Origin: a virus
Lineage: Duplodnaviria; Caudoviricetes
Direction: 5' to 3' (one strand)
Length of the DNA: 64,000 nucleotides
Virus record (IMG/VR): IMGVR_UViG_3300032216_000903
Span: 30,796 to 94,795 of that record
Part shown: positions 1 to 64,000 of the stretch, in pieces
How the letters are laid out: each line of letters starts with the position of its first letter
How positions within the stretch are numbered: the stretch's first letter is position 1
Notes under the pieces: model-generated
The model's database searches: none
Told to the model about the DNA's origin: nothing
The model's input: the letters and a program-made list of their open reading frames with translations, nothing else
Translations under genes and position numbers: made by a program

Positions 1-97
1 GCATAACTCCAAAAGTAGAATCAATAAACCTCGATCATAATTTTGACAGGTACGCATGGATGGATAGGAATATATTAAATCCCCACCGGCTTGTCAT

Positions 98-177
98 ACT
101 GGATCGAGGGAAATGGGGCTTCATGCTCCGTCCCGTAAGATGACGTCCTCTCGACAAGGGCTTACCTCGATTCAGCT
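98..177 (+). ncRNA. putative structured RNA upstream of tRNA-Tyr
   Basis: ctggatcgagg pairs with cctcgattcag (one G-U) and encloses the hairpins ggggc-ttcat-gctcc and gtaag...cttac; followed by a U-rich spacer. Confidence 0.4.
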
Positions 178-186
178 TTTAATTTC

Positions 187-271
187 GGTAGTATCGAATA
201 GCGGCAATTTCGAAGCACTGTAAATGCTTTGCCTTACGGCTACACAGGTTCGAGTCCTGTTGCTACCACCA
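187..271 (+). tRNA. tRNA-Tyr (GTA)
   Basis: acceptor ggtagta/tgctacc, anticodon arm aagca-ctGTAaa-tgctt, long variable arm, T-loop ttcgagt, encoded CCA. Confidence 0.95.
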
Positions 272-275
272 TTTT

Positions 276-1100
276 ATGATGAAAAGATACATGACGTTAG
301 TCCTCACCTGCATCACTCTTCTGATGCATGCCGGAATCCCTTCCTCGATCTCCAGTGCTTCTCTCTCCTTATCGATCTACGGCTCTGATGCATTCTACAT
401 GCTGATTCCCGTAGGATCTGGCAAGTATACGATGATCGATGTAAAGCGAGGTTTTCAAAGTCTAGGCACTTACGACTATCATTACACTAGTCCTACGGCC
501 TCTTTGCAAGTCACGGACGGCGGAAACGGCCCCCTCGACTTTCAGCTCAGATACGTTCAGGGAGACTCTGGCGCCTTTGATGTAACTAGCCCAGTCTTTC
601 CTGGAAGCTCATCTGGTGAGTTCCTGGCGCTGCAGGGCAAGGCTCGAGGATCAATCAATGGATACACCCTACAGTTGACCGTGACGGAAGGCACGCGGCC
701 CTTTGCGACCGGTCGTAATTCGGTCCTCATGTTCAACAGGAACGGCACATACACGGCCGTCGGCTACTTTGCGGGTGCCAACAGCATAGGGACTTACTAC
801 TATCGAAAGCTCAATTCCTCGACGGCCGTGCTGTATCTGACTGACTATGCGTATGGTCACAGCACGATCTACCTTCCATTCAAAGACAACGCCTCTGGGA
901 TCTATGCGGCCGTTCAAGGATACGACGCGGCATACAACGGCTTCTATTATTATAAGAACAACAAATGGTATTCGAGCGTGAAGTACTTCTATTATGACAT
1001 CTGGTATGGAACTTACTATTACAACACTCGCGATCGGGAAGACTGGGAATGGCATCCGGGATATCAGATCGGTCACTTTGAATTCATTAAATATCAATAA
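276..1100 (+). CDS. hypothetical secreted/surface protein with signal peptide and internal duplicated beta-rich domain
   Basis: hydrophobic N-terminus; SLGTYDY..ASLQVTD is repeated as SIGTYYY..AVLYLTD; Tyr-rich C-terminus. Confidence 0.6.
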   Translation: MMKRYMTLVLTCITLLMHAGIPSSISSASLSLSIYGSDAFYMLIPVGSGKYTMIDVKRGFQSLGTYDYHYTSPTASLQVTDGGNGPLDFQLRYVQGDSGAFDVTSPVFPGSSSGEFLALQGKARGSINGYTLQLTVTEGTRPFATGRNSVLMFNRNGTYTAVGYFAGANSIGTYYYRKLNSSTAVLYLTDYAYGHSTIYLPFKDNASGIYAAVQGYDAAYNGFYYYKNNKWYSSVKYFYYDIWYGTYYYNTRDREDWEWHPGYQIGHFEFIKYQ

Positions 1101-1102
1101 TC

Positions 1103-1360
1103 ATGAAAGAACAAACTATTCAACTCAAATGCGAGTGTACGGGTGAAGTGCTCGAGATCAGTTATGACATGGAAGAAAACGTCTATTACTTTTCCATCTG
1201 GACCCTCGGTACGAAGGGCGTGCAAGTAGGCTTACTCCATCGTTTGAAACACTGCTGGCACATTCTTCGCTATGGTCATCCGTACGGTGATCAGCTCGTC
1301 ATCTCTCAGGTAAATCTAAATAAACTCATGCCGTTCATCAACGATCAATCATCTAAATAA
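1103..1360 (+). CDS. hypothetical protein
   Basis: ORF packed tightly in the operon. Confidence 0.7.
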   Translation: MKEQTIQLKCECTGEVLEISYDMEENVYYFSIWTLGTKGVQVGLLHRLKHCWHILRYGHPYGDQLVISQVNLNKLMPFINDQSSK

Positions 1361-1364
1361 AACT

Positions 1365-1976
1365 ATGGGAATGTTCGACTACATTACGTGTGAAGCCAAG
1401 TTGCCTAAGATTCCAAATCCGATGGAACTCAAAGGATTTGACTTCAATAAACTTACCTTTCAAACCAAGGACATCTACAATGCGTTCGCGCAGTATCGAA
1501 TCACGGCCGACAAGAAGCTGCAACTACGTGACGCGGTACTCGAGCATGTGCCCGGAAATCCAAAGAGCAAGTCCGTGTCGGGCCGCATGGGTCACATGAA
1601 GGAAGTGAGCTCGTCTTGGAAGGACCTTCACGACTTCACCGGCACGATCGACTTCTATGACTCGATTCGCTTTAATAAACATTCTCAATTGAAGAGCGAC
1701 TACTGGGTCGAATACACGGCCAAGGTCGTCGCCGGCAAGGTGAAGTCCATTCGCTTGAAAGCCTTCACTCACGAGGACAATACGGAAGCTCGAGCTCAGA
1801 ATGAAGCACTTGAAAAACGAATGGAGAATGAGCGTGTATTCTGGACGAAGTGGTACTCTCGATTCCTCATCAAGCCATACTACAATGTGGTGAGTGGAGT
1901 GTTTCGATACTGGCGTAAGCTGAGCGACAAGCTCCCTCGTTCGCATAGGGTCGAGAACTTTTTCAAGCCGTTTTGA
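1365..1976 (+). CDS. hypothetical phage protein (MGMFD-type N-terminus)
   Basis: ORF; MGMFDYITC...FQTKD pattern seen in phage proteins. Confidence 0.7.
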   Translation: MGMFDYITCEAKLPKIPNPMELKGFDFNKLTFQTKDIYNAFAQYRITADKKLQLRDAVLEHVPGNPKSKSVSGRMGHMKEVSSSWKDLHDFTGTIDFYDSIRFNKHSQLKSDYWVEYTAKVVAGKVKSIRLKAFTHEDNTEARAQNEALEKRMENERVFWTKWYSRFLIKPYYNVVSGVFRYWRKLSDKLPRSHRVENFFKPF

Positions 1977-1977
1977 T

Positions 1978-2442
1978 ATGAACTATACAACAAACAAAGA
2001 GAAGCTTGGTAAGCTGGGAGAAGAGCTCGTCGCTTCGATCCTTGGTGGCAGCCTATCGGAAAACAAGTACGACACGGTCAAAGACATGACGGCCCTCGGC
2101 AAGAACATCGAGGTGAAGACGCAGAATCGCCATCCGAATGGATCATTCACGGTCAACGCGCAGCATCAGATCAATCTGAAGAAGTGCATGTCCGTCGATC
2201 GCCTGATCTTCGTGGAATACGATGCCACGTCGGACATCAAGATCTACGAGTGTACGGATCGCGAGGGCTACAACATGGTCTCGACTCGTCCGACTCAATA
2301 CGAACCTCAAGGTCGAGTCATGGTGTGTTGGCCCATCTCCAAGATGACTCACCTGAGGACGGTAAATAACCCAGCGCTCGCTCAGCGAATGCGTGAACTC
2401 TCTGGATCTAAACTCTATAATGCAAACTCAAAGTACATCTGA
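1978..2442 (+). CDS. PD-(D/E)XK nuclease-fold protein
   Basis: GKLGEE...KD...IEVKT motif arrangement. Confidence 0.55.
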   Translation: MNYTTNKEKLGKLGEELVASILGGSLSENKYDTVKDMTALGKNIEVKTQNRHPNGSFTVNAQHQINLKKCMSVDRLIFVEYDATSDIKIYECTDREGYNMVSTRPTQYEPQGRVMVCWPISKMTHLRTVNNPALAQRMRELSGSKLYNANSKYI

Positions 2443-2635
2443 TATCTTGAATAAGCTCGAATACTATCACGATACGCTTAAGCGCCTCGAAGAATACATC
2501 AAAGAAGGGGGCGACATGCCGGAGATCAAGTATTGGTCTGGAACAGAATGCTTCTCGGACTTCACTGGCCACTGTAAGGCCGACACGCTAGCTGGATCCA
2601 TCGACCTATACATCGACGGTCAGACGGCTTCGTAA
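2420..2635 (+). CDS. hypothetical protein
   Basis: ORF; ATG at 2420 (alternative GTG at 2393). Confidence 0.55.
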   Translation: MQTQSTSDILNKLEYYHDTLKRLEEYIKEGGDMPEIKYWSGTECFSDFTGHCKADTLAGSIDLYIDGQTAS

Positions 2636-2642
2636 TTTAGTA

Positions 2643-2672
2643 CTGTACAAACCATCAATCGCAGACTATAAT
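2643..2672 (+). promoter_or_regulatory. early-type promoter (TGTACA-17-TATAAT)
   Basis: the same -35 motif precedes several operons in the window. Confidence 0.65.
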
Positions 2673-2685
2673 AATGCCTTAATCT

Positions 2686-3072
2686 ATGAATCAACAAACA
2701 GAACGTGAATCAGTAAGAGCCCTTCGCGAATGCATCGAGTTACAACTCAGCAAGTCGCGTGACTATCAGAATCCTAATTCTCGAATCAAGCAGGCAGAAT
2801 ACTATCCGAATGGCATCATCACTCTCCTCGACATCATTCATGCCAAGAAGCTTCGCATGGATTCCGTAGTCGCGGCCATGCAGCATGATCCTGAGTATAA
2901 GCCTAACTTCGAATCTCTTGAAGACTCGGCTAAGGACATGATTAACTACTGCTCATTCATCGTCTCTTACTGTCGTGGCAAGATGGAAGGTCAGAATTCA
3001 GATCGCGACTTTCTCAATCGTCGCATATCGAAACCATCCAACATCGTGCAGGAACTCTTAAACTTAAAATGA
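2686..3072 (+). CDS. nucleotide-modification-associated all-alpha protein (DUF1599/dNTP pyrophosphohydrolase-like)
   Basis: KSRDY...ESLEDSAKDMINY pattern; adjacent to dCMP hydroxymethylase. Confidence 0.6.
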   Translation: MNQQTERESVRALRECIELQLSKSRDYQNPNSRIKQAEYYPNGIITLLDIIHAKKLRMDSVVAAMQHDPEYKPNFESLEDSAKDMINYCSFIVSYCRGKMEGQNSDRDFLNRRISKPSNIVQELLNLK

Positions 3073-3761
3073 AAAACAAAAAAATGAATGTGATGGATCT
3101 TCAGTGGCACTTCTTCGAGTCTTTGATGGCCGAAGAATTCGTGACCGATAAGTCTGGCGTAAAGACGATCGAGCTGGTCGGTGCTTCGTTTATTGCCGAT
3201 GAGCCTACGATCTTTGGCACGGTCAATGAAGACTACATCAATCGTGAACTCGAGTGGTATGAGTCTCAGTCTCTGAATGTGAATGATATTCCCGGCAAGG
3301 TTCCCGAGATCTGGAAGCAGGTCGCTGACAAGGACGGCTTCATCAACTCAAACTACGGATGGTGCATCTGGTCTCCAATGAACTTCGATCAGTACAAGAA
3401 GTGCCGAGCCGAGCTGATTGCAAACAAGGACACACGTAGAGCCATCATGATCTACACTCGTCCGACGATGCATGAAGATGCCTTTCATAGCGGCCGATCC
3501 GACTTCATGTGCACCAATACCGTGCAGTACCTGATTCGCGAAGGCAAGATGCACTGCGTCGTACAAATGCGCTCGAATGATGTGGTATTCGGATATCGCA
3601 ACGATCGCGCTTGGCAGAAGCACGTCCTCGATACCTTGGTCGCCGACTATAATCGCCTGACTGAATCTAAGATCGAAGCCGGTGACATTCACTGGAACGT
3701 CGGCAGCCTACACATCTACGAGAGGCACTTCAAACTGGTCGAGGACTGGTATAAGCCATGA
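3069..3761 (+). CDS. 42: dCMP hydroxymethylase (T4 gp42-like, thymidylate synthase superfamily)
   Basis: DFMCTNTVQYLIR...MRSNDVVFGYRND closely matches T4 gp42, including Asp in RND (dCMP specificity); SLHIYERHF. Confidence 0.88.
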   Translation: MKNKKMNVMDLQWHFFESLMAEEFVTDKSGVKTIELVGASFIADEPTIFGTVNEDYINRELEWYESQSLNVNDIPGKVPEIWKQVADKDGFINSNYGWCIWSPMNFDQYKKCRAELIANKDTRRAIMIYTRPTMHEDAFHSGRSDFMCTNTVQYLIREGKMHCVVQMRSNDVVFGYRNDRAWQKHVLDTLVADYNRLTESKIEAGDIHWNVGSLHIYERHFKLVEDWYKP

Positions 3762-4189
3762 GCGACTGGGATTCTAGATTCTTGAAGATGGCTACAGAGG
3801 TCGCCGCGTGGTCCAAAGATCCGTCTCGAAAGATTGGCTGCGTGATCGTCAGGCATCGTCGCATCTTGGCATCCGGCTATAACGGGTTTCCTCGTGGAAT
3901 CAAGGATACGCCCGAAAGGCTTAATACACGTGAACTCAAGTACAAATACGTGGTTCATGCGGAGATGAATGCGATCTACAATGCGATTCAACACGGAGTA
4001 TCTTTAGACGGTGCTACGCTGTATGCCATCGGATTGCCCATCTGTTCCGAGTGTGCCAAGGGCATCATTCAGGTAGGCATCCATAGGGTCGTCATTCCTA
4101 AACAGGACATTCCAGAGCACTGGCGAGAATCTTGTGGATTCACGTACAACCTCTTCGACGAAGCTAGTATTCAATACGACATGGTATGA
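3758..4189 (+). CDS. cd: dCMP deaminase
   Basis: GYNG, HAEMNAI and PICSEC Zn motifs. Confidence 0.92.
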   Translation: MSDWDSRFLKMATEVAAWSKDPSRKIGCVIVRHRRILASGYNGFPRGIKDTPERLNTRELKYKYVVHAEMNAIYNAIQHGVSLDGATLYAIGLPICSECAKGIIQVGIHRVVIPKQDIPEHWRESCGFTYNLFDEASIQYDMV

Positions 4190-4587
4190 CAAACGTAACT
4201 GACTTCATCGTCGATCATCGAGCTTCCGATCGAGTCCTTGTGCTGGGCATGTCTCCGGCCAAGAACAATCGGCCGTTCAAGAACTGCTCGCTCAATCGAC
4301 TGAGTAAATGGATGAAGATCATAGGTCAAGGAGAGTGGTCGTTTCACAACGTCATTCCAGACGTGCATGGATCGGCCAACATATGCGACGTAGATCCACA
4401 GGCGCTTTACGACGCCGTGAACGGCAAGGAAAGGGTGATCGCGCTCGGCACGTTCGTCTCGAGCGTATGCTCTAAATACGGTATAGAACACCATCGCATC
4501 CATCATCCGTCTCCGAGGAATAGGTCCCTCAATGATCCTGGAGTCGAGAGGAAGATGCTGAGCACACTGAAAGAATACTTAAAATGA
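4186..4587 (+). CDS. uracil-DNA-glycosylase-fold protein
   Basis: VLVLGMSPA, VIALG and HPSPRN match UDG superfamily motifs A/B. Confidence 0.6.
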   Translation: MTNVTDFIVDHRASDRVLVLGMSPAKNNRPFKNCSLNRLSKWMKIIGQGEWSFHNVIPDVHGSANICDVDPQALYDAVNGKERVIALGTFVSSVCSKYGIEHHRIHHPSPRNRSLNDPGVERKMLSTLKEYLK

Positions 4588-5795
4588 TTGAACCAACACC
4601 ATACTATCAGGACTTCCTTCGCTACTTCAGGCTCGCCAAGGAACAGCAGGAGAAGTGCAACGTGTCGTTGAATCCTCCGTACGGAATGCTCACGCACGCA
4701 GAATCCAAAATGAACGACGGACTCCTCGAGAACGTGGAACTCTACGACGTCGTCGAGCGTAAGTACGCCGGATTCTCTCAGATCGTAAACGACTGCTTCT
4801 ATGGATGGACTGATAGACATCCGTACTGGAAGAAGATGGAGGCAGGTAAGATCACTCGTCAACGAGATCAGGTCGCCCATGATTGGACCGGTAAGCATGC
4901 ACACTTTGGCCTGGCCGAATGGCTCTACATCTTCATTCTCCATCGAGTATGCGGTTCCGGCATCAACTACGCTCAGAAGCCTTCGGGCTATCATAACACT
5001 CTGCTTTTGAAGCTTCATCGAGCCAAGTCGATCGAGGACATGTGTGAGATGGTCAAGAACGAGCAGAACTCCTTCTACACTTCCGTAGGATATCAGTTCC
5101 CTGCGTTTCCTAAGCCTCCGGCTGGATATAAGCGCGGAGGCGACTACTACCTCTGTGAGTTCGCTCCTCGACTGGCTCGTGATCTGGCAGACTGGCTTCA
5201 AACACCGGCATTTGGAAAGAAAACTCTACGCGGTATCGGCGAGTTCATGCTCGATTGGAATGTCGTAAACGGCCTTCGTCAGTATCACTTTCAATATGCG
5301 GCCATCATAGCCGACATCGCAGACTGGTATCCTCAATACGTCGATCGCCAATCGATGTTCTTCTATGGATCGAACGCCGAGCAGTGCATCTCGTATCTGG
5401 CTCGTCCTCTCAAGAAGATGAAGACTCAGGCTTTCCTCGACGCCGTGATGGAGATGGCGTGTAAAGATACTAATGAAGTTCCCTACAACATAGAAGACGT
5501 CTGCTGTGACTATATTCGATACTGTACAAATTACGTACGCATGGGCGAGGCATATAATTCCCTCGATCGCGACAAGGTATTCAACTCTTCGAAGATCATT
5601 CATCCGTATGGTCGACAGAAGGCGATGCTCGACCTCGGACTCGTGAAGACGTTCAACGACCCTTCGCAGAACTTCTACTACGACGAGGTGATCAAGGCAA
5701 ACAACCTGACCGAGAGGGAATACATCAAGCTCGTTCAGGATCATCCGAACTACAAGGACTGGATCGGAGTACCAGAAAAATTCCCCACTAAATAA
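4584..5795 (+). CDS. aGPT-Pplase / amino acid:DNA transferase-like protein (paralog 1)
   Basis: DGLL..YDVVER, FQYAAIIAD, GSNA and IEDVCCDYIRY resemble the aGPT-Pplase1 motifs D.IL..F.NV.R, GPGA and E..LCE..KY. Confidence 0.6.
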   Translation: MIEPTPYYQDFLRYFRLAKEQQEKCNVSLNPPYGMLTHAESKMNDGLLENVELYDVVERKYAGFSQIVNDCFYGWTDRHPYWKKMEAGKITRQRDQVAHDWTGKHAHFGLAEWLYIFILHRVCGSGINYAQKPSGYHNTLLLKLHRAKSIEDMCEMVKNEQNSFYTSVGYQFPAFPKPPAGYKRGGDYYLCEFAPRLARDLADWLQTPAFGKKTLRGIGEFMLDWNVVNGLRQYHFQYAAIIADIADWYPQYVDRQSMFFYGSNAEQCISYLARPLKKMKTQAFLDAVMEMACKDTNEVPYNIEDVCCDYIRYCTNYVRMGEAYNSLDRDKVFNSSKIIHPYGRQKAMLDLGLVKTFNDPSQNFYYDEVIKANNLTEREYIKLVQDHPNYKDWIGVPEKFPTK

Positions 5796-5799
5796 AATT

Positions 5800-6681
5800 A
5801 TGGCACACGACGAACACGTAATCGATGGCAACAATAAAGACGTCCCGATGGGAATGTCTTACGAGGAGGCGAAGCAGTACTACCTGAGCCTATGCGAGGG
5901 CTGGACTCCATACAACAGTTCTCCGATGGTGATCGAGCACGAGGGAGTGCAGGTGGTTCGAGATGACCTGACCGTGGGTACCAAGACTCGAGCCGGCGAC
6001 CTCCTCTGCTCAAAGATTCTGAATAAGACCCTCGTGTATTGTCAGCCTCGAGTTGGACTGGCCGGAGTATCTCTATGCGATGTAGCCAAGCGTCACAACA
6101 AGGACGTAGTCCTATTCATGCCGTCGTCGAAGGAGATCTCGCTCCATCAGGCTTGCTGCATCGAACGCGGAGCCACTCCGATCTTCGAACGCATCGCGGC
6201 TATGCCGAATCTTAACCTCTACGCCAAGAAGTGGGCTGACGAACACAATGCCTGTTTCATTCCTCTGGGTCTGAAGCACGAGCTAGCGACGGCGGCGATC
6301 GTGCATGCCGCCTCAACGATCCCTGAGCCCGACGAAGTGTACGTGGCTATCTCTACCGGTGTCCTCTCTCGAGCCCTTCAGATCGCTTGGCCGAATGCCA
6401 AGTTTACCTGCGTCGCCGTGGCTCGCAATCTACAGGCTGGTGAACTTGGTCGTGCTGAAGTCATCTCGGAACCTCTGGCATTTCCACAGTCTGAGAAGAA
6501 AGAAAATCTACCACCGTTTCCGACCGTTGCCAGTTACGACGGAAAAATTTGGAAATATATTCCCAAGGATGGCAAGAAGCGCCGACTGATGTGGAATGTT
6601 GGCCGTGACCCCATTCTAAAAGACGCATCGATAATTGTAAAGACGGACTCTTATCGTAAATGGAAGAAGGACATGCAATGA
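5800..6681 (+). CDS. PLP-dependent enzyme, fold type II (ACC deaminase/TrpB-like)
   Basis: VVRDDL..GTKTR (PLP lysine), VAISTG phosphate loop, YDGK, WNVG. Confidence 0.8.
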   Translation: MAHDEHVIDGNNKDVPMGMSYEEAKQYYLSLCEGWTPYNSSPMVIEHEGVQVVRDDLTVGTKTRAGDLLCSKILNKTLVYCQPRVGLAGVSLCDVAKRHNKDVVLFMPSSKEISLHQACCIERGATPIFERIAAMPNLNLYAKKWADEHNACFIPLGLKHELATAAIVHAASTIPEPDEVYVAISTGVLSRALQIAWPNAKFTCVAVARNLQAGELGRAEVISEPLAFPQSEKKENLPPFPTVASYDGKIWKYIPKDGKKRRLMWNVGRDPILKDASIIVKTDSYRKWKKDMQ

Positions 6682-7679
6682 ACGACATTCTATATCCTAA
6701 CACGGCTCAGATTACACTCAAGGACGGCAAGCCCAAGGACTCTTGGATGCGCGACTGGACGCATGAGGAGCGCGTGGCGAAGTTCTTTGAGTTCTGTCGT
6801 AAGTTTGACCTTCGTGAGGATAAGCTGCTCAGCGAAGACTATCAGATCTTCTCCCATCGCCTTCACTGGCACGAGCACCCCTTCGTTGAACTCATGACAG
6901 GAGTAAAGGACTCGCGCGATCGCCTCTGGTACGCCCTTGTCTTCTCGTTTACCAATGAGCACTGGGGTACGCTGACTCACCTGATGACGCATGGCATTGA
7001 TAAGACTCGCGAGCACTTTAAGCATAATCGTCATGCTCGATCTGACTTATTTCAGATCTACTATCCCAAGGGTACGGATGTAAAGGAATGGCTCCTGACC
7101 GGACCATTGAAGGCGGCAAATGCTCTGCATCATCATCTTACAAATGGTAAGAGATACACGATGATGCAGTTTGCCAAGATCCTCGAGGCTCACTTCAAGA
7201 AAGAACAGAACTTTCGTTCTCCGCTCTATCCGTGTAAGAACACGGCTCGATACGTTGCGATGGCGTTTCCGCACCTCGTAGATCCTGAGTCCGTCCTCTA
7301 CGGAGGTACTGGGCATTTCGACGGCATGCATCAGATCTTTCTAGAGAACGTGAATGGCAAGGCTAAGTACGAGATCGATGCGAATGGAGAGTTCGTTCCA
7401 AAGAATCATCAGGCCAATGTGTGGCTCGCTCAGATGAGTTATCTCTGCGAGCATTCAGATAATCCTATGACTTCTCAGCATTGGTTGAACGTAGAGGATA
7501 AGGGATGTTTTTTTTACAAACACATTGCGATTACACATGATGTGAAGAGTCCAACGAAGCGCATTCCATACACGTGGATCTTTCCAGAGAATTTCAATCT
7601 GGCAAAGCATCCGGCTGGTAAAGTGATAATCAATGGTAAAACAACTTCACAAATAGATGTACAAGGCTCATTTGACTGA
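6678..7679 (+). CDS. aGPT-Pplase / amino acid:DNA transferase-like protein (paralog 2)
   Basis: DKLL..YQIFSHR, GGTGHFDG and NVEDKGCFFYKH follow the same layout as 4584-5795; ATGA overlap with the PLP gene. Confidence 0.5.
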   Translation: MNDILYPNTAQITLKDGKPKDSWMRDWTHEERVAKFFEFCRKFDLREDKLLSEDYQIFSHRLHWHEHPFVELMTGVKDSRDRLWYALVFSFTNEHWGTLTHLMTHGIDKTREHFKHNRHARSDLFQIYYPKGTDVKEWLLTGPLKAANALHHHLTNGKRYTMMQFAKILEAHFKKEQNFRSPLYPCKNTARYVAMAFPHLVDPESVLYGGTGHFDGMHQIFLENVNGKAKYEIDANGEFVPKNHQANVWLAQMSYLCEHSDNPMTSQHWLNVEDKGCFFYKHIAITHDVKSPTKRIPYTWIFPENFNLAKHPAGKVIINGKTTSQIDVQGSFD

Positions 7680-7694
7680 TATAATGTCTACAAT

Positions 7695-7889
7695 ATGACA
7701 CACGAGTTCGAGCATCCTATGTGGGTCAAGACTCCACTGGGACATGGATTGGCCGTCATGATTATAGACTACGGTATCCACTTGAATAGCTGCTGGGTGG
7801 TTGCGCTAGAAGATCACGACTGGCAGATAAAGCATTTCGATTCAAATGACATTAAGCTAAATCGTAACGACACCTGGAAGATTCAATAA
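7695..7889 (+). CDS. hypothetical protein
   Basis: ORF behind a TGTACA..TATAAT promoter. Confidence 0.65.
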   Translation: MTHEFEHPMWVKTPLGHGLAVMIIDYGIHLNSCWVVALEDHDWQIKHFDSNDIKLNRNDTWKIQ

Positions 7890-7891
7890 TC

Positions 7892-8998
7892 ATGAAAGCA
7901 TTAGTCACGGCACCATTCATTCCGATAGTTCCTCGTTTGGCATCACATAGATCCTCGCAAGGTGTCATCTATGCCGATCAGATTCGACAGACTGGCGAGT
8001 ATGATGTTGTCGATATCAACTGGGCAGGCAATGCTCACGAAGATCATAATCAATACGACGTAGTCTACGTTTACTGGGGATCCGACTGGACCGGTGGCTT
8101 GAATCTCTTTGGTGGAGTGCAATCGTTTCCCTATGCTTGGAACATTCGTAACTTCTCAAAGTTCAAGGGCAAGGTATATTCTTTGGCCGTAGACTTTCCA
8201 AAGATCGATGAGATGATTGAAGAACGCATTCTAAATGCTTCGAGCAAGAAGAAGGAGATTCAGCCAGAGTGGCTCGAAGTCGATATTCAGAATCTCAAGC
8301 GCATGCGTATTGAATCTACTCGAGTTCGTTTTCCACACATCACGGAGAAGGTGGTCATTGGAGACTCTCATTCAATCTGCATGCATCGTCCGGGATGGAC
8401 GGTCAACTCAGTTCCATTCAAGACTCTGAATGGTGCATTGTCGCTCGGGCTCAATACATTCATCGAAGAGTTCACCTCCATCGATCGAGTATCTTCTGCT
8501 GAGTTCTACTTTGGCAACATCGACGTGCGTCATCATCTCTGTCGTTTGGAAGGTGATTCATTTACAAACACGATGTCTCTGGCTCTTCGATATGTAGAGG
8601 CCGTCGAGATGCTTCCGATCAAGGACGTGTCGATCTACGAACTCCTACCCCTCGAGAACGAGTCTCGTAAGTTACCTAAGACCGGTTACTATAAAGGCAA
8701 GCCGTTCTGGGGAACATGGGCTCAGCGCGCTGAAGTCCGTCATACATTTAATCAGGCCGTCGAGAAGGCCACACGTCGTGCCAAGTTCATTCGCTGGACC
8801 GACTATCTTCTGAACGACAAGGGCGAGCTCGACTTTAAGTTCATGGAGAAGCCTCATTCGATTCATCTTTCACGCGAGTTCTATCCTCATTGGAATGGAA
8901 TAGATACCTTCAGCACTCCGAAGAAATTATCTAAAGTGCCGCATAAACCTGAATTATTAGAAGTACCGCATAACTCCCTAGAAACCTTTTTTGAATGA
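7892..8998 (+). CDS. SGNH/GDSL-fold protein (esterase/acyltransferase-like)
   Basis: VVIGDSHS, FGNID and SIHLS blocks. Confidence 0.6.
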   Translation: MKALVTAPFIPIVPRLASHRSSQGVIYADQIRQTGEYDVVDINWAGNAHEDHNQYDVVYVYWGSDWTGGLNLFGGVQSFPYAWNIRNFSKFKGKVYSLAVDFPKIDEMIEERILNASSKKKEIQPEWLEVDIQNLKRMRIESTRVRFPHITEKVVIGDSHSICMHRPGWTVNSVPFKTLNGALSLGLNTFIEEFTSIDRVSSAEFYFGNIDVRHHLCRLEGDSFTNTMSLALRYVEAVEMLPIKDVSIYELLPLENESRKLPKTGYYKGKPFWGTWAQRAEVRHTFNQAVEKATRRAKFIRWTDYLLNDKGELDFKFMEKPHSIHLSREFYPHWNGIDTFSTPKKLSKVPHKPELLEVPHNSLETFFE

Positions 8999-9017
8999 CT
9001 TCGAAAAATAATTACTC

Positions 9018-9057
9018 AGTCCATGTGCTGGATAGTATAAATACCAGCACATGGACT
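9018..9057 (+). promoter_or_regulatory. 14-bp hairpin sequestering the HEG start codon, with late promoter TATAAATA (9036-9043) in the loop
   Basis: perfect inverted repeat agtccatgtgctgg / ccagcacatggact. Confidence 0.85.
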
Positions 9058-9647
9058 CAATAATCAAATCAGAAGGTTACGTATATCACATTCAAAACCC
9101 AAACAATCCATCGATAGAAGAAGGATATATCGGTGTCGTAAATGCTAAAAAGGGCATCTATCGAAGATTTCGAGAACATTCTACTGATTGCGATCATATG
9201 CGAAAGCGTATAAGAGAAAATAATGTAACATTTGAAAACCATGTTAAAATAGTATTTCAAGGCTCATTAAAAGAATGTTATATGAAAGAACATGAATTGA
9301 GATCATCTCAAAAAATAGGATGGAATGTAGCTAGTGGTGGAGCTGGATGGAATTATAAAAGTGATATCAGCGATTTATCTAAATATCGTTCTGATATTCA
9401 AAAGCAAAGAATGGAAGATGAAGATTTGAAACGTCGTCAAAGCGAATCATTCAAAAAGAATTATTATGCTAATGAAGAAGTTCAAAAGCTTCGCAGTGAT
9501 CGAGCAAAAGAACATATGTCAAATCCTGAAAAACGCGATAAATGTTTAAATGCGATGCATAAAAAAATTAAGTGCCCACATTGTGAATATGAAAATAATG
9601 CAGGAAACGTGAAGTTACATATTAAAAGAAAACATTCAAATGATTAA
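9051..9647 (+). mobile_element. free-standing GIY-YIG homing endonuclease (Seg-like) with C-terminal C2H2 Zn finger
   Basis: GYVY...GYIG...RFREH...E...GWN; CPHC..H..H; markedly AT-rich relative to flanks. Confidence 0.8.
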
Positions 9648-10845
9648 ACATGCCAGTATCGTCCCATTGATTGGTGGTAATACACTAGCTTCTCAAAATA
9701 TATTTGGTCATAGACCAGACTATCTTCTATCATATTCACCATTTAAAGCCAATGATTCACATCTTGTAAACTATTATGATAATGAAATGCCATATATTTT
9801 ATTAGATGAAGGTGGTAAGTATCCTCACAAGGTCGATGTTGTTACAACGTGTTGCCCTTGTGCAGGTCTCTCGGCTCTATCGCCTTCCGCGTCTGGTACG
9901 AGCGCGATGAACGAATGGATGTTTCGTTCGGCTGAATATGTCCTTGGCAACATCAAGCCTCGTGTATTCTGGGGTGAGAATGCGCCACGTCTGGCATCAA
10001 AGCTTGGAGAACCTGTGGTAGATCGCCTTCGTAAGATTGGCAAGGAGAATGGATATACGTTCTCGATCTTTAAGACCAAGTCAAAAGTACATGGACTCTC
10101 ACAGGTCCGTGAACGTACATTCTACTTCTTCTGGCAAGGAGATAAGATTCCGCTCCTCGAGTACTGCAATCATTCTTCCAATGAACGCATCGAGGATACA
10201 ATCGACATGGCAAAGAATGCGGCCAAGAACGACCCGATGTCTCAGATCCTGGCTTCGAAGAAGGTTCCTTCACAGGATCCTTACTATCGCTACCTTCTCG
10301 AAGAGGTTCATGGAGGCATCTCTCATCGCAAGTTTGCCGAGTCACTCACTCGAACGGCCAACGTGCTTCGCTCGATCGAGGGAGCACCGGGTCACGACTA
10401 CATGCGAGTCGCCGCTTGGATGGAAAAGAACGGATTCTCTAAGCTCGCTGAACGATCCAAGGGAATGCATCTGAAGCTAGGCATGGGTGGAAACATTATG
10501 CGTAAGCAGATCGAGGTACCGTGCGACGTCATCGGCGCATTTGTCGGTCACATGCCCACGATGCTCACACATCACCGTCACGATCGATTCCTCAACGTCC
10601 GTGAGTGCCTATCGATCATGAAGATGCCTCTGGACTTTCAACTCCTGAATCCGCTTCGCAATCTGAATCACGTATGTCAGAACGTTCCGGTCACGACGGC
10701 CGAACATCCGGCTCGAATGGTCAAGATGTTCCTCGAAGATAAGCTTCCGCTCGATGACTACGCGGACGGATTCTTGATTCAGGACAATGTGCGCCAGTGC
10801 GTCACGTCTGGAGAAGCGGCCTCACTGGAAACATTTATGGCTTAA
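9640..10845 (+). CDS. divergent C5-cytosine DNA methyltransferase-like protein
   Basis: PCAGLS (motif IV), GENAP (VI), QVRER (VIII), RFLNVRE, QNV; motif I is degenerate (VPLIGG). Confidence 0.75.
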   Translation: MIKHASIVPLIGGNTLASQNIFGHRPDYLLSYSPFKANDSHLVNYYDNEMPYILLDEGGKYPHKVDVVTTCCPCAGLSALSPSASGTSAMNEWMFRSAEYVLGNIKPRVFWGENAPRLASKLGEPVVDRLRKIGKENGYTFSIFKTKSKVHGLSQVRERTFYFFWQGDKIPLLEYCNHSSNERIEDTIDMAKNAAKNDPMSQILASKKVPSQDPYYRYLLEEVHGGISHRKFAESLTRTANVLRSIEGAPGHDYMRVAAWMEKNGFSKLAERSKGMHLKLGMGGNIMRKQIEVPCDVIGAFVGHMPTMLTHHRHDRFLNVRECLSIMKMPLDFQLLNPLRNLNHVCQNVPVTTAEHPARMVKMFLEDKLPLDDYADGFLIQDNVRQCVTSGEAASLETFMA

Positions 10846-10887
10846 TCGGTGTACAATTAACAATCATCAGTTTATATTATCAGCTCT

Positions 10888-11961
10888 ATGGCAACATCTA
10901 CATCACTACTCGAACGCCTCAAGAAGGCATCTAAGATCGACGGCGCGGAAGTCATGGCGGACTCAAAGCTATTTGGCGTGAAGGAGTTCACTAAGACGGA
11001 AGTGCCCATGATCAACGCGGCGCTCTCTGGTTCACTCGACGGCGGCCTGACCTCTGGCCTGACCGTGCTGGCTGGTCCCTCTAAACACTTCAAGACCTCG
11101 TTCGGCCTGCTCATGGTCGGCGCCTATCTGAAGCAGAATCCGGATGCCGTGTGCATGTTCTACGACTCCGAGTTTGGATCTCCGCAGTCTTACTTCACCT
11201 CGTTCGGCATCGATCCCTCTCGAGTCCTTCATACGCCGATCACGAACGTCGAAGAACTCAAGTTCGATCTGGTCTCTCAGCTCCAGAACATCAATCGCGG
11301 CGACAAGGTCATCATCATGATCGACTCCATCGGCAATCTGGCTTCAAAGAAAGAAGTGGAGGACGCGATCAACGAGAAGTCCGTGGCCGACATGACTCGA
11401 GCAAAAGCTCTGAAGGGTCTGTTCCGCATGGTCACTCCCATGTTGACTCTGAAGGACATTCCTCTCTTGGCGGTCAATCACATCTATATGACTCAGGAGA
11501 TGTACTCTAAGCCGGTCGTCTCTGGTGGTACCGGCATCTACTACTCGGCCGATACGATCTGGATCATCGGTCGTCAGCAGGATAAAGACGGAGACGAGAT
11601 GAAGGGCTATCACTTCATCATCAACGTCGAGAAGTCCCGCTTCGTCCGCGAGAAGTCCAAGATCCCGATCTCTGTGTCTTGGGAAGGTGGCATCGAGAGG
11701 AACTCCGGTCTGCTCGACGTTGCGTTCGAGGGTGGATATGTTACCAAGCCTCAGGTCGGCTGGTACGTCGCCCACGATCCGAAGACCAAGAAGGACCTGT
11801 CCAAGAAGCTCCGCGCCGATCAGACCTTCGACGACTCGTTCTGGAATTCCATCTACGAAAAGACTGACTTCAAAGAATATGTTAAGAACCGCTACTCAAT
11901 GGGCCACAAGGAAATGCTTACGTCTCGTCCGAATGCTGGGTCTGAAGAAGATGCCGATTGA
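10888..11961 (+). CDS. uvsX: UvsX RecA-like recombinase
   Basis: AGPSKHFKT Walker A, YDSEFG, DSIGNLAS. Confidence 0.96.
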   Translation: MATSTSLLERLKKASKIDGAEVMADSKLFGVKEFTKTEVPMINAALSGSLDGGLTSGLTVLAGPSKHFKTSFGLLMVGAYLKQNPDAVCMFYDSEFGSPQSYFTSFGIDPSRVLHTPITNVEELKFDLVSQLQNINRGDKVIIMIDSIGNLASKKEVEDAINEKSVADMTRAKALKGLFRMVTPMLTLKDIPLLAVNHIYMTQEMYSKPVVSGGTGIYYSADTIWIIGRQQDKDGDEMKGYHFIINVEKSRFVREKSKIPISVSWEGGIERNSGLLDVAFEGGYVTKPQVGWYVAHDPKTKKDLSKKLRADQTFDDSFWNSIYEKTDFKEYVKNRYSMGHKEMLTSRPNAGSEEDAD

Positions 11962-12238
11962 GGACATCGACTACGTGCTGATGACGTCGCCGAACGTCCC
12001 CGGTGTGACGATGGTAAAATTGTTGACCGGGGAGTTTGCCGGCACGCTATATAGCTACGAGTACGTTCGTGTGACCGAAGAGCCGAGCCTCGGCGTGGCA
12101 AAGTTGTCGTTCAACTACACGCTGTACTCTCGATCCGACGTCTCAAATAATCCTAGGTTTCAACACTATGCAGGCGATCTGCTCACAGGAATACTGTCGA
12201 GTCAGGACGCAAAGATTGGAAAATTGAATGGAAAGTAA
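11951..12238 (+). CDS. small protein at the T4 gene 40 position
   Basis: synteny uvsX-X-41; ATG at 11951. Confidence 0.5.
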   Translation: MPIEDIDYVLMTSPNVPGVTMVKLLTGEFAGTLYSYEYVRVTEEPSLGVAKLSFNYTLYSRSDVSNNPRFQHYAGDLLTGILSSQDAKIGKLNGK

Positions 12239-13625
12239 TCTACAAAAATTAGTACTACAGACGTTTATCAACGACGAGGGCTACTGTCGCAAGGCGATGC
12301 CTCACGTCAAGCCCGAATACTTCGAGGGAGGCGAGCGCGTGGCCTATGAGCTCATGCTCGAGTTCATCCTCAAGTACAATAAGCTCCCGACGACTCCGGC
12401 TTTGATGATCGAGCTCGAGAGGTCGACCAATGGCTCGCTCGAGACTCGCAATCAGGCCGCTGAGATCCTTGCAGATCTACAGAAGCCAGAGAAGGTCGAC
12501 CTCGACTGGCTCCTTCATCAGACCGAGAAGTGGTGTCAGGAACGCTCCGTGTTCTTGGCCGTCATGGAGTCCATCGCGATCATCGACGGCAAGCGCAAGG
12601 ACGTGGCTCCCGGAATGATTCCAAACATCCTGCAGAAAGCTCTATCCGTCACGTTCGATACCAACGTCGGTCACGACTACATCGAGAACGCGACTCAGCG
12701 GTACGAGTACTATCATAAGAAGGAGACTCGCCTGCCGTTCGACATCGAGATGCTAAACTCCATCACTCGAGGCGGAGTGCCCAAGAAGACTCTGAACATC
12801 GTGATGGCCGGTGTGAACGTAGGTAAGTCCCTAGTCATGTGTCACTTGGCCGCGTCGTATCTGGCACAGGGAAAGAATGTCCTGTACATCACGCTCGAAA
12901 TGTCTGAGGAGAGGATCGCCGAGCGCATCGACGCTAACCTCTTCGACGTTACCCTCGATCAGATCGAAGCCCTACCTCGAGACGTGTTCGATTCCAAGGT
13001 AAAGAAGATCGCCGCGAAGACTCAGGGCAAGCTGATCATCAAGGAGTATCCAACGGCGGCCGCACACTCTGGTCACTTTCGAGCCCTGCTGAACGAGCTG
13101 AAGATGAAGAAGAACTTCATTCCCGAGATCATCTTCATCGACTACATCGGCATTTGTTCGTCGGCTCGAGTGAAGGGTCTATCCGGATCCGTGAACACCA
13201 ACTCGTTCGTCAAGGCCGTGTCAGAAGAGCTCAGAGGGCTCGCCATCGAGTTCAACGTTCCGATCTGGACTGCCACGCAGGTCAATCGTATGGGCATGAA
13301 CTCGTCGGATCCGAACATGACGGACATCGCCGATTCATTTGCTCTGACTGGAACGGCAGACTTCATGATCTCTTTGACCGAGACCGAGCAGCTCGAGAAG
13401 CTTGGTCAGTACATGGTGAAGCAGCTCAAGAATCGATACAACAACAAGACGTCAAACAAACGCTTCATCGTCGGAGTGGATAAATCTAAGATGCGCCTGT
13501 ACGACGTGAATGCATCCGGTCAGACGATGATCGACTCAGCGGCTCCTGAACCTGCGGCTTCTTCTGGTCCTAAGCCGTGGGACAAAGGTCGTAAGGTCGT
13601 GTCGATCGCAAACATCAAAGTATAA
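12228..13625 (+). CDS. 41: replicative DNA helicase gp41
   Basis: AGVNVGKS, ITLEMSEE, IIKEYPT, IDY, TATQVNR. Confidence 0.96.
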   Translation: MESNLQKLVLQTFINDEGYCRKAMPHVKPEYFEGGERVAYELMLEFILKYNKLPTTPALMIELERSTNGSLETRNQAAEILADLQKPEKVDLDWLLHQTEKWCQERSVFLAVMESIAIIDGKRKDVAPGMIPNILQKALSVTFDTNVGHDYIENATQRYEYYHKKETRLPFDIEMLNSITRGGVPKKTLNIVMAGVNVGKSLVMCHLAASYLAQGKNVLYITLEMSEERIAERIDANLFDVTLDQIEALPRDVFDSKVKKIAAKTQGKLIIKEYPTAAAHSGHFRALLNELKMKKNFIPEIIFIDYIGICSSARVKGLSGSVNTNSFVKAVSEELRGLAIEFNVPIWTATQVNRMGMNSSDPNMTDIADSFALTGTADFMISLTETEQLEKLGQYMVKQLKNRYNNKTSNKRFIVGVDKSKMRLYDVNASGQTMIDSAAPEPAASSGPKPWDKGRKVVSIANIKV

Positions 13626-13628
13626 ATT

Positions 13629-14288
13629 ATGAAGAACACGGTAGAACTAATCGGCCACTACGGCTCAGATCAAATACACGCATGCTCCGCATGGACGTCA
13701 ACGTCACGAGAACTATCAGATGAAAAAGTACAACGCATTCCTAAACTTCTCAAGATGTTGGCTGATCAAGGTCATCACACTCCCTTTGAAAAGTCTAGCC
13801 TTCATTTTCTGGTCGATTGTGATATTGCTTCTCACATTCACATACTTAAGCATCGGGTTGGCGTTTCTGTCAATGGTGAGTCTGCAAGGTATAAAGAACT
13901 TAAAGAAGACAAGTACTACCTCCCCGAAGACTGGAGAGGAGTAGCCGATTCGGAACTCGCTGAATACAACGTCGAGACGAACTGGGCAAACAATCTGAAG
14001 GCATACACGGAGAAGGGCAACGAGCTGTACCATCGCTGCATCAAGGATCTGGAACCGGTACTCGGTCGTAAGCGTGCTAAAGAGTCCGCACGATTCTTCA
14101 AGACGTACAACTCGCGGATTCAGGCCGACGTGATGTTCAACTGGCGATCCTTTGCCCACTTCTTGAATCTGAGGAACAAACCAGATGCTCAGCTCGAGAT
14201 TCGTGAGATCGCAGCCGAGATGCTTCGTCTGGTCAAGGAGATTCCCGGCAATCCGTACGAGCACACCGTCGCGGCATTTGGACTATGA
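13629..14288 (+). CDS. thyX: flavin-dependent thymidylate synthase ThyX
   Basis: HHTPFE, KHR...SARY, LR...AQLEIR. Confidence 0.92.
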   Translation: MKNTVELIGHYGSDQIHACSAWTSTSRELSDEKVQRIPKLLKMLADQGHHTPFEKSSLHFLVDCDIASHIHILKHRVGVSVNGESARYKELKEDKYYLPEDWRGVADSELAEYNVETNWANNLKAYTEKGNELYHRCIKDLEPVLGRKRAKESARFFKTYNSRIQADVMFNWRSFAHFLNLRNKPDAQLEIREIAAEMLRLVKEIPGNPYEHTVAAFGL

Positions 14289-15010
14289 AGATACCGTATC
14301 GCATCGACTTGGCAGGAGGTTGGCTCGATCAGCCCTTCGTCTCTAAGCTGTGTCCCGGGTGCGTACTTGGTATCTCCATCGAGCCGACCGTCGAATTCAA
14401 CGATCGATCTGGCATGGCGACGAGCACTCGATATAAAGCCATCGATCTTTGGCAGAATGAAATTCCACAAGGAGATTCAGAGAGACTCGCCAAGATCTTA
14501 TTCGCATATGAGAATCCTCCTGGCACGGTCGAAGTGGCTGGTTCGCAGGACGCGATCAACCTCGTGATGCCTGCACTGAAGCGATTGAATTACACAGGCA
14601 ACTATTGGCCATCGAGCATTGAAGTCATAGATGATGAGGCTACACTCTCTTGGCTCGAATCGTGCTTATATCTCATACCTCTTGAACCTCGAAATGGCGA
14701 ATATGATGTCTTGAGTAATCAGAATGTCACTCAGGAAAATGTAGCCAGACTGGCATCGGCGGCCGATTTATGTTGGAATGCCATTCGAAATCACGATGTA
14801 GCTTCACTTGGTAAACATATGCGAGAGTCGTTTGAAGCTCAGGTGTATATGTTTCCAAATATGATCAACTCGCATATACAGAAGTTCATAAATCAGTATC
14901 AGTCACAGGCACTCGGATGGAAGATCTCTGGAGCAGGCGGAGGAGGCTACTTGATATTTGTCAGCGACAGGCCCATAATCAACAGCATTCAAATAAAGAT
15001 ACGCCGATGA
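14285..15010 (+). CDS. GHMP-family sugar kinase (HddA/Fkp-like)
   Basis: PYRIDLAGGWLD, SGMATS, GSQD, KISGAGGGG. Confidence 0.85.
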   Translation: MKIPYRIDLAGGWLDQPFVSKLCPGCVLGISIEPTVEFNDRSGMATSTRYKAIDLWQNEIPQGDSERLAKILFAYENPPGTVEVAGSQDAINLVMPALKRLNYTGNYWPSSIEVIDDEATLSWLESCLYLIPLEPRNGEYDVLSNQNVTQENVARLASAADLCWNAIRNHDVASLGKHMRESFEAQVYMFPNMINSHIQKFINQYQSQALGWKISGAGGGGYLIFVSDRPIINSIQIKIRR

Positions 15011-15165
15011 CCGAGATCATTGTTACGGACATGACGCTTGACGACCTGTTCATTGCCATGCAGCCCACGGAGGAAGACCGTGAGCAGGCCAGGCACTGGA
15101 TAGAATCCGAACGTCGTATAAATACAGCCAGCACACATGAAATCATTCAAAAACTACCTCTCTGA
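15007..15165 (+). CDS. small hypothetical protein
   Basis: ATGA overlap with the kinase stop. Confidence 0.4.
   Translation: MTEIIVTDMTLDDLFIAMQPTEEDREQARHWIESERRINTASTHEIIQKLPL
15117..15124 (+). promoter_or_regulatory. T4-type late promoter TATAAATA
   Basis: exact consensus 12 nt before the ATG at 15137. Confidence 0.8.
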
Positions 15166-16657
15166 AGGCATCTCACCGGCTGGCCTGCACAAGGCAGCCG
15201 TGCTGATCAAGTCATACCTCCATCGCAAACTCGAGGCCGAGCTGTTTCACTTTCCCGACGCGGAAGAATACAAGAGCGACGAGTACGGCCATGGATACGG
15301 CATTCGATTCTTCATTCCCGCCGGCAATCGCTCGGTCCGCATCAACTGGACGGCGGCGAACTCGATCGGCATGACCGGTGTGTCTTCGGCCGACGTGTGG
15401 TTGGATTCCAAGACGCCGTATCACGTCAAGTTTGACGCCGAGCAGTCTCTGGTCCAGACCCTTCCGATCATCGCGGACATCCTGACTGGCGACACCAAGT
15501 CTGGTCACTTTCTCACTCCTCCGGCCAAGGTCGACCTGAACGAGTCGCTCGACATGCGCACGGCTTCCCTGCTCATCGAGTCCGTCCATCCCGAAGAGGC
15601 CTACGACGGCATCGTAGCGATGATCAAGGACAATCGCTTCAAGAAGTACGGACCCGGTTCCGTGTACGATCAGTATCGCAAGACCGGTGAGCTCATCTTC
15701 AATGCACTGGTCAAGGCGTTTCCTCAGTACATCACGAAGAAGGGTGCAGGATTCATCTGGTCCGGTAAGCCCGAAGACGTCCGTGACTTGGTCATCGCCA
15801 AGTCGAAGATCCTCTCGGACCTCGGATGTACCGGTGCGTCCGTCTCTCGCGGATCGGCCGAAGAGTATCCGGCGGATCCCAAGACGGAAAAGCTGATCGA
15901 ACGCCTCCCTTTTAAGACGCAGCTCGCTGACCTCCGTCACCTGATCAAGATGACGATCGGCGGATCCTCGAACGCCCTCTTCGTTGCCGGTCGCGGCGGC
16001 GTCGGTAAGACCCATACGGTCGAGGAAGTGCTGCATGAACTCGGTCTCAAGGACGGCGACGGCTACTTCAAGAACACGGGCACGGCTTCTCCTGCCGGTC
16101 TGTACACCCTCCTCTTTCGCTACAAAGACGGCGTGATCCTGTTCGACGACTCGGACGACGCGCTGAAGGATCAGGAAGCACGCAACATCCTGAAGGCGGC
16201 GACGGACACCAAGAAAGTCCGTAAGCTCGTCTGGAATAAACGTGGATCCAACGTCGTGGATCCGGACGACGACCGTTCGGACGAAGAGATCCTGGACGCC
16301 GGTGAGATTCCTCGCTACTTCGAATTCACGGGCAAGGTCATCTTCATCTCGAACCTGAACATGGACAAACTCGATCCGGACGGCGCCATTCGCACCCGCG
16401 CTTATATGATCGACATCAATCCCACGGACGACGAGGTGTACGACTTCATGGAAGAGATTTGCGACAAGGTCCCATTGCAGTCCGGTTTGTCCCTCTCACA
16501 TAAAGATCGCTTGAAAGTCATCTCGATCCTGCGTCAGGGCAAGTCGAAACAGACGGCCAATCTTCGTAAGCTCTCACGCGGCCTGAACATGTATGCGGCG
16601 GGCGGCGCCAATCTGAGCGAGGAAGAACTGGTGCGAATGATCTCGACGTACGCTTAA
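15137..16657 (+). CDS. AAA+ ATPase with capsid-targeting-like N-terminus
   Basis: GRGGVGKT Walker A, ILFDDSD Walker B, IFISN sensor; N-terminus MKSFKNYLSE. Confidence 0.75.
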   Translation: MKSFKNYLSEGISPAGLHKAAVLIKSYLHRKLEAELFHFPDAEEYKSDEYGHGYGIRFFIPAGNRSVRINWTAANSIGMTGVSSADVWLDSKTPYHVKFDAEQSLVQTLPIIADILTGDTKSGHFLTPPAKVDLNESLDMRTASLLIESVHPEEAYDGIVAMIKDNRFKKYGPGSVYDQYRKTGELIFNALVKAFPQYITKKGAGFIWSGKPEDVRDLVIAKSKILSDLGCTGASVSRGSAEEYPADPKTEKLIERLPFKTQLADLRHLIKMTIGGSSNALFVAGRGGVGKTHTVEEVLHELGLKDGDGYFKNTGTASPAGLYTLLFRYKDGVILFDDSDDALKDQEARNILKAATDTKKVRKLVWNKRGSNVVDPDDDRSDEEILDAGEIPRYFEFTGKVIFISNLNMDKLDPDGAIRTRAYMIDINPTDDEVYDFMEEICDKVPLQSGLSLSHKDRLKVISILRQGKSKQTANLRKLSRGLNMYAAGGANLSEEELVRMISTYA

Positions 16658-16675
16658 TCACCCAAGCAAGTCACG

Positions 16676-16708
16676 AAGGCCGGATTTCGCAAGGAGTCCG
16701 GCCTTTTT
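16676..16708 (+). terminator. rho-independent terminator
   Basis: aaggccggattt-cgcaa-ggagtccggcctt followed by U tract. Confidence 0.85.
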
Positions 16709-16730
16709 GCTGCACACAATTAGATCATAA

Positions 16731-16819
16731 ACTCATGCAAGTCGTTGGTATTCAACTGCGAAATTATTTCATTTTCTTGTGTACATTTTACGAGGGCGTG
16801 TTATACTTATCTCAGAATG
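16731..16819 (+). promoter_or_regulatory. repeated early promoter cassette, copy 1
   Basis: gcaagtcgttg.tattcaac...tttcattttcttGTGTACA...TATACT.tatctcagaATG. Confidence 0.85.
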
Positions 16820-17197
16820 AAGAACGAATACAGTCAGTCGCAGATCGAACTCAAGGCCCACATCGAAGCCGAAAACGCTAAGGCCGCCGCTTGGGTGGCC
16901 GAGGATCCGGCCAATCGGTTCTCCGGCATGGTGACATCCAATCCGGACCACTGGGCCACCTACGGGATCTTCACGGTCGAGCAGTACCTGTTTTCGATGG
17001 CCAAGTCCGCCTACTCGGACTCGTACAAGTCCCTCTGGGGCACGCGGCCGGATCTCTCGCGGTTCACGACCCTCGCGGAGATCGAGTCGGCTCAGAAGTC
17101 CGTCGACTCCGAGATGAAGTCGTCCATGTACGAGGAGGATATTCGTCACGGCGAGGAATTCTCGAAGGAGATGGCCGCTGGATTCGGCTGGATCTGA
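16817..17197 (+). CDS. early hypothetical protein
   Basis: ATG directly after the promoter cassette. Confidence 0.75.
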   Translation: MKNEYSQSQIELKAHIEAENAKAAAWVAEDPANRFSGMVTSNPDHWATYGIFTVEQYLFSMAKSAYSDSYKSLWGTRPDLSRFTTLAEIESAQKSVDSEMKSSMYEEDIRHGEEFSKEMAAGFGWI

Positions 17198-17261
17198 TTG
17201 CGAAATTCTTTCATTTTCTTGTGTACATTTTACGAGGGCGTGGTATTATTATATCAGAATG
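17198..17261 (+). promoter_or_regulatory. repeated early promoter cassette, copy 2 (lacks upstream palindrome)
   Basis: near-identical to 16760-16819. Confidence 0.85.
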
Positions 17262-17450
17262 AAGAACAAAACAACATCTAAGACTAACAAACAACAGGAA
17301 CTCAACGCCTTCAAGGCCGGCATGGACTACGCGGCCCTTCAGATCTTGCCCTTATGCCAAGATCTGGATCATGCTCAAATCAAGATCATGATCAAGACTC
17401 TGCGCCTGAAGAGCATTCCGGCCAATTTCACATCCTTTCACAACTCCTGA
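17259..17450 (+). CDS. early hypothetical protein
   Basis: ORF after the cassette. Confidence 0.65.
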   Translation: MKNKTTSKTNKQQELNAFKAGMDYAALQILPLCQDLDHAQIKIMIKTLRLKSIPANFTSFHNS

Positions 17451-17457
17451 TCCCACT

Positions 17458-17883
17458 ATGCTCAAGATCAATTTCGAAGAACCCTTCAACAACAAGAAGG
17501 CGGATCTGTTCGAATCCTTGACGATCTTTGCCCTGAAGAAGCTGGCTCCCAAGGCTTACTCGAAGATCACGGTCAACTTCGAAATGATCAAGAACTTTGA
17601 ACGGGACGAGGGCCTCGAGGCGCTCATGACGCCGGACATTGACAAGGATCAGTACACGATCTCGCTCGATGCCGGACTCGACATGCGAAAGGCCCTTCTG
17701 GCCGTCGCCCACGAGTTGGTCCATGTAAAGCAGTTTGCCCTTGGTGAGAATCTCGATGCGGAAAAGAAACGCGACTACTTCGACGATCCGCTCGAGATCG
17801 AGGCTTACGGACGTGAGCTCGGACTTTACACACGTTGGTGTGAGAAACACGGACACGCAAAGAAGTACAAGTGGTGCACATAA
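17458..17883 (+). CDS. zincin-like metallopeptidase domain protein
   Basis: AHELVHVKQ...PLEIEAY. Confidence 0.7.
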   Translation: MLKINFEEPFNNKKADLFESLTIFALKKLAPKAYSKITVNFEMIKNFERDEGLEALMTPDIDKDQYTISLDAGLDMRKALLAVAHELVHVKQFALGENLDAEKKRDYFDDPLEIEAYGRELGLYTRWCEKHGHAKKYKWCT

Positions 17884-17886
17884 TCT

Positions 17887-18129
17887 ATGAAATATAAAAC
17901 AACAATCACTACAGTATCCATCCACTCAGAAAATGTGAATCCTGTATATGGCGAAGGCGTTACCCATTTATGCATCCAAGACGAAGGCGCTGGGCCGTTT
18001 ATTACGTTGACACAAGTGGGGGAGAATAAGTCTGACTGTATTCGCATCGACATGGAGGAGCTGGAACTGATTACGGCGGAGGCGAAAAAGCTAATTGGAC
18101 AATTCCCAAAAGAAAAGAAACAAATATGA
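17887..18129 (+). CDS. hypothetical protein
   Basis: ORF in operon. Confidence 0.65.
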   Translation: MKYKTTITTVSIHSENVNPVYGEGVTHLCIQDEGAGPFITLTQVGENKSDCIRIDMEELELITAEAKKLIGQFPKEKKQI

Positions 18130-18446
18130 ACTACACCGACAACCAACTTAAAGCGGCATTGGCAAAGATGCTGCCGGATGATTTATACATCACATTGGAC
18201 GGGATACAATTGCACTGGTCAAATGCCAGCGAAAAATGTTTACGCGAATGGCGTGGATGGGAAGTACGCGACACCGAACTCCTGCACCTGTGCTGGCTAG
18301 TGGAAGAAGAAGTATTTTTTGGCAAATCATTTGAATGCCTAGACGCATTGGATAAAGTCACTTTCTTCAACGACTTTATGCGGACTAATGCAACATGGCA
18401 AAATCGCGTCATCGCATTGGCAAAAGCGAAAGGGATTGAGATATGA
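18126..18446 (+). CDS. hypothetical protein
   Basis: ATGA-coupled ORF. Confidence 0.65.
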   Translation: MNYTDNQLKAALAKMLPDDLYITLDGIQLHWSNASEKCLREWRGWEVRDTELLHLCWLVEEEVFFGKSFECLDALDKVTFFNDFMRTNATWQNRVIALAKAKGIEI

Positions 18447-18766
18447 AGACAACAAAACTGCAGAATCAAGTACCTCTCGAGATGGATTCGCTCGACATTC
18501 CTCCGGGTCAGGTGAGACGTCGAGTCGGCGACGTGTTTCTATTCTCTCGAGACAAGTACGTCATTGAGTCCGTGTCCGCCTCTCGTGCCGTCGCAAGGTG
18601 CCTGGCTCGTCAGAAGCACATGATCACGGACGGAATGACTGGAACGAAGGTCGAAGCCGAGACGACGCCTACATACATCTCGATCTCTAACTGCTGCGAT
18701 CGCGCGGACGTGATTGATCACATTCTAGGATATCAGGCACCAGTGGCCGTCGTCAAGCCTACATAA
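18443..18766 (+). CDS. hypothetical protein
   Basis: ATGA-coupled ORF. Confidence 0.65.
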   Translation: MKTTKLQNQVPLEMDSLDIPPGQVRRRVGDVFLFSRDKYVIESVSASRAVARCLARQKHMITDGMTGTKVEAETTPTYISISNCCDRADVIDHILGYQAPVAVVKPT

Positions 18767-18770
18767 TTCA

Positions 18771-19607
18771 ATGGCATCAGAAAAGACACATGGGCTCCTG
18801 TTCAAGCAGTCCGGACTCGATAAGTCATATAAGCTCCTCACGCCTGCGGCCTCTGAGCGAGGCACGATGGCATTCATGACTTACGTGAACGGAGAGATTC
18901 TGAAGGCTGGAGGACCCATCACGCTCATCATTCCAAATACGCCGCTCAAGTTTGAGAACGTGTATGGCATCAATCGTGTCTTTGATAAGCAGATAGGGGA
19001 TCCAGATCTGATGACGAAGCCAAGGGCCGACGTCGCGATTGTGGCAATGGTCGGAGGAAAGTTCAAAGAGGTGTGCTATCTGGCCTATGACTGGGTCACG
19101 GCGCCCTCCGACATTCCTTACTACTCGATTCTAAACTTTCGAGCCGATGCCGGAAAGATCGGCGTGGTGTCGAAGGATTCAACGGTCGTGGACTTTCTGT
19201 TGAGAATCGCCGATCGCCTCGACAAGATCGTAAAGGAGAAGAAGAGTTTCTACATGCTCGTGAAGGATACCAAGCTCATCGGACGCGGAGCCTTTGGTCC
19301 ATTGTATAAGCGCGAATCGAAGAAGAGCAAGGACAATGTGGATGGACGGGCTGAGGGCAAGAGCATTAAACTTGCCAAGGATAAGAATACTACATACACG
19401 CTTCGATTCTCCGTAGGCTTTCGTCTGAATGATCGAGATCTAAAGGTGTACATCTCGGACTCCAAGCGAAAGGCCGTTCTGTCGGCCGAGCCTATGTCAT
19501 CGGCACGATTCAAGGTGAATGGCAAGGAATATAAAGGCGTTCGAGTTCTACTGAAGCCGATGGCATCCGTCGATCCCAAGGCCGAAGAACTCTCGGCGAG
19601 CAAGTGA
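18771..19607 (+). CDS. hypothetical basic protein, possibly a degenerate restriction-endonuclease fold
   Basis: ER...KPRADVAI pattern; no clear (D/E)xK. Confidence 0.5.
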   Translation: MASEKTHGLLFKQSGLDKSYKLLTPAASERGTMAFMTYVNGEILKAGGPITLIIPNTPLKFENVYGINRVFDKQIGDPDLMTKPRADVAIVAMVGGKFKEVCYLAYDWVTAPSDIPYYSILNFRADAGKIGVVSKDSTVVDFLLRIADRLDKIVKEKKSFYMLVKDTKLIGRGAFGPLYKRESKKSKDNVDGRAEGKSIKLAKDKNTTYTLRFSVGFRLNDRDLKVYISDSKRKAVLSAEPMSSARFKVNGKEYKGVRVLLKPMASVDPKAEELSASK

Positions 19608-19625
19608 ATCGTATAAATAAGACAA

Positions 19626-19832
19626 ATGAAACTCCACGAATCGGCTAAGAAAGTGCTAATCACTGAGGCAGAAAAATCATTAGATCAATTATCTTCTGAA
19701 TACAATAAGAAGTACAATCAGATGAAAAGTGGAGAAATCTCGGAGCAGGAATGGTATGATTACTGCGCCGATCTTTTGGGTGATATCCTAGACGATAACA
19801 AAGATGTCATGGTTCGTCTGAAAAATCGATAA
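19626..19832 (+). CDS. putative internal head protein, cassette 1
   Basis: TATAAATA at 19612; leader MKLHESAKKVLITE. Confidence 0.7.
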   Translation: MKLHESAKKVLITEAEKSLDQLSSEYNKKYNQMKSGEISEQEWYDYCADLLGDILDDNKDVMVRLKNR

Positions 19833-19841
19833 ATAAGACAA

Positions 19842-20144
19842 ATGAAACTCCACGAATCGGCCAAGAAAGTCCTAATTGCTGAAGCTGAGGAAAGCACTCC
19901 TCACACCTATGATCTCCTCTCCAAATTTAATGGAGAATCAAGTTTCGACGCATTTGATAATAACAAACTTCGCTCTTATCAGTTCATGGTTCTAGAGAAT
20001 CTCGGTTATGATGGCATCACTGAATATGGATTCAAGACTTTGGAAGATGCTCAGGATTACCTGGCCTATTGCAAGCGAGTCAAAGCGACCGGTTACAAAA
20101 ATCTAAGCGGCGTATTTAAGCTCGTTCATTCCTACACGGTCTAA
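19842..20144 (+). CDS. putative internal head protein, cassette 2
   Basis: duplicated promoter and leader MKLHESAKKVLIAE. Confidence 0.7.
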   Translation: MKLHESAKKVLIAEAEESTPHTYDLLSKFNGESSFDAFDNNKLRSYQFMVLENLGYDGITEYGFKTLEDAQDYLAYCKRVKATGYKNLSGVFKLVHSYTV

Positions 20145-20203
20145 TAGGAATTTCAGATCATATATATAAAGCCAGTTAATCAACAATAATCAACAAGAAT
20201 CGA

Positions 20204-20509
20204 ATGAAACTCAACGAAGCAATCAAGCGGGTGCTTCTCAATGAAGCTTCTGATAAGGCCAAAATTTTTGACGGAAACAATAAGAAGATTGCTTTGAATC
20301 CAGAAGCAATCAAGACAGCGGTCCTCAAAACCGGAGGCGCAAAAGCTGTAACTGGTGAAGATCATGACATTGCCATCTCACAGCGGTATGATGGGGATGA
20401 GGATATGATTGAAGTTTTTGTTGATGACGAGCAAAAATTTTCAGGTCGTTGGTCGAGCATGGATAAGGCGATTTTGCAATTCATTAAGCTTGTTAATAAG
20501 ATCGTATAA
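20204..20509 (+). CDS. putative internal head protein, cassette 3
   Basis: leader MKLNEAIKRVLLNE. Confidence 0.7.
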   Translation: MKLNEAIKRVLLNEASDKAKIFDGNNKKIALNPEAIKTAVLKTGGAKAVTGEDHDIAISQRYDGDEDMIEVFVDDEQKFSGRWSSMDKAILQFIKLVNKIV

Positions 20510-20540
20510 ATAAAGCCAGTAAATCATATAAATAAGACAA

Positions 20541-20729
20541 ATGAAACTTAACGAAGCAATCAAAAAAGTCGTACTCGACGAAGAAGTGATTAAACCTGAT
20601 TCAGATGGTTCTATCAATCTTTCTTCAAGTTATATTAGTCGTATAACTGTAAATGGTAAACAATTAAGTCCTCATCAATTTTCTTTTAATGAAGGCAGTA
20701 ATCATTTGATTATAAATTTAAATGCGTAA
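20541..20729 (+). CDS. putative internal head protein, cassette 4
   Basis: TATAAATA at 20527; leader MKLNEAIKKVVLDE. Confidence 0.7.
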   Translation: MKLNEAIKKVVLDEEVIKPDSDGSINLSSSYISRITVNGKQLSPHQFSFNEGSNHLIINLNA

Positions 20730-20763
20730 TGATTAGATTGGATAATTAAATTCTCCTCTCTTC

Positions 20764-20794
20764 AAACCCACGGATTAACCTCCGTGGGTTTTTT
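20764..20794 (+). terminator. rho-independent terminator
   Basis: aaacccacgga-ttaacc-tccgtgggttt followed by U tract. Confidence 0.85.
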
Positions 20795-20823
20795 AGTTTT
20801 TCAAAACGAATAAATAGAAGGAC

Positions 20824-22053
20824 ATGAAAAGCTTTCGTCAGTTCATCCTCTCAGAGGGATCCGGTCACCTCACACACGTAGAAGACTCGGTCCTGTACTC
20901 CGGCGTCTCCGGCGCCAAAAAGGCCATTCAGACCCTCAAATCGGTCCGCGACTCGCTGACCGGCAAGGGAAACAAGCCGGTGTCCGTCACGGTCAAGTGG
21001 GACGGAGCCCCAGCGATCTTCTGCGGCATCGATTCGGCGGACGGCAAGTTCTTTGTCGCCAAGAAGTCGATCTTCAATAAGGTCCCGGAGGTATACAAGA
21101 CGCCGGACGACATCGATGCGGCCATCGCTGCCGGAGACCTCAACAACAAGATGCAGGTCGCTCTGGCCGAACTGTCTAAGCTCGGCATTCGTGGAATCAT
21201 TCAGGGCGACATCATGTTCACGGAAGACACCGTGAAGCGCGAGACGATCAAGGGACAGGAGTACATCACGTTCCATCCAAATACAATCGTATATGCCGTT
21301 CCAGTCGACTCTGAGATCGGCAAAAAGGTATCGATGGCCAAGATCGGCGTGGTCTTTCATACATCATACACCGGTAAGCTTGGATCTCTCGAAGCCGTTC
21401 CTGGAGTGAATGCCAAGTCGATGAAGCAGGTCCCCTCGGTCTGGTGGCAGACTGCGGATCTCAAGAGCACCATGGCTCCTGACGTGAAACCCGAAGACTT
21501 AATGCAGATCGATAAGCTTCTAAAGCAGGCCGATCAGACTCTCTCCAAGATCTCTCCCAATACACTTAATGCCATCGAGACGAGCTCAGATCTGGCTCAA
21601 GAGCTGGAAACCTATGCCAATTCCAAGGTCCGTTCTGGCCAAGAGATCGGCGATCCGGCCAAGCATGTGGCTGGTCTGATGAACTGGATGAAGGCTCGAT
21701 TCGATAAGGAAGCGGCTGAGAAGAAGACGACTAAAGGCAAAGAAGCCGTTGATGCTCGTCGTCAGGCTCGCATGGAGTTCTTCTCGGGCGACAACGTGAA
21801 TAACTTGGTTCTCATCTTTACGCTTCAGCAGATCTTGGTCGATGCCAAGAAGCTCCTGATCTCGAAGCTGAATCAGCTCGGCGGAGTGAATACTTTTCTC
21901 AAGACGAAGGGTGGATATGAGAAGACCGGACAGGAAGGATACGTGGTTGGCGATCCGATTGGTGGCAACACGGTCAAGCTCGTTGATCGCCTTGGCTTCT
22001 CGAGGGCCAACTTCAGTCCAGACGTCGTTAAGGGCTGGGATCATCAGAAGTAA
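20824..22053 (+). CDS. DUF6267-like protein with RNA-ligase-type nucleotidyltransferase motifs and capsid-targeting leader
   Basis: HLTHVED, KWDG (motif I), QGD, EGYV (IV), VKLV (V); N-terminus MKSFRQFILSE. Confidence 0.7.
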   Translation: MKSFRQFILSEGSGHLTHVEDSVLYSGVSGAKKAIQTLKSVRDSLTGKGNKPVSVTVKWDGAPAIFCGIDSADGKFFVAKKSIFNKVPEVYKTPDDIDAAIAAGDLNNKMQVALAELSKLGIRGIIQGDIMFTEDTVKRETIKGQEYITFHPNTIVYAVPVDSEIGKKVSMAKIGVVFHTSYTGKLGSLEAVPGVNAKSMKQVPSVWWQTADLKSTMAPDVKPEDLMQIDKLLKQADQTLSKISPNTLNAIETSSDLAQELETYANSKVRSGQEIGDPAKHVAGLMNWMKARFDKEAAEKKTTKGKEAVDARRQARMEFFSGDNVNNLVLIFTLQQILVDAKKLLISKLNQLGGVNTFLKTKGGYEKTGQEGYVVGDPIGGNTVKLVDRLGFSRANFSPDVVKGWDHQK

Positions 22054-22078
22054 TATCGTATAAATACGTACATATCTT

Positions 22079-23119
22079 ATGGGAAACACGAATAGCTCCA
22101 TTACGTTTAAAGATCTTAAAGCCGTCGACTACACTTTCGACAACGTTGATGACGACGGCCTAATCAATCTTCAAACCTTTAAGCGTCATCGTTGCCTTCG
22201 CGAGGTCGGTCTTCCATATCGCAAGGCTAATTCCCGACGAGTGATCGAGCGCGTCAAGCGCCGTGAGTCCCGTCCCTATCTCAGTCTGGCCGGCAACAAG
22301 CTCGCTGAGGCTAAGTCGGCCTTCAACGTCAATGAGCTTGATTCTGAATTTCTGAGCCGCGCTGAAAATAATCCGAGTCTGAATCTACTCGTCGAAGACT
22401 TCTCCAAGAAAAACAATCGTAAGAAAGAAATTCAGTACCTGATCAAGAAGCATTACTTTCCAGACTTCAATCTGTCAGCCACTCTCGATGACGACGACAT
22501 CACGGATGTGGCCGTCAACACTATGATCACCAGACTGAAAAAGGAGAATCCTGAGACTTTCAAGATCCTATTCACCATGCTCGGTGGTCAAGGAATTGGA
22601 CCCGGCGAGGCGATGCTGTATTTCATCTACAATAAAGCATACATTCACGGCGGCTTCGGCAAGACTGGCGACATCGAGATCGGCAATAAGATATATGAAT
22701 GCAAAGCGATTCAGATTATTGGAGCTAGGCCGAATGAGATAAATGATCTACGTCTGGGTGGTACGGTAGACACGGCGAGCATCGTTTCGCGAATAAAGGC
22801 TCTGTACAAAAAGCAGATCGATTCGAACTACGAAGTGGGTGCAAAGGGATATGAAGGAGCACAAGGAACGGATCCCATCATTGCTCTCAGAACAAATCCT
22901 AAGACTCGGGCGGAGTTTAAAAAGATCGAGTCTGACTATCAAAAATTGGCCTATGAAAAGTACTTCGAGCTGCATGAATTCATCTTCTTGAATAATTCTA
23001 CCAAGCTCGAAGAGATGGGTAAGATCGTGATGCCCGTCGGAAAGATCAAGCAGAGTTCGATTCAGATCGAGCGCATCACGCAGAATATCTTGAAGCCCGT
23101 CATCTTGAAGAACAAATAA
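22079..23119 (+). CDS. late protein with C-terminal PD-(D/E)XK nuclease-like domain
   Basis: TATAAATA at 22059; GPGE...GDI...YECK. Confidence 0.55.
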   Translation: MGNTNSSITFKDLKAVDYTFDNVDDDGLINLQTFKRHRCLREVGLPYRKANSRRVIERVKRRESRPYLSLAGNKLAEAKSAFNVNELDSEFLSRAENNPSLNLLVEDFSKKNNRKKEIQYLIKKHYFPDFNLSATLDDDDITDVAVNTMITRLKKENPETFKILFTMLGGQGIGPGEAMLYFIYNKAYIHGGFGKTGDIEIGNKIYECKAIQIIGARPNEINDLRLGGTVDTASIVSRIKALYKKQIDSNYEVGAKGYEGAQGTDPIIALRTNPKTRAEFKKIESDYQKLAYEKYFELHEFIFLNNSTKLEEMGKIVMPVGKIKQSSIQIERITQNILKPVILKNK

Positions 23120-23121
23120 TC

Positions 23122-24165
23122 ATGGGTCACATCAAATCATTTCGTCAGTTCCTCGAGGCGACGATCAAGGAGATCACGGTCACGTTTGGCCGCTTCAATC
23201 CTCCTACGATCGGCCACGAGAAGCTTCTGAACGCTGTGGCTTCAGAGGCGGCTGGTGGTACCTATAAGATCTACGTCTCTCAGACGACGGACGAGAACAA
23301 GAATCCACTTCAGTACTCCGAGAAGGTGAAGCTCATGCGTTCCATGTTTCCTAAGCATGGTCGCAACATCATCGAGGATAAGTCAATCAAGACGATCTTT
23401 GATATTGCTCAGAAGGCATATAAGGACGGATTTACTCGATTCGTCTTGGTCGTCGGTGAAGATCGAGTCGAGGAGTTCTCGAAGCTCCTGAAGAAGTACG
23501 AAGGTCAGCAACTCAAAGACGGCGGCTTCTACGACTTTCCCGGCGGCATCGAAGTAGTCTCGGCTGGAGATCGTGATCCGGACTCAGACGATGTCGAAGG
23601 CATGTCGGCCTCTAAGATGCGTCAGGCCGTGAGAGATGGAGATCTGGTTGCATTCTCGAAAGGTCTGCCGAGGGGTTACGAAGATTCAATCTCCGTGTTC
23701 AATCTTCTTCGCAAGCGCATGGGATTAAAAGAGACGACGAACTTTCGCGAACACGTTCAGCTCACTCCTCTGTCTTCCATTCGCGAGGCTTATGTTCGCG
23801 GAGAGATCTTTCGAGTCGGCGACTCCTGTCGTCTGAAGGGCGGAGAGATCATTCAGATCGTCAAGCGCGGTCCTAACTTCTTGGTTACGGACGATCAAAA
23901 GAAGCACTGGCTTCAAGACGTGCAGCCCATTCATGAGGGATGGGCGACGGATGCTTATAAGAAAGCCGGTGGCAAGGGACTGCTTTATATCGACAAATCA
24001 GATGAACAGACCGAACTTACCAAGCCTTCAGAGATTAAGGCGGGATTGGCAAATATGGATAAGCTCGATCCAAAGTATGTCGATTCTTTTAAGGTCTTTA
24101 AGAATCTGAACGGCGCCGTAGCATTCAAAGAGATTGCTTATGTTCCATTCTTTCATCTAATTTAA
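23122..24165 (+). CDS. cytidylyltransferase/HIGH-superfamily nucleotidyltransferase with capsid-targeting leader
   Basis: FGRFNPPTIGH, KNPL, VGEDR, MSASKMR; N-terminus IKSFRQFLE. Confidence 0.8.
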   Translation: MGHIKSFRQFLEATIKEITVTFGRFNPPTIGHEKLLNAVASEAAGGTYKIYVSQTTDENKNPLQYSEKVKLMRSMFPKHGRNIIEDKSIKTIFDIAQKAYKDGFTRFVLVVGEDRVEEFSKLLKKYEGQQLKDGGFYDFPGGIEVVSAGDRDPDSDDVEGMSASKMRQAVRDGDLVAFSKGLPRGYEDSISVFNLLRKRMGLKETTNFREHVQLTPLSSIREAYVRGEIFRVGDSCRLKGGEIIQIVKRGPNFLVTDDQKKHWLQDVQPIHEGWATDAYKKAGGKGLLYIDKSDEQTELTKPSEIKAGLANMDKLDPKYVDSFKVFKNLNGAVAFKEIAYVPFFHLI

Positions 24166-24178
24166 TAAATAGAATTCA

Positions 24179-25564
24179 ATGAATCTAACCGAATCAATCA
24201 AGCACCTCATGTCTGAGGGCAAACTGGAGTGGACGACTACGGATGAAGTCACTGGCGCCGAAGAGGCCACGCTCCCCGATGGATCTAAGTTCGCCATTCA
24301 TAACATCACGGGAACGCTGTCCTTGATGTATGTCGGTAAGGACGGCAAGGGCAACGTGATCTATCGCACTCCGGCTGGTGTTCCCATGGCGTTCAAGAAA
24401 GCCAAGCAGGAAGCCGAGAAGTTCTTGGGCATCAAGAAGGATAAAGATTCGAAGAAGGAAGACGACAAGAAGGCCGATAAGAAGGAAGGCGAAGTCGAGG
24501 AAGAGCTCGGCTCCGAAAACGAATGGGGTACGGACGAGCTGACCGACAAAGAGAAAGCCGTCACTCCCGGTCAAACTCCTAAGAAAGAGGGGCTCGAAGA
24601 CGCCTGCTGGTCCGGCTACAAGGCGATCGGTACCAAGGAGAAGGACGGCAAGACGGTTCCGAACTGCGTGCCCGAGTCTACGGACGAAGACCTCAAGAGC
24701 CTGCAGGACCTGCTGAATAATCCTGACGAGGAATTTGCCGTGAAGAACTACGGCTCCGTCGAGCGCTACAAGAAGATGATTCAGTCCAAGATCGACAAGC
24801 TGCAGAAGAACGAAGACTTCTCGGGTGCCAGCTTCTCCGGCGCCGGTCAGACCACGCTGAAGCCTACGGATAAGATTTCGGTGCGATATGGATCGCTCTA
24901 CGTCAACGACCGTCCGTTCGAAGCCAAAGATCCCGATGAAGCCCTCGACTGGCCAAATTCTACGGATTCGAATGGCAATCTCGTCACCTGGTTTAAGGGC
25001 GACTCGAATCAAAAGAGCACTTGGAAACCAGAGCAGATCACCGGCCGCTACACGGACAAAGAAGACGTCGGCATCGAAGAGAAGGTCGAAGTCTCTGAGC
25101 GCTACGTCAAGACCATGCAGCTCATCACCAAGGAGACCGATCGCTCCATCATCGAAGCGTTCCTCACGGAGCATACGATCGCTGGCCGTGAATCCAACCT
25201 CTTGGCCATCAATACGGAATTCAAACGCTTCAAGAAGCTGCACGAGGCAGAGAATTTTCTGAGCAATGATACAATGAAAGATCTGGTCGATAAGATTCGC
25301 CTAAAGATTAGCAAAGTGATCGATGACGAATGGCATAATACCGCGATCATTCATGATTGGATCAAAGAGAATCCTGAAAAAGTCTCTCATTACATGAGCA
25401 GGAAAAACTGGGACTCTCTTGCTTCTATCGCGGCCGATGAGATCTCTACAAAATGGGAAGAAGATCCAAAAGGTCATTATGGCAAATACCTTGATCATCG
25501 CCAATACCTTCATCCGAGCGGACAGACTAGACGCTCGAGCTTATACAAATCGCTGCCCATTTGA
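24179..25564 (+). CDS. mosaic acidic late protein (putative internal head polyprotein)
   Basis: leader MNLTESIKHLMSE; modules GTDELT and CWSGY..VPNCVPE separated by xxE sites. Confidence 0.7.
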   Translation: MNLTESIKHLMSEGKLEWTTTDEVTGAEEATLPDGSKFAIHNITGTLSLMYVGKDGKGNVIYRTPAGVPMAFKKAKQEAEKFLGIKKDKDSKKEDDKKADKKEGEVEEELGSENEWGTDELTDKEKAVTPGQTPKKEGLEDACWSGYKAIGTKEKDGKTVPNCVPESTDEDLKSLQDLLNNPDEEFAVKNYGSVERYKKMIQSKIDKLQKNEDFSGASFSGAGQTTLKPTDKISVRYGSLYVNDRPFEAKDPDEALDWPNSTDSNGNLVTWFKGDSNQKSTWKPEQITGRYTDKEDVGIEEKVEVSERYVKTMQLITKETDRSIIEAFLTEHTIAGRESNLLAINTEFKRFKKLHEAENFLSNDTMKDLVDKIRLKISKVIDDEWHNTAIIHDWIKENPEKVSHYMSRKNWDSLASIAADEISTKWEEDPKGHYGKYLDHRQYLHPSGQTRRSSLYKSLPI

Positions 25565-25589
25565 TAATCAGATCTAATAAATACTCGAA

Positions 25590-26555
25590 ATGAAATCACT
25601 TAATCAGATTCGCGCGACTCTCATGGAAGCGGCGCAAGACACGGAAGCCCACTTCGTACAGCCTACGAAAGCTCAACACTCGATCGGACCGATGCGTCGT
25701 CAGGACGAGGAAGAAGTCAAAGAAGAGGGCGGCGATGAAGAGATCGGACCTGGCACTCAGCTCCGTACGTCCGACGGCGTCTACTGTGTGATTGACGAGA
25801 TCGACAATCAGTCGGCCAATTCCGAATACGCTTGGTGCACGGACGAAGACGGCCAAGAGATTCACGTCAATCTGAATACGGCCGACGTGATTCGCTCTCG
25901 TCCTCCTCTTGATCGTGAAGATCAGGACAATTCGATGTATCAAGAAGACATGGATCCTCAGAAGAAAAGAAAGAACCTTGAGATCTCGATGGACTACCTG
26001 CATAAGAAGATCCGCGACGAGAAGGACTTCTATAAGAAGGACGAATACAAGGACGACCTTCGCAAGCTTCGCGCCGAGTACGACGCGCTCGATGAAACTC
26101 ACATGGCAGACAAGACTGTAGACGACTACATCAAGGACTATCGCGCGTCTACGGATCCTCGCTTCGAAGGTAAGTCCAAAGCCGAACGCATCAAGATGGC
26201 CGTATCGGACTTCAACAAAGCAAATCCCGAGAAGACCGAAGGCACGATCGCTGAGTGCATGGACGGCGGACATCAGGTCGAAGAAGTCTCGATGACTCGC
26301 CTCGAGCTCGACGAGGTCGCCGACATGGCCGACGACCTCTTTCACGTGCTTCCCAACTTCGACGAGGTTCCCGCTTGGGTCCAGCATAAAGTCGCGGCCA
26401 TGCACGCTGGACTCCATTCGATCTACGACTACTATCGTCTGAAGGGTATTGAGCGTGATCAGTGTTCTAAGGGTGGATTGGAAGTCATTACGATCGCCAC
26501 TCCTCAGAATCCAGTCGTTCAACCGGCTCCGGTCAAACCGGCGCCGATGGACTGA
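25590..26555 (+). CDS. mosaic acidic late protein (putative internal head polyprotein)
   Basis: leader MKSLNQIRATLME; shares a module with 28452-30827. Confidence 0.7.
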   Translation: MKSLNQIRATLMEAAQDTEAHFVQPTKAQHSIGPMRRQDEEEVKEEGGDEEIGPGTQLRTSDGVYCVIDEIDNQSANSEYAWCTDEDGQEIHVNLNTADVIRSRPPLDREDQDNSMYQEDMDPQKKRKNLEISMDYLHKKIRDEKDFYKKDEYKDDLRKLRAEYDALDETHMADKTVDDYIKDYRASTDPRFEGKSKAERIKMAVSDFNKANPEKTEGTIAECMDGGHQVEEVSMTRLELDEVADMADDLFHVLPNFDEVPAWVQHKVAAMHAGLHSIYDYYRLKGIERDQCSKGGLEVITIATPQNPVVQPAPVKPAPMD

Positions 26556-26556
26556 T

Positions 26557-27729
26557 ATGATGCTATTCAAAGACAAACTTACTCTGGCGATTGCTGAAGC
26601 GGCTCAGGCTGTTTTGGATGAATCTGCCTTTGATGATGCGGCATTGAAGTGGGCTGATCAGGCTGATGAGAAAGATATCAAGGGAGCGATTGATTCCTTC
26701 AAGCAACTCAAGGCTCGCAACACTCTTAAGGGAGCAGAGGCTGATATCAGTCCGTGGATCAAGAAGCCCTTCAAAGATTTTTCTACCTTTGTCGATTCGA
26801 AGTCAGAGGTCTTGCAGAAAAAGGATGTAAGCAAGCAAGCGGAAAAAGACGTCGAGCATGTCTTTGAAAATCAATTCGTTACGATTGTTTCTCCCAATAC
26901 TTTTGAAGCTTCGAAGAAGTATGGAGCCGGCACGAAGTGGTGCATCTCCGGTGAAGTAATCAAACATTGGAATGATTATACTGAAAATAGTATTAAGTTC
27001 TACTTCATTCTTCCGAAGTCAGGTACGAAAAAGATGGCTGTCGCCGTATATCCTAATGGAACCGCCAAAGAGTACTACGACGATAAAGATCGCGTGATGC
27101 GGGATTTAGAATTTCAAGATAGACTGAAGGCTTATAAAATTCCAAAGGAGATCGTACGAGTGATTCATTCGAATGATATCAATTGGGATAAATGGTTGCA
27201 AAATCTTGGAGGAATAAAAAATTCCGATGGAACGGTCGACGTCAAAAATGACGTGCTACTGCTTAATAAAGAATTAAAGAAATTGCCATTCAAATTTAGA
27301 CACGTCGATGGAGATTTCAATTGTGCCGGCAATATATTGTCTTCTCTAGAAGGAGCACCCGAAACTGTAGGTGGAAATTTTAACTGCGAACACAACGTTC
27401 TTGAATCTCTACAAGGAGGTCCAAAGAGTGTGGGTGGATCATACATATGCAATGATAATATCCTGACATCATTGATAGGAGCGCCGAGGACTATCATGGG
27501 AGATTTCCACTGTGATGCCAATGAATTGACTTCTTTGGAAGGAGCACCCGAAAGCATTCGTGGAAGCTTTGAATGTTCAATGAATTCTGATCTAAATTCA
27601 TTAAAAGGAGCACCAAAGAGTGTTGGATCAGATTTTTCAGCTGACGGTACAGATTTGTCAAAATCTCAGATTAAGAAAGTGTGTAAGGTCAAAGGCACGA
27701 TTATCACTGACGAAAATGTTGCGTGGTGA
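26557..27729 (+). CDS. late protein with GTKWCI domain and C-terminal leucine-rich repeats (LxSLEGAP..VGG.F.C)
   Basis: five repeats of about 22 aa; leader resembles that of 28452. Confidence 0.75.
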   Translation: MMLFKDKLTLAIAEAAQAVLDESAFDDAALKWADQADEKDIKGAIDSFKQLKARNTLKGAEADISPWIKKPFKDFSTFVDSKSEVLQKKDVSKQAEKDVEHVFENQFVTIVSPNTFEASKKYGAGTKWCISGEVIKHWNDYTENSIKFYFILPKSGTKKMAVAVYPNGTAKEYYDDKDRVMRDLEFQDRLKAYKIPKEIVRVIHSNDINWDKWLQNLGGIKNSDGTVDVKNDVLLLNKELKKLPFKFRHVDGDFNCAGNILSSLEGAPETVGGNFNCEHNVLESLQGGPKSVGGSYICNDNILTSLIGAPRTIMGDFHCDANELTSLEGAPESIRGSFECSMNSDLNSLKGAPKSVGSDFSADGTDLSKSQIKKVCKVKGTIITDENVAW

Positions 27730-27752
27730 GTTCGTGAGACTAATCGACTGAT

Positions 27753-28076
27753 ATGCAAGAAGAATTTATATTAACGTTTCGTGAGTTCACGGAGATCGTG
27801 GAGGCCGAGTATCAGGGCCGCACGGTCGAGTTGAACAAGCCCTTTCGTACGCCCGGCGGACCGAAGAAGTTCGCCGTATATGTAACCAACGAGAAGGGCA
27901 ACGTCATCAAGTTGGGATTCGGAGATCCTAACATGGAAATCAAGCGGGATGATCCGGGTCGTCGCAGTAACTATCGCGCGCGACATCACTGTGAGAATCC
28001 TGGCCCTAAATGGAAAGCTAACTATTGGAGCTGCAGAATGTGGTCTTCTAAACCGGTTAGCAAGATAACAAAATAA
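27753..28076 (+). CDS. conserved phage protein (DUF6321/DUF5754-like)
   Basis: KKFAVYV..GFGDP..RR.NYRARH.C..ANYWSC. Confidence 0.7.
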   Translation: MQEEFILTFREFTEIVEAEYQGRTVELNKPFRTPGGPKKFAVYVTNEKGNVIKLGFGDPNMEIKRDDPGRRSNYRARHHCENPGPKWKANYWSCRMWSSKPVSKITK

Positions 28077-28083
28077 CAAGGAT

Positions 28084-28413
28084 ATGGCACCAGAAACAAG
28101 CAACTCTCGTCTCGAGAGAATGGAAGAAAAGATCGATAAGCTCTCAGAGGCTATCGTAGCACTGGCTCGAGTCGAGGAGAAGATCTCCAATCTCGAGCAG
28201 ACAAACTCAGCATTGATGTCACAGATCATTGCGATCGAGCAACGTTCTCATCGTAATGAAGACAACATCAATATAATTAAGTTTGAACAGGCGAAAGATT
28301 CGAATACTCTTCAGGGTCTTCGTAAATTCTTCTGGATGTTTGTTTCATCTGTCTTGGCGGCAGGATTCCTTGTCTGGTTCACGGTCCTCACGTCTCACTC
28401 GGCTCCAAAGTAA
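28084..28413 (+). CDS. coiled-coil protein with C-terminal TM helix (holin/XhlA-like)
   Basis: heptad N-terminus, one hydrophobic helix. Confidence 0.55.
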   Translation: MAPETSNSRLERMEEKIDKLSEAIVALARVEEKISNLEQTNSALMSQIIAIEQRSHRNEDNINIIKFEQAKDSNTLQGLRKFFWMFVSSVLAAGFLVWFTVLTSHSAPK

Positions 28414-28451
28414 GAAACCTATAAATAGAATTCACAATCAACTAACTAACT

Positions 28452-30827
28452 ATGTTCTCCGATAAAATCACTAAAGCTATCGCCGAGGCGGCCAAGACCG
28501 TCATGGACACGACCAACGAAACGTGGCCCGATGCGGCGTCGACCTCAATCTACGCCGATAAGCGCGGTAATGCTCCCATCTCGGACACGGAAGGCGGCGC
28601 TGATCGCGTGATGACTCCGGAAAAGATGATCGATGATAAAGAAGACTTCGGTCCAGACAGTGATTATGCACGTGCTTATTATGCAAAGTATCCCAATGCT
28701 AAGCGTCCTCAAGCGAATGAAGCCGCTTCTGGCAAGGTGTCAGCCGAATTCGACTACGTCACGGACGACGACGGCGAACAGTTTGTTAAAAATTCTGCCA
28801 AGCGCCTCGGCTTGACCTTCAAGACCGTTTCTCAAGAGGGTCCTGGCGGCGGCTGGCCGGTCGGCAAAGTTAGCGGCCCCAAAGATGCCGTGAAGAAGTT
28901 TTTGATCAAGCACTATGGCGATAAGGAAACGGCCGCTGATGCTCATGGCGACATCTTTGAATCCGTGATCTCGGAAGAGGAGATCAACGAGGTGCTCAAG
29001 AAGAGCCAGCCCGCCTCCGAATGGATCGCGGACTTCATCAACTCCGACAATCCCAAGTTCAAGGGCAAGTCCAAGGGCGAGCGCATCAACATGGCTCTCG
29101 GTGCCTACTACGCCGCTCAGCGTAACGAGTCCGTCTCCGAGGGTGTCGAAGAACCCCGCTCTCAGGGAGAGAAGAACTTCAAGGCCGCACACACGATCGT
29201 GAAGATGGCCGATCCGAATGCGGACAGACAGACTGGCACGGAAGCCATGGATCAGAAGGCTAAGCCGGTTCTGCCTATCGGTAAGACTTTCTCCAAAGCC
29301 GACGACATCGACGGCGAGAAGTACATCGACAAAGACGTGGCGAACATCAAGTCTTCTGCCACCCGCGCTACGGCTCCGAAGGCTACGGGCGCGGCTAAAC
29401 TCACCTATGCTAACGGCTGCGAAGTGTACGATAAGACGGCTTCGTCGATTAAGAAGTCGGCTCAAGGCGCCGCTGCGGCTCCTAAAGCTAGTGGTTCTAA
29501 ACAATCTGGTGCGCAATCGATCGAGAAGGTTTCCAACACGGCTCCGAATGGTAAGCTCTCGGCCGAGTATCCCAAGGCGAATCAGAAACGCCCCGATGCA
29601 ATGCCTAAGGGTTTGAAAGAGACGGCGTTGGCCAATCTGCTCGGCGAAGAGAAGATGTCCAACTTCGATAAGCAGTTCGCGGATGACAATGAGAAAGCTC
29701 TGAAGCAGATTCTGGCCGGTCAAGGCACGGACGGCATCGAGTGCCACGGTCAGCCTAAGCAGAAAGTCTTGGTTCAACTGAACAAATACATTGACTCTTA
29801 TGGCGACGAGCTGAAGAAGTACTTCGGCATTCCGATCCAAGAGAAGGAAGTCAATGAAGCTGCTTCGAAGATGTCTCCTGAACAAATCGACGACAAGGTG
29901 TCGGCTATCTTCAAACGCTTTGGCATTCAGGATACCAACTACGAGCAGGATCTCGATAAGGCTATCGAAGATCTCTCCAAGAAGTCCCGCATCGCGGCCG
30001 CTCAGGTTAAATCCCTTCTGAAAGACTCCGTGAATGAAGTAATTGATTCTGCCTCAGATCGTGATGACACTGGAGAATATAAAGGTGGTTCTAAGCAGCC
30101 CTACACGCCGGAATATCTGGGCACTGGAGAAGAGAAGGCGCTGAATCGAACTGGAGCGACTCGCGCTTCTGATTGGGCCGATGCTTGTGAAGATGCGGCT
30201 AAGCGTGTTGCTGGTCTTGTCAATCGCGATAAGGATACTCCTTTGCAATATCGTCTGACCAGTAAGCTCAAAGCTGCATATAGCATGTTAGCTGATGTGG
30301 CTGAAAAGCTCGATAACGACACTGACGAAGCCACCGAAGTCAATGAAGACCCTACTAGAGCCGAGATTGGCGCCATGCAGCGCGCCGCTTTGGCAGACAA
30401 ACAGCGCGCCGCTATGGCAGCGCCGATTACGCGCGCCGCTTTGGCAAAGAGATATGGCCTGCCCGCCAATTCGAAATATGCCGATCCTGAGGATCATGTT
30501 TCAACAGGATATGACGATAGCGATCTCGTGCCGAATCCTGACTTTGATGCGGAAAAAGGAGAAGAAGCCGGCAATCGTCCATACATGTATGGTAGAAAAT
30601 CCGATTATGTAATGGATGATGTTGCTGATGAAGCTGAAAAGATGGTCGGCAAAAAGACATTTAGACAGATATTTGATTCTGGCACATGGGCCTATCGAGT
30701 TAATATGGCCATGAAAGCAGGCATCAAAGATCCTAAAAAGATCGCTGCATTGATTGTTCAGGAAATGACCTCAGCTCCAGGTAAGCGTCCTAAGAATTTG
30801 CCTTGGAAGACAGATCGTCTCAATTAA
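28452..30827 (+). CDS. large mosaic late protein (putative internal head polyprotein)
   Basis: TATAAATA at 28420; repeated VNE/INE/ISE/IQE junctions. Confidence 0.7.
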   Translation: MFSDKITKAIAEAAKTVMDTTNETWPDAASTSIYADKRGNAPISDTEGGADRVMTPEKMIDDKEDFGPDSDYARAYYAKYPNAKRPQANEAASGKVSAEFDYVTDDDGEQFVKNSAKRLGLTFKTVSQEGPGGGWPVGKVSGPKDAVKKFLIKHYGDKETAADAHGDIFESVISEEEINEVLKKSQPASEWIADFINSDNPKFKGKSKGERINMALGAYYAAQRNESVSEGVEEPRSQGEKNFKAAHTIVKMADPNADRQTGTEAMDQKAKPVLPIGKTFSKADDIDGEKYIDKDVANIKSSATRATAPKATGAAKLTYANGCEVYDKTASSIKKSAQGAAAAPKASGSKQSGAQSIEKVSNTAPNGKLSAEYPKANQKRPDAMPKGLKETALANLLGEEKMSNFDKQFADDNEKALKQILAGQGTDGIECHGQPKQKVLVQLNKYIDSYGDELKKYFGIPIQEKEVNEAASKMSPEQIDDKVSAIFKRFGIQDTNYEQDLDKAIEDLSKKSRIAAAQVKSLLKDSVNEVIDSASDRDDTGEYKGGSKQPYTPEYLGTGEEKALNRTGATRASDWADACEDAAKRVAGLVNRDKDTPLQYRLTSKLKAAYSMLADVAEKLDNDTDEATEVNEDPTRAEIGAMQRAALADKQRAAMAAPITRAALAKRYGLPANSKYADPEDHVSTGYDDSDLVPNPDFDAEKGEEAGNRPYMYGRKSDYVMDDVADEAEKMVGKKTFRQIFDSGTWAYRVNMAMKAGIKDPKKIAALIVQEMTSAPGKRPKNLPWKTDRLN

Positions 30828-30832
30828 TTCAA

Positions 30833-31420
30833 ATGGCCCATACCCTCTATCAAACGATTCGAGATACGGTCTTGAATGAAGCCGGCGGCAATGAGGCCGC
30901 CGGCGGAGGGGAAGCCTTTGACAAGTTCGACGAGCTCTATCTCAAGAATCATAGAGATCACATCTCGAAGCTGCAATCCGGTACGGATAAGGAAGAACTC
31001 GGCCTCGATGCTGATAAGGCTGAGGAGATCTTTCAGTTCTACGACATGCATCGTAAGCAGGTCGCGGATCGCCTCAAAGAGGGACTGAACGAGATTCGTG
31101 GATATGGCGGCTGGCTCTCCCCCTCCGGTAAAGAGTATCCGGTCATATCCGCACAGGCTCACGAGAACGTGGCCAAGAACATCCTCGGCGACGAGTGGGA
31201 AGAACTTGAGGGTCGAGGCGACGACGCTTCTGGCATCCTCGGCAAGCGCGGGTACGCCCGTCTGGTCCATCAGCCCCATCAGACCTTCGTCGACATGGAC
31301 ACGAACTCTCGCCTGTCTTCCCGTCAGCTCTCGTACCTCAAAGACTTAGGCATCGAAAATCAAGTCGACATCTTTCTAGATGTGGGCAACGGCCGTTACA
31401 TCTACAAAGCAGGAGAATAA
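30833..31420 (+). CDS. putative internal head protein
   Basis: leader ...TIRDTVLNE; second module after LNE (GWLSPSG). Confidence 0.65.
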   Translation: MAHTLYQTIRDTVLNEAGGNEAAGGGEAFDKFDELYLKNHRDHISKLQSGTDKEELGLDADKAEEIFQFYDMHRKQVADRLKEGLNEIRGYGGWLSPSGKEYPVISAQAHENVAKNILGDEWEELEGRGDDASGILGKRGYARLVHQPHQTFVDMDTNSRLSSRQLSYLKDLGIENQVDIFLDVGNGRYIYKAGE

Positions 31421-31430
31421 ATAGAATCAT

Positions 31431-31700
31431 ATGCGCGCAATAAATTTACAGGGTCAACAAATTCAGCTTCCGACAACCTCGGGAACGGCTATCACGGTCG
31501 GCGACGCTTCGCTAGTCCGCGTGTCACATGTTTCTGATACTGGCTATCAGATTCTGTATGTGCAGAATTCGGCTGGTACCAATACCAGCTCGATCAGTCT
31601 ATCAGCGACTGAGACCGTATACATCAATAAAGAGCCGCTCGATAAGATCTGGGCATCCGACGCTTCTGGATTTGCTTCGCGAGTCGTATTCGTGTATTAA
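31431..31700 (+). CDS. small beta-rich late protein
   Basis: ORF after AATAAATA. Confidence 0.65.
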   Translation: MRAINLQGQQIQLPTTSGTAITVGDASLVRVSHVSDTGYQILYVQNSAGTNTSSISLSATETVYINKEPLDKIWASDASGFASRVVFVY

Positions 31701-31720
31701 GGATATAAATCCTTTTTGTC

Positions 31721-32092
31721 ATGATGAAGCTGTTTGATGAGTTAACGGAAAAGAACTTTGAGGCATACGCGGTCCGCCACTACAACAATCCTCAGTGCCT
31801 CTCGATCGACGAGTTCTATGAGGACGTGGCCAAGTTTAAGTACGTGAAGCGGTTGCTTCGCAAGTATCGAGATACTGGGGACATTCGCGAGAGGCTCGTG
31901 CTGAATCACCTGATCGCGATATACAACGTGTTCTCGATTGGAGCGGCCAATCACATGATGTTCTATCGAATAGAGAAGGAACTGTGGGGATCGCTTAAGC
32001 CGTTCCTGGTGTTCTTAAACTACCTGCCGGACGGCATGATGCAGGACGTCGAGTCGGACATGAAGATAGCCAAAAGGTTACAAGACATCTAA
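31721..32092 (+). CDS. conserved T4-like myovirus protein
   Basis: YNNPQC..EFYED..FKYVKRL..ERLVLNH.I..YNVF pattern typical of environmental T4-like phages. Confidence 0.75.
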   Translation: MMKLFDELTEKNFEAYAVRHYNNPQCLSIDEFYEDVAKFKYVKRLLRKYRDTGDIRERLVLNHLIAIYNVFSIGAANHMMFYRIEKELWGSLKPFLVFLNYLPDGMMQDVESDMKIAKRLQDI

Positions 32093-32259
32093 TGAAGAAG
32101 CTCAGAGACATATTTCCGGTCGAAGAAGACATGGGAGTCGGAGCCATCGGTGGCGGCGGAGTGGGTACTCAGGCCATTCAGAACTTCGATCCGGTCATCT
32201 CATTTAAGCAGAAGGCCGACACGATCAAGAAGAAAAAACGTATAAATAAGACCAAATGA
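32092..32259 (+). CDS. small late protein (MKKLRDIFPVEE...), not in the ORF track
   Basis: 55-aa ORF overlapping both neighbours (TAATG and ATGA). Confidence 0.55.
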   Translation: MKKLRDIFPVEEDMGVGAIGGGGVGTQAIQNFDPVISFKQKADTIKKKKRINKTK

Positions 32260-32654
32260 AAACAGAATCTTTCAAATCCATTTCCGAATCCGTCAAACGT
32301 ATTATGCTCGGCGAAGCCCCCGCGGCTAAGGCTCCCGAAGTCGACATCGACGCGCTGACGGCCGACGCGGCTCCCGCGGCCGATGCGTCTCAACAAAATG
32401 TGGAACTCGAAGTTCCCGCTGAAGCTGAAGCTCCCGAAGAAGCCCCTGAGGCTCCGGAGGCTGAAGCTCCCAAGAAGGGCAAGGGCAAACCCAAATTTGC
32501 CGCCGTCTGCAACAAGGACGGAGAAGAAGCCGTGTTGCTCCTGAGCAAGGACGACCTCGAAGAATTCATTCACGAAAACGGAGTCAAGTGCATCACGGCT
32601 CTCTATGAGCTCGGCAAAGAAGCCAAGATTCCTACGGTCAAGGTCAAAGCTTAA
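32256..32654 (+). CDS. Ala/Pro/Glu-rich late protein
   Basis: TATAAATA at 32241; leader ..SISESVKRIMLGE. Confidence 0.7.
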   Translation: MKTESFKSISESVKRIMLGEAPAAKAPEVDIDALTADAAPAADASQQNVELEVPAEAEAPEEAPEAPEAEAPKKGKGKPKFAAVCNKDGEEAVLLLSKDDLEEFIHENGVKCITALYELGKEAKIPTVKVKA

Positions 32655-32667
32655 TACTCTTTGCACC

Positions 32668-34485
32668 ATGCATCTTCACGAGTCCGCGATGCTCGTCCTG
32701 AACGAGCAGAGGAGTAAGCGTAACAAAGAGATCTTACGTGAGGCTTTTCAGTACGATGTCCGTCGCCTCGAAGAAGCTCGTGCATATGCGGATAATCTTC
32801 TTAACGAAGGCGTACTGAGCGAAAGCGTCTATCATAGCATCTCGGATGAGTACCTCCTCGACGAGGGCATCTTTGATACGCTGAAGGCTCTGGGCAAGAA
32901 CGTCGGTGGCGCGGCGGCTGCAAAGGTCAAGGATAAAGTTCAGGCGGCCGCGGCGGCCGTCAAGAGCAAAGTTCAGACGGGAGTCGACTACGCTAAGGCC
33001 GAATACGCCAAGGCAAAGGAGCAAGGCAATGCCAAGGAGATGGAACGCCTTCAGTCTCGTCTGGCTCAACTTCAAAAGGGTGCTCCCGCCGCCGCAGCCG
33101 CACCTGCTGCCGCTGATGCTCCTGAGACTCCTGCTCCTGCCGCAGCACCCGCCGCGGCGGCTAAACGTCCCGGTCGTCCGGCAAAAGCTGCTCCTGCGGC
33201 CGCTCCTGCTGCTCCTGCACCGGCCGCTGCGACTCCCGCTCCTGCGGCCGCTAAGCCTCCGGTAATCACTCCTTCTAAAGTCGCTGCTCCTGCTGCGGCT
33301 CCTGCTGCGGCTCCTGCTAAAGCTGAGGCGCCTTCTTCTGCTACAAACGCCGTTGCTGTAAAAGCAATGACGGATGGATTTACAGAAATGGCGAAAAATG
33401 ATCCCGAAAACTTTAAGAAGTTGGCTCTCGCCGCGACCGCTCCTGGCGGTGATAAGAAAGTAGAGGCGCTGATAAACAATCCTCAAGCCAAAGCTGAGGC
33501 TGAAAAGATTCAGGATGAATTAGCAAATAGTCCCGAAGCGCAGAAGAGTCCCGGTCTCTTAGGCAAAGTCAAGACCCTCTGGTCGAAGACTCGTGAGATT
33601 GCCAAGAAGCATCCGATCATGTTCTGGGGCGGCCTAGGATTAGCAGCTGCGGTCGGTGGTCTAGCCGTCGTCGGAGCCGGCGGCGTTGGAGCTTTAGCGG
33701 CGGCCGTGATAGCTAAGGTTGCGGCGAGTACAGGTATGATTGCTACAGGCGCTGCGATAGGTGGCGTTACATCAGGCGCGAAGGAATTCATGGCTCAAAA
33801 GAAAGCTGGCGGCAAGACGCAATGGGGCAAAGTTGCTAAGGCAGCCCTGACTGGAGGCTTAAAGCGAGCAGGACAAACTCTTGCGACCGTTGCTGCGACG
33901 GCCGTCGGTGGTGAGGCCTTGAAAGGAGCTTCGAAGGTCGGATCTGAAGTCGCAAACGCCGTAACTCCTGCTGCCGCAGCTGCTCCTACTGCCGGTGCTC
34001 GCCAGCCAGTTGGAACACATTCCATGCCTTTGAAAGCGGCTCCTGCTGATACTTCAATGGTAAATCGCGGAGGTAAAATCGCTGGTATACCTGAAGATGA
34101 ATATCTCAAACAGCAAAATGCTGCTATGGCATATGCTCAAGAACACAATCCAGCATATATGCCAATAGATAATGCTCACGCTCAAAATCGTCTTTTGGCT
34201 CATGCGAAACAGTTAGGAATTACTGGAAAAATTAATGCAAACATGCATGGACATGTTCCTACGGAAATCAACGGTAAAGATGTTACCAATCTTCTTTCTC
34301 CAGAAGAAGCTCAGTCTGCATATGCTGCAATGGACATGAGTAAAACAATGGGAAATCGGGTAAATGATACTATCTACAATAAGCTTGCTGGAATTGTTAA
34401 AAAAGCCCAGCAGGATGGTTTATTGAAAGCCCCTCAAGCGGCGACTCCTGAGCAGGAAGCCCAATGGGCAAAGTTAGGGTTTTAA
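32668..34485 (+). CDS. Ala/Pro-rich late protein with Gly/Ala hydrophobic segment (possible ejection/membrane protein)
   Basis: leader MHLHESAMLVLNE; PAAA repeats; FWGGLGLAAAVGGLAVVG. Confidence 0.65.
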   Translation: MHLHESAMLVLNEQRSKRNKEILREAFQYDVRRLEEARAYADNLLNEGVLSESVYHSISDEYLLDEGIFDTLKALGKNVGGAAAAKVKDKVQAAAAAVKSKVQTGVDYAKAEYAKAKEQGNAKEMERLQSRLAQLQKGAPAAAAAPAAADAPETPAPAAAPAAAAKRPGRPAKAAPAAAPAAPAPAAATPAPAAAKPPVITPSKVAAPAAAPAAAPAKAEAPSSATNAVAVKAMTDGFTEMAKNDPENFKKLALAATAPGGDKKVEALINNPQAKAEAEKIQDELANSPEAQKSPGLLGKVKTLWSKTREIAKKHPIMFWGGLGLAAAVGGLAVVGAGGVGALAAAVIAKVAASTGMIATGAAIGGVTSGAKEFMAQKKAGGKTQWGKVAKAALTGGLKRAGQTLATVAATAVGGEALKGASKVGSEVANAVTPAAAAAPTAGARQPVGTHSMPLKAAPADTSMVNRGGKIAGIPEDEYLKQQNAAMAYAQEHNPAYMPIDNAHAQNRLLAHAKQLGITGKINANMHGHVPTEINGKDVTNLLSPEEAQSAYAAMDMSKTMGNRVNDTIYNKLAGIVKKAQQDGLLKAPQAATPEQEAQWAKLGF

Positions 34486-34503
34486 AATTTTTAATCCATT
34501 CTC

Positions 34504-34537
34504 AAAATGCAAGGACTAATCTCCTTGCATTTTTTTT
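34504..34537 (+). terminator. rho-independent terminator
   Basis: aaaatgcaagga-ctaatc-tccttgcatttt followed by U tract. Confidence 0.85.
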
Positions 34538-34566
34538 GTTTACTTTCGTTTTTATGCCTGGTAGAA
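34538..34566 (+). promoter_or_regulatory. T4-like early promoter GTTTAC-17-TAGAAT for nrdBA
   Basis: matches the T4 early -35 GTTTAC. Confidence 0.6.
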
Positions 34567-34595
34567 TCTTGTTCTAGTATAAATGGAATCACTCT

Positions 34596-35570
34596 ATGAT
34601 CTTCGAAGAACAAATCTCCCGTAAGCCGGATCACTATCCGTGGACAACCGAATTCATTGAAGCCATGCACAACGGCTTCTGGACCGATAAGGAATTCAAC
34701 TTTCAATCCGATGTGCAGGACTTTCGAGTCAATCTATCGAATCAAGAGCGAGACATGATTACTCGATCGCTCTCGGCCGTGGCGCAGATTGAAGTGGCCG
34801 TGAAGTCCTTCTGGGCCAAAGTCGGAGAGAATCTTCCTCATCCTTCGATCGTCGACATGGGTTACGTGATGGCCAACGTCGAGGTGATTCATAACAATGC
34901 ATATGAACGCCTACTCAAGGTCCTTGACATGGAACACATCTTCGAAGAGAATCTCAAGCTCGACGTGATTCAGAATCGAGTCAAGTACCTGCGTAAGTAT
35001 CTCAAGAAGCATTACAAGGATTCTCGTAAGCAGTACGTATACTCGCTGATTCTCTTTACGCTGTACGTCGAGAACGTTTCGCTCTTCTCTCAGTTCTACA
35101 CGATCAATTACTTCAATCGCTTTCGCAACATGCTCAAGGACACCTCTCAGCAGGTGGCCTATACATCTCGTGAGGAACTCATTCACGCGATGGCCGGAAT
35201 GAAACTCGTCAACGTGATTCGTGAAGAACATCCTGAACTCTTTGACGAAGAACTTACGGAACGCATTCGCTCGGAATGCATCGAAGCCTACGAAGCCGAG
35301 GCAAAGATCATTGACTGGTCCGTGAATGGATATCAATCAGAGAATCTGACATCGGATATTCTCAAGAACTTCATCAAGAATCGATTGAATGATTCTCTGA
35401 TTCAGATCAACGTGAAGCCCGTATTTGAAGACATAGATAAAGATATGCTAAACAAGACGGTCTGGTTCGATGAAGACGTCTTGGGAAACACGGCAACGGA
35501 CTTTTTTCAGAAGCGCCCGACTGAATACTCCAAGAATGACAAGTCTTACGGGGAAGAAGATCTCTTTTGA
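34596..35570 (+). CDS. nrdB: ribonucleotide reductase class I beta subunit
   Basis: EVIH..AY, VENVSLFSQF, REELIH, DFFQKRPTEY. Confidence 0.95.
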   Translation: MIFEEQISRKPDHYPWTTEFIEAMHNGFWTDKEFNFQSDVQDFRVNLSNQERDMITRSLSAVAQIEVAVKSFWAKVGENLPHPSIVDMGYVMANVEVIHNNAYERLLKVLDMEHIFEENLKLDVIQNRVKYLRKYLKKHYKDSRKQYVYSLILFTLYVENVSLFSQFYTINYFNRFRNMLKDTSQQVAYTSREELIHAMAGMKLVNVIREEHPELFDEELTERIRSECIEAYEAEAKIIDWSVNGYQSENLTSDILKNFIKNRLNDSLIQINVKPVFEDIDKDMLNKTVWFDEDVLGNTATDFFQKRPTEYSKNDKSYGEEDLF

Positions 35571-35572
35571 TA

Positions 35573-37225
35573 ATGAAATCGACACCATATTCGTGGCTAA
35601 ATGAAGACTCACGACTCTTTCTCGAGCGTGGATACTTGCAGAACGGACAGACACCAGAGGTGCGAATCAAGCAGATCGCTCGAGCGGCCGAGAAGATTCT
35701 GAAGGTCGAGGGCTTCGCTGAGAAGTTCGAGAAGTACATGTCGCTTGGCTGGTACTCCCTCTCTTCGCCCATCTGGGCAAACTTTGGACTTGAACGCGGC
35801 CTTCCGATCTCTTGCTTTGGTTCGTACATCGATGATACGATGGAGTCCATTCTCGGCAAGACGGCCGAGGTTGGAATGATGACAAAGATGGGCGGAGGAA
35901 CATCGGCTTACTTTGGAGATCTTCGAGCCCGTGGAACGGACATCAAGTCTGGTGGCAAGTCAAACGGTCCGATTCACTTCATGGAGCTCTTCGAGACGGT
36001 CACAAATGTGGTCTCTCAGGCCAACGTGCGTAGAGGATCCTTTGCCGCCTATCTTCCTGTAGAACATCCCGACATTCTCGAGTTCCTACAGATTCGTGGT
36101 GATGGCAACGAGATTCAGAACATTTCCCTTGGCGTCACGGTCTCGGACAAGTGGATGAAGTCCATGATTGACGGTGATAAGGATAAGCGCAAGGTCTGGG
36201 GCAAGATCATTCAGAAGCGCTTTGAATCTGGCTATCCGTATCTGTTCTTCTCGGACACGATCAATAAGGGAGCCCCCAAGGTGTACAAGGAGAAGGGCAA
36301 GCGCATCCACGCGTCTAATCTGTGCAGCGAGATCGCCCTCTCCTCAGCTCCGGACGAGTCATTCGTATGTAATCTATCCTCGATGAATCTGCTGCACTTC
36401 GATGAATGGATGGATACGGATGCCGTTGAGACTCTGACGATGTTCCTCGATGCCGTAATGACGGAGTTCATCGACAAGACGGCTCAGATTCCTTACATGG
36501 AGGCGCCTCGTAAATTCGCCATGAATCAGAGGGCTCTCGGCATCGGTGTCCTTGGATGGCATTCTTATCTTCAATCCAAGCTGATTGCCTTTGAATCCAT
36601 CGAGGCCAAGCTGCTAAACACGAGGATCTATTCAAATATCGCTCGTAAGGCTGATGAGGCAAGTCGTAAGTTGGCTCTCATGTTTGGCGAGCCTGAGTTG
36701 CTCAAAGGAACCGGTCGTCGTAATGTGACTCTGATGGCGATCGCTCCTACGACCTCATCGTCCTTTATTCTTGGTCAGGTCTCTCCGTCCGTCGAGCCTC
36801 TCAACTCGAACTACTTCGTCAAGGATCTGGCCAAGGGCAAGTTCACATATAAGAATCCGTTCCTGGCGTGCGTCCTCGAGGGTCATAAGAAGAACGATCG
36901 AGAGACCTGGTCGTCGATCCTCACGAAAGGCGGATCGGTCCTTCATCTTAAGTTTCTGACGGATCACGAGAAGGAAGTATTCAAGACGTTTGGCGAGATC
37001 TCTCAGAAGGAGATCATCATTCAGGCGGCCGCTCGACAGAAGTACATCGATCAGGCTCAATCAATCAATCTCATGATTCATCCTAAAACACCGGTCAAGG
37101 ACGTGAATCAACTCCTCATCTTTGCATGGGAGCAAGGCATGAAGACGTTGTATTATCAACGTGGAACAAATCCTGCCCAAGAACTCTCTCGCAACCTCCT
37201 GACGTGCGCGTCATGTGAAGCATGA
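35573..37225 (+). CDS. nrdA: ribonucleotide reductase class I alpha subunit (no ATP cone)
   Basis: PISC, SNLCSEI, CNLSS, IAPT, KTLYY, C-terminal CASCEA. Confidence 0.96.
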   Translation: MKSTPYSWLNEDSRLFLERGYLQNGQTPEVRIKQIARAAEKILKVEGFAEKFEKYMSLGWYSLSSPIWANFGLERGLPISCFGSYIDDTMESILGKTAEVGMMTKMGGGTSAYFGDLRARGTDIKSGGKSNGPIHFMELFETVTNVVSQANVRRGSFAAYLPVEHPDILEFLQIRGDGNEIQNISLGVTVSDKWMKSMIDGDKDKRKVWGKIIQKRFESGYPYLFFSDTINKGAPKVYKEKGKRIHASNLCSEIALSSAPDESFVCNLSSMNLLHFDEWMDTDAVETLTMFLDAVMTEFIDKTAQIPYMEAPRKFAMNQRALGIGVLGWHSYLQSKLIAFESIEAKLLNTRIYSNIARKADEASRKLALMFGEPELLKGTGRRNVTLMAIAPTTSSSFILGQVSPSVEPLNSNYFVKDLAKGKFTYKNPFLACVLEGHKKNDRETWSSILTKGGSVLHLKFLTDHEKEVFKTFGEISQKEIIIQAAARQKYIDQAQSINLMIHPKTPVKDVNQLLIFAWEQGMKTLYYQRGTNPAQELSRNLLTCASCEA

Positions 37226-37392
37226 AGGCTGATCTCTATTGTTCTCATTGTGAGATCACCTATCACGTCAGATGGAATCTCGTCGATTTCGATGATGGCG
37301 GTCGTGATCCGCTCGACGAGGAAGAAGGAAAGGAAGAATCGTATCCTGAGTTCTGTCCGTTCTGTGGATCTCCAGCCGAAGACGAGATTTGA
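37222..37392 (+). CDS. small Zn-ribbon protein (CSHC...CPFC), not in the ORF track
   Basis: 56-aa ORF, ATGA-coupled to nrdA. Confidence 0.65.
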   Translation: MKADLYCSHCEITYHVRWNLVDFDDGGRDPLDEEEGKEESYPEFCPFCGSPAEDEI

Positions 37393-37407
37393 AATATACA
37401 TATATCC

Positions 37408-37848
37408 ATGAACCCGTGGATATATCAAGGAAAGGAATATCAACTTCCAGAAGGCGCGGATCCCAAGAACATTCAGGGATTCGTTTACAAGATCACACAC
37501 GTTCCGACCGGTAAGTCCTACATCGGAAAAAAGTTTTTTTGGTCGGCCAAGTCGAAACAAGTCAAGGGCAAAAAGAAAAAGTTCAAGGTCGAGTCGAACT
37601 GGAAGGAATACTGCGGCTCGTCGGATTATCTCCTAACCGACATCGAAAAACTCGGCGTGGACAACTTCTCCCGTGAGATCCTTCACGTCTGTGCCATGAA
37701 GGCCCACTGCTCATATTGGGAAACATACGAGATCTTCTCCCGTCATTGTCTTCTCAATCCGGATCAATATTACAACGAATGGGTTTCGGGACGCGTTCGA
37801 AGGGCTCACTTGGCCGCCCTTATCGGTCAGACTCATGCAAGTCGTTGA
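37408..37848 (+). CDS. denA: GIY-YIG endonuclease II-like (host DNA degradation)
   Basis: GFVYKIT..YIGKK..W..Y.GSS..F.REIL..YYN; located next to nrd genes. Confidence 0.7.
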   Translation: MNPWIYQGKEYQLPEGADPKNIQGFVYKITHVPTGKSYIGKKFFWSAKSKQVKGKKKKFKVESNWKEYCGSSDYLLTDIEKLGVDNFSREILHVCAMKAHCSYWETYEIFSRHCLLNPDQYYNEWVSGRVRRAHLAALIGQTHASR

Positions 37849-37919
37849 TATTCAGGGAGAAAATAATTTCATTTTCTTGTGTACATTTCAACGGGATGGG
37901 GTATACTTATCTCAGAATG
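37831..37919 (+). promoter_or_regulatory. repeated early promoter cassette, copy 3
   Basis: near-identical to 16731-16819. Confidence 0.85.
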
Positions 37920-38147
37920 AAGAACGAAATGAACAACGGAAAACTGGCTCTGTATCGATTCACCTCGCGGTTTGCCAGCTTCTCAATGGTATTTGAGGGC
38001 GACGACGCGGCATTGACATACGCGAGCGAGATGGTCGACGGCGCTCAGGCCGTCAGGGTCGAGCGCTTCTCGAACGGCGGCGACTGGTTCGTCTGGAACT
38101 GCGCGAACGGTCAGTGGATCTACGACTCTAATGCGGTGGCGGCATAA
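37917..38147 (+). CDS. early hypothetical protein
   Basis: ATG after the cassette. Confidence 0.7.
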   Translation: MKNEMNNGKLALYRFTSRFASFSMVFEGDDAALTYASEMVDGAQAVRVERFSNGGDWFVWNCANGQWIYDSNAVAA

Positions 38148-38165
38148 TCACTCAGAATCTACATC

Positions 38166-38447
38166 ATGAAAATCAAAATTGAAACCGTTGCGTCCGTCTA
38201 CTCAGGCAAAGCTGGTCGCTGCTGCTGCGGCTGCTCTGGCAATCATCGTTACGCATCCGCTCACGTCAAGTGGGCAAGCAAGAATCGCGGATACAAGGTC
38301 ACGGACGAGGAGATCTCGGATCGATCCGTCAAGATGCTGGTCAACAAACTCAACAAGGCGGATGCGAAGGAGCTCACTCACGACAATCCGATTTACGTCT
38401 CGATGGAACGGGGCGGTCGTCTCTACGTGGCTTATTTCAAACAATAA
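38166..38447 (+). CDS. hypothetical protein (CCCGC motif)
   Basis: ORF in early operon. Confidence 0.7.
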   Translation: MKIKIETVASVYSGKAGRCCCGCSGNHRYASAHVKWASKNRGYKVTDEEISDRSVKMLVNKLNKADAKELTHDNPIYVSMERGGRLYVAYFKQ

Positions 38448-38449
38448 TT

Positions 38450-38926
38450 ATGAACTACACCGAACTGGAACAGAAAATTGGCAAACAGACTGAATCTGAC
38501 TGGCATCAGGCGTCTGGCGGCGGCTGGATTCATAAAGATGCTAAAGTTGAAAACGAAGCAAACATCCGCGACAATGCGATTGTGATGGGAAATGCGCAGG
38601 TCTATGACGATGCGTGGGTCTATGGCGATGCGAAGGTCTCTGGCAATGCGCAGGTCTTTGGCGATGCACAGGTCTTTGACGATGCGAGGGTCTATGGCGA
38701 TGCGTGGGTCTCTGGCAACGCGAGGGTCTATGGCAATGCGAGGGTCTATGGCGATGCGTGGGTCTCTGGCAATGCGTGGGTCTTTGGCGATGCGCAGGTC
38801 TTTGACGATGCGAGGGTCTCTGGCAATGCGCGGGTCTTTGACGATGCGAGGGTCTATGGCAATGCGAAGGTCTCTGGCAATGCAGTGGTCTCTGGCAATG
38901 CGAAGGTCTCTGGCAATAACGAATAA
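38450..38926 (+). CDS. hexapeptide-repeat left-handed beta-helix protein
   Basis: about 18 tandem (G/D)(N/D)Ax V(Y/S/F) repeats encoded by an 18-bp DNA repeat. Confidence 0.85.
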
Positions 38927-38945
38927 TCCACTCAGAATCTATATT

Positions 38946-39158
38946 ATGAGCACACCAATCATCGAGAAAGGCTCGATCGTCCTGTATGACGGCAGCCACT
39001 ATCGAGTCACATTTCGAACCGACACGACGGTCAATCTCGGTCACGTCTGGGATCGCGCCAAGATCTGTCACAAGAAGGTGCCGATCGAACTCATCAAGGA
39101 AGACGGCAAGACATTCTATAAGAACTGGGAACAATCGGAATCGTATCAGTGCATGTAA
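38946..39158 (+). CDS. hypothetical protein
   Basis: ORF. Confidence 0.6.
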
Positions 39159-39162
39159 TTTT

Positions 39163-39375
39163 ATGAAAACGTTTAGAACACTATTGGGCATCGCGATCTG
39201 TCTAGGATCGTCGATGATTGGATATCAAATCAATGTGACAGCAGGATCCTCCTGTCCATTCGTATGGGCCGTGATTGACTTCTTCATGTGGCCGCTCGCT
39301 TGGTTCAAGTGGCTCGTGTGTCAACAGGTCAACGTGACTCTCGTCAAGCAGACTTTTGCGGCCCTCTTCAACTAA
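39163..39375 (+). CDS. small membrane protein
   Basis: two hydrophobic segments. Confidence 0.55.
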   Translation: MKTFRTLLGIAICLGSSMIGYQINVTAGSSCPFVWAVIDFFMWPLAWFKWLVCQQVNVTLVKQTFAALFN

Positions 39376-39388
39376 TATAAATCATATC

Positions 39389-40090
39389 ATGCCAACACAC
39401 GCATCTGGAAACCCGTTACCTCAACAGCCTCGTAAGCCGATCTCAGTGATGACATTGGTCCCATCGGGCGATCAAGTCTACTCGCAGTTCGCCTACTTCT
39501 TGGCGATGGCGTCGTCGACGCTGGTCGCACACGGCATCGGAGTCGCTTCGACTTTCGAGACGTCGTCCGTCATCACGATCGCACGTCGTAACCTTGTGAA
39601 TCACTTTCTAAATTCGAACTGTGACTTCGCGTGGTGGATCGACTCGGACATGGCGTTTCCTCCAGACGCAGGCATTCGCCTTCTGAATCGAGGAGTGCCT
39701 ATCGTCGGCGCCAATTATCGTAAGCGCTACTTTCCGAATCCTCACTTTACGGCCATGAACGGAAAGCCGGGAGCCACGACGGAATTCAAGACGACGGACG
39801 ACTCTCCTCCCCTCGAAAAGGTCGACTGCCTTCCGCAGGGAATGATGCTCGTTCATCGCTCCGTGTATGAGAAAGTTCCGGCTCCTCACTACGTCTTCGA
39901 GTACTCGCCTGACCATTCCATCGAGGTCGGCGAAGACTACTACTTCTGCGCCAAAGCTCGTGCAAATGGATTCGACGTATGGTGCGATCAGGAACTCTCT
40001 CGTCAGGTTGCTCACATTGGCGTCTTCAACTACAACTACAACCTCTCTCAGGCCGTCGAAGCCGTGAAGTCGGGAATTGTCAAAGTCTGA
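39389..40090 (+). CDS. GT-A (GT2-like) glycosyltransferase
   Basis: ARRNLV, WIDSD (DxD), GEDYYFC, HIG. Confidence 0.8.
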   Translation: MPTHASGNPLPQQPRKPISVMTLVPSGDQVYSQFAYFLAMASSTLVAHGIGVASTFETSSVITIARRNLVNHFLNSNCDFAWWIDSDMAFPPDAGIRLLNRGVPIVGANYRKRYFPNPHFTAMNGKPGATTEFKTTDDSPPLEKVDCLPQGMMLVHRSVYEKVPAPHYVFEYSPDHSIEVGEDYYFCAKARANGFDVWCDQELSRQVAHIGVFNYNYNLSQAVEAVKSGIVKV

Positions 40091-40102
40091 TACATATACT
40101 GT

Positions 40103-40540
40103 ATGAATCCCACACAACAAAAGCCTACGCTCGTATTCGAAATGCTGGATCAGGTCCAGCGTGAACCCAACTACCAAGCGCGAGCCGTCAAGCTCAGACA
40201 GCTTCGCTGCTTTGAATTGAATACGGTGCTGCAGATCAACTATCGACCGGACGTGAAGCTCGACCTGCCAGAGGGAGTTCCTAACTTTCAAAAAGACAAC
40301 GGAGATCCGGACATGTCGATGGCTCGCACTCGCAACGTGATTCGAGAATTTGCTGAATTGGGCGTGAACAATCGTCAGATGAATCAGGCTCAGAAACTCA
40401 AAAAATTCGTGAGCATCCTCGAGTCGCTAAATGAACGCGAGGCAGAGGTGTTCGTCTTGGCCAAAGATCGTAAGCTCCAGTCGAGGTGGCCGGCCCTCAA
40501 TCTGCCGCTGGTCCGCGACGCGATTCCGGGTATCGTATGA
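40103..40540 (+). CDS. conserved T4-like hypothetical protein
   Basis: LPEG.P, F.SILESL...EAE...KD pattern. Confidence 0.7.
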   Translation: MNPTQQKPTLVFEMLDQVQREPNYQARAVKLRQLRCFELNTVLQINYRPDVKLDLPEGVPNFQKDNGDPDMSMARTRNVIREFAELGVNNRQMNQAQKLKKFVSILESLNEREAEVFVLAKDRKLQSRWPALNLPLVRDAIPGIV

Positions 40541-40743
40541 ACGGAGAAGAGATCACACAGGGTTCGCTGTGGACACACAATAAATCTAAGCCCAAAAAGG
40601 TGTACTGCGTCCTCGAGTCGACCTATGAGGGAGTCGTCGCTACGACCTCGATCGACGTGAGTACGGACAAGGCAGACTCGTTCATTTGGCTCTCGCCAGT
40701 CGAAGAATTTCTGGCGGCCTTTACTCCCCTCAAAACAAAATGA
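40537..40743 (+). CDS. hypothetical protein
   Basis: ATGA-coupled ORF. Confidence 0.55.
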   Translation: MNGEEITQGSLWTHNKSKPKKVYCVLESTYEGVVATTSIDVSTDKADSFIWLSPVEEFLAAFTPLKTK

Positions 40744-41276
40744 AAGACTCAATCAAGCAGATCAAAGTTAAAGACGAATCGTTGATCACCGGCATCCGCG
40801 CGACGTACTACAACGTGAAGTATGGCCTTCGTAGCATGATTCCATATAAGATTCGAAACAAGTGGAATGCAGTGTGCTACTGGATCAATCCTCGCAATCG
40901 CTGGGCGACCGACGTGATTCCGAATCATTGGTCGGATAAGACCTACTTGATTCCTCAGTTTCTATTTGCGGCCATCATTCACTTCGTTGACGGCGAGAAA
41001 GCCCTCGAGACGACCGTGTGGCCCAAGAAGAAGGAGAAGGAACTCCTCGAGGCATACGCTTGGGCGAAGATGGGTCGTAAAGAATTTCAAGACAAGATCG
41101 ATAAAGCCTATCCCGAGATTCCTAAAAATGCTGACGCCCTCGACTGGATGAATAGTCGCAAGGAAACCTTCGAGGAACTATACGGCGAAGTCAATAGGCT
41201 CGAAGCCGAGCTCGAAAAGATCGACACGAAGCACCTGACTTGGATCGTAAAGAACCGTCAGATCCTCTGGTCGTAA
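40740..41276 (+). CDS. hypothetical protein
   Basis: ATGA-coupled ORF. Confidence 0.7.
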   Translation: MKDSIKQIKVKDESLITGIRATYYNVKYGLRSMIPYKIRNKWNAVCYWINPRNRWATDVIPNHWSDKTYLIPQFLFAAIIHFVDGEKALETTVWPKKKEKELLEAYAWAKMGRKEFQDKIDKAYPEIPKNADALDWMNSRKETFEELYGEVNRLEAELEKIDTKHLTWIVKNRQILWS

Positions 41277-41326
41277 TTTGGTGATTTACCTTTGATCGGA
41301 TCATGTTACTATGATCAACATACATT

Positions 41327-41893
41327 ATGAACATATTCACACTCGACAATGATCCTAAAATCGCGGCTCAGATGCATTGCGATAAGCACGTGGTAAAAAT
41401 GATCGTCGAAGCGGCGCAGATGCTTTCGACGGCCCATCGCATGCTCGACGGCTTTCAGACGACGGAGGCACGCACGCTCGAGTCCGGTAGGGTCAAGACC
41501 GTCAAGGTGTGGAAACATATCGAGTCGGACCTCGACGCGGTGCTCTATCAGACCACGCATCCGAGTCATCCGTCCAACCTCTGGACTCGTCAGACTCGAG
41601 AGAACTACAAGTGGCACTACGAGCTCTTCTGTGCCCTCTGCGACGAGTACACTCATCGCTACGGCAAGGTGCATGCCACGGACACCAAGCTCCGATCGAT
41701 CCTCGGTCAGTTCCCCATCAAGCTTCAGGACGGTCCACTCATGCCCTTCCCTCTGGCAATGAAGTCGAATCCCGAGTGCATGGACGCCAACGATCCGGTC
41801 GGATCCTATCGTAAGTTCTATCAGACCAAACAAGCTCGATTCAAGATGAAGTGGACCAATCGCGAGGTGCCAAATTGGTTCGTGCATAAATGA
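41327..41893 (+). CDS. pyrimidine-dimer DNA glycosylase/endonuclease V-like protein
   Basis: MNIF.LD..P...A..HCDKHVVKM..E.AQML; HP...W; EY..RYGK.H. Confidence 0.75.
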   Translation: MNIFTLDNDPKIAAQMHCDKHVVKMIVEAAQMLSTAHRMLDGFQTTEARTLESGRVKTVKVWKHIESDLDAVLYQTTHPSHPSNLWTRQTRENYKWHYELFCALCDEYTHRYGKVHATDTKLRSILGQFPIKLQDGPLMPFPLAMKSNPECMDANDPVGSYRKFYQTKQARFKMKWTNREVPNWFVHK

Positions 41894-41897
41894 TTAT

Positions 41898-42155
41898 ATG
41901 ACTTACAACTACCACTGCGCCGCCTGTGGCAAGAACTTTGAAAAGAATATCTCCATCGACGACCGCGATAAACCGGCAAATAAGCCGTGTCCAGCGTGTC
42001 ATAAGAAGGGCAAGGTCGCTCGTGTCTTTCAGGCACCAGCCCTTTCATATGAGGGTGCCGTCTCGGATATCAAGCGGGCAGGCTCAGGATGGAACGATGT
42101 ACTCAAGAGGATTGATAAATACGCTGGAAAGAGGTCGAAGGTTGACCACTACTAA
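41898..42155 (+). CDS. FmdB-family zinc-ribbon protein
   Basis: YNYHCAAC...CPAC. Confidence 0.8.
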   Translation: MTYNYHCAACGKNFEKNISIDDRDKPANKPCPACHKKGKVARVFQAPALSYEGAVSDIKRAGSGWNDVLKRIDKYAGKRSKVDHY

Positions 42156-42159
42156 GCGT

Positions 42160-42900
42160 ATGTCAAAAAAGAAAGCCCGTAAAAATCCAAAGAATCATCC
42201 GGTCGAGGCATTCAAATCCGTTGACGCCCCCAAGGCAGCTGCACTTGGATCGATGCAGCAAGTGGCTCCGATAACTCGGACACAGGAACAGGTGTTCGCC
42301 GCATACGAAAAGGAGTTCAATCTGGCGCTGTCCGGATCTCCCGGATGCGGCAAGACGTATCTGGCTCTGGCGCTGGCCCTCAAGGAGGTCATCGCGTCCA
42401 ACTTCAAGAAGCGAATCATCATCATTCGTTCTGTGGTTCCCACTCGCGACATGGGATTCCTTCCGGGATCTCAGGAGGACAAGGAAGCGGCCTACATCAC
42501 TCCTTACTCCGATGCCGTGAACGAGCTCTTTCGAGACTCGACGGCATGGAAGAAGCTGACCGAACGCGGAGCGATCGAGTTCATGACGACCTCGTTCATT
42601 CGCGGCATCACGCTTCGCCGAGCCATCGTCATCGCCGACGAGTTTCAGAACTGCAACGAGCACGAGCTGGATTCCATCATCACTCGCCTCGGCAATCACT
42701 CCCGCATCATCTTCACCGGCGACTACTATCAATCCGACTTCGAGAGGGATCGGGACCGCGTCGGCATCCTGAACTTTCTCAAGATCATCGATCGAATGAA
42801 GTCCTTCAAGCACATCGAATTCACGTGGGAAGACTGCGTGCGATCTCCCTTGGTCAAGGAATACCTGATGATCAAGGAAGAACTCTCGAAGAGTAAATAG
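42160..42900 (+). CDS. phoH: PhoH-like ATPase
   Basis: GSPGCGKT, GFLPG, FIRGIT, DEFQN, TRLG, GD..QSD. Confidence 0.93.
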   Translation: MSKKKARKNPKNHPVEAFKSVDAPKAAALGSMQQVAPITRTQEQVFAAYEKEFNLALSGSPGCGKTYLALALALKEVIASNFKKRIIIIRSVVPTRDMGFLPGSQEDKEAAYITPYSDAVNELFRDSTAWKKLTERGAIEFMTTSFIRGITLRRAIVIADEFQNCNEHELDSIITRLGNHSRIIFTGDYYQSDFERDRDRVGILNFLKIIDRMKSFKHIEFTWEDCVRSPLVKEYLMIKEELSKSK

Positions 42901-42919
42901 TCAGCCGTCCCTCTATATT

Positions 42920-43633
42920 ATGTCATTCAAACTTGAAACGCAGATACACCGCGAGAAGACGTTCGTCCATCAGGCCGTCGACCTCGGCTACGACGATTTG
43001 CCTACGATCGAAGTGAACGGCCGTCGTCAGTACGTCCTGCCAGACGGTCGATCCTTCCCCTCGATCACTACCGTGCTCGGTCACGGCAAGAACAGCGTCA
43101 TCGAAGCGTGGAAGCGTCGAGTCGGAGCCGAGGAAGCCGAGCGAGTCTCTCGCGTCGCCTGCGCTCGCGGCACATCCCTTCATACCCTCGTGGAACGATA
43201 CATCGCCAATGAAGAGAACGTCCTGATCGGCGACGAGATGCCAGACGCGATCGGAATGTTCCGTGCACTCGTGCCACAGATAAATAGTCGCATCGGGAGT
43301 GTTTATCTGCAGGAGAAACCTCTCTACTCGACTCACTTGAGAGTCGCTGGACGAACTGACTTGATAGCGGAATTTGATGGAAGATTGGCCGTCATCGATA
43401 TTAAATCTTCCAGTCGCGTCAAGTCAAAGCGGGATATCAAGAACTACTTCATGCAGGAAGCGGCCTACGCTATCATGTTTGAAGAGAGGACTGGCATTCC
43501 GGTGGATCGCCTGGTGACGCTCATGGCCGTGTCCGGCCGGAGCGAGCCCCTCGTCTTTGTCGAGAAGAGGGACGACTGGACTGACGGCTTAATCAAAACG
43601 ATCCATGAATACGAAGAAGCACACGGCTCCTAA
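42920..43633 (+). CDS. PD-(D/E)XK exonuclease (Cas4/RecB-like)
   Basis: PSITTVL, RGT..H, AGRTD, IDIKSS, Q.AAY. Confidence 0.85.
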   Translation: MSFKLETQIHREKTFVHQAVDLGYDDLPTIEVNGRRQYVLPDGRSFPSITTVLGHGKNSVIEAWKRRVGAEEAERVSRVACARGTSLHTLVERYIANEENVLIGDEMPDAIGMFRALVPQINSRIGSVYLQEKPLYSTHLRVAGRTDLIAEFDGRLAVIDIKSSSRVKSKRDIKNYFMQEAAYAIMFEERTGIPVDRLVTLMAVSGRSEPLVFVEKRDDWTDGLIKTIHEYEEAHGS

Positions 43634-44237
43634 AGCCGACCTCGATCTCTCTGAACTCCTTCCCAGCAAGACTGGTCGCAAACCCGCATTCACGGAACGA
43701 AATCAAGGACGAGTCCTCGACTTCTACATCCTCGGCGAGATCGAGTCTCCAGAGGAATACGCGGAGTGGTACGACATGATTCGCAACTGCGGATCGTCCG
43801 ACATCGTCCGCATTCACTTCAATTCGTTTGGCGGCGACCTCTTCACGGCCATTCAGTTCATGCGAGTCCTTCGTGAGTGTCAAGGACTCGTCATCGGATC
43901 CGTCGAGGGAGCCTGCATGTCCGCTGCGACCCTCATCTTTCTGGCATGCGACTCATATGAAGTCTCGGCCCATACGTCCTTCATGATTCACAACTATTCC
44001 GGCGGCGCCTTCGGCAAGGGCGGCGAGATGATGGATCAGCTCACCTTTGAGTCCAAGTGGTCCGAGACGCTGTTCAAGGACGCTTACACGGACTTTCTCA
44101 GCGCTCAGGAGATCAAAGACATCCTCAAGGGGCAAGACCTATGGTTGTCAGCGGATCAGGTAATTGAGCGCCTCAATGCGCGGCAGGAGCTCCGAAAGGC
44201 CTCCGAGGAGGCAGCCAAGGCTGAGAAACCGGCCTAA
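43605..44237 (+). CDS. clpP: ClpP-like serine protease
   Basis: NSFGG, CMSAAT, FMIH, DLWL. Confidence 0.85.
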   Translation: MNTKKHTAPKADLDLSELLPSKTGRKPAFTERNQGRVLDFYILGEIESPEEYAEWYDMIRNCGSSDIVRIHFNSFGGDLFTAIQFMRVLRECQGLVIGSVEGACMSAATLIFLACDSYEVSAHTSFMIHNYSGGAFGKGGEMMDQLTFESKWSETLFKDAYTDFLSAQEIKDILKGQDLWLSADQVIERLNARQELRKASEEAAKAEKPA

Positions 44238-44327
44238 ACTCACGCAAGTCGTTGATATTCAACGCGAAAATAGTTTCATTTTTTTGTTTACATCTACGAA
44301 GTTCTGGTGTATTATTATACCAGAATG
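44238..44327 (+). promoter_or_regulatory. repeated early promoter cassette, copy 4
   Basis: gcaagtcgttgatattcaacg...GTTTACA...TATTAT..cagaATG. Confidence 0.85.
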
Positions 44328-44651
44328 AAGAACGACAACAAATCAAAACGGTCAACGGCTTATCGATTTACGATCGATATGGCCTCTGAGTCTGATAAAC
44401 TTCGTCTCAAAGCCCTTCGGGCCGCCACGGTGCTCAAGAACAAGTTGCGCGCCGACCGCTCCTTCCGTCTCGAGGTAGCCGTCAAGCCTCGCCTCGGCGT
44501 CGGCTCGAAATTCAAGGCCCTTTATGGTCGCGGCGGTCCCTTCTGGGGCGATTCCCGTCGGGGCAATTACAAGATGGAACATGCGACACGGGCAGATGTG
44601 TATGTGTACTCCCGTCAAGTCAATCCTTGGAGCAATCTGATCGGCTTCTGA
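44325..44651 (+). CDS. early basic hypothetical protein (paralog of 46141-46407)
   Basis: shared AYRFT.D, KPRLG and R.DVY. Confidence 0.7.
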   Translation: MKNDNKSKRSTAYRFTIDMASESDKLRLKALRAATVLKNKLRADRSFRLEVAVKPRLGVGSKFKALYGRGGPFWGDSRRGNYKMEHATRADVYVYSRQVNPWSNLIGF

Positions 44652-44658
44652 GATCATT

Positions 44659-45084
44659 ATGTACTACGAAGAAAACTACACGCAGGTGTTTGACGACGTG
44701 GATCCGGCTGAGATGGAAGGATCTACGACCTACGAGGTCGAAGTCCGATATCCGAGTCAGCAGTCGATCTTTTTGAAGATGACGGCCATGAGTCCGGAAC
44801 ACGCCCTCGAGCGGATATTCGCTCAGTTCAATGCCGGATCCGGTCAGGAATGCTGGCAGTTTACGAACGCCAAGGTGCGCTCCCTCTCGGTCCACGACTT
44901 CGTTCGAATCGATCGGCAGTGGTATCAGTGCGCGTCGGTCGGCTGGAAGAAAGCGACGCTAAAGGACCTGCAAGACCTCGAGGACGCGGTCGACGAGGAG
45001 ATGAAGAAGCAGCCCTCGTATCAGCGGTCCGCTTGGGCGGCCATTCAGGAGGTCATGTGGCAGAAGCGCAAAGCGCTCGCCTGA
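44659..45084 (+). CDS. hypothetical protein (RSLSV.D.V motif)
   Basis: ORF. Confidence 0.7.
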   Translation: MYYEENYTQVFDDVDPAEMEGSTTYEVEVRYPSQQSIFLKMTAMSPEHALERIFAQFNAGSGQECWQFTNAKVRSLSVHDFVRIDRQWYQCASVGWKKATLKDLQDLEDAVDEEMKKQPSYQRSAWAAIQEVMWQKRKALA

Positions 45085-45094
45085 TCTAAGAATT

Positions 45095-45204
45095 TGTTGG
45101 TTGAGAGTCTGAATCAAGTGCCGTTAGCTCAATTAGAGCCGTCTGTTTATTCAGCGAGATTGCGTGAAAATCGCAGCGTCACAAAACGACAAACTCAACC
45201 AACA
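45095..45204 (+). ncRNA. structured RNA with tRNA-like interior
   Basis: 11-bp closing helix tgttggttgag/ctcaaccaaca; D-arm-like gctc-aatta-gagc; T-arm-like tgcg-tgaaaat-cgca. Confidence 0.5.
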
Positions 45205-45211
45205 TTCAATT

Positions 45212-45345
45212 TTGTTGCTTAAGAGCCAGCATTAAGACAATGAGGGCACAAGGGAAAGTTCTTAGGCGAGTGTTGGCCACGCTTGTAACTGAACAAGGCC
45301 CCTGAGTGAGCGACCTGATTCTTAATGTTGGCTTTTAAGCAATAA
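45212..45345 (+). ncRNA. long-hairpin structured RNA
   Basis: 26-bp terminal helix whose three mismatches are all G-U on the + strand; nested inner stems. Confidence 0.6.
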
Positions 45346-45451
45346 TTTATTCTCAAAAATTTGTATCGTAATTTAGTCCTTTTAATTTCAATCCGTCGTG
45401 GTAGAGTGTACCAGTGACGTTGAAAAGCAACAGCACAGCAACAATTAAATC

Positions 45452-45802
45452 ATGAAAACCAACAGCACGCCCGTGGCCGTCAAGCCGGCACAAACCGCAA
45501 TCGCAACTCCTGCTCCCGTGAAGATCACCAAGTCTCAACGGCCGACCGAGAAGGTCCTGACCCGCGTACACGAGATGTCCGCCGAGAAAGCCGTGAAGTG
45601 GCTCAACAAGACCTCGCGCACCATCGCGAATCACTACGACGTTGCGGCCAAGCAACGTAAATGCACGGAAGCCTACTGGAACGGCCTCATGAATCGCTAC
45701 GAAGCGCTGAGCAAGCAGGCTCAGACTCAGAAGGCGTGGGAGTCGTATTGCAAGTCGATCAATAAGCCCGTGGATCACACCGGCGTGGCGTTCATCGCCT
45801 AG
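45452..45802 (+). CDS. hypothetical protein
   Basis: ORF followed by a hairpin at about 45810-45838. Confidence 0.7.
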   Translation: MKTNSTPVAVKPAQTAIATPAPVKITKSQRPTEKVLTRVHEMSAEKAVKWLNKTSRTIANHYDVAAKQRKCTEAYWNGLMNRYEALSKQAQTQKAWESYCKSINKPVDHTGVAFIA

Positions 45803-45858
45803 TCAATCGGGGGCGGTTGACGACCTCAGCCGCTCCCTTCACTTTCATAAATAAGATC

Positions 45859-46116
45859 ATGGCAACCACTAAATGCACATACTGCGATCAGCCCCTCTAC
45901 GGCTATTCATGTCCGTTCTCGCCGAACAAACGTCATCGTCATTCGGCCGACGTGAACGCGTGCATCTGGTGCGGCAATAAGTCCTATGGTCGCAACTGCC
46001 CGTTCTCTCCGATGAGCGTCCACGAACACGGTCACGGTAAGGGCTGCATCTGGTGCGGAATCAAGTCGAAGGGCAAGAACTGTCCCTATTCTCCGACCGG
46101 CTGGCACGAGTCGTAA
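45859..46116 (+). CDS. Cys/His-rich triple-repeat protein (CxxCG...G..CPxSP...H)
   Basis: three repeats; CATAAATA upstream. Confidence 0.7.
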   Translation: MATTKCTYCDQPLYGYSCPFSPNKRHRHSADVNACIWCGNKSYGRNCPFSPMSVHEHGHGKGCIWCGIKSKGKNCPYSPTGWHES

Positions 46117-46140
46117 GCAACAATTGAAATATACTATATC

Positions 46141-46407
46141 ATGAACAATCACAGATCCAAAGCATATCGGTTTACATTTGACGCGCAGGACTTCAACGGC
46201 TGGGAACGCCTGGCCAAGTTTCGCGAGACGATCAAGGCCAACAATCAAATCCTTCGAGACGTCGGCGCTCGAACCCTTCGAGTCTGCATTAAGCCTCGAC
46301 TCGGCAAGAAGAATCCGTTCGCTCGTCAGTACCGCGCCCATCGTGGCTTCTACACGGTCAAGTTGATTCATGGACAGCGAATCGACGTGTACCTTCACAA
46401 GCGCTAA
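46141..46407 (+). CDS. basic hypothetical protein (paralog of 44325-44651)
   Basis: shared motifs. Confidence 0.7.
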   Translation: MNNHRSKAYRFTFDAQDFNGWERLAKFRETIKANNQILRDVGARTLRVCIKPRLGKKNPFARQYRAHRGFYTVKLIHGQRIDVYLHKR

Positions 46408-46409
46408 TC

Positions 46410-46778
46410 ATGTCGGCTAAAAATACAATGTCGCTCGAGTGGGAGCAGTCGTACGTCTTGATGCTGAAGCGAGGATTCCTCGTGCCGCTCAACCTCGACG
46501 AGCGACCGAATCCGGCCGAGTGGACATGGACCGAGAGGGCCAAGCGAGGAGTGAACGACTACGTGTCGACGGCAGCGAGTCCTACGCGGCTCCATCACTT
46601 CTCGCCCTCGACCAAGACGTGGTACTCGACGGACCGTCCGCCGTACATTCCACAGACACTCGACATCGAGCCGAGAAAGGTAAAATCGACAAGGGAAAAA
46701 GCCCCCGAGCCGATTCAGATCAACGAGTCAGTCGAGAGTCCAGTGGCGTTCTCATCCATCGAAACATTTTTCCAATAG
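46410..46778 (+). CDS. hypothetical protein
   Basis: ORF. Confidence 0.6.
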   Translation: MSAKNTMSLEWEQSYVLMLKRGFLVPLNLDERPNPAEWTWTERAKRGVNDYVSTAASPTRLHHFSPSTKTWYSTDRPPYIPQTLDIEPRKVKSTREKAPEPIQINESVESPVAFSSIETFFQ

Positions 46779-46782
46779 ACAT

Positions 46783-46986
46783 ATGATGAACTACAAAGAC
46801 ATGACGTTCTGCTCCGGTGCAGGATGTTCCAAATTCAACACGTGCCCTCGAGCCCTGACGGAACGAGTGCTCACGGAAGCGACCAAGTGGTGGGGCGGAC
46901 CAGACGCTCCGATCGCTCGCTTCGAGGATCCGACTAAGCTCGAGTGCTATGCCGGACCGAAGCAGAAGGTGTTCCTCCGCGAATAG
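46783..46986 (+). CDS. small Cys-rich hypothetical protein
   Basis: KDMTFC...C....C.R. Confidence 0.65.
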   Translation: MMNYKDMTFCSGAGCSKFNTCPRALTERVLTEATKWWGGPDAPIARFEDPTKLECYAGPKQKVFLRE

Positions 46987-46993
46987 ATATAAC

Positions 46994-47182
46994 ATGAGCA
47001 TGATCAATGAACACGGTGACACGGCAGTATTTGACATGATCGACCTCGATACGATGAAGGTCCTGTCACCGGGACACGTGCTCACGAAGCGAGAAGCCGA
47101 TGCGAAGAATCAAGGACTCAGCCTGAACGGCACGAGTCTGAGATACGTGAATCGTTTTGAGAGTGACATTTTGCCAGTTTAG
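46994..47182 (+). CDS. hypothetical protein
   Basis: ORF whose stop lies inside tRNA-Thr. Confidence 0.55.
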   Translation: MSMINEHGDTAVFDMIDLDTMKVLSPGHVLTKREADAKNQGLSLNGTSLRYVNRFESDILPV

Positions 47183-47249
47183 CTCAGTTGGTAGTAGCGA
47201 CGCTTTCGTAAAGCGTAGGTCGTCAGTTCGATTCTGACAACTGGCTCCA
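47173..47249 (+). tRNA. tRNA-Thr (CGT)
   Basis: acceptor gccagtt/aactggc, anticodon arm acgct-ttCGTaa-agcgt, T arm gtcag-ttcgatt-ctgac, CCA. Confidence 0.95.
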
Positions 47250-47252
47250 AAT

Positions 47253-47585
47253 TATCTCATCTGCCAGGTTGCAGAAAGAGTTGGGCCTCTGCATTGCAAG
47301 GCCTCTATTTTATCTCACGTACCAAGTGTACGAGGAGTTACAGAGTCGTCAAGTGGCGGCTCCAGCCCTAGGTGAAGACCTATGCTACGACATTGCGATT
47401 GTAGCGCAAATCCACTAATCCTGTTAATTTAGCCGCGGTTAAGTTAACAGGTACCAATTTTGCCGGACAGCAATCTCCACGATCCTTGGGTACAACTCAT
47501 GGGAGACTGAATGGCATGCCTCGGTGAGTTCAGTGACTGTAGCCTCCGTAAGGCGGTCGCGAGATGCCAGGAGCTGGTAAGAGAT
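47253..47585 (+). ncRNA. array of structured RNA modules downstream of tRNA-Thr
   Basis: many helices with G-U pairs; duplicated motif with compensatory changes; no long ORF. Confidence 0.55.
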
Positions 47586-47673
47586 CATGATGAGCTACAG
47601 CAAAATTCATGACTCAAGCCCAGCGGAATCGAAAGACGCCGACATGGAATAAGCACCGAGGCAACACTTTAAT

Positions 47674-47979
47674 ATGAAACAAAAATACGTACGACTGACC
47701 AAATTGAAGCCAGTCGAGAATCCTCTGGTACCTACGCCGCTCGCTGAGGACTATGTGTCCGGTCAAGACAACGGCGCCGTCAGTCTGCCGATCGACTACT
47801 GGGTGACTGGGACTCTGTACGAAGATCCTCAGGTCGGTCTGCCGATTCGAGTCCGGCGCGACTGTCGAAACGGCGAATGGATCGACGGCACGCTGACGAC
47901 CAGTCCAGTGCAGAGGATCGACGGCGACATGATCTACACGGCAAACTCCGTTTATAAACTGGAAGAGGTGATCAAGTGA
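47674..47979 (+). CDS. hypothetical protein
   Basis: TTSPV...TANSVY pattern. Confidence 0.7.
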   Translation: MKQKYVRLTKLKPVENPLVPTPLAEDYVSGQDNGAVSLPIDYWVTGTLYEDPQVGLPIRVRRDCRNGEWIDGTLTTSPVQRIDGDMIYTANSVYKLEEVIK

Positions 47980-48227
47980 AGATCGAAGTATATCAAGGAT
48001 GCACGGCAAATGACACCGTGATCGATGGAAAGTCTGTCAATGACATGACGAGTTCCGAGCGGGACATGATTATTGAGGAACTTTTGCAGAAGGCAAAAGA
48101 AGCGATCATGAGGAATGAAGTGCAGATGATCGATCTCATTGAGATGTTTCAATACGACGAATTCAAGATGGGCTCGACGTGTGATCAGTGTGGAGACAAC
48201 GTGATGACGACGACATACAACATATGA
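47976..48227 (+). CDS. hypothetical protein (CDQCGD)
   Basis: GTGA-coupled ORF. Confidence 0.7.
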   Translation: MKIEVYQGCTANDTVIDGKSVNDMTSSERDMIIEELLQKAKEAIMRNEVQMIDLIEMFQYDEFKMGSTCDQCGDNVMTTTYNI

Positions 48228-48442
48228 TTCAAGCACTGTCATGGATCATCTGCGTCCTGAGCATCGCCACGGTCCTGTTCGCCGTTCATAAGAATCGCAA
48301 GTGCTGGTCGATCGGCCTCGTGTCGGCTCTGCTCTCGATCGTGTATTCATATGCCACTCGTCAACCGGCGATGGTCGTCCTCAATGTCGCCTTCGCGTTC
48401 TTCAACGTGTGGGGCCTCATCAAATGGAAAGGAAAACAGTAA
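48224..48442 (+). CDS. PnuC-like half-size membrane protein
   Basis: 3 TM segments; K...W.IG...; N.WGLIKW. Confidence 0.55.
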   Translation: MIQALSWIICVLSIATVLFAVHKNRKCWSIGLVSALLSIVYSYATRQPAMVVLNVAFAFFNVWGLIKWKGKQ

Positions 48443-48443
48443 C

Positions 48444-48584
48444 ATGAATGGCAAAGGATCCAAAGCCCGTCCGCTCTCCGTCAAACCCGACGAATTCGCC
48501 TCCAACTGGGATGCCGCGTTCGGTCCCAAGAAGAAGGCCAAAAAAGCGACTCCGATCGCCAAGGAAGCGCCTCCCAAGCGCTAA
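48444..48584 (+). CDS. small phage protein (GKGS..RP...F..NWD..F)
   Basis: recurrent phage micro-protein pattern. Confidence 0.6.
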   Translation: MNGKGSKARPLSVKPDEFASNWDAAFGPKKKAKKATPIAKEAPPKR

Positions 48585-48599
48585 TTCAGCCCCATTTCG

Positions 48600-48685
48600 T
48601 GTGCAAGTCGTTGATATTCAACGACGAAATTCTTTCATTTTCTTGTGTACATTTACGAAGAATGTGATATACTTATATCAGAATG
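48600..48685 (+). promoter_or_regulatory. repeated early promoter cassette, copy 5 (perfect palindrome gtcgttga-tat-tcaacgac)
   Basis: near-identical to the other copies. Confidence 0.85.
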
Positions 48686-48982
48686 AAACAACGCAAACAC
48701 AGCGAACGAGCAAACAAAGTCCAACACTTCCTTCACCGCCTGCCCGACGGAAGCAAATTCGGTAGCGGTCCTCGCGAGCAGATGCTGGAGATCTCTCACT
48801 TCACGGATCGAGTTCGTCTCAAGCTCACGATGCCTCAGGTCTCTAGCAAGCCGCTGGTCGACGAGGAAATTGCTCCGGCGATCTACGAGCAGACCAAGGA
48901 CATCCTCACTCGCGGATGCACCCTCCTTCACACGTTCATCCTTAACAAGGTTGGGATGTACGAGCAGACCAAACACATCTGA
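48683..48982 (+). CDS. early hypothetical protein
   Basis: ATG after the cassette. Confidence 0.65.
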   Translation: MKQRKHSERANKVQHFLHRLPDGSKFGSGPREQMLEISHFTDRVRLKLTMPQVSSKPLVDEEIAPAIYEQTKDILTRGCTLLHTFILNKVGMYEQTKHI

Positions 48983-48986
48983 TTCT

Positions 48987-49238
48987 ATGAAGACCTGCTC
49001 CTGCGGAAGGTTTATTCCGATCGAACGGATCGAGCTCGGATATCGATGCTGCGTGGTATGCGGCGAGACTCTGGCTCGAATGAAGCGGCCTATGGGCTAT
49101 CCTCACTACGGTCACAAGACGGCCGGCGCGATCGTGGTCACGACGAAAGCCGGTTTTCAAAACTATGCAAAGGTGTCATCTCGCAAAGGCAAGAACTGCA
49201 ACATGGGCTTTGCTTCTCGAGTCGGCACAAGATTCTAA
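48987..49238 (+). CDS. DksA/TraR-like C4 Zn-finger small protein
   Basis: CSCGRFIPIERIELGYRCCVVC. Confidence 0.55.
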   Translation: MKTCSCGRFIPIERIELGYRCCVVCGETLARMKRPMGYPHYGHKTAGAIVVTTKAGFQNYAKVSSRKGKNCNMGFASRVGTRF

Positions 49239-49249
49239 AAAATAACTTT

Positions 49250-49648
49250 ATGACAGACGACATATATGACATGGCTCGCATATCGTGCGAGGAGATCTAC
49301 GAAACATCCGAGATTCAGGCTCAGCTTGACTGGGAGGCGGCCAACATGAAGGAGCCGCGGATCAATCATCCGGACACCAGCATGATCGGCACTCACCTGC
49401 AGGGGCACATCATGGCGACGCGGGAGCAGCTCGAGGCGTGCCTCGGACCGATCAAGAAGGAGTACGGCGACAAGGTCTGCGGCCTCTGGACCCTTGAGCA
49501 GGACGGCGTGGTCGCGACCATCTACGACTGGAAAGAGGACTCGATCCCGACGAATATATACAACTGGCACATCGGCGGTCGGCGCAAAGACGCGATCGAC
49601 CTCGTAGAACGCCTGACCGGCATGCAAGCAACATCGTTTAGCATATGA
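49250..49648 (+). CDS. hypothetical protein
   Basis: GT.LQG..ATIYDWK..WHIGG phage pattern. Confidence 0.7.
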   Translation: MTDDIYDMARISCEEIYETSEIQAQLDWEAANMKEPRINHPDTSMIGTHLQGHIMATREQLEACLGPIKKEYGDKVCGLWTLEQDGVVATIYDWKEDSIPTNIYNWHIGGRRKDAIDLVERLTGMQATSFSI

Positions 49649-49910
49649 AAAAGAGACTCGAAGAAGCCCTCACACTCGTCGCCCTGATCGCGTTCTTTGC
49701 CTTCATGGCATTCTACGTGGTCTTTCACCTCACAAACATGTAACATATGACACAGGATCAAATCATCGAAACACTCAAGGAACAGCTCCGCGACACGCGA
49801 TTCATGCTCAGGCTCTGGACCTCTGAGGTCAAGGTCGGCAAGGCGGCAGCAGAACGATTCAACGAAGAGATCGAAAAGATCACCAAGACGCTCGAGGACG
49901 TCATCAAAAA

Positions 49911-50123
49911 ATGAGTCGAGAGATTGTCATTTCGAAGAAACTCAAGAAGCAGTTCGACGAGGGAGTGAATCAGATTCAAATCCTCGAGGAGGCTCAGAGT
50001 ATTATCTATCGACGCCTCTTGGCCACTCTGAAGATCGAGGACGAGACGCCTCAGGCAGACGCGATCTTTGACCTGGCGTTCAATCGCACGCCCCACGTCA
50101 AGGAGTGGATCAAGTTCGTATGA
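49911..50123 (+). CDS. hypothetical protein (paralog of 50530-50706)
   Basis: NQIQILEEA..LKI..P....F...FNR. Confidence 0.65.
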   Translation: MSREIVISKKLKKQFDEGVNQIQILEEAQSIIYRRLLATLKIEDETPQADAIFDLAFNRTPHVKEWIKFV

Positions 50124-50434
50124 ACGTCAAGCCTCCGTCCTCACGTCAGATCGCCACGGCCGACATCGTGTCTTGGCTTCTCGATCACACTCACCGCTTC
50201 ACGGCGCCGTATGGTGTCGTCTCAAAGCTGGATTCCGTGCTATCTGGACGCAAGGTTAGAACCGTTGCCTTCGGAGTGGCCGGAACTCTAGACGCGGTCA
50301 TACAAGTCTGGTCTCCCACTCGAATTCGCATCTGGGCTACTGGACATGATTCTCGTAAATTCGATTCCGTTCCGAATGGAACGTTCACGTCCGTCAGCGA
50401 CTTCAAGGAACGCATGACGGACCTCTTCCTGTAA
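50120..50434 (+). CDS. hypothetical protein
   Basis: ATGA-coupled ORF. Confidence 0.6.
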   Translation: MNVKPPSSRQIATADIVSWLLDHTHRFTAPYGVVSKLDSVLSGRKVRTVAFGVAGTLDAVIQVWSPTRIRIWATGHDSRKFDSVPNGTFTSVSDFKERMTDLFL

Positions 50435-50529
50435 ACCGCTCGAAGCATAAATAACTTCAGCGGGCGAAGTGGATCTCAGATCCCAGAGTAGGCTCTAATC
50501 GGCCGAGCAATTCACCCGCTTTTAATTTT

Positions 50530-50706
50530 ATGGCGCTGCCCCTCGACGAGAATCAGATTCTAATCCTCAAGGAGGCCAGGCGAGAGATTCTGGCCCTCGA
50601 TAAGCAGCAGCTCAAGGTCTTCAAGAAGCTGCTCAAGGACCTCAAGATCAAGTCGCAGTCTCCCGAGTCTGCCCTCGTCTTCGAGTACGTCTTCAATCGT
50701 AAGTAA
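50530..50706 (+). CDS. small hypothetical protein, not in the ORF track
   Basis: 58-aa ORF with phage-like codons; paralog of 49911. Confidence 0.65.
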   Translation: MALPLDENQILILKEARREILALDKQQLKVFKKLLKDLKIKSQSPESALVFEYVFNRK

Positions 50707-50934
50707 GCGCTCAGGGTTTCTTTCTTTCACTATTTTACACGGGATGAGCAGGATCCCGTATAGATACTTCTGTCTTCTTCAGCTCGCATCAGCACAACAA
50801 ACAATCGATTGAAGGTAACATCCTTCACCTAGACTATCAGGGAGATCTGCTCACAGCCGGTGATAGTCAAGGCTTCGTAATTCTCTCCTTCTTTCTAGTG
50901 TACAACTGACAGCGACTGGAGTATTATTATGTGC

Positions 50935-51108
50935 ATGAATAAGAAGCGTATCAAGAAGAAGTCTCCGGCACAGGAGGCGGCTGACCTTATTCGTAAACCC
51001 GTCCCACCTCCCGGCCACGCTCATGAGACGGCAAAGGACTACAAGCGTCGGCCTAAACATCGTAAACCCATCACGGAAGATAATTATGACACCCAAGCAA
51101 GTGAGTAA
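50935..51108 (+). CDS. small basic protein with ArfA-like KxYxRxxKH motif, not in the ORF track
   Basis: 57-aa ORF directly after a GTGTACA..TATTAT promoter. Confidence 0.55.
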   Translation: MNKKRIKKKSPAQEAADLIRKPVPPPGHAHETAKDYKRRPKHRKPITEDNYDTQASE

Positions 51109-51343
51109 GAAACGTGAAGCGTTGATCAAACGCCTTCGCACCAATCCAACGACGACCGTCACCTTCACCAAGGTAGATGGATCCAAACGCGTCATGAACT
51201 GCACGCTGATGGAGGGACACATTCCGGTGATGGAATCGACGTCCGAGCGTAAGGAGAACAAAGACGTAGTCGTGGTGTTTGACCTCGACAAGGGTCAGTG
51301 GCGTTCCTTCCGTGTGGACTCCGTTCAGTCAACAACCAAATAA
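51086..51343 (+). CDS. SH3/WYL-like (DUF2693-type) protein
   Basis: VTFTKVDGS.R.M.CTL..VFDLDK..WRSFR. Confidence 0.75.
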   Translation: MTPKQVSKKREALIKRLRTNPTTTVTFTKVDGSKRVMNCTLMEGHIPVMESTSERKENKDVVVVFDLDKGQWRSFRVDSVQSTTK

Positions 51344-51351
51344 ATCATATC

Positions 51352-51600
51352 ATGACCGTCGCGATACTTCCAGTACTAAACAAGCAATCGTTGGCCGAAA
51401 AAGTCGAACTCCTCGTGCAACGCGAGAAGATGAGATATGCCGAAGCGGTCGTCCACATCTGTGACGAACACGGCATCGATCCGATCGACATGGCCAAGAT
51501 CATCTCGGCTTCTCCGCTGAAGGCTAAGATCGAGAGGGAGTGCATCAAACTCAACACGGTCAGGGGCAAAAAACGTTCATCAACCGCAGTCATCCTTTAA
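51352..51600 (+). CDS. 33: late transcription coactivator gp33
   Basis: Y.EAVV.IC....ID....LKAKIE; synteny 33-59-32. Confidence 0.8.
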   Translation: MTVAILPVLNKQSLAEKVELLVQREKMRYAEAVVHICDEHGIDPIDMAKIISASPLKAKIERECIKLNTVRGKKRSSTAVIL

Positions 51601-51601
51601 C

Positions 51602-51940
51602 ATGCAACAAATCAGCAATGGTAAAATCGCAGAGGCACAAGACATGGATCCGGCCGATCGGGCTCTGATTCAGTCATATGTGGAAAAATACGTCAACACG
51701 GGTGTTCAGCCTACCGATAAGGACAGGGCGACGATGATCGAGTTGACTCGAAAGTACAACATCCGCGTGAATCGCAATCCTCGGCCGATCGTGTCTAGGT
51801 TCCTCAAGGTTCGCGAGAATCTGGCAAACGAAGACGGATCTGGAATTCCCTACGTGGCTCCTCCCAAAGAGCTCTCGAAGAACGGTCGCAAGAAGCTGAA
51901 CGCGAAGATTCGCAAGCAAGAAAATCGTGATCGTCACTGA
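51602..51940 (+). CDS. hypothetical protein
   Basis: ORF. Confidence 0.6.
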   Translation: MQQISNGKIAEAQDMDPADRALIQSYVEKYVNTGVQPTDKDRATMIELTRKYNIRVNRNPRPIVSRFLKVRENLANEDGSGIPYVAPPKELSKNGRKKLNAKIRKQENRDRH

Positions 51941-52544
51941 GAAAATAACGCCCCTTCAGGCTTGGCATCTGGCCACTTCAATCAAGCTCCACTTCGATGG
52001 AAAGCTTGACGCCGTGAAGTACCGCTTCAAGATGCCAAGCCTGACTCAGAAGGCATTCGATGTCCGCAAGGATCGATATCACTTCGAGAAGCTGGCTCGC
52101 AAGCACTCAGACTTCAACGAGTGCGTGTGGTACTGCGCGTCGAATGTGATGGCCGGAAACAAGTGGATCGGCGACATGAACGAGGAGCCGCTCGTGGAAC
52201 TTCGTGCTTGGCACGAGTCCATGAACTATCGATTCGAGCAGGAGATGAAGGCGCTCGCCGAGTCCGGTGAGACCTTCGACGGCCTGCTCCTCGACACGAC
52301 TCAGGAGGGCAAGCCTCCTCGTCTGCTTCAGTCGTACGCCTCGGGCAAGACGTCGATTCACACGGCCGCGATCATTCAATGCCTCACCAAGTTCATCGAG
52401 CGGGAGATGCCCAAGGTCAAGGATCCGCTGAGCATGTGGGAAGAACACTCTACTCGAGTGAAGGCGTACGGGCGCATCCTCGAGCAGAGCCTTCATCAGC
52501 CCACGATGAAAGGCATCGTAATTCGGACCTTTACTTCGGTCTAA
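51927..52544 (+). CDS. 59: helicase loader gp59
   Basis: IKLHF...D..KY; RKDRY.FEKL; synteny. Confidence 0.85.
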   Translation: MIVTEKITPLQAWHLATSIKLHFDGKLDAVKYRFKMPSLTQKAFDVRKDRYHFEKLARKHSDFNECVWYCASNVMAGNKWIGDMNEEPLVELRAWHESMNYRFEQEMKALAESGETFDGLLLDTTQEGKPPRLLQSYASGKTSIHTAAIIQCLTKFIEREMPKVKDPLSMWEEHSTRVKAYGRILEQSLHQPTMKGIVIRTFTSV

Positions 52545-52630
52545 AATAGTTTAGTATAGATAATGTTGGCGCCGAATGAGTGTTCGGCAATACTAACATA
52601 CAACGCAACACACAAAATACACTGATACAT

Positions 52631-53575
52631 ATGTCATTCGCTTCATTAAAAGCAAATCGCACGGCTTCCATGAGTAAGCTCTTGGCTGCCGCGGATAAAC
52701 TCAACACGAACAAGTACGAAGCCGACGATCGCTACTGGTCGCCGACCGTCGACAAGGCCGGCAACGGCTACGCGGTCATTCGCTTCCTTCCGGCTGGCGA
52801 GGGTGAAGACGTCGCATGGGTCCGCTTCTGGGATCACGGCTTCAAGGGACCGACCGGTCGCTGGTACATCGAAAACTCTCTGACCTCGATCGGAGCTACC
52901 GATCCGGTGTCGGAACTCAACTCGAAGCTGTGGAACGCTTCATCGGACGACAACTCTCCCGAGCGCAAGCAAGCTCGTTCTCAGAAGCGTCGCCTTCACT
53001 ACGTCGCAAACATCTTGGTCGTCTCGGATCCGGGCAATCCGGCCAACGAGGGCAAGACGTTCCTGTTCAAGTTCGGCAAGAAGATCTGGGACAAGATCGA
53101 CGACTTGATGCATCCTCAGTTTCCGGGAGATCAGGCCGTGAATCCCTTCGACTTCTGGGGCGGCGCAAACTTCAAGCTGAAGATCCGTCAGGTCGAGGGC
53201 TATCGTAACTACGACAAGTCCGAGTTCGAAGCTCCGACTCAACTGTACAACGGAGACGATAAGCAGCTGGAAGCGCTGTACAAGCAGCTCCAGCCCCTCA
53301 AGGACATCATCGATCCCAAAAACTATAAGACCTATAACGAGCTCAAGAAGAAGCTGGTAGACGTCTTGGGTGACGCGGCAATCGACGGTCCGGCTACGGC
53401 TGAAGACGTCGAAGAGCTGCCCACTCCTGCTCCTCGTCGTTCCGCTCCGGCTCCTGAGCCCGGTCCGACGGCGGCTACGGAAGAAGAGGTCGTCGACGGC
53501 CTGTCTGGAACGTCTGACGAAGACGATGACGGCGGCAAGGGCATGAGCTACTTCGCCAAGTTGGCCAACTCGTAA
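52631..53575 (+). CDS. 32: single-stranded DNA-binding protein gp32
   Basis: GNGYAVIRFLP, WYIEN, YRNYD, acidic tail, SYFAKLA. Confidence 0.96.
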   Translation: MSFASLKANRTASMSKLLAAADKLNTNKYEADDRYWSPTVDKAGNGYAVIRFLPAGEGEDVAWVRFWDHGFKGPTGRWYIENSLTSIGATDPVSELNSKLWNASSDDNSPERKQARSQKRRLHYVANILVVSDPGNPANEGKTFLFKFGKKIWDKIDDLMHPQFPGDQAVNPFDFWGGANFKLKIRQVEGYRNYDKSEFEAPTQLYNGDDKQLEALYKQLQPLKDIIDPKNYKTYNELKKKLVDVLGDAAIDGPATAEDVEELPTPAPRRSAPAPEPGPTAATEEEVVDGLSGTSDEDDDGGKGMSYFAKLANS

Positions 53576-53594
53576 GTTTACAGCCTTGGGAATC

Positions 53595-53624
53595 AAGCCT
53601 CGGACGAAAGTCCGAGGCTTTTTT
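53595..53624 (+). terminator. rho-independent terminator between convergent genes
   Basis: aagcctcggac-gaaa-gtccgaggctt followed by U tract. Confidence 0.9.
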
Positions 53625-53629
53625 GTTGC

Positions 53630-55966
53630 TCAGATAGCAGGAGCGAGGATCAGAGCCGTCGAGCGATCTGGCATCCAGTTGTTGTTGACGACCACGGAAG
53701 ACACTTTATTCGAGATGGCTTTTGCTCCAGTCTTGATTATAGCACCGGGACCGCCGGCGCCGGCAATGCCGCGCTGAGAGGCGAGCTCGGCTCCCTGTGC
53801 TCCTCCCGTGCTCAGATCGAGGCCAGAAGATGAAGGCATACCCTTCATCGCCTTATTGATTCGTTCGAGGGCCGTCGCCGTCTTATCGAGCTTGTCAGAC
53901 GCTTCGGCGAGCTTCATGATCTGATCGATCGGACTCGTGCCAGTCAACTTGCCGATTATTCCACCTACGGCGCCGATCATACCGGCGGCAGATGACGCGG
54001 CAGCAAAAGTAACTAGAGCCGCAGAGATTGCAGCGATTCCGGCGGCGGCTTTGAATAGTCCAGGACCAGTTTTGGCCAAGCCCATGAGCTGCGAGACGCC
54101 TTCTACGGCCGACTTGACCATCAATTCAAATGCTTTGGCCAGAAGCATGACTCCTTCTCCAGCGAGCTTGGCCGCATATCCAAACTCAATCAGAATGAGT
54201 CCAATACCAGCAAGCGCAGCCATACCCACCCAAAAAATTGGATCAGCCGCAATTGCTCCGAGCTCCGTGATGGCCATGCCTAAACCTCGAGAAAACTTCT
54301 TGAGCATGCCGATTGACTTATCGAGGGCGCCGCTCATCGCGGCGAATACCTTAAATGCTCCGCCAAACATCTTCATGATTAACAGTCCAAAGAGCACCTT
54401 GCCCCAAGAGATCTGACCAAACGTCTGAAGTCCGGTGGCAAACTTATGAAATGCCTCGATCGTCTGTCTAGACTTTCTAGAGCCGATGGCGTCGCCGAGA
54501 CTATCGACGGCTTTGCCAAAAGCACTAAAGAGAGGAGACATCATCCTCAGCGCAATCAGGCCATAGAAGACGTCTTTCCATTTGATCTCAGAGAAGCCCT
54601 TCAGCGCCGAGAGCAAAGATTCGAGAGACTCAAACGATTCTTTATAGCGAGCCAGTCCTTCGACGGCTTCTCCTGCGGCCTTGAATCCATTTGCCGCTAG
54701 GCGAATGAGCTTTGGCAAGATTGCCATCATCACAAAGCCTAAAGTCACCTTACTCCATGAAATTTCAGAGAAAGTTTTTAAGGATTGCGAGAGCGCATTG
54801 AACGCAGTAAAGTCTTTTTCAACCGTATATAGATCCTTGATCGCCGCGGCAAAAGCTTTGAATCCAGCCTTGGCTTCTTTGAATGTAGTGGAAAGATTTT
54901 TGATCTGTTCCATTCCATAGCGAACGTCGTCCCATTCGATGATGGAGAAACTTTCGAGGGCCTGTGACAGCTGAGCAAAGGCACCAAAGTCTTTGCTCGA
55001 TTCGGCCAGATCCTTTACGACTTTACGAAATGCGGCAAATGAAGACTTAGCGGCTTTGAATACGTCTCCGAGCGATGCCATCTTCTTCATGCCGATAGTC
55101 ACTCCGGCCCAATCGATATTGGAGAATAGCTGCAGAGCCTGTGATAGTAGCGCAAACGCGTCGAAGTCTTTACTCGACGTATATAGATCCTGGATTGACT
55201 TACTAAACGCCTTGATGCCGCTCTTAGCATTTTTGAAGAGCACATCGAGTTTGGATAACTCTTTAAGCCCGACAGCCACACTCGCCCAAGCTACTTCTGA
55301 GAATATCTGAAGAGCCGATGATAGCGCTCTGAGTGCTTCGAAGTCGGCTTCCGATTCCGCGAGTCCAACGACCTCGACACGAATCGCATAGATCGCATCA
55401 TCAAATGATTGAAATACCTTTGAAAATATGTTAATCGCCTTTAATCCAGTATTGAGCATAGCCCAAGGGATTTGAGCAAATGTCGTTAGAGCTTCACTTA
55501 AGAGACCAAATACGGCGATGTCACCTTCAGAATCACCAAGAACTGTAAGTGATATGGCAAAATCTTCAAGAGGTTTACTGGCCTTCGTAAATGCTTCACC
55601 GAGGGAAGAGAGGGCTTTAAGCCCAATTTTAACTTGAGCCCATTCAATCTTAGCAAAGGCCGTTATGCCCTTAGATAGCTCCGTGAATGCCGACGCATTC
55701 TGTTTGGTCTCAGCACCCATTCCCGAAAGAGCCTTAGCGACCTTTTCGAATGCACCAGATCCTTCAGTCCCGTTGCCGGCCAACTTACCAAATGAATTTA
55801 ATCCAGCTTCAGCTCCAGCTCCAAACTTGGACCAATCGATGCTCGCGTAGTTGCTAAGAGCCTTCGTCAGATTCGTTAGCTCTTCAATACCTGCAGCACC
55901 CTTAAGAGAGACACCGGCAGTTTTAATCTGCGAGACAAAATCTTTTACATTAAAGGTGTCGGCCAT
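53630..55966 (-). CDS. tail tape-measure-like protein (gp29 position)
   Basis: long helical protein with periodic F..LS.AL..F..I.W repeats; follows 26/51. Confidence 0.7.
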   Translation of the reverse strand: MADTFNVKDFVSQIKTAGVSLKGAAGIEELTNLTKALSNYASIDWSKFGAGAEAGLNSFGKLAGNGTEGSGAFEKVAKALSGMGAETKQNASAFTELSKGITAFAKIEWAQVKIGLKALSSLGEAFTKASKPLEDFAISLTVLGDSEGDIAVFGLLSEALTTFAQIPWAMLNTGLKAINIFSKVFQSFDDAIYAIRVEVVGLAESEADFEALRALSSALQIFSEVAWASVAVGLKELSKLDVLFKNAKSGIKAFSKSIQDLYTSSKDFDAFALLSQALQLFSNIDWAGVTIGMKKMASLGDVFKAAKSSFAAFRKVVKDLAESSKDFGAFAQLSQALESFSIIEWDDVRYGMEQIKNLSTTFKEAKAGFKAFAAAIKDLYTVEKDFTAFNALSQSLKTFSEISWSKVTLGFVMMAILPKLIRLAANGFKAAGEAVEGLARYKESFESLESLLSALKGFSEIKWKDVFYGLIALRMMSPLFSAFGKAVDSLGDAIGSRKSRQTIEAFHKFATGLQTFGQISWGKVLFGLLIMKMFGGAFKVFAAMSGALDKSIGMLKKFSRGLGMAITELGAIAADPIFWVGMAALAGIGLILIEFGYAAKLAGEGVMLLAKAFELMVKSAVEGVSQLMGLAKTGPGLFKAAAGIAAISAALVTFAAASSAAGMIGAVGGIIGKLTGTSPIDQIMKLAEASDKLDKTATALERINKAMKGMPSSSGLDLSTGGAQGAELASQRGIAGAGGPGAIIKTGAKAISNKVSSVVVNNNWMPDRSTALILAPAI

Positions 55967-55972
55967 ATTAGT

Positions 55973-56179
55973 TTATTTGTATTTACTATTTATGGCTTCG
56001 ACCTCTTTCTTTTGCCTCTCGTTCTCCTTTTTGACGTGCTCGATCAGGAGGGCGACGTATATCTCCCTCTCCCACGGCAGCATCTCATTGAGTTCCGTGA
56101 GGCTGTATCCGTGCCGCTGCGCCATCTCAAAGTTCACGGTGTAGTGATTGGCGAGCGTATCGTGGGAGAGGCCTAGACG
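55973..56179 (-). CDS. 51: baseplate hub assembly protein gp51 (frame open to 56179; first ATG at 56125)
   Basis: LSHDTL.NHY..NF.M.Q.H.YSLTELNEMLPWEREIYV; not in the ORF track. Confidence 0.75.
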   Translation of the reverse strand, partial: RLGLSHDTLANHYTVNFEMAQRHGYSLTELNEMLPWEREIYVALLIEHVKKENERQKKEVEAINSKYK

Positions 56180-56889
56180 AAAAAACTCTGCAATCCCGAC
56201 AGAGTGATCTTATGCCTGACCTTACACTTGGGACAGGTATATTCTAGATCTTTGGTCAGGCGAGGCAGGGACTCGACATAGGCTTGAATCTTCTGAAGGT
56301 GAGGAGTCGAGAGCGTATCGACAAACTGCGAGAGCTCTTCGATCGTATGATCTTCCGCGCGATACACGCCGTTCTCGTCGTAGATGGACTCGATCGACGA
56401 GATGACCAGAGCCGTGACCTGTTCGGCCTTTGACTTAGCGTCGACGTCGAGGCGGCCGAGGATGCGAACCGTGATTGGACGGAGAGTGATGCCGACCTTA
56501 TCCGTGAGCTGAACTCGATTTGAGACGGCCGCTCCATTCGACACAGGCTCGATGGATTCGAGGTCGATCTGAGCATTTACGGATCCGGTGCATTCCGCAT
56601 TCAAACACTTCAGCGTGATCGTAGAGATCTCGCCGACGGACTTGGAACGAAGCTTCAGAAAGACGTACTCGAGGTCTACGGTCGTGAGGTCGTCCGGATT
56701 GAGCTTCTCGAATGTACAAGCGCGAATGATGTCCTTGACGGCCGTGATCATCTGCTTCTCGTCTTCGGACTCCATCGCGAGCATGAGGATCTTCTCTTCC
56801 TTGACGAGGTACGGACGATACTCAACGGACTTCTTGGTGGACGGAATGGTTACCGTGTATTTGGGTGTTTCAAGTATGGGTAGTGACAT
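56173..56889 (-). CDS. 26: baseplate hub protein gp26
   Basis: MSLP....P.Y...IPST...YRP.LVKEEK.L; LRSKSVGE; GLQSFF. Confidence 0.9.
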   Translation of the reverse strand: MSLPILETPKYTVTIPSTKKSVEYRPYLVKEEKILMLAMESEDEKQMITAVKDIIRACTFEKLNPDDLTTVDLEYVFLKLRSKSVGEISTITLKCLNAECTGSVNAQIDLESIEPVSNGAAVSNRVQLTDKVGITLRPITVRILGRLDVDAKSKAEQVTALVISSIESIYDENGVYRAEDHTIEELSQFVDTLSTPHLQKIQAYVESLPRLTKDLEYTCPKCKVRHKITLSGLQSFFV

Positions 56890-56920
56890 AGTTAATTTCA
56901 GTTGTTACGAAAGTTATTTA

Positions 56921-57502
56921 TCAACGATTGGCCGGTAGACTGGCCGCTATAGTAGTCGACGTGCTATTGTTTATGATCTCATAGTCGTAATATGAAAATG
57001 TCACATTAAGCTTATGAACCTGATCCATAGCGCCGGCATCCAATTCTAGAGAATTTATACTCGTAGGAAAGGCGTGATTGAGCTTGACGCCGTAGACAAA
57101 ATTGCCTTCCGTATCGAGCTGATAGATCCTCACGGTCGAAGAGTACTGATCGAGGTACTTCACGCGATACGAGAGTGGATCGACGGACTGATTGATCCAG
57201 TTATCAAACAGGTTCTTGGGAAAGAAGTCGTTGCCGACCAAGAACGTGCACGTGATCGTGTCAAAGGTATATCCGCTCGGGACACGAAACGAGTGACGCT
57301 GAGTGCCCGCGTAGTCGACCGTCGAGATCGTGCGTGTAGGGAGCGACGTCGTCTGACACAGGATAGACAAGTCTGAGGTGTCTATATTTCCACGCACGCC
57401 TACGGGCAAAGAGAATTCAATAAGAAACTGAGTAGGCTTAGCCAGACCATTTCTTTTTATGATCGCTGACTTAAGATTGTCGATTGAATTGCTTTCTGGC
57501 AT
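56921..57502 (-). CDS. tail tube initiator/tube-like protein (gp54/gp19 family)
   Basis: GLAKPTQF, LP.R, YSSTV.IYQLD, AFP, VTFSY. Confidence 0.75.
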   Translation of the reverse strand: MPESNSIDNLKSAIIKRNGLAKPTQFLIEFSLPVGVRGNIDTSDLSILCQTTSLPTRTISTVDYAGTQRHSFRVPSGYTFDTITCTFLVGNDFFPKNLFDNWINQSVDPLSYRVKYLDQYSSTVRIYQLDTEGNFVYGVKLNHAFPTSINSLELDAGAMDQVHKLNVTFSYYDYEIINNSTSTTIAASLPANR

Positions 57503-57511
57503 GATTCTTAT

Positions 57512-57958
57512 TTAGGCCGTTAGCAAGCGAATGCCGAGGTTCTTCAGAGTCTCTTCGTGCCATACCTGAAAGATCCATCCTTGAGCTTTGGCGTACCTGT
57601 CCGCGGCTTCCCACTTGGATATGTTCTTGGCATAAGTCATCACCTCCGTGATGTACTTACGAGTCTTACGCTTGGGTTGAACCGGCGGCACGGTCTGACA
57701 CTTAGGCTTGATCTCGATCAGGTAGGTGTTGCCGTTGGCCATCTCGAGCTTAAGGTCGACGAAGTAGCGATGCCTGCCTCCGTCCGTCTTGCATATGTAT
57801 GGGATCACGGTCTCTTCGGAACACCACTTGAGGACTTCAGGATTGCCGTCGGCCCAGCGAAACACTTGCCTCTCCCATAAAGATCGAAAGAAGACTCGCG
57901 TCGGATCTCCGGAATACTTTGACGGATTATCCACGGAGTAACGACCGTTGTAAGCCAT
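57512..57958 (-). CDS. 4: head completion nuclease gp4 (TnsA-like)
   Basis: NPSKY.GD, RSLWE, WCSEE, RYFVD, IEIKP, N..KWEAA. Confidence 0.9.
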   Translation of the reverse strand: MAYNGRYSVDNPSKYSGDPTRVFFRSLWERQVFRWADGNPEVLKWCSEETVIPYICKTDGGRHRYFVDLKLEMANGNTYLIEIKPKCQTVPPVQPKRKTRKYITEVMTYAKNISKWEAADRYAKAQGWIFQVWHEETLKNLGIRLLTA

Positions 57959-57983
57959 ATAAATAGTTGTGAACGTATTTATG
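57958..57983. promoter_or_regulatory. overlapping divergent late promoters
   Basis: TATAAATA (+, 57958-57965) and CATAAATA (-, 57976-57983) between genes 4 and 48. Confidence 0.7.
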
Positions 57984-58922
57984 TCAAAACCCGCTAATCC
58001 TTTTATAGTCTTTCCATCAGATCTATTGGAGCTGAGTGGCAAGCTCGCCTTTCCTCAGATCGAGTTTACCGTACAGGAAGACAAGGCGGGTGGAGGCAGA
58101 TTCACTTCCATCTATCTTCCGATGCCGCCGGGAGTGAGCTTTACGGACGGCGGCAGTTACGACATGATGGAACTCGGAGACATTGCTGCCGGTGGCGCTC
58201 GAGACGCTTTGGCGAGCCTGATGCAAGGAGACATCGGCGGATCCGTCGGTGGCCTCGTAGGGACAGCCACGCAGCGATTTAATTCTCTGACTGGAGCTCG
58301 AGGTAAGTCGATTCTGGCTTCCATATTGCCCGGTGTTGATCAGGAGACGGCAATGTTTGCTCAAAAGAAGATTAAACCGCCGAATCAAAATACCACCTTC
58401 AAGGGAAATAATCTCCGTAGTTTTAATTTTAACTTCAAATTGATCGCCAACTCGGAGCGTGACGCGGCCGCAATCGCACGCATTCAGATCACGTTTCGAC
58501 GCTATACATATGCGGGATCTTCGGACGACGCGCCGAACGTCGTGCTTGACTATCCTCCCCTCTGGAAGATTCGCTTCCTTGAAGGCGATCGAGAGAACAT
58601 ATATCTTCCTAAGATCTTTGCGTGCTACCTCGAATCGTTTCAATGCACGTTCAATGGCGATGCAAACATGTTTCGATATGACGGCTCGCCGTTTTCTGTA
58701 GATTGTCAGCTCTCATTCAAAGAAACTCGAGTCCTCACGAGGAACGACATCGACCTCCTCGAGATGGGTGTGTCCGATCGAGGCATCGATCCGGATAGTG
58801 GATTGGCCACGTCGACGGCTCCGAGCGGCACGAAGATTCCTATCAGGCCGTATGCCGGTGTCTCGAGTCAAGCGATGGGAGCACCAAAGAGCAATGCCAA
58901 CACTCCGTCACAGTTTGAATAA
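57981..58922 (+). CDS. 48: baseplate tail-tube cap gp48
   Basis: IYLPMP, F.G..LRSF.F.F, L.F.E...LTR; synteny. Confidence 0.8.
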   Translation: MSKPANPFIVFPSDLLELSGKLAFPQIEFTVQEDKAGGGRFTSIYLPMPPGVSFTDGGSYDMMELGDIAAGGARDALASLMQGDIGGSVGGLVGTATQRFNSLTGARGKSILASILPGVDQETAMFAQKKIKPPNQNTTFKGNNLRSFNFNFKLIANSERDAAAIARIQITFRRYTYAGSSDDAPNVVLDYPPLWKIRFLEGDRENIYLPKIFACYLESFQCTFNGDANMFRYDGSPFSVDCQLSFKETRVLTRNDIDLLEMGVSDRGIDPDSGLATSTAPSGTKIPIRPYAGVSSQAMGAPKSNANTPSQFE

Positions 58923-58941
58923 CTATTCAACGCGATAATAC

Positions 58942-60063
58942 ATGTCATTCTTTAGACAATTTCCACTGACGACCTACGACCTTCAAAAGACCGGTGCGCT
59001 CATGCGTATCACGGATTTGTTTCGCAGCGTCACGGCTCCTCAAGTCAAGCTCGATCCGACGATAGCATATACGGATTATCGCATTGAAAACGGTGCACGA
59101 CCGGACGTCGTGTCTCAAGTCATATATGGAGATCCGGACTACTACTGGACGTTCTTCATCATCAACGACAAATTGAAGTCCGGTCATGCTTCTTGGCCGA
59201 TGTCTGGCAATCAGTTGGAAACCTATCTGACTCAAGAGTATGATAAGTATTCCGTCATTCAGATGTCGGACAATGACAATCACTACGTCACGATAACTAC
59301 TACATCAAATGCCGCTACGACCGTAGCTACCGCCGCCGGCGGCGATCTGGACTTTGCTGCTAATCCTCAATACATAGTTGACCTGGTCACGTCTACTTCT
59401 CGTCAGGTAATGAAGTACGATCCATACATGCAGCAGCTGTGGATCGTCAACTCTGGCTCTTCGGATACATTCCTGTCGACCATTCAATCGGCCGGAACGT
59501 TTCGATTCTCGTCATATGCGTCTGCTCCTTTTACCCTATCTACGCTGACGATCGGTTCGAACACGTATGATCAATTTTATCCGGTTTCAAATGCAAACGG
59601 ACAGAAGATTGCTTCTCCAGGCATATTGCCGTATGTGACTCTTGGACGCAATGCAATCCATCACTATGCTTTTTCCCCTATAGTCGGAGATACCATAGCA
59701 CTTGGATATACAGACGGTTTAACAGGAATCTTCTATGGAATCAGTGGTGCGGTCGTTGGAACTATTGACGCCGATGTAAATGCATATGGAGGCATAAAGG
59801 TTGATCCGGGCAACGGCAATATTCAGTATCACTACTTCACGGATCCTCGAGGCTTTCTACTGACGGCACAGGACGTGAATAAGACCGTATCTAGTATTAG
59901 TACCGGTTCTACTTTCACTATTAATCCTTCCAATAGAATCGTCGGTGTATCCTATGCGGATTGGGAGAATGATGAAAACGAAAACAGGTCGAGGATTCGC
60001 GTCGTGAATTCGACTTACATTCGTGCGTTCGTTAAACAATTTCGAGACTTACTAAATGCCTAA
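58942..60063 (+). CDS. 53: baseplate wedge gp53 with large insertion
   Basis: FF..FP...Y; RPD.VS..IYGD.DYYW; WP; E..ENE..S.I. Confidence 0.85.
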   Translation: MSFFRQFPLTTYDLQKTGALMRITDLFRSVTAPQVKLDPTIAYTDYRIENGARPDVVSQVIYGDPDYYWTFFIINDKLKSGHASWPMSGNQLETYLTQEYDKYSVIQMSDNDNHYVTITTTSNAATTVATAAGGDLDFAANPQYIVDLVTSTSRQVMKYDPYMQQLWIVNSGSSDTFLSTIQSAGTFRFSSYASAPFTLSTLTIGSNTYDQFYPVSNANGQKIASPGILPYVTLGRNAIHHYAFSPIVGDTIALGYTDGLTGIFYGISGAVVGTIDADVNAYGGIKVDPGNGNIQYHYFTDPRGFLLTAQDVNKTVSSISTGSTFTINPSNRIVGVSYADWENDENENRSRIRVVNSTYIRAFVKQFRDLLNA

Positions 60064-61444
60064 TATACGTGGCAACATAAAGCCAAATACGGATAAGGCG
60101 CTTACGCCGACAGCGTATGCGCTCGACGCCATTATCCTGACCAATCATAAGGGAGAGCAGGCCGATATTCAGAACATCGTCACGGACTTCACGATCACGG
60201 AGAGCCTCTATACGGCTTCAATGATCGTGAAGCTCAACATCAAAGACTCGGCCAACTTCATCGAGGAATATCAGCTCGTCGGTCAAGAGACCATTCAGAT
60301 CAAGATGGGTCGACACGACTACACGGCCACCGATTGGACCAGTGTAGATCTTACCTTCTACGTCACGGAATATCCCGTATTCGGTCGCGGCGAACAGGCA
60401 AACACTCAGGCATATGTGATCGTCGGCGTGTCTAAACAAGCCTACGTCTCGCAGTTTAAGCGCATCTCGCGCGCCGTCAATAATCCAATCTCTACGGAAA
60501 TCGTTCGTATCATAGCCGACGATCTTCTAAACGGAATGAAGATCAATCACGTCGACCGCTCGACCGGCCGCTTCAACGGCGTGATACCTCTCATGCATCC
60601 ATTGAATGCGGCATATTGGCTGCTGCGTCGAGCCTATGATCAAGACTCGAGGCCGTTCTTTCTATATGAATCAATGATCGGCGGCATTCGACTCGAGTCT
60701 CTCACCAGCCTGATCGACGAAAATAAAAATCCAAACTATCGCACGTATCGAGACGCGAAGCTGTATCATTCGACTCCGGGATCGGCCGAATACTTCACGG
60801 AAAGCCTCGAGCGCATCTTAGACATATCGTCGGACTTTAAGATGTCTAAAGTACTTCCAACCGTAGGCAACGGCGCATATGCTTCGAAGTCCGTGTTCTT
60901 AGACTTATCGACAAAGACGGTAAACCTTGAGCAGTTTAGCTACGCATCGATCGATCCTAAGTTAACGCTGAATAAAAATAAGGTGCTTTCAAATACATTT
61001 GGAGTGCCCTATGAATGGCCAAATGAGATTGTAAATATCGATAAGACATACGATGCATTTGCCGAATATCTGCCGATCAACTCACTGGCATATTCCACCG
61101 ATGGATCTGCGAAGACCTATCACGATTTAATGGTCAATCGCCTGGGTACGTATAACTCTCTAGTCGAGACTCTCGATACCATTACACACGAGATCACGAC
61201 GGCCGGTGATTTTAATATGAGACCCGGTCGTAAGATCACCCTTCAAATTCCAAAACCGGTCGATCTCAGATTTTTTCAACGCTATAGCGCTAAGGCGATG
61301 AAGGGCCTGTCTGATGACTACTTCGATCGTACGGTTTCCGGAAAGTATCTGGTCACGGCCGTCATTCATCAGTTTGATTCTGAGTACCATTGCCGCATGC
61401 GCCTGAAGCGCGACTCATTGACCTATGATGTAAATAAGAGCTGA
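60056..61444 (+). CDS. baseplate hub/tail protein (gp27-like)
   Basis: I.ESLY...D...L.GQE; FFLYE; SGKYLVTAV.H; position before gp5. Confidence 0.65.
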   Translation: MPNIRGNIKPNTDKALTPTAYALDAIILTNHKGEQADIQNIVTDFTITESLYTASMIVKLNIKDSANFIEEYQLVGQETIQIKMGRHDYTATDWTSVDLTFYVTEYPVFGRGEQANTQAYVIVGVSKQAYVSQFKRISRAVNNPISTEIVRIIADDLLNGMKINHVDRSTGRFNGVIPLMHPLNAAYWLLRRAYDQDSRPFFLYESMIGGIRLESLTSLIDENKNPNYRTYRDAKLYHSTPGSAEYFTESLERILDISSDFKMSKVLPTVGNGAYASKSVFLDLSTKTVNLEQFSYASIDPKLTLNKNKVLSNTFGVPYEWPNEIVNIDKTYDAFAEYLPINSLAYSTDGSAKTYHDLMVNRLGTYNSLVETLDTITHEITTAGDFNMRPGRKITLQIPKPVDLRFFQRYSAKAMKGLSDDYFDRTVSGKYLVTAVIHQFDSEYHCRMRLKRDSLTYDVNKS

Positions 61445-61445
61445 T

Positions 61446-62390
61446 ATGCTTACTACACATCATAAGGACGACTTTGCAAATTACGGTGGAGGATTTCACT
61501 GGTTTCATGGCGTCGTAGAAGACGTCACGGATCCAATGCAACTCGGTCGAGTCCGTGTTCGCTGCGTAGGCTATCATACGGACGACAGGGGCTTGCTCCC
61601 GACGTCTGGACTGCCATGGGCGCTGTGCCTGCTTCCAAACACGTCGGCATCAATGGCCGGCGTCGGTCAGTCTGCGACCGGCCTGCAGCCCGGATCTTGG
61701 GTGCTTGGATTCTTTCGTGACGGACCTTCGGCACAAGATCCGATCGTCATGGGATCGATCGCTTCGAAGATCGCCGCTTTGCCAGATAAGACTAAGGGAT
61801 TTTCGGATCCTTCTGGTACCAATCCATCTAAGGTAGGAGCTGATATTCCAACTGAAGCTATCTCAGGCACAAAAGCAGCTAAGGCGACCTATAAGCAAAC
61901 TCTCGATCTAAACTATATATCTCCAGCCTATCCAAACAATCAGGTCATCAAGACTCGTTCCGGTCACGTGATTGAATATGATGATACGTCTAGTAAAGAA
62001 CGTGTGTCTTTGATGCATAAGACTGGTGCATTCATTGAGATTGATCCGAGTGGAAATATCAATGTCTGTGGCTCTACATTGAATGTGAATGGTGCGACGG
62101 TGAATGTGAATGGCTCATCGGCCATCAATCTTACTTCGCCATATATCTTTCAAAACATTCGCACCGGTTCAGCCGATATGAGTGCTACATTGAGTAGGAC
62201 AATATCCTTTCCTGCTTTGCCTTCAAGTAATTATGTTATAGTAATTGGCTGTTCTACAGCAACTAATAATTATTTGCCACAAACCACGATTATCAATTCT
62301 TCTAGTTTCACTTTTGCTATTAATGGTAATGGTCAATATGGAACTTATTATTGGGCGGCTATTCATATTGCCAACACGGCAAGCACTTAA
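61446..62390 (+). CDS. 5: baseplate central spike gp5 (OB fold, no lysozyme domain)
   Basis: WF.GVVED..DP..LGRVRVR..G.H; LPWA; GFF.DG..AQ.P; YP.N.V..T.SGH..EYDDT. Confidence 0.9.
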   Translation: MLTTHHKDDFANYGGGFHWFHGVVEDVTDPMQLGRVRVRCVGYHTDDRGLLPTSGLPWALCLLPNTSASMAGVGQSATGLQPGSWVLGFFRDGPSAQDPIVMGSIASKIAALPDKTKGFSDPSGTNPSKVGADIPTEAISGTKAAKATYKQTLDLNYISPAYPNNQVIKTRSGHVIEYDDTSSKERVSLMHKTGAFIEIDPSGNINVCGSTLNVNGATVNVNGSSAINLTSPYIFQNIRTGSADMSATLSRTISFPALPSSNYVIVIGCSTATNNYLPQTTIINSSSFTFAINGNGQYGTYYWAAIHIANTAST

Positions 62391-62413
62391 TCATTAGCCA
62401 TAAATAGATTCTA

Positions 62414-62845
62414 ATGAGTTTCTCGGACTTTAATCCAATTCGGCCACGTACGGTCGCTGCGGTTCAGACCTATTCGGATCTGGATCTTCGAGACCCGTTC
62501 ATTAGTCCTTACAGCAAGGACGTCATTCCGGTCACGGACATCATGGCCGTAAAGAATTCGGTCCGCAACTTAGTCCTGACCAACTTCTATGAGACGCCGT
62601 TCGATCCGTTTCGTGGATCCAATTTGCGGGCACTCTTATTTGAAAATGCCAATTCATATACGATGATGGCGATAAATAAAGAGATCACTCGAGTCCTTAT
62701 TCAATATGAGCCTCGAGTGAATGTGAACTCCGTCGATGTGATCGACAGTTCTGATGTAAATGCATATCAGGTCACGATTAACTTTAACGTCATCGCATTA
62801 AATACACAGGCGGCATTGAATTTTTATCTCGAGAGACTACGATAA
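62414..62845 (+). CDS. 25: baseplate wedge gp25
   Basis: YSDLDL, AVKNSVRNLVLT, LLFE, YEPRV. Confidence 0.92.
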   Translation: MSFSDFNPIRPRTVAAVQTYSDLDLRDPFISPYSKDVIPVTDIMAVKNSVRNLVLTNFYETPFDPFRGSNLRALLFENANSYTMMAINKEITRVLIQYEPRVNVNSVDVIDSSDVNAYQVTINFNVIALNTQAALNFYLERLR

Positions 62846-62848
62846 CTT

Positions 62849-64000
62849 ATGGCACAACCACTCTTAAACGTAACGGAACTTGACTTTGATCAGATCAAGG
62901 CTAATCTGCGGGCTTACTTCCTGAGGCAGGACTCGCCGATCAAGGACTGGAACTTCGACGGCTCGGGGCTCAACATGATCCTCGACGTGTTGGCCTATAA
63001 CACTCACTACAATGCCATCTTGGCTCATTTGAATCTCAACGAGAGCTTCATCGATACGGCTCAGCTCCGTTCGTCCGTCATCTCTCAGGCTAAGCTGCTT
63101 GGCTACATTCCTGGATCCATCAAAGCCGCTACGGTCACGGTCACGGCCGCCTTTAGCTCTTCTGGTACTCCTATCGCCACATCTACGATAACTATTCCTG
63201 CTGGTGCGAAATTTACTGGCACTTCTCCGAATGGATCGTTCACGTTTGTGACTACGGCCAGTTCGTCGCCTATCGGCTACGTAACTACTCAGAGTGGATA
63301 TGTTACTACGCTGTCATTGATTCAGGGCGCGAATCGTTCTCAGACCTATCAGGTCGACAACACGCTTGCCGATCAACGATTCATGATCGACGATCCAGCG
63401 GCCGATATCTCTACTCTGAAAGTCAACGTGTATGACAATCAGAGTATGTTGAATAAGACTCCATATACGCCTATCGATCAATTTCTTGCATCCTATGGCG
63501 GCGATATTACTAACGTGACCGGTACGGCTAAGATATATTACCTCTCGCAGAATAGCGCTGGCGCATATGAAATTACCTTTGGTGACGGAGTAGTTGGTCA
63601 GGCTTTGAATAATCTAAACGTCGTTCAACTTACGTATGTCTCGACTCAAGGTTCAGCTGCTAATGGCGTATCGAATTTTGCGTATGCCGATTCTGTATTG
63701 AAATCAAGTCCGGATAATCTTAATACTTCGGTCGTGACCGTAACAACAACTGGATTTTCTGCAGGCGGTGCTGAACAAGAATCGATCGATTCAATTCGCA
63801 TTAATGCTCCAGCGTCTCTGATTGCTCAAAATCGTGCCGTGACGGCAAATGACTACATCTCTATCATTCAGAAGAAATATACGGCAATCACGGCGACGAA
63901 TGTGTGGGGAGGAGAAGACGAAGTGACATACGATCCGATCAATGCGGCTAAGTATGCTGGAAAGGTATTCATCTCGTATACGAGCTCCACGGCCGTGAAT
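62849..64000 (+). CDS. 6: baseplate wedge gp6 (partial, runs off the window end)
   Basis: ELDFDQIK.NL; D.NFDGSGL..LDVLAYNTHYNA; FGDG..G; QNRAVTA.DY; WGGE. Confidence 0.92.
   Translation, partial: MAQPLLNVTELDFDQIKANLRAYFLRQDSPIKDWNFDGSGLNMILDVLAYNTHYNAILAHLNLNESFIDTAQLRSSVISQAKLLGYIPGSIKAATVTVTAAFSSSGTPIATSTITIPAGAKFTGTSPNGSFTFVTTASSSPIGYVTTQSGYVTTLSLIQGANRSQTYQVDNTLADQRFMIDDPAADISTLKVNVYDNQSMLNKTPYTPIDQFLASYGGDITNVTGTAKIYYLSQNSAGAYEITFGDGVVGQALNNLNVVQLTYVSTQGSAANGVSNFAYADSVLKSSPDNLNTSVVTVTTTGFSAGGAEQESIDSIRINAPASLIAQNRAVTANDYISIIQKKYTAITATNVWGGEDEVTYDPINAAKYAGKVFISYTSSTAVN

Follow-up and report, generated by a model that had tools for sequence, protein, structure and literature searches.

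In the phages M6, ViI, PaMx11 and PhiW-14, thymidine hypermodification involves a 5-hydroxymethyluracil DNA kinase (5-HMUDK), an amino-acid:DNA transferase (AADT, or aGPT-Pplase2) and a PLP-dependent decarboxylase of the gp52 type (PMC8989533, PMC11472151). For cytosine, viral contigs encoding TET and C5-MT together with a P-loop kinase and an aG/PT-PPlase have been described by Burke et al. 2021 (PMC8256090), and non-sugar derivatives of C5-substituted cytosine made by phage pathways include 5-carbamoyloxymethylcytosine (PMC8670742) and 5-carboxymethylcytosine-glycine amide, whose synthesis involves an amino acid along with a homologue of C5-MTases (PMC12783734).

Layout and genomic context of the cluster

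The window, i.e. the whole 64-kb stretch of DNA that was analysed, belongs to the virus record IMGVR_UViG_3300032216_000903 (Duplodnaviria; Caudoviricetes), a contig of about 52% completeness. A tightly packed gene cluster occupies positions 2686-10845 of its + strand (ORF listing) and is, on balance, read here as a cytosine-modification module carried by an uncultured freshwater T4-like phage. Its features, with ThyX added for context only, are:

2644..2672, + strand, promoter-like site TGTACA-N17-TATAAT just 5' of the module's first gene (consensus match only)
2686..3072, + strand, 128-aa MazG-like or 'hydrolase'-like protein (phrog_18404)
3069..3761, + strand, dCMP hydroxymethylase, T4 gp42 orthologue; product 5-hydroxymethyl-dCMP (phmmer to PDB)
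3758..4189, + strand, dCMP deaminase (Pfam dCMP_cyt_deam_1, E 7.9e-22; phrog_174, E 1e-45)
4186..4587, + strand, UDG-fold protein, 133 aa, motif A without the usual catalytic residue (profile search)
4584..5795, + strand, AADT-like protein 1, 403 aa, HhH-glycosylase-like fold, invariant Glu304 and Cys308 (AF2 model)
5800..6681, + strand, fold-type II PLP enzyme, homologous to the DNA-base decarboxylase gp52 of M6 (hhalign, phrog_7093)
6678..7679, + strand, AADT-like protein 2, 333 aa with the start at 6678, 339 aa with that at 6660 (AF2 model)
7658..7685, + strand, second promoter-like site TGTACA-N16-TATAAT (consensus match only)
7695..7889, + strand, 64-aa ORF, not conserved (1/80 loci)
7892..8998, + strand, chimera, 368 aa, T4 beta-glucosyltransferase-like N-terminal domain and SGNH-like C-terminal domain (Pfam, hhalign, motifs)
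9051..9647, + strand, candidate GIY-YIG homing endonuclease with C-terminal zinc finger (motifs by eye, weak C2H2)
9640..10845, + strand, C5-cytosine methyltransferase-like protein, accessory (Pfam DNA_methylase, E 1.9e-13)
13629..14288, + strand, ThyX, flavin-dependent thymidylate synthase (Pfam Thy1, E 5.9e-33)

The ORF positions of the initial annotation were right, and much of the cluster shows start/stop overlap, of 4 bp at 3069/3072, 3758/3761, 4186/4189 and 4584/4587 (ORF listing), probably of 4 bp at 6678/6681 and of 8 bp at 9640/9647. In T4 the gene order is 43-imm-42-beta-gt-endonuclease-uvsX-40-41; the module is flanked by the gene 42 orthologue and uvsX, which corresponds to the T4 beta-gt slot. 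The family was found in 579 IMG/VR contigs, with a gp42 orthologue in five of five large relatives; frequencies out of 45 or 43 given below refer to the relatives with enough upstream or downstream DNA, respectively. The motif TGTACA-N16/17-TATAWT occurs three times in the 64-kb window versus 0 expected, each time ahead of a gene start (2686, 7695 and 10888), and these promoter-like sites of one type, matched by consensus only, would bracket the units.

The 9051-9647 gene is present in one of the 43 relatives, and GC drops to 0.41 there. The motifs GYVYHI and GYIGV, read by eye, and a weak C2H2 match point to a probable GIY-YIG homing endonuclease, i.e. a mobile insertion outside the pathway; HMM searches gave no support for GIY-YIG, a character that had been overlooked. 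The adjacent C5-MTase-like gene, already recognised as such, matches Pfam with 51 bits and occurs in 7/43 relatives. Its product shows ca. 29% identity to genes from the S-TIM5 group of cyanophages and has the motifs PC, ENA, QVRER, RE and QNVP, with motif I reading VPLIGG.

Predicted source of the modified base

The hydroxymethylase is ca. 60% identical to T4 gp42 and matches PDB 1b49/1b5e over its full length (phmmer, E 9.6e-92, or 1e-91 to 1b5e as rounded), 'RSNDVVFGYRND' aligning with T4 'RSNDVVFGFRND' and the catalytic Cys, in DFMCT, being aligned as well. As first claimed, the dCMP-specifying Asp is found at the ThyA Asn177 position, and this dCMP-type motif is common to at least 40 of 47 relatives. 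An Asp is also kept at the ThyA D169 position, where Asn is the mark of 5-hydroxy-dCMP synthases (PMC13326640). The predicted ThyX gene was likewise confirmed elsewhere in the window. A nucleotide-modification-associated domain had also been reported in the cluster, but no PF07659 match was obtained and the 2686-3072 product instead matches the PHROG 'hydrolase' family phrog_18404 (E 1.9e-12), with no Pfam match at E<=10. Another part of phrog_18404 is matched by a MazG-like protein whose gene lies upstream of the window, and the 2686-3072 gene adjoins the hydroxymethylase in 35 of 45 relatives.

The dCMP deaminase at 3758-4189 had escaped the initial annotation. T4 too has a dCMP deaminase, which serves dTMP supply. 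One could propose that hm-dCMP (or dCMP) is shifted by the deaminase into the uracil series, with 5-hydroxymethyluracil as the target, and that the AADT-like and PLP enzymes build an M6/ViI-type thymidine hypermodification together with an unrecognised activating enzyme. Such a target is decidedly unlikely given the T4 precedent, the dCMP-specifying Asp throughout the hydroxymethylase family, the supply of ordinary dTMP by ThyX, the 19/45 relatives that lack a deaminase gene beside the module but keep the tailoring genes, and the domain of the hmC-specific beta-gt borne by the chimera. It would nevertheless fit the overlap of the deaminase gene with the hydroxymethylase stop codon, its presence near the module in 26/45 relatives and the fact that every characterised AADT and gp52-like enzyme works on hmU derivatives (PMC8989533).

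Candidate tailoring enzymes

Two AADT-like paralogues flanking a PLP enzyme had been proposed, and AF2 models (pLDDT 87 each) uphold this view. The best of 48,161 PDB representatives for AADT-like protein 1 is 8z2m_A, the solved AADT structure of PaMx11 gp46 (Z 8.7, rmsd 4.2, 209 aligned), with HhH glycosylases ranking next, and 8z2m is also the top match of AADT-like protein 2 by Foldseek and by VIA (Z 8.7, 220 aligned), the searches of 48,161 chains being unbiased for both proteins; this Z value is only middling for helical proteins. After gp46, a coherent run of HhH glycosylases is found for both models, DUF2419 queuine-salvage enzymes being also among their neighbours, and in BFVD protein 1 matches, among others, Pplase clade 1, helical domains of 5-hmdU kinases and proteins named AADT.

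While the expected structural match was obtained, the HMM match was not: neither protein nor any of 58 relatives matches Pfam ADDT, even at E<=1. Profile-profile similarity to known AADTs is marginal at best, hhalign of protein 1 versus eight of them aligning the catalytic segment alone (E 0.0024, prob 12%) and setting C308 on the catalytic Cys. A Glu-x-x-x-Cys motif is invariant in both families (Glu279 and Cys283 in protein 2, where Asp208 is also invariant), can be aligned with the catalytic Cys of M6 gp51 and gp46, and is kept in remote members of the second family (e.g. LESVLC versus VETVLC in M6); in M6 and ViI neither of its residues is dispensable (PMC8989533). The two proteins are distant paralogues (hhalign 79.6%, E 1.5e-5), the second being absent from a subclade (10/43 loci). 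Nothing was found in favour of the suggestion that they serve two sequence contexts, and aGPT-Pplase pairs are already typical of thymidine systems (PMC8989533).

The PLP enzyme occurs in 41/43 relatives. Its family profile matches M6 gp52 (hhalign prob 94.4%, E 8.9e-8, 246 columns) and also cysteine synthases (E 0.016), the protein matches phrog_7093 (E 5.9e-34), and Lys62 in GTKTR is invariant.

The chimera, present in 43/43 relatives, had been called an SGNH-fold protein, which probably holds for its C-terminal half but not for the whole. This half has invariant GDSH (157-160) and GNID blocks, the invariant residues also comprising G208, I210, D211 and H325, and SGNH clusters are among the language-model neighbours of residues 140-345; HMM searches did not support SGNH, matching 1/16 family members at E 0.14, and gave no PDB profile match. 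The beta-glucosyltransferase-like N-terminal domain had been overlooked: 9/16 members match PF09198, a BGT N-domain model of 167 positions (best E 2.4e-4), and the family profile aligns with T4 beta-gt (hhalign prob 59%, E 9.2e-5), residues 28-102 on 27-101, the alignment ending at residue 102 and leaving the sugar-nucleotide-binding C-terminal domain unmatched. By analogy with the T4 BGT structure, we take this domain to be the hmC-DNA-binding part. For the putative UDG-fold protein, both UDG motifs align (GQCP/GMSP on G(Q/M)(A/N)PG and HPSPRN on HPSPRN) and the family profile weakly matches the UDG-superfamily entry 3ikb (E 0.016) and SMUG1 1oe4 (E 0.035), suggesting that it is probably a pyrimidine-flipping or pyrimidine-binding module.

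A pre-replicative action of the module on free nucleotides, or an action on RNA (tRNA, for instance), is highly improbable: the nucleotide-pool enzymes are neighbours and DUF2419 enzymes act on nucleotides and nucleosides, but DNA is the substrate of both the nearest structural match and the PLP homologue, the UDG-fold neighbour indicates flipped bases in DNA, and the BGT-like domain presumably indicates DNA as well.

The absence of an hmU-DNA-kinase-like gene, first noted for the cluster, extends to a wider 5-HMUDK search, in which the contig and five large relatives gave no PF18748 family match; as the completeness of the contig is about 52%, the remainder of the genome could encode a kinase of another family. 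Upstream of the module lie seven glycosyltransferase-family genes and a sugar epimerase which, in this contig, could glycosylate hmC instead. With these data, the HhH-like proteins might be regarded not as group transferases but as glycosylase-like proteins or as proteins for hmC-DNA binding, repair or anti-defence, and the DNA would then contain plain hmC, O-acyl-hmC (by the chimera alone) or, here, glycosylated hmC as its final base. This would agree with the missing ADDT match, with the use of the same fold by DNA glycosylases and the 5-hmdU kinase helical domain, and with the failure to find a kinase making the known AADT substrate, yet it appears unlikely because the invariant Glu-x-x-x-Cys of both families sits at the AADT catalytic Cys and linkage to the gp52-type PLP enzyme is tight, M6 gp52 decarboxylating an amino-acid adduct on DNA. 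The glycosyltransferase block is found in only 5/80 related loci and therefore cannot explain the conserved core.

Proposed pathway and comparison with known systems

The best reading, to which we give moderate credence, is a kinase-independent, post-replicative, amino-acid-type tailoring of 5-hydroxymethylcytosine with a predicted chemistry. AADT/PLP chemistry on hmC, as first proposed, is supported by the dCMP-type gp42, the AADT fold and dyad, the gp52 homologue, the beta-gt slot and the lack of PF18748, the Pfam ADDT result pointing the other way. In a first step, based on close homology, the gp42 orthologue would produce 5-hydroxymethyl-dCMP while MazG-like pyrophosphatases and the dCMP deaminase would reshape the nucleotide pool, so that hmC would enter DNA at replication. 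In a second step, hmC would be tailored after replication by the enzymes filling the T4 beta-glucosyltransferase slot: the active-site Cys of both AADT-like proteins, with Glu four residues before it, would attack C6 to give a 5-methylene intermediate, an amino acid or other nucleophile would be added, and the gp52-like PLP enzyme would trim the adduct, most likely via decarboxylation. In a third step, without a 5-hmU DNA kinase, the chimera may esterify the 5-CH2OH or cleave an ester there, its N-terminal domain presumably binding hmC-DNA and its SGNH-type half acting as acyl-transferase or esterase, and would either stand in for the kinase in activation or complete the product. Such acyl activation, suggested by domain identity and linkage, sharpens through the beta-gt-like domain an earlier idea of SGNH-mediated acylation or deacylation. 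The pathway would end with a 5-substituted cytosine whose substituent derives from an amino acid and is not a sugar. Because the beta-gt slot holds enzymes related to thymine amino-acid attachers, a cytosine modification not described so far is probably present in the phage DNA; the concept has been anticipated in part, since an hmC-plus-Pplase pathway was hypothesised for TET-encoding viral contigs (PMC8256090).

With M6, ViI, PaMx11 and PhiW-14, the module shares an HhH-glycosylase-like transferase fold with a Glu/Cys dyad, related and often paired HhH proteins, an M6 gp52-homologous fold-type II PLP enzyme and clustering with a ThyA-fold hydroxymethylase. It differs in that the hydroxymethylase is dCMP-specific, the precursor therefore being hmC, in that no PF18748 kinase was found and Pfam ADDT does not match the transferase-like proteins, in the addition of the BGT-N/SGNH chimera and the UDG-fold protein, and in its T4-like carrier. 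Compared with the T4 hmC glucosylation set (gp42, gp56, gp1, alpha-gt and beta-gt), it has a gp42 orthologue, the same gene order around 43, 42, uvsX and 41, tailoring genes in the beta-gt slot and the beta-gt N-terminal domain, whereas an SGNH-like domain replaces the beta-gt C-terminal domain and AADT-like and PLP enzymes are added.

As in the TET/C5-MT contigs (PMC8256090), 5hmC in phage DNA is the proposed substrate of a Pplase-type enzyme, and the products of both pathways are predicted only; hmC arises there after replication via methyltransferase and TET and here before replication via gp42, and the P-loop kinase present there was not found here. Finally, the pathways of PMC8670742 and PMC12783734 use other enzyme families (carbamoyltransferase; CmoA/CmoX/CmoY), none of which was detected here, and the MTase-like gene is accessory here; in both, as proposed for the module, a C5-substituted cytosine is decorated with non-sugar groups.

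Gene order and setting of the module

The DNA analyzed here is the right-hand end (64 kb) of a viral contig of 94,795 bp, with a completeness of ca. 52% according to CheckV. From 2686 to 10845, the + strand carries eleven ORFs, which include the following:

3069-3761, + strand: homologue of the T4 gp42 dCMP hydroxymethylase
3758-4189, + strand: dCMP deaminase
4186-4587, + strand: UDG-like protein
4584-5795, + strand: AADT-like protein 1 (403 aa)
5800-6681, + strand: PLP enzyme
6678-7679, + strand: AADT-like protein 2 (333 aa; 339 aa if started at 6660)
7892-8998, + strand: 368-aa protein, predicted chimera
9051-9647, + strand: putative homing endonuclease
9640-10845, + strand: C5-methyltransferase (MTase) homologue

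Start and stop codons overlap by 4 bp at 3069/3072, 3758/3761, 4186/4189, 4584/4587 and probably also 6678/6681, and by 8 bp at 9640/9647. Three promoter-like sites of the form TGTACA-N16/17-TATAWT, which are consensus matches only, were found in the 64-kb window against 0 expected by chance; they lie directly upstream of 2686, of 7695 and of the uvsX homologue at 10888, so that 2686-7679 and 7695-10845 may form separate transcription units.

In T4 the corresponding genes are ordered 44-62-regA-43-imm-42-beta-gt-homing endonuclease-uvsX-40-41. The contig keeps this order for the clamp loader, polymerase, gp42 orthologue, uvsX and a DnaB-type helicase, whereas the slot held by beta-gt in T4 is here occupied by the deaminase, the UDG-like gene, AADT-like 1, the PLP enzyme, AADT-like 2 and the chimera. 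The contig further encodes, upstream of the window, a family B polymerase, a MazG/PRA-PH-like pyrophosphatase and a primase-like protein and, downstream of the module, ThyX. Megablast of the module region against 50,697 phage records returned no match.

The product of 9051-9647 resembles GIY-YIG homing endonucleases and has a C2H2-type zinc finger near its C terminus; its gene coincides with a dip in GC (0.41) and separates the chimera from the MTase-like gene. A homing endonuclease gene likewise separates beta-gt from uvsX in T4. In the product of 4186-4587, UDG-fold motifs A and B could be aligned with a weak profile E-value (0.016-0.035), motif A reading GQCPS/GMSPA without the Asn of SMUG1. 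The MTase-like gene is a largely intact homologue (Pfam 51 bits vs a cut-off of 22) in which the motifs PC, ENA, QVRER, RE and QNVP are present and motif I is a variant, 'VPLIGG'. When it was tested as a CmoX-type carboxymethyltransferase, it had no phmmer match at E<=0.01 to any solved chain, C5-MTases included. Homologues with 29-30% identity (including L002:8986-10203) are carried by cyanophages of the S-TIM5 group and by Pseudoalteromonas phage XG4, and in S-TIM54 the gene lies two genes from a ThyA gene. A nucleotide-modification-associated domain reported for the cluster in the initial annotation was not recovered, PF07659 (Nmad1/DUF1599) giving no match.

Cytosine precursor and the AADT-like proteins

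All the features by which T4 gp42 is recognized were found in the product of 3069-3761, namely similarity over the full length (E 9.6e-92 to PDB 1b49/1b5e; ca. 60% identity), the catalytic Cys, and an Asp at the positions of both Asn177 and Asp169 of ThyA. The first Asp, which specifies dCMP, is assigned because RSNDVVFGYRND of the orthologue aligns with RSNDVVFGFRND of T4. The second is shared by at least 40 of 47 relatives; some gp42-like enzymes that produce 5-hydroxy-dCMP have Asn at this position (PMC13326640, 2026), and by that criterion a 5-hydroxy-dCMP synthase was rejected and hydroxymethylase is therefore the supported reading. A hydroxymethylase is encoded somewhere in all five large relatives. 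One of the relatives, of 160 kb, has a single in-frame TGA in its gp42 orthologue (G002:C1:159094-159798).

The dCMP deaminase encoded next to it (3758-4189) was absent from the initial list of genes. It offers a route by which the target of the module could be hmU, a reading that we regard as quite improbable next to a hydroxymethylase bearing the dCMP-specifying Asp.

The two proteins encoded by 4584-5795 and 6678-7679 had been described as AADT-like paralogues, and profile and structure searches gave different answers. Neither protein matched any Pfam family at E<=10, including PF18724 (ADDT, aGPT-Pplase clade 2), nor was PF18724 or any other Pfam family matched at E<=1 by any of 29 relatives of each; M6 gp51, used as a control, scored 159.6 bits with PF18724. 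HMM profiles of the two families (A1 and A2) found no relevant match among PDB sequences. By structure, the expected fold was recovered: AlphaFold models built from the relatives' alignments (pLDDT 87 each) were compared with 48,161 PDB representatives by a search other than Foldseek, and both had as their top match 8z2m, which is PaMx11 gp46, a 5-phosphomethyl-dU glycinyltransferase (Z 8.7, a value that alone is middling for helical proteins; rmsd 4.2 Å; 209 and 220 residues aligned). It was followed by a coherent series of HhH DNA glycosylases and DUF2419, and both models display the two-lobed, HhH-glycosylase-like helical fold of gp46. The predicted fold assignment rests on the same AADT ranking first twice, on the uniform list of glycosylases and on the motifs described below. 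Foldseek against the PDB gave nothing at E<=0.001 for either model, with 8z2m still ranked first for the 339-aa model. A search of predicted viral structures (BFVD) with the 403-aa model retrieved Pplase proteins of clade 1 as well as 5-hmdU DNA kinases, the latter by their helical domain; one BFVD entry, 59% identical to the 403-aa protein, is called 'Amino acid:DNA transferase domain-containing protein' in UniProt.

A Cys and a nearby Glu are essential in M6 gp51 and ViI gp247 (PMC8989533), and for gp46 the nucleophile is proposed to be Cys247 (PMC11472151). The neighbourhood of the catalytic Cys in M6 gp51 is NIQEVETVLCKW. Sequence alignment places a Cys with a nearby Glu in both families: the 403-aa family has an invariant 'N-I-E-D-V-C-C' (E304, C308) and the 339-aa family 'N-V-E-D-K-G-C', in which E279 and C283 are invariant. 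The motif 'N.ED..C' is kept in 75/80 and 57/59 relatives, respectively, and remote members of the 339-aa family have 'LESVLC', 'IEAQVC' or 'HEAHLC'. When the 403-aa family was compared by hhalign with eight known AADTs, the catalytic segment alone was aligned (E 0.0024, probability 12%), C308 pairing with the catalytic Cys, and the expanded A2 profile gave no significant alignment with the same eight (probability 0.08%). The two proteins were not significantly similar to each other in a first BLASTP and hhalign comparison; once remote members were included, the families aligned over 251 columns (probability 79.6%, E 1.5e-5), Glu on Glu and Cys on Cys, and they are therefore distant paralogues. 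Since fold and motifs are found without a Pfam ADDT match, both were filed as a distant AADT-like clade, outside the Pfam family, that is predicted to work like AADT. Neither was matched by tblastn in the 50,697 phage records, and no cultured phage was found with the 403-aa family.

Alternatively, the HhH proteins could have roles other than transfer and the product could be plain, acylated or glycosylated hmC, which we consider unlikely. Glycosylation would agree with the presence, just upstream of the window, of seven glycosyltransferase-family genes, a sugar epimerase, two methyltransferases, DUF3431 and radical SAM. This block (contig positions 21654-30246; L004:6654-15246) separates the primase-like gene from the module and is ordered as follows:

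GT2, NAD-dependent epimerase, GT11, GT10, GT2, GT11-like, GT17, two SAM methyltransferases, DUF3431, radical SAM

Its product could be a glycan carried by DNA or by some other target. Most relatives do not have the block, parts being detected in only five of 80 related loci.

PLP enzyme, predicted chimera and proposed activation

The product of 5800-6681 matches phrog_7093, and its profile (A4) aligns with M6 gp52 over 246 columns by hhalign (probability 94.4%, E 8.9e-8). Lys62, within 'GTKTR', is invariant, and weak profile matches were to cysteine synthases (fold type II). It is thus an M6 gp52-type homologue with a conserved PLP lysine and a predicted decarboxylase role, M6 gp52 being a PLP-dependent decarboxylase of glycinyl-thymine in DNA (Lee et al., PMC8989533). 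Its closest homologues in cultured phages (31-33% identity) are gp1 of Erythrobacter phage vB_EliS_R6L (L008) and a protein of Microcystis phage Mae-JY30 (L009:5986-6696), one within a large protein spanning the record start and the other after two ParB/sulfiredoxin genes. Both are annotated as 'DNA modification methylase', which suggests that this PLP domain is also used by other systems of DNA modification.

The 368-aa protein of 7892-8998, initially called an SGNH-fold protein, is predicted to be a chimera of a beta-glucosyltransferase (BGT)-type N-terminal domain and a putative SGNH-like domain. PF09198, which models the T4 BGT N-terminal domain over 167 positions, is matched by nine of 16 relatives (best E 2.4e-4), with no match at E<=10 for the window's own protein. 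The profile of the chimera (A3) aligns in the same register with residues 27-101 of T4 BGT (hhalign probability 59%, E 9.2e-5), and T4 Asp100, which we take to be the proposed catalytic base, falls on Asp101, retained in 13/16 relatives. No alignment with BGT was obtained past residue 102, that is, with the C-terminal UDP-glucose-binding domain. The C-terminal half has an invariant GDSH (157-160), GNID (208-211; Asn in 14/16) and an invariant His325, without the Asp three residues before it that is typical of SGNH block V (DxxH). These motifs, together with language-model neighbours of this half that include SGNH esterase clusters (score 0.94), agree with the initial description; HMM searches did not back it, Pfam Lipase_GDSL_2 being matched by 1/16 relatives (E 0.14) and the A3 profile finding no useful match in the PDB, and it does not extend to the N-terminal domain, which is BGT-like instead. 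The chimera is also 34% identical to the first ca. 330 residues of a larger protein (795 aa) that T4-like Aeromonas phages encode (44RR2.8t ORF233c, L090:6001-8388), whose gene in 44RR2.8t adjoins a sodium:solute symporter-like gene. The BGT N-terminal domain is presumably the part that binds the hmC-DNA acceptor, as in the T4 BGT structure. Action of the module on nucleotides or RNA appears most improbable, with nucleotide-pool enzymes encoded nearby on one side and this domain and the gp52-type enzyme on the other.

The initial remark that the cluster lacks a kinase can be extended to the whole contig, in which PF18748 (5-hmdU DNA kinase) had no match at E<=10, and to five large relatives (including a 160-kb record that is 99% complete), in which it had none at E<=1; the model scored well on M6 gp54. 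The co-encoded kinase that accompanies AADTs was thus not found in any of them. A Walker-A scan of the contig revealed no candidate kinase inside the module, its matches being replication/repair ATPases, PhoH, a MoxR-like ATPase, a peptidase-like 775-aa protein and a 506-aa AAA protein. The last is an AAA_16 P-loop protein (15137-16657; Walker A at residue 285) located downstream of the module and present in 6/80 related loci. Phmmer with the M6 ORFs against the whole contig matched ribonucleotide reductase alone. A kinase of another family may lie elsewhere in the genome, the contig being ca. 52% complete.

The 241-aa ORF that follows ThyX (14285-15010) has a borderline match to the GHMP-kinase C-terminal domain (22 bits vs a cut-off of 21); it was set aside as an activator because none of 80 related loci carries it. 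In relative L005, ThyX is followed by a gene with an Aldolase_II match.

By homology, the module combines pre-replicative synthesis of hm-dCMP, two AADT-type folds with a catalytic dyad, a gp52-type PLP enzyme and a BGT N-terminal domain fused to a putative acyl-transfer/esterase domain, and we infer that these enzymes work one after another on the hmC of the DNA, yielding an adduct derived from an amino acid. In the scheme that we tentatively propose, as possible rather than probable, 5-hydroxymethylcytosine in DNA would be activated by O-acylation and not by a kinase, the BGT domain of the chimera binding hmC-DNA and its SGNH part serving as acyl-transferase. The new clade of Cys-dependent AADT-like enzymes would then exchange the ester for an amino acid, and the gp52-like enzyme would decarboxylate the adduct to an aminoalkyl-type cytosine base. 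Its most speculative element is that the chimera esterifies the 5-CH2OH, the ester acting as the leaving group as phosphate does in the thymidine pathways.

Distribution and comparison with known systems

The 403-aa family is encoded by 579 IMG/VR contigs, and it has hundreds of members among metagenome proteins, whose contigs reach ca. 190 kb in length. The occurrence of the other genes was as follows:

Genes at related loci with enough flanking DNA (downstream for the first five, upstream for the last)
Chimera: 43/43
PLP enzyme: 41/43
AADT-like 2: 33/43
MTase-like gene: 7/43
Endonuclease (9051-9647): 1/43
Hydroxymethylase nearby: 35/45

From these counts and the hydroxymethylase of the five large relatives, the minimal conserved set is therefore the hydroxymethylase, AADT-like 1, the PLP enzyme and the chimera. 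Near-identical DNA was detected in lake and freshwater metagenome runs of several studies (share of sampled words, 0.21-0.35), with no RNA runs among those listed.

If the proposed scheme holds, a widespread lineage of freshwater T4-like phages would carry a previously unseen cytosine base; such a base in phages this abundant (579 contigs) would have consequences for restriction, CRISPR evasion and sequencing bias in metagenomes. Enzymes that recognize and derivatize 5hmC in duplex DNA could also be useful for epigenetic labelling and sequencing.

Our literature search found nothing on the gene set of the module or on amino-acid-type cytosine adducts. The action of a kinase and a Pplase on TET-made hmC has been put forward as a hypothesis without a product (PMC8256090), and other non-sugar cytosine adducts are made by unrelated enzymes (PMC8670742, PMC12783734). 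In the literature consulted, AADT/PLP pathways are described for thymine only (PMC8989533, PMC11472151, PMC13458397), and every amino-acid or amine hypermodification of phage DNA is likewise on thymine and requires a DNA kinase; known tailoring of hmC consists of sugars or carbamoylation. Set beside these systems, the module, if it works as proposed, would extend AADT/PLP chemistry to cytosine and add a kinase-independent activation of a hydroxymethyl base.
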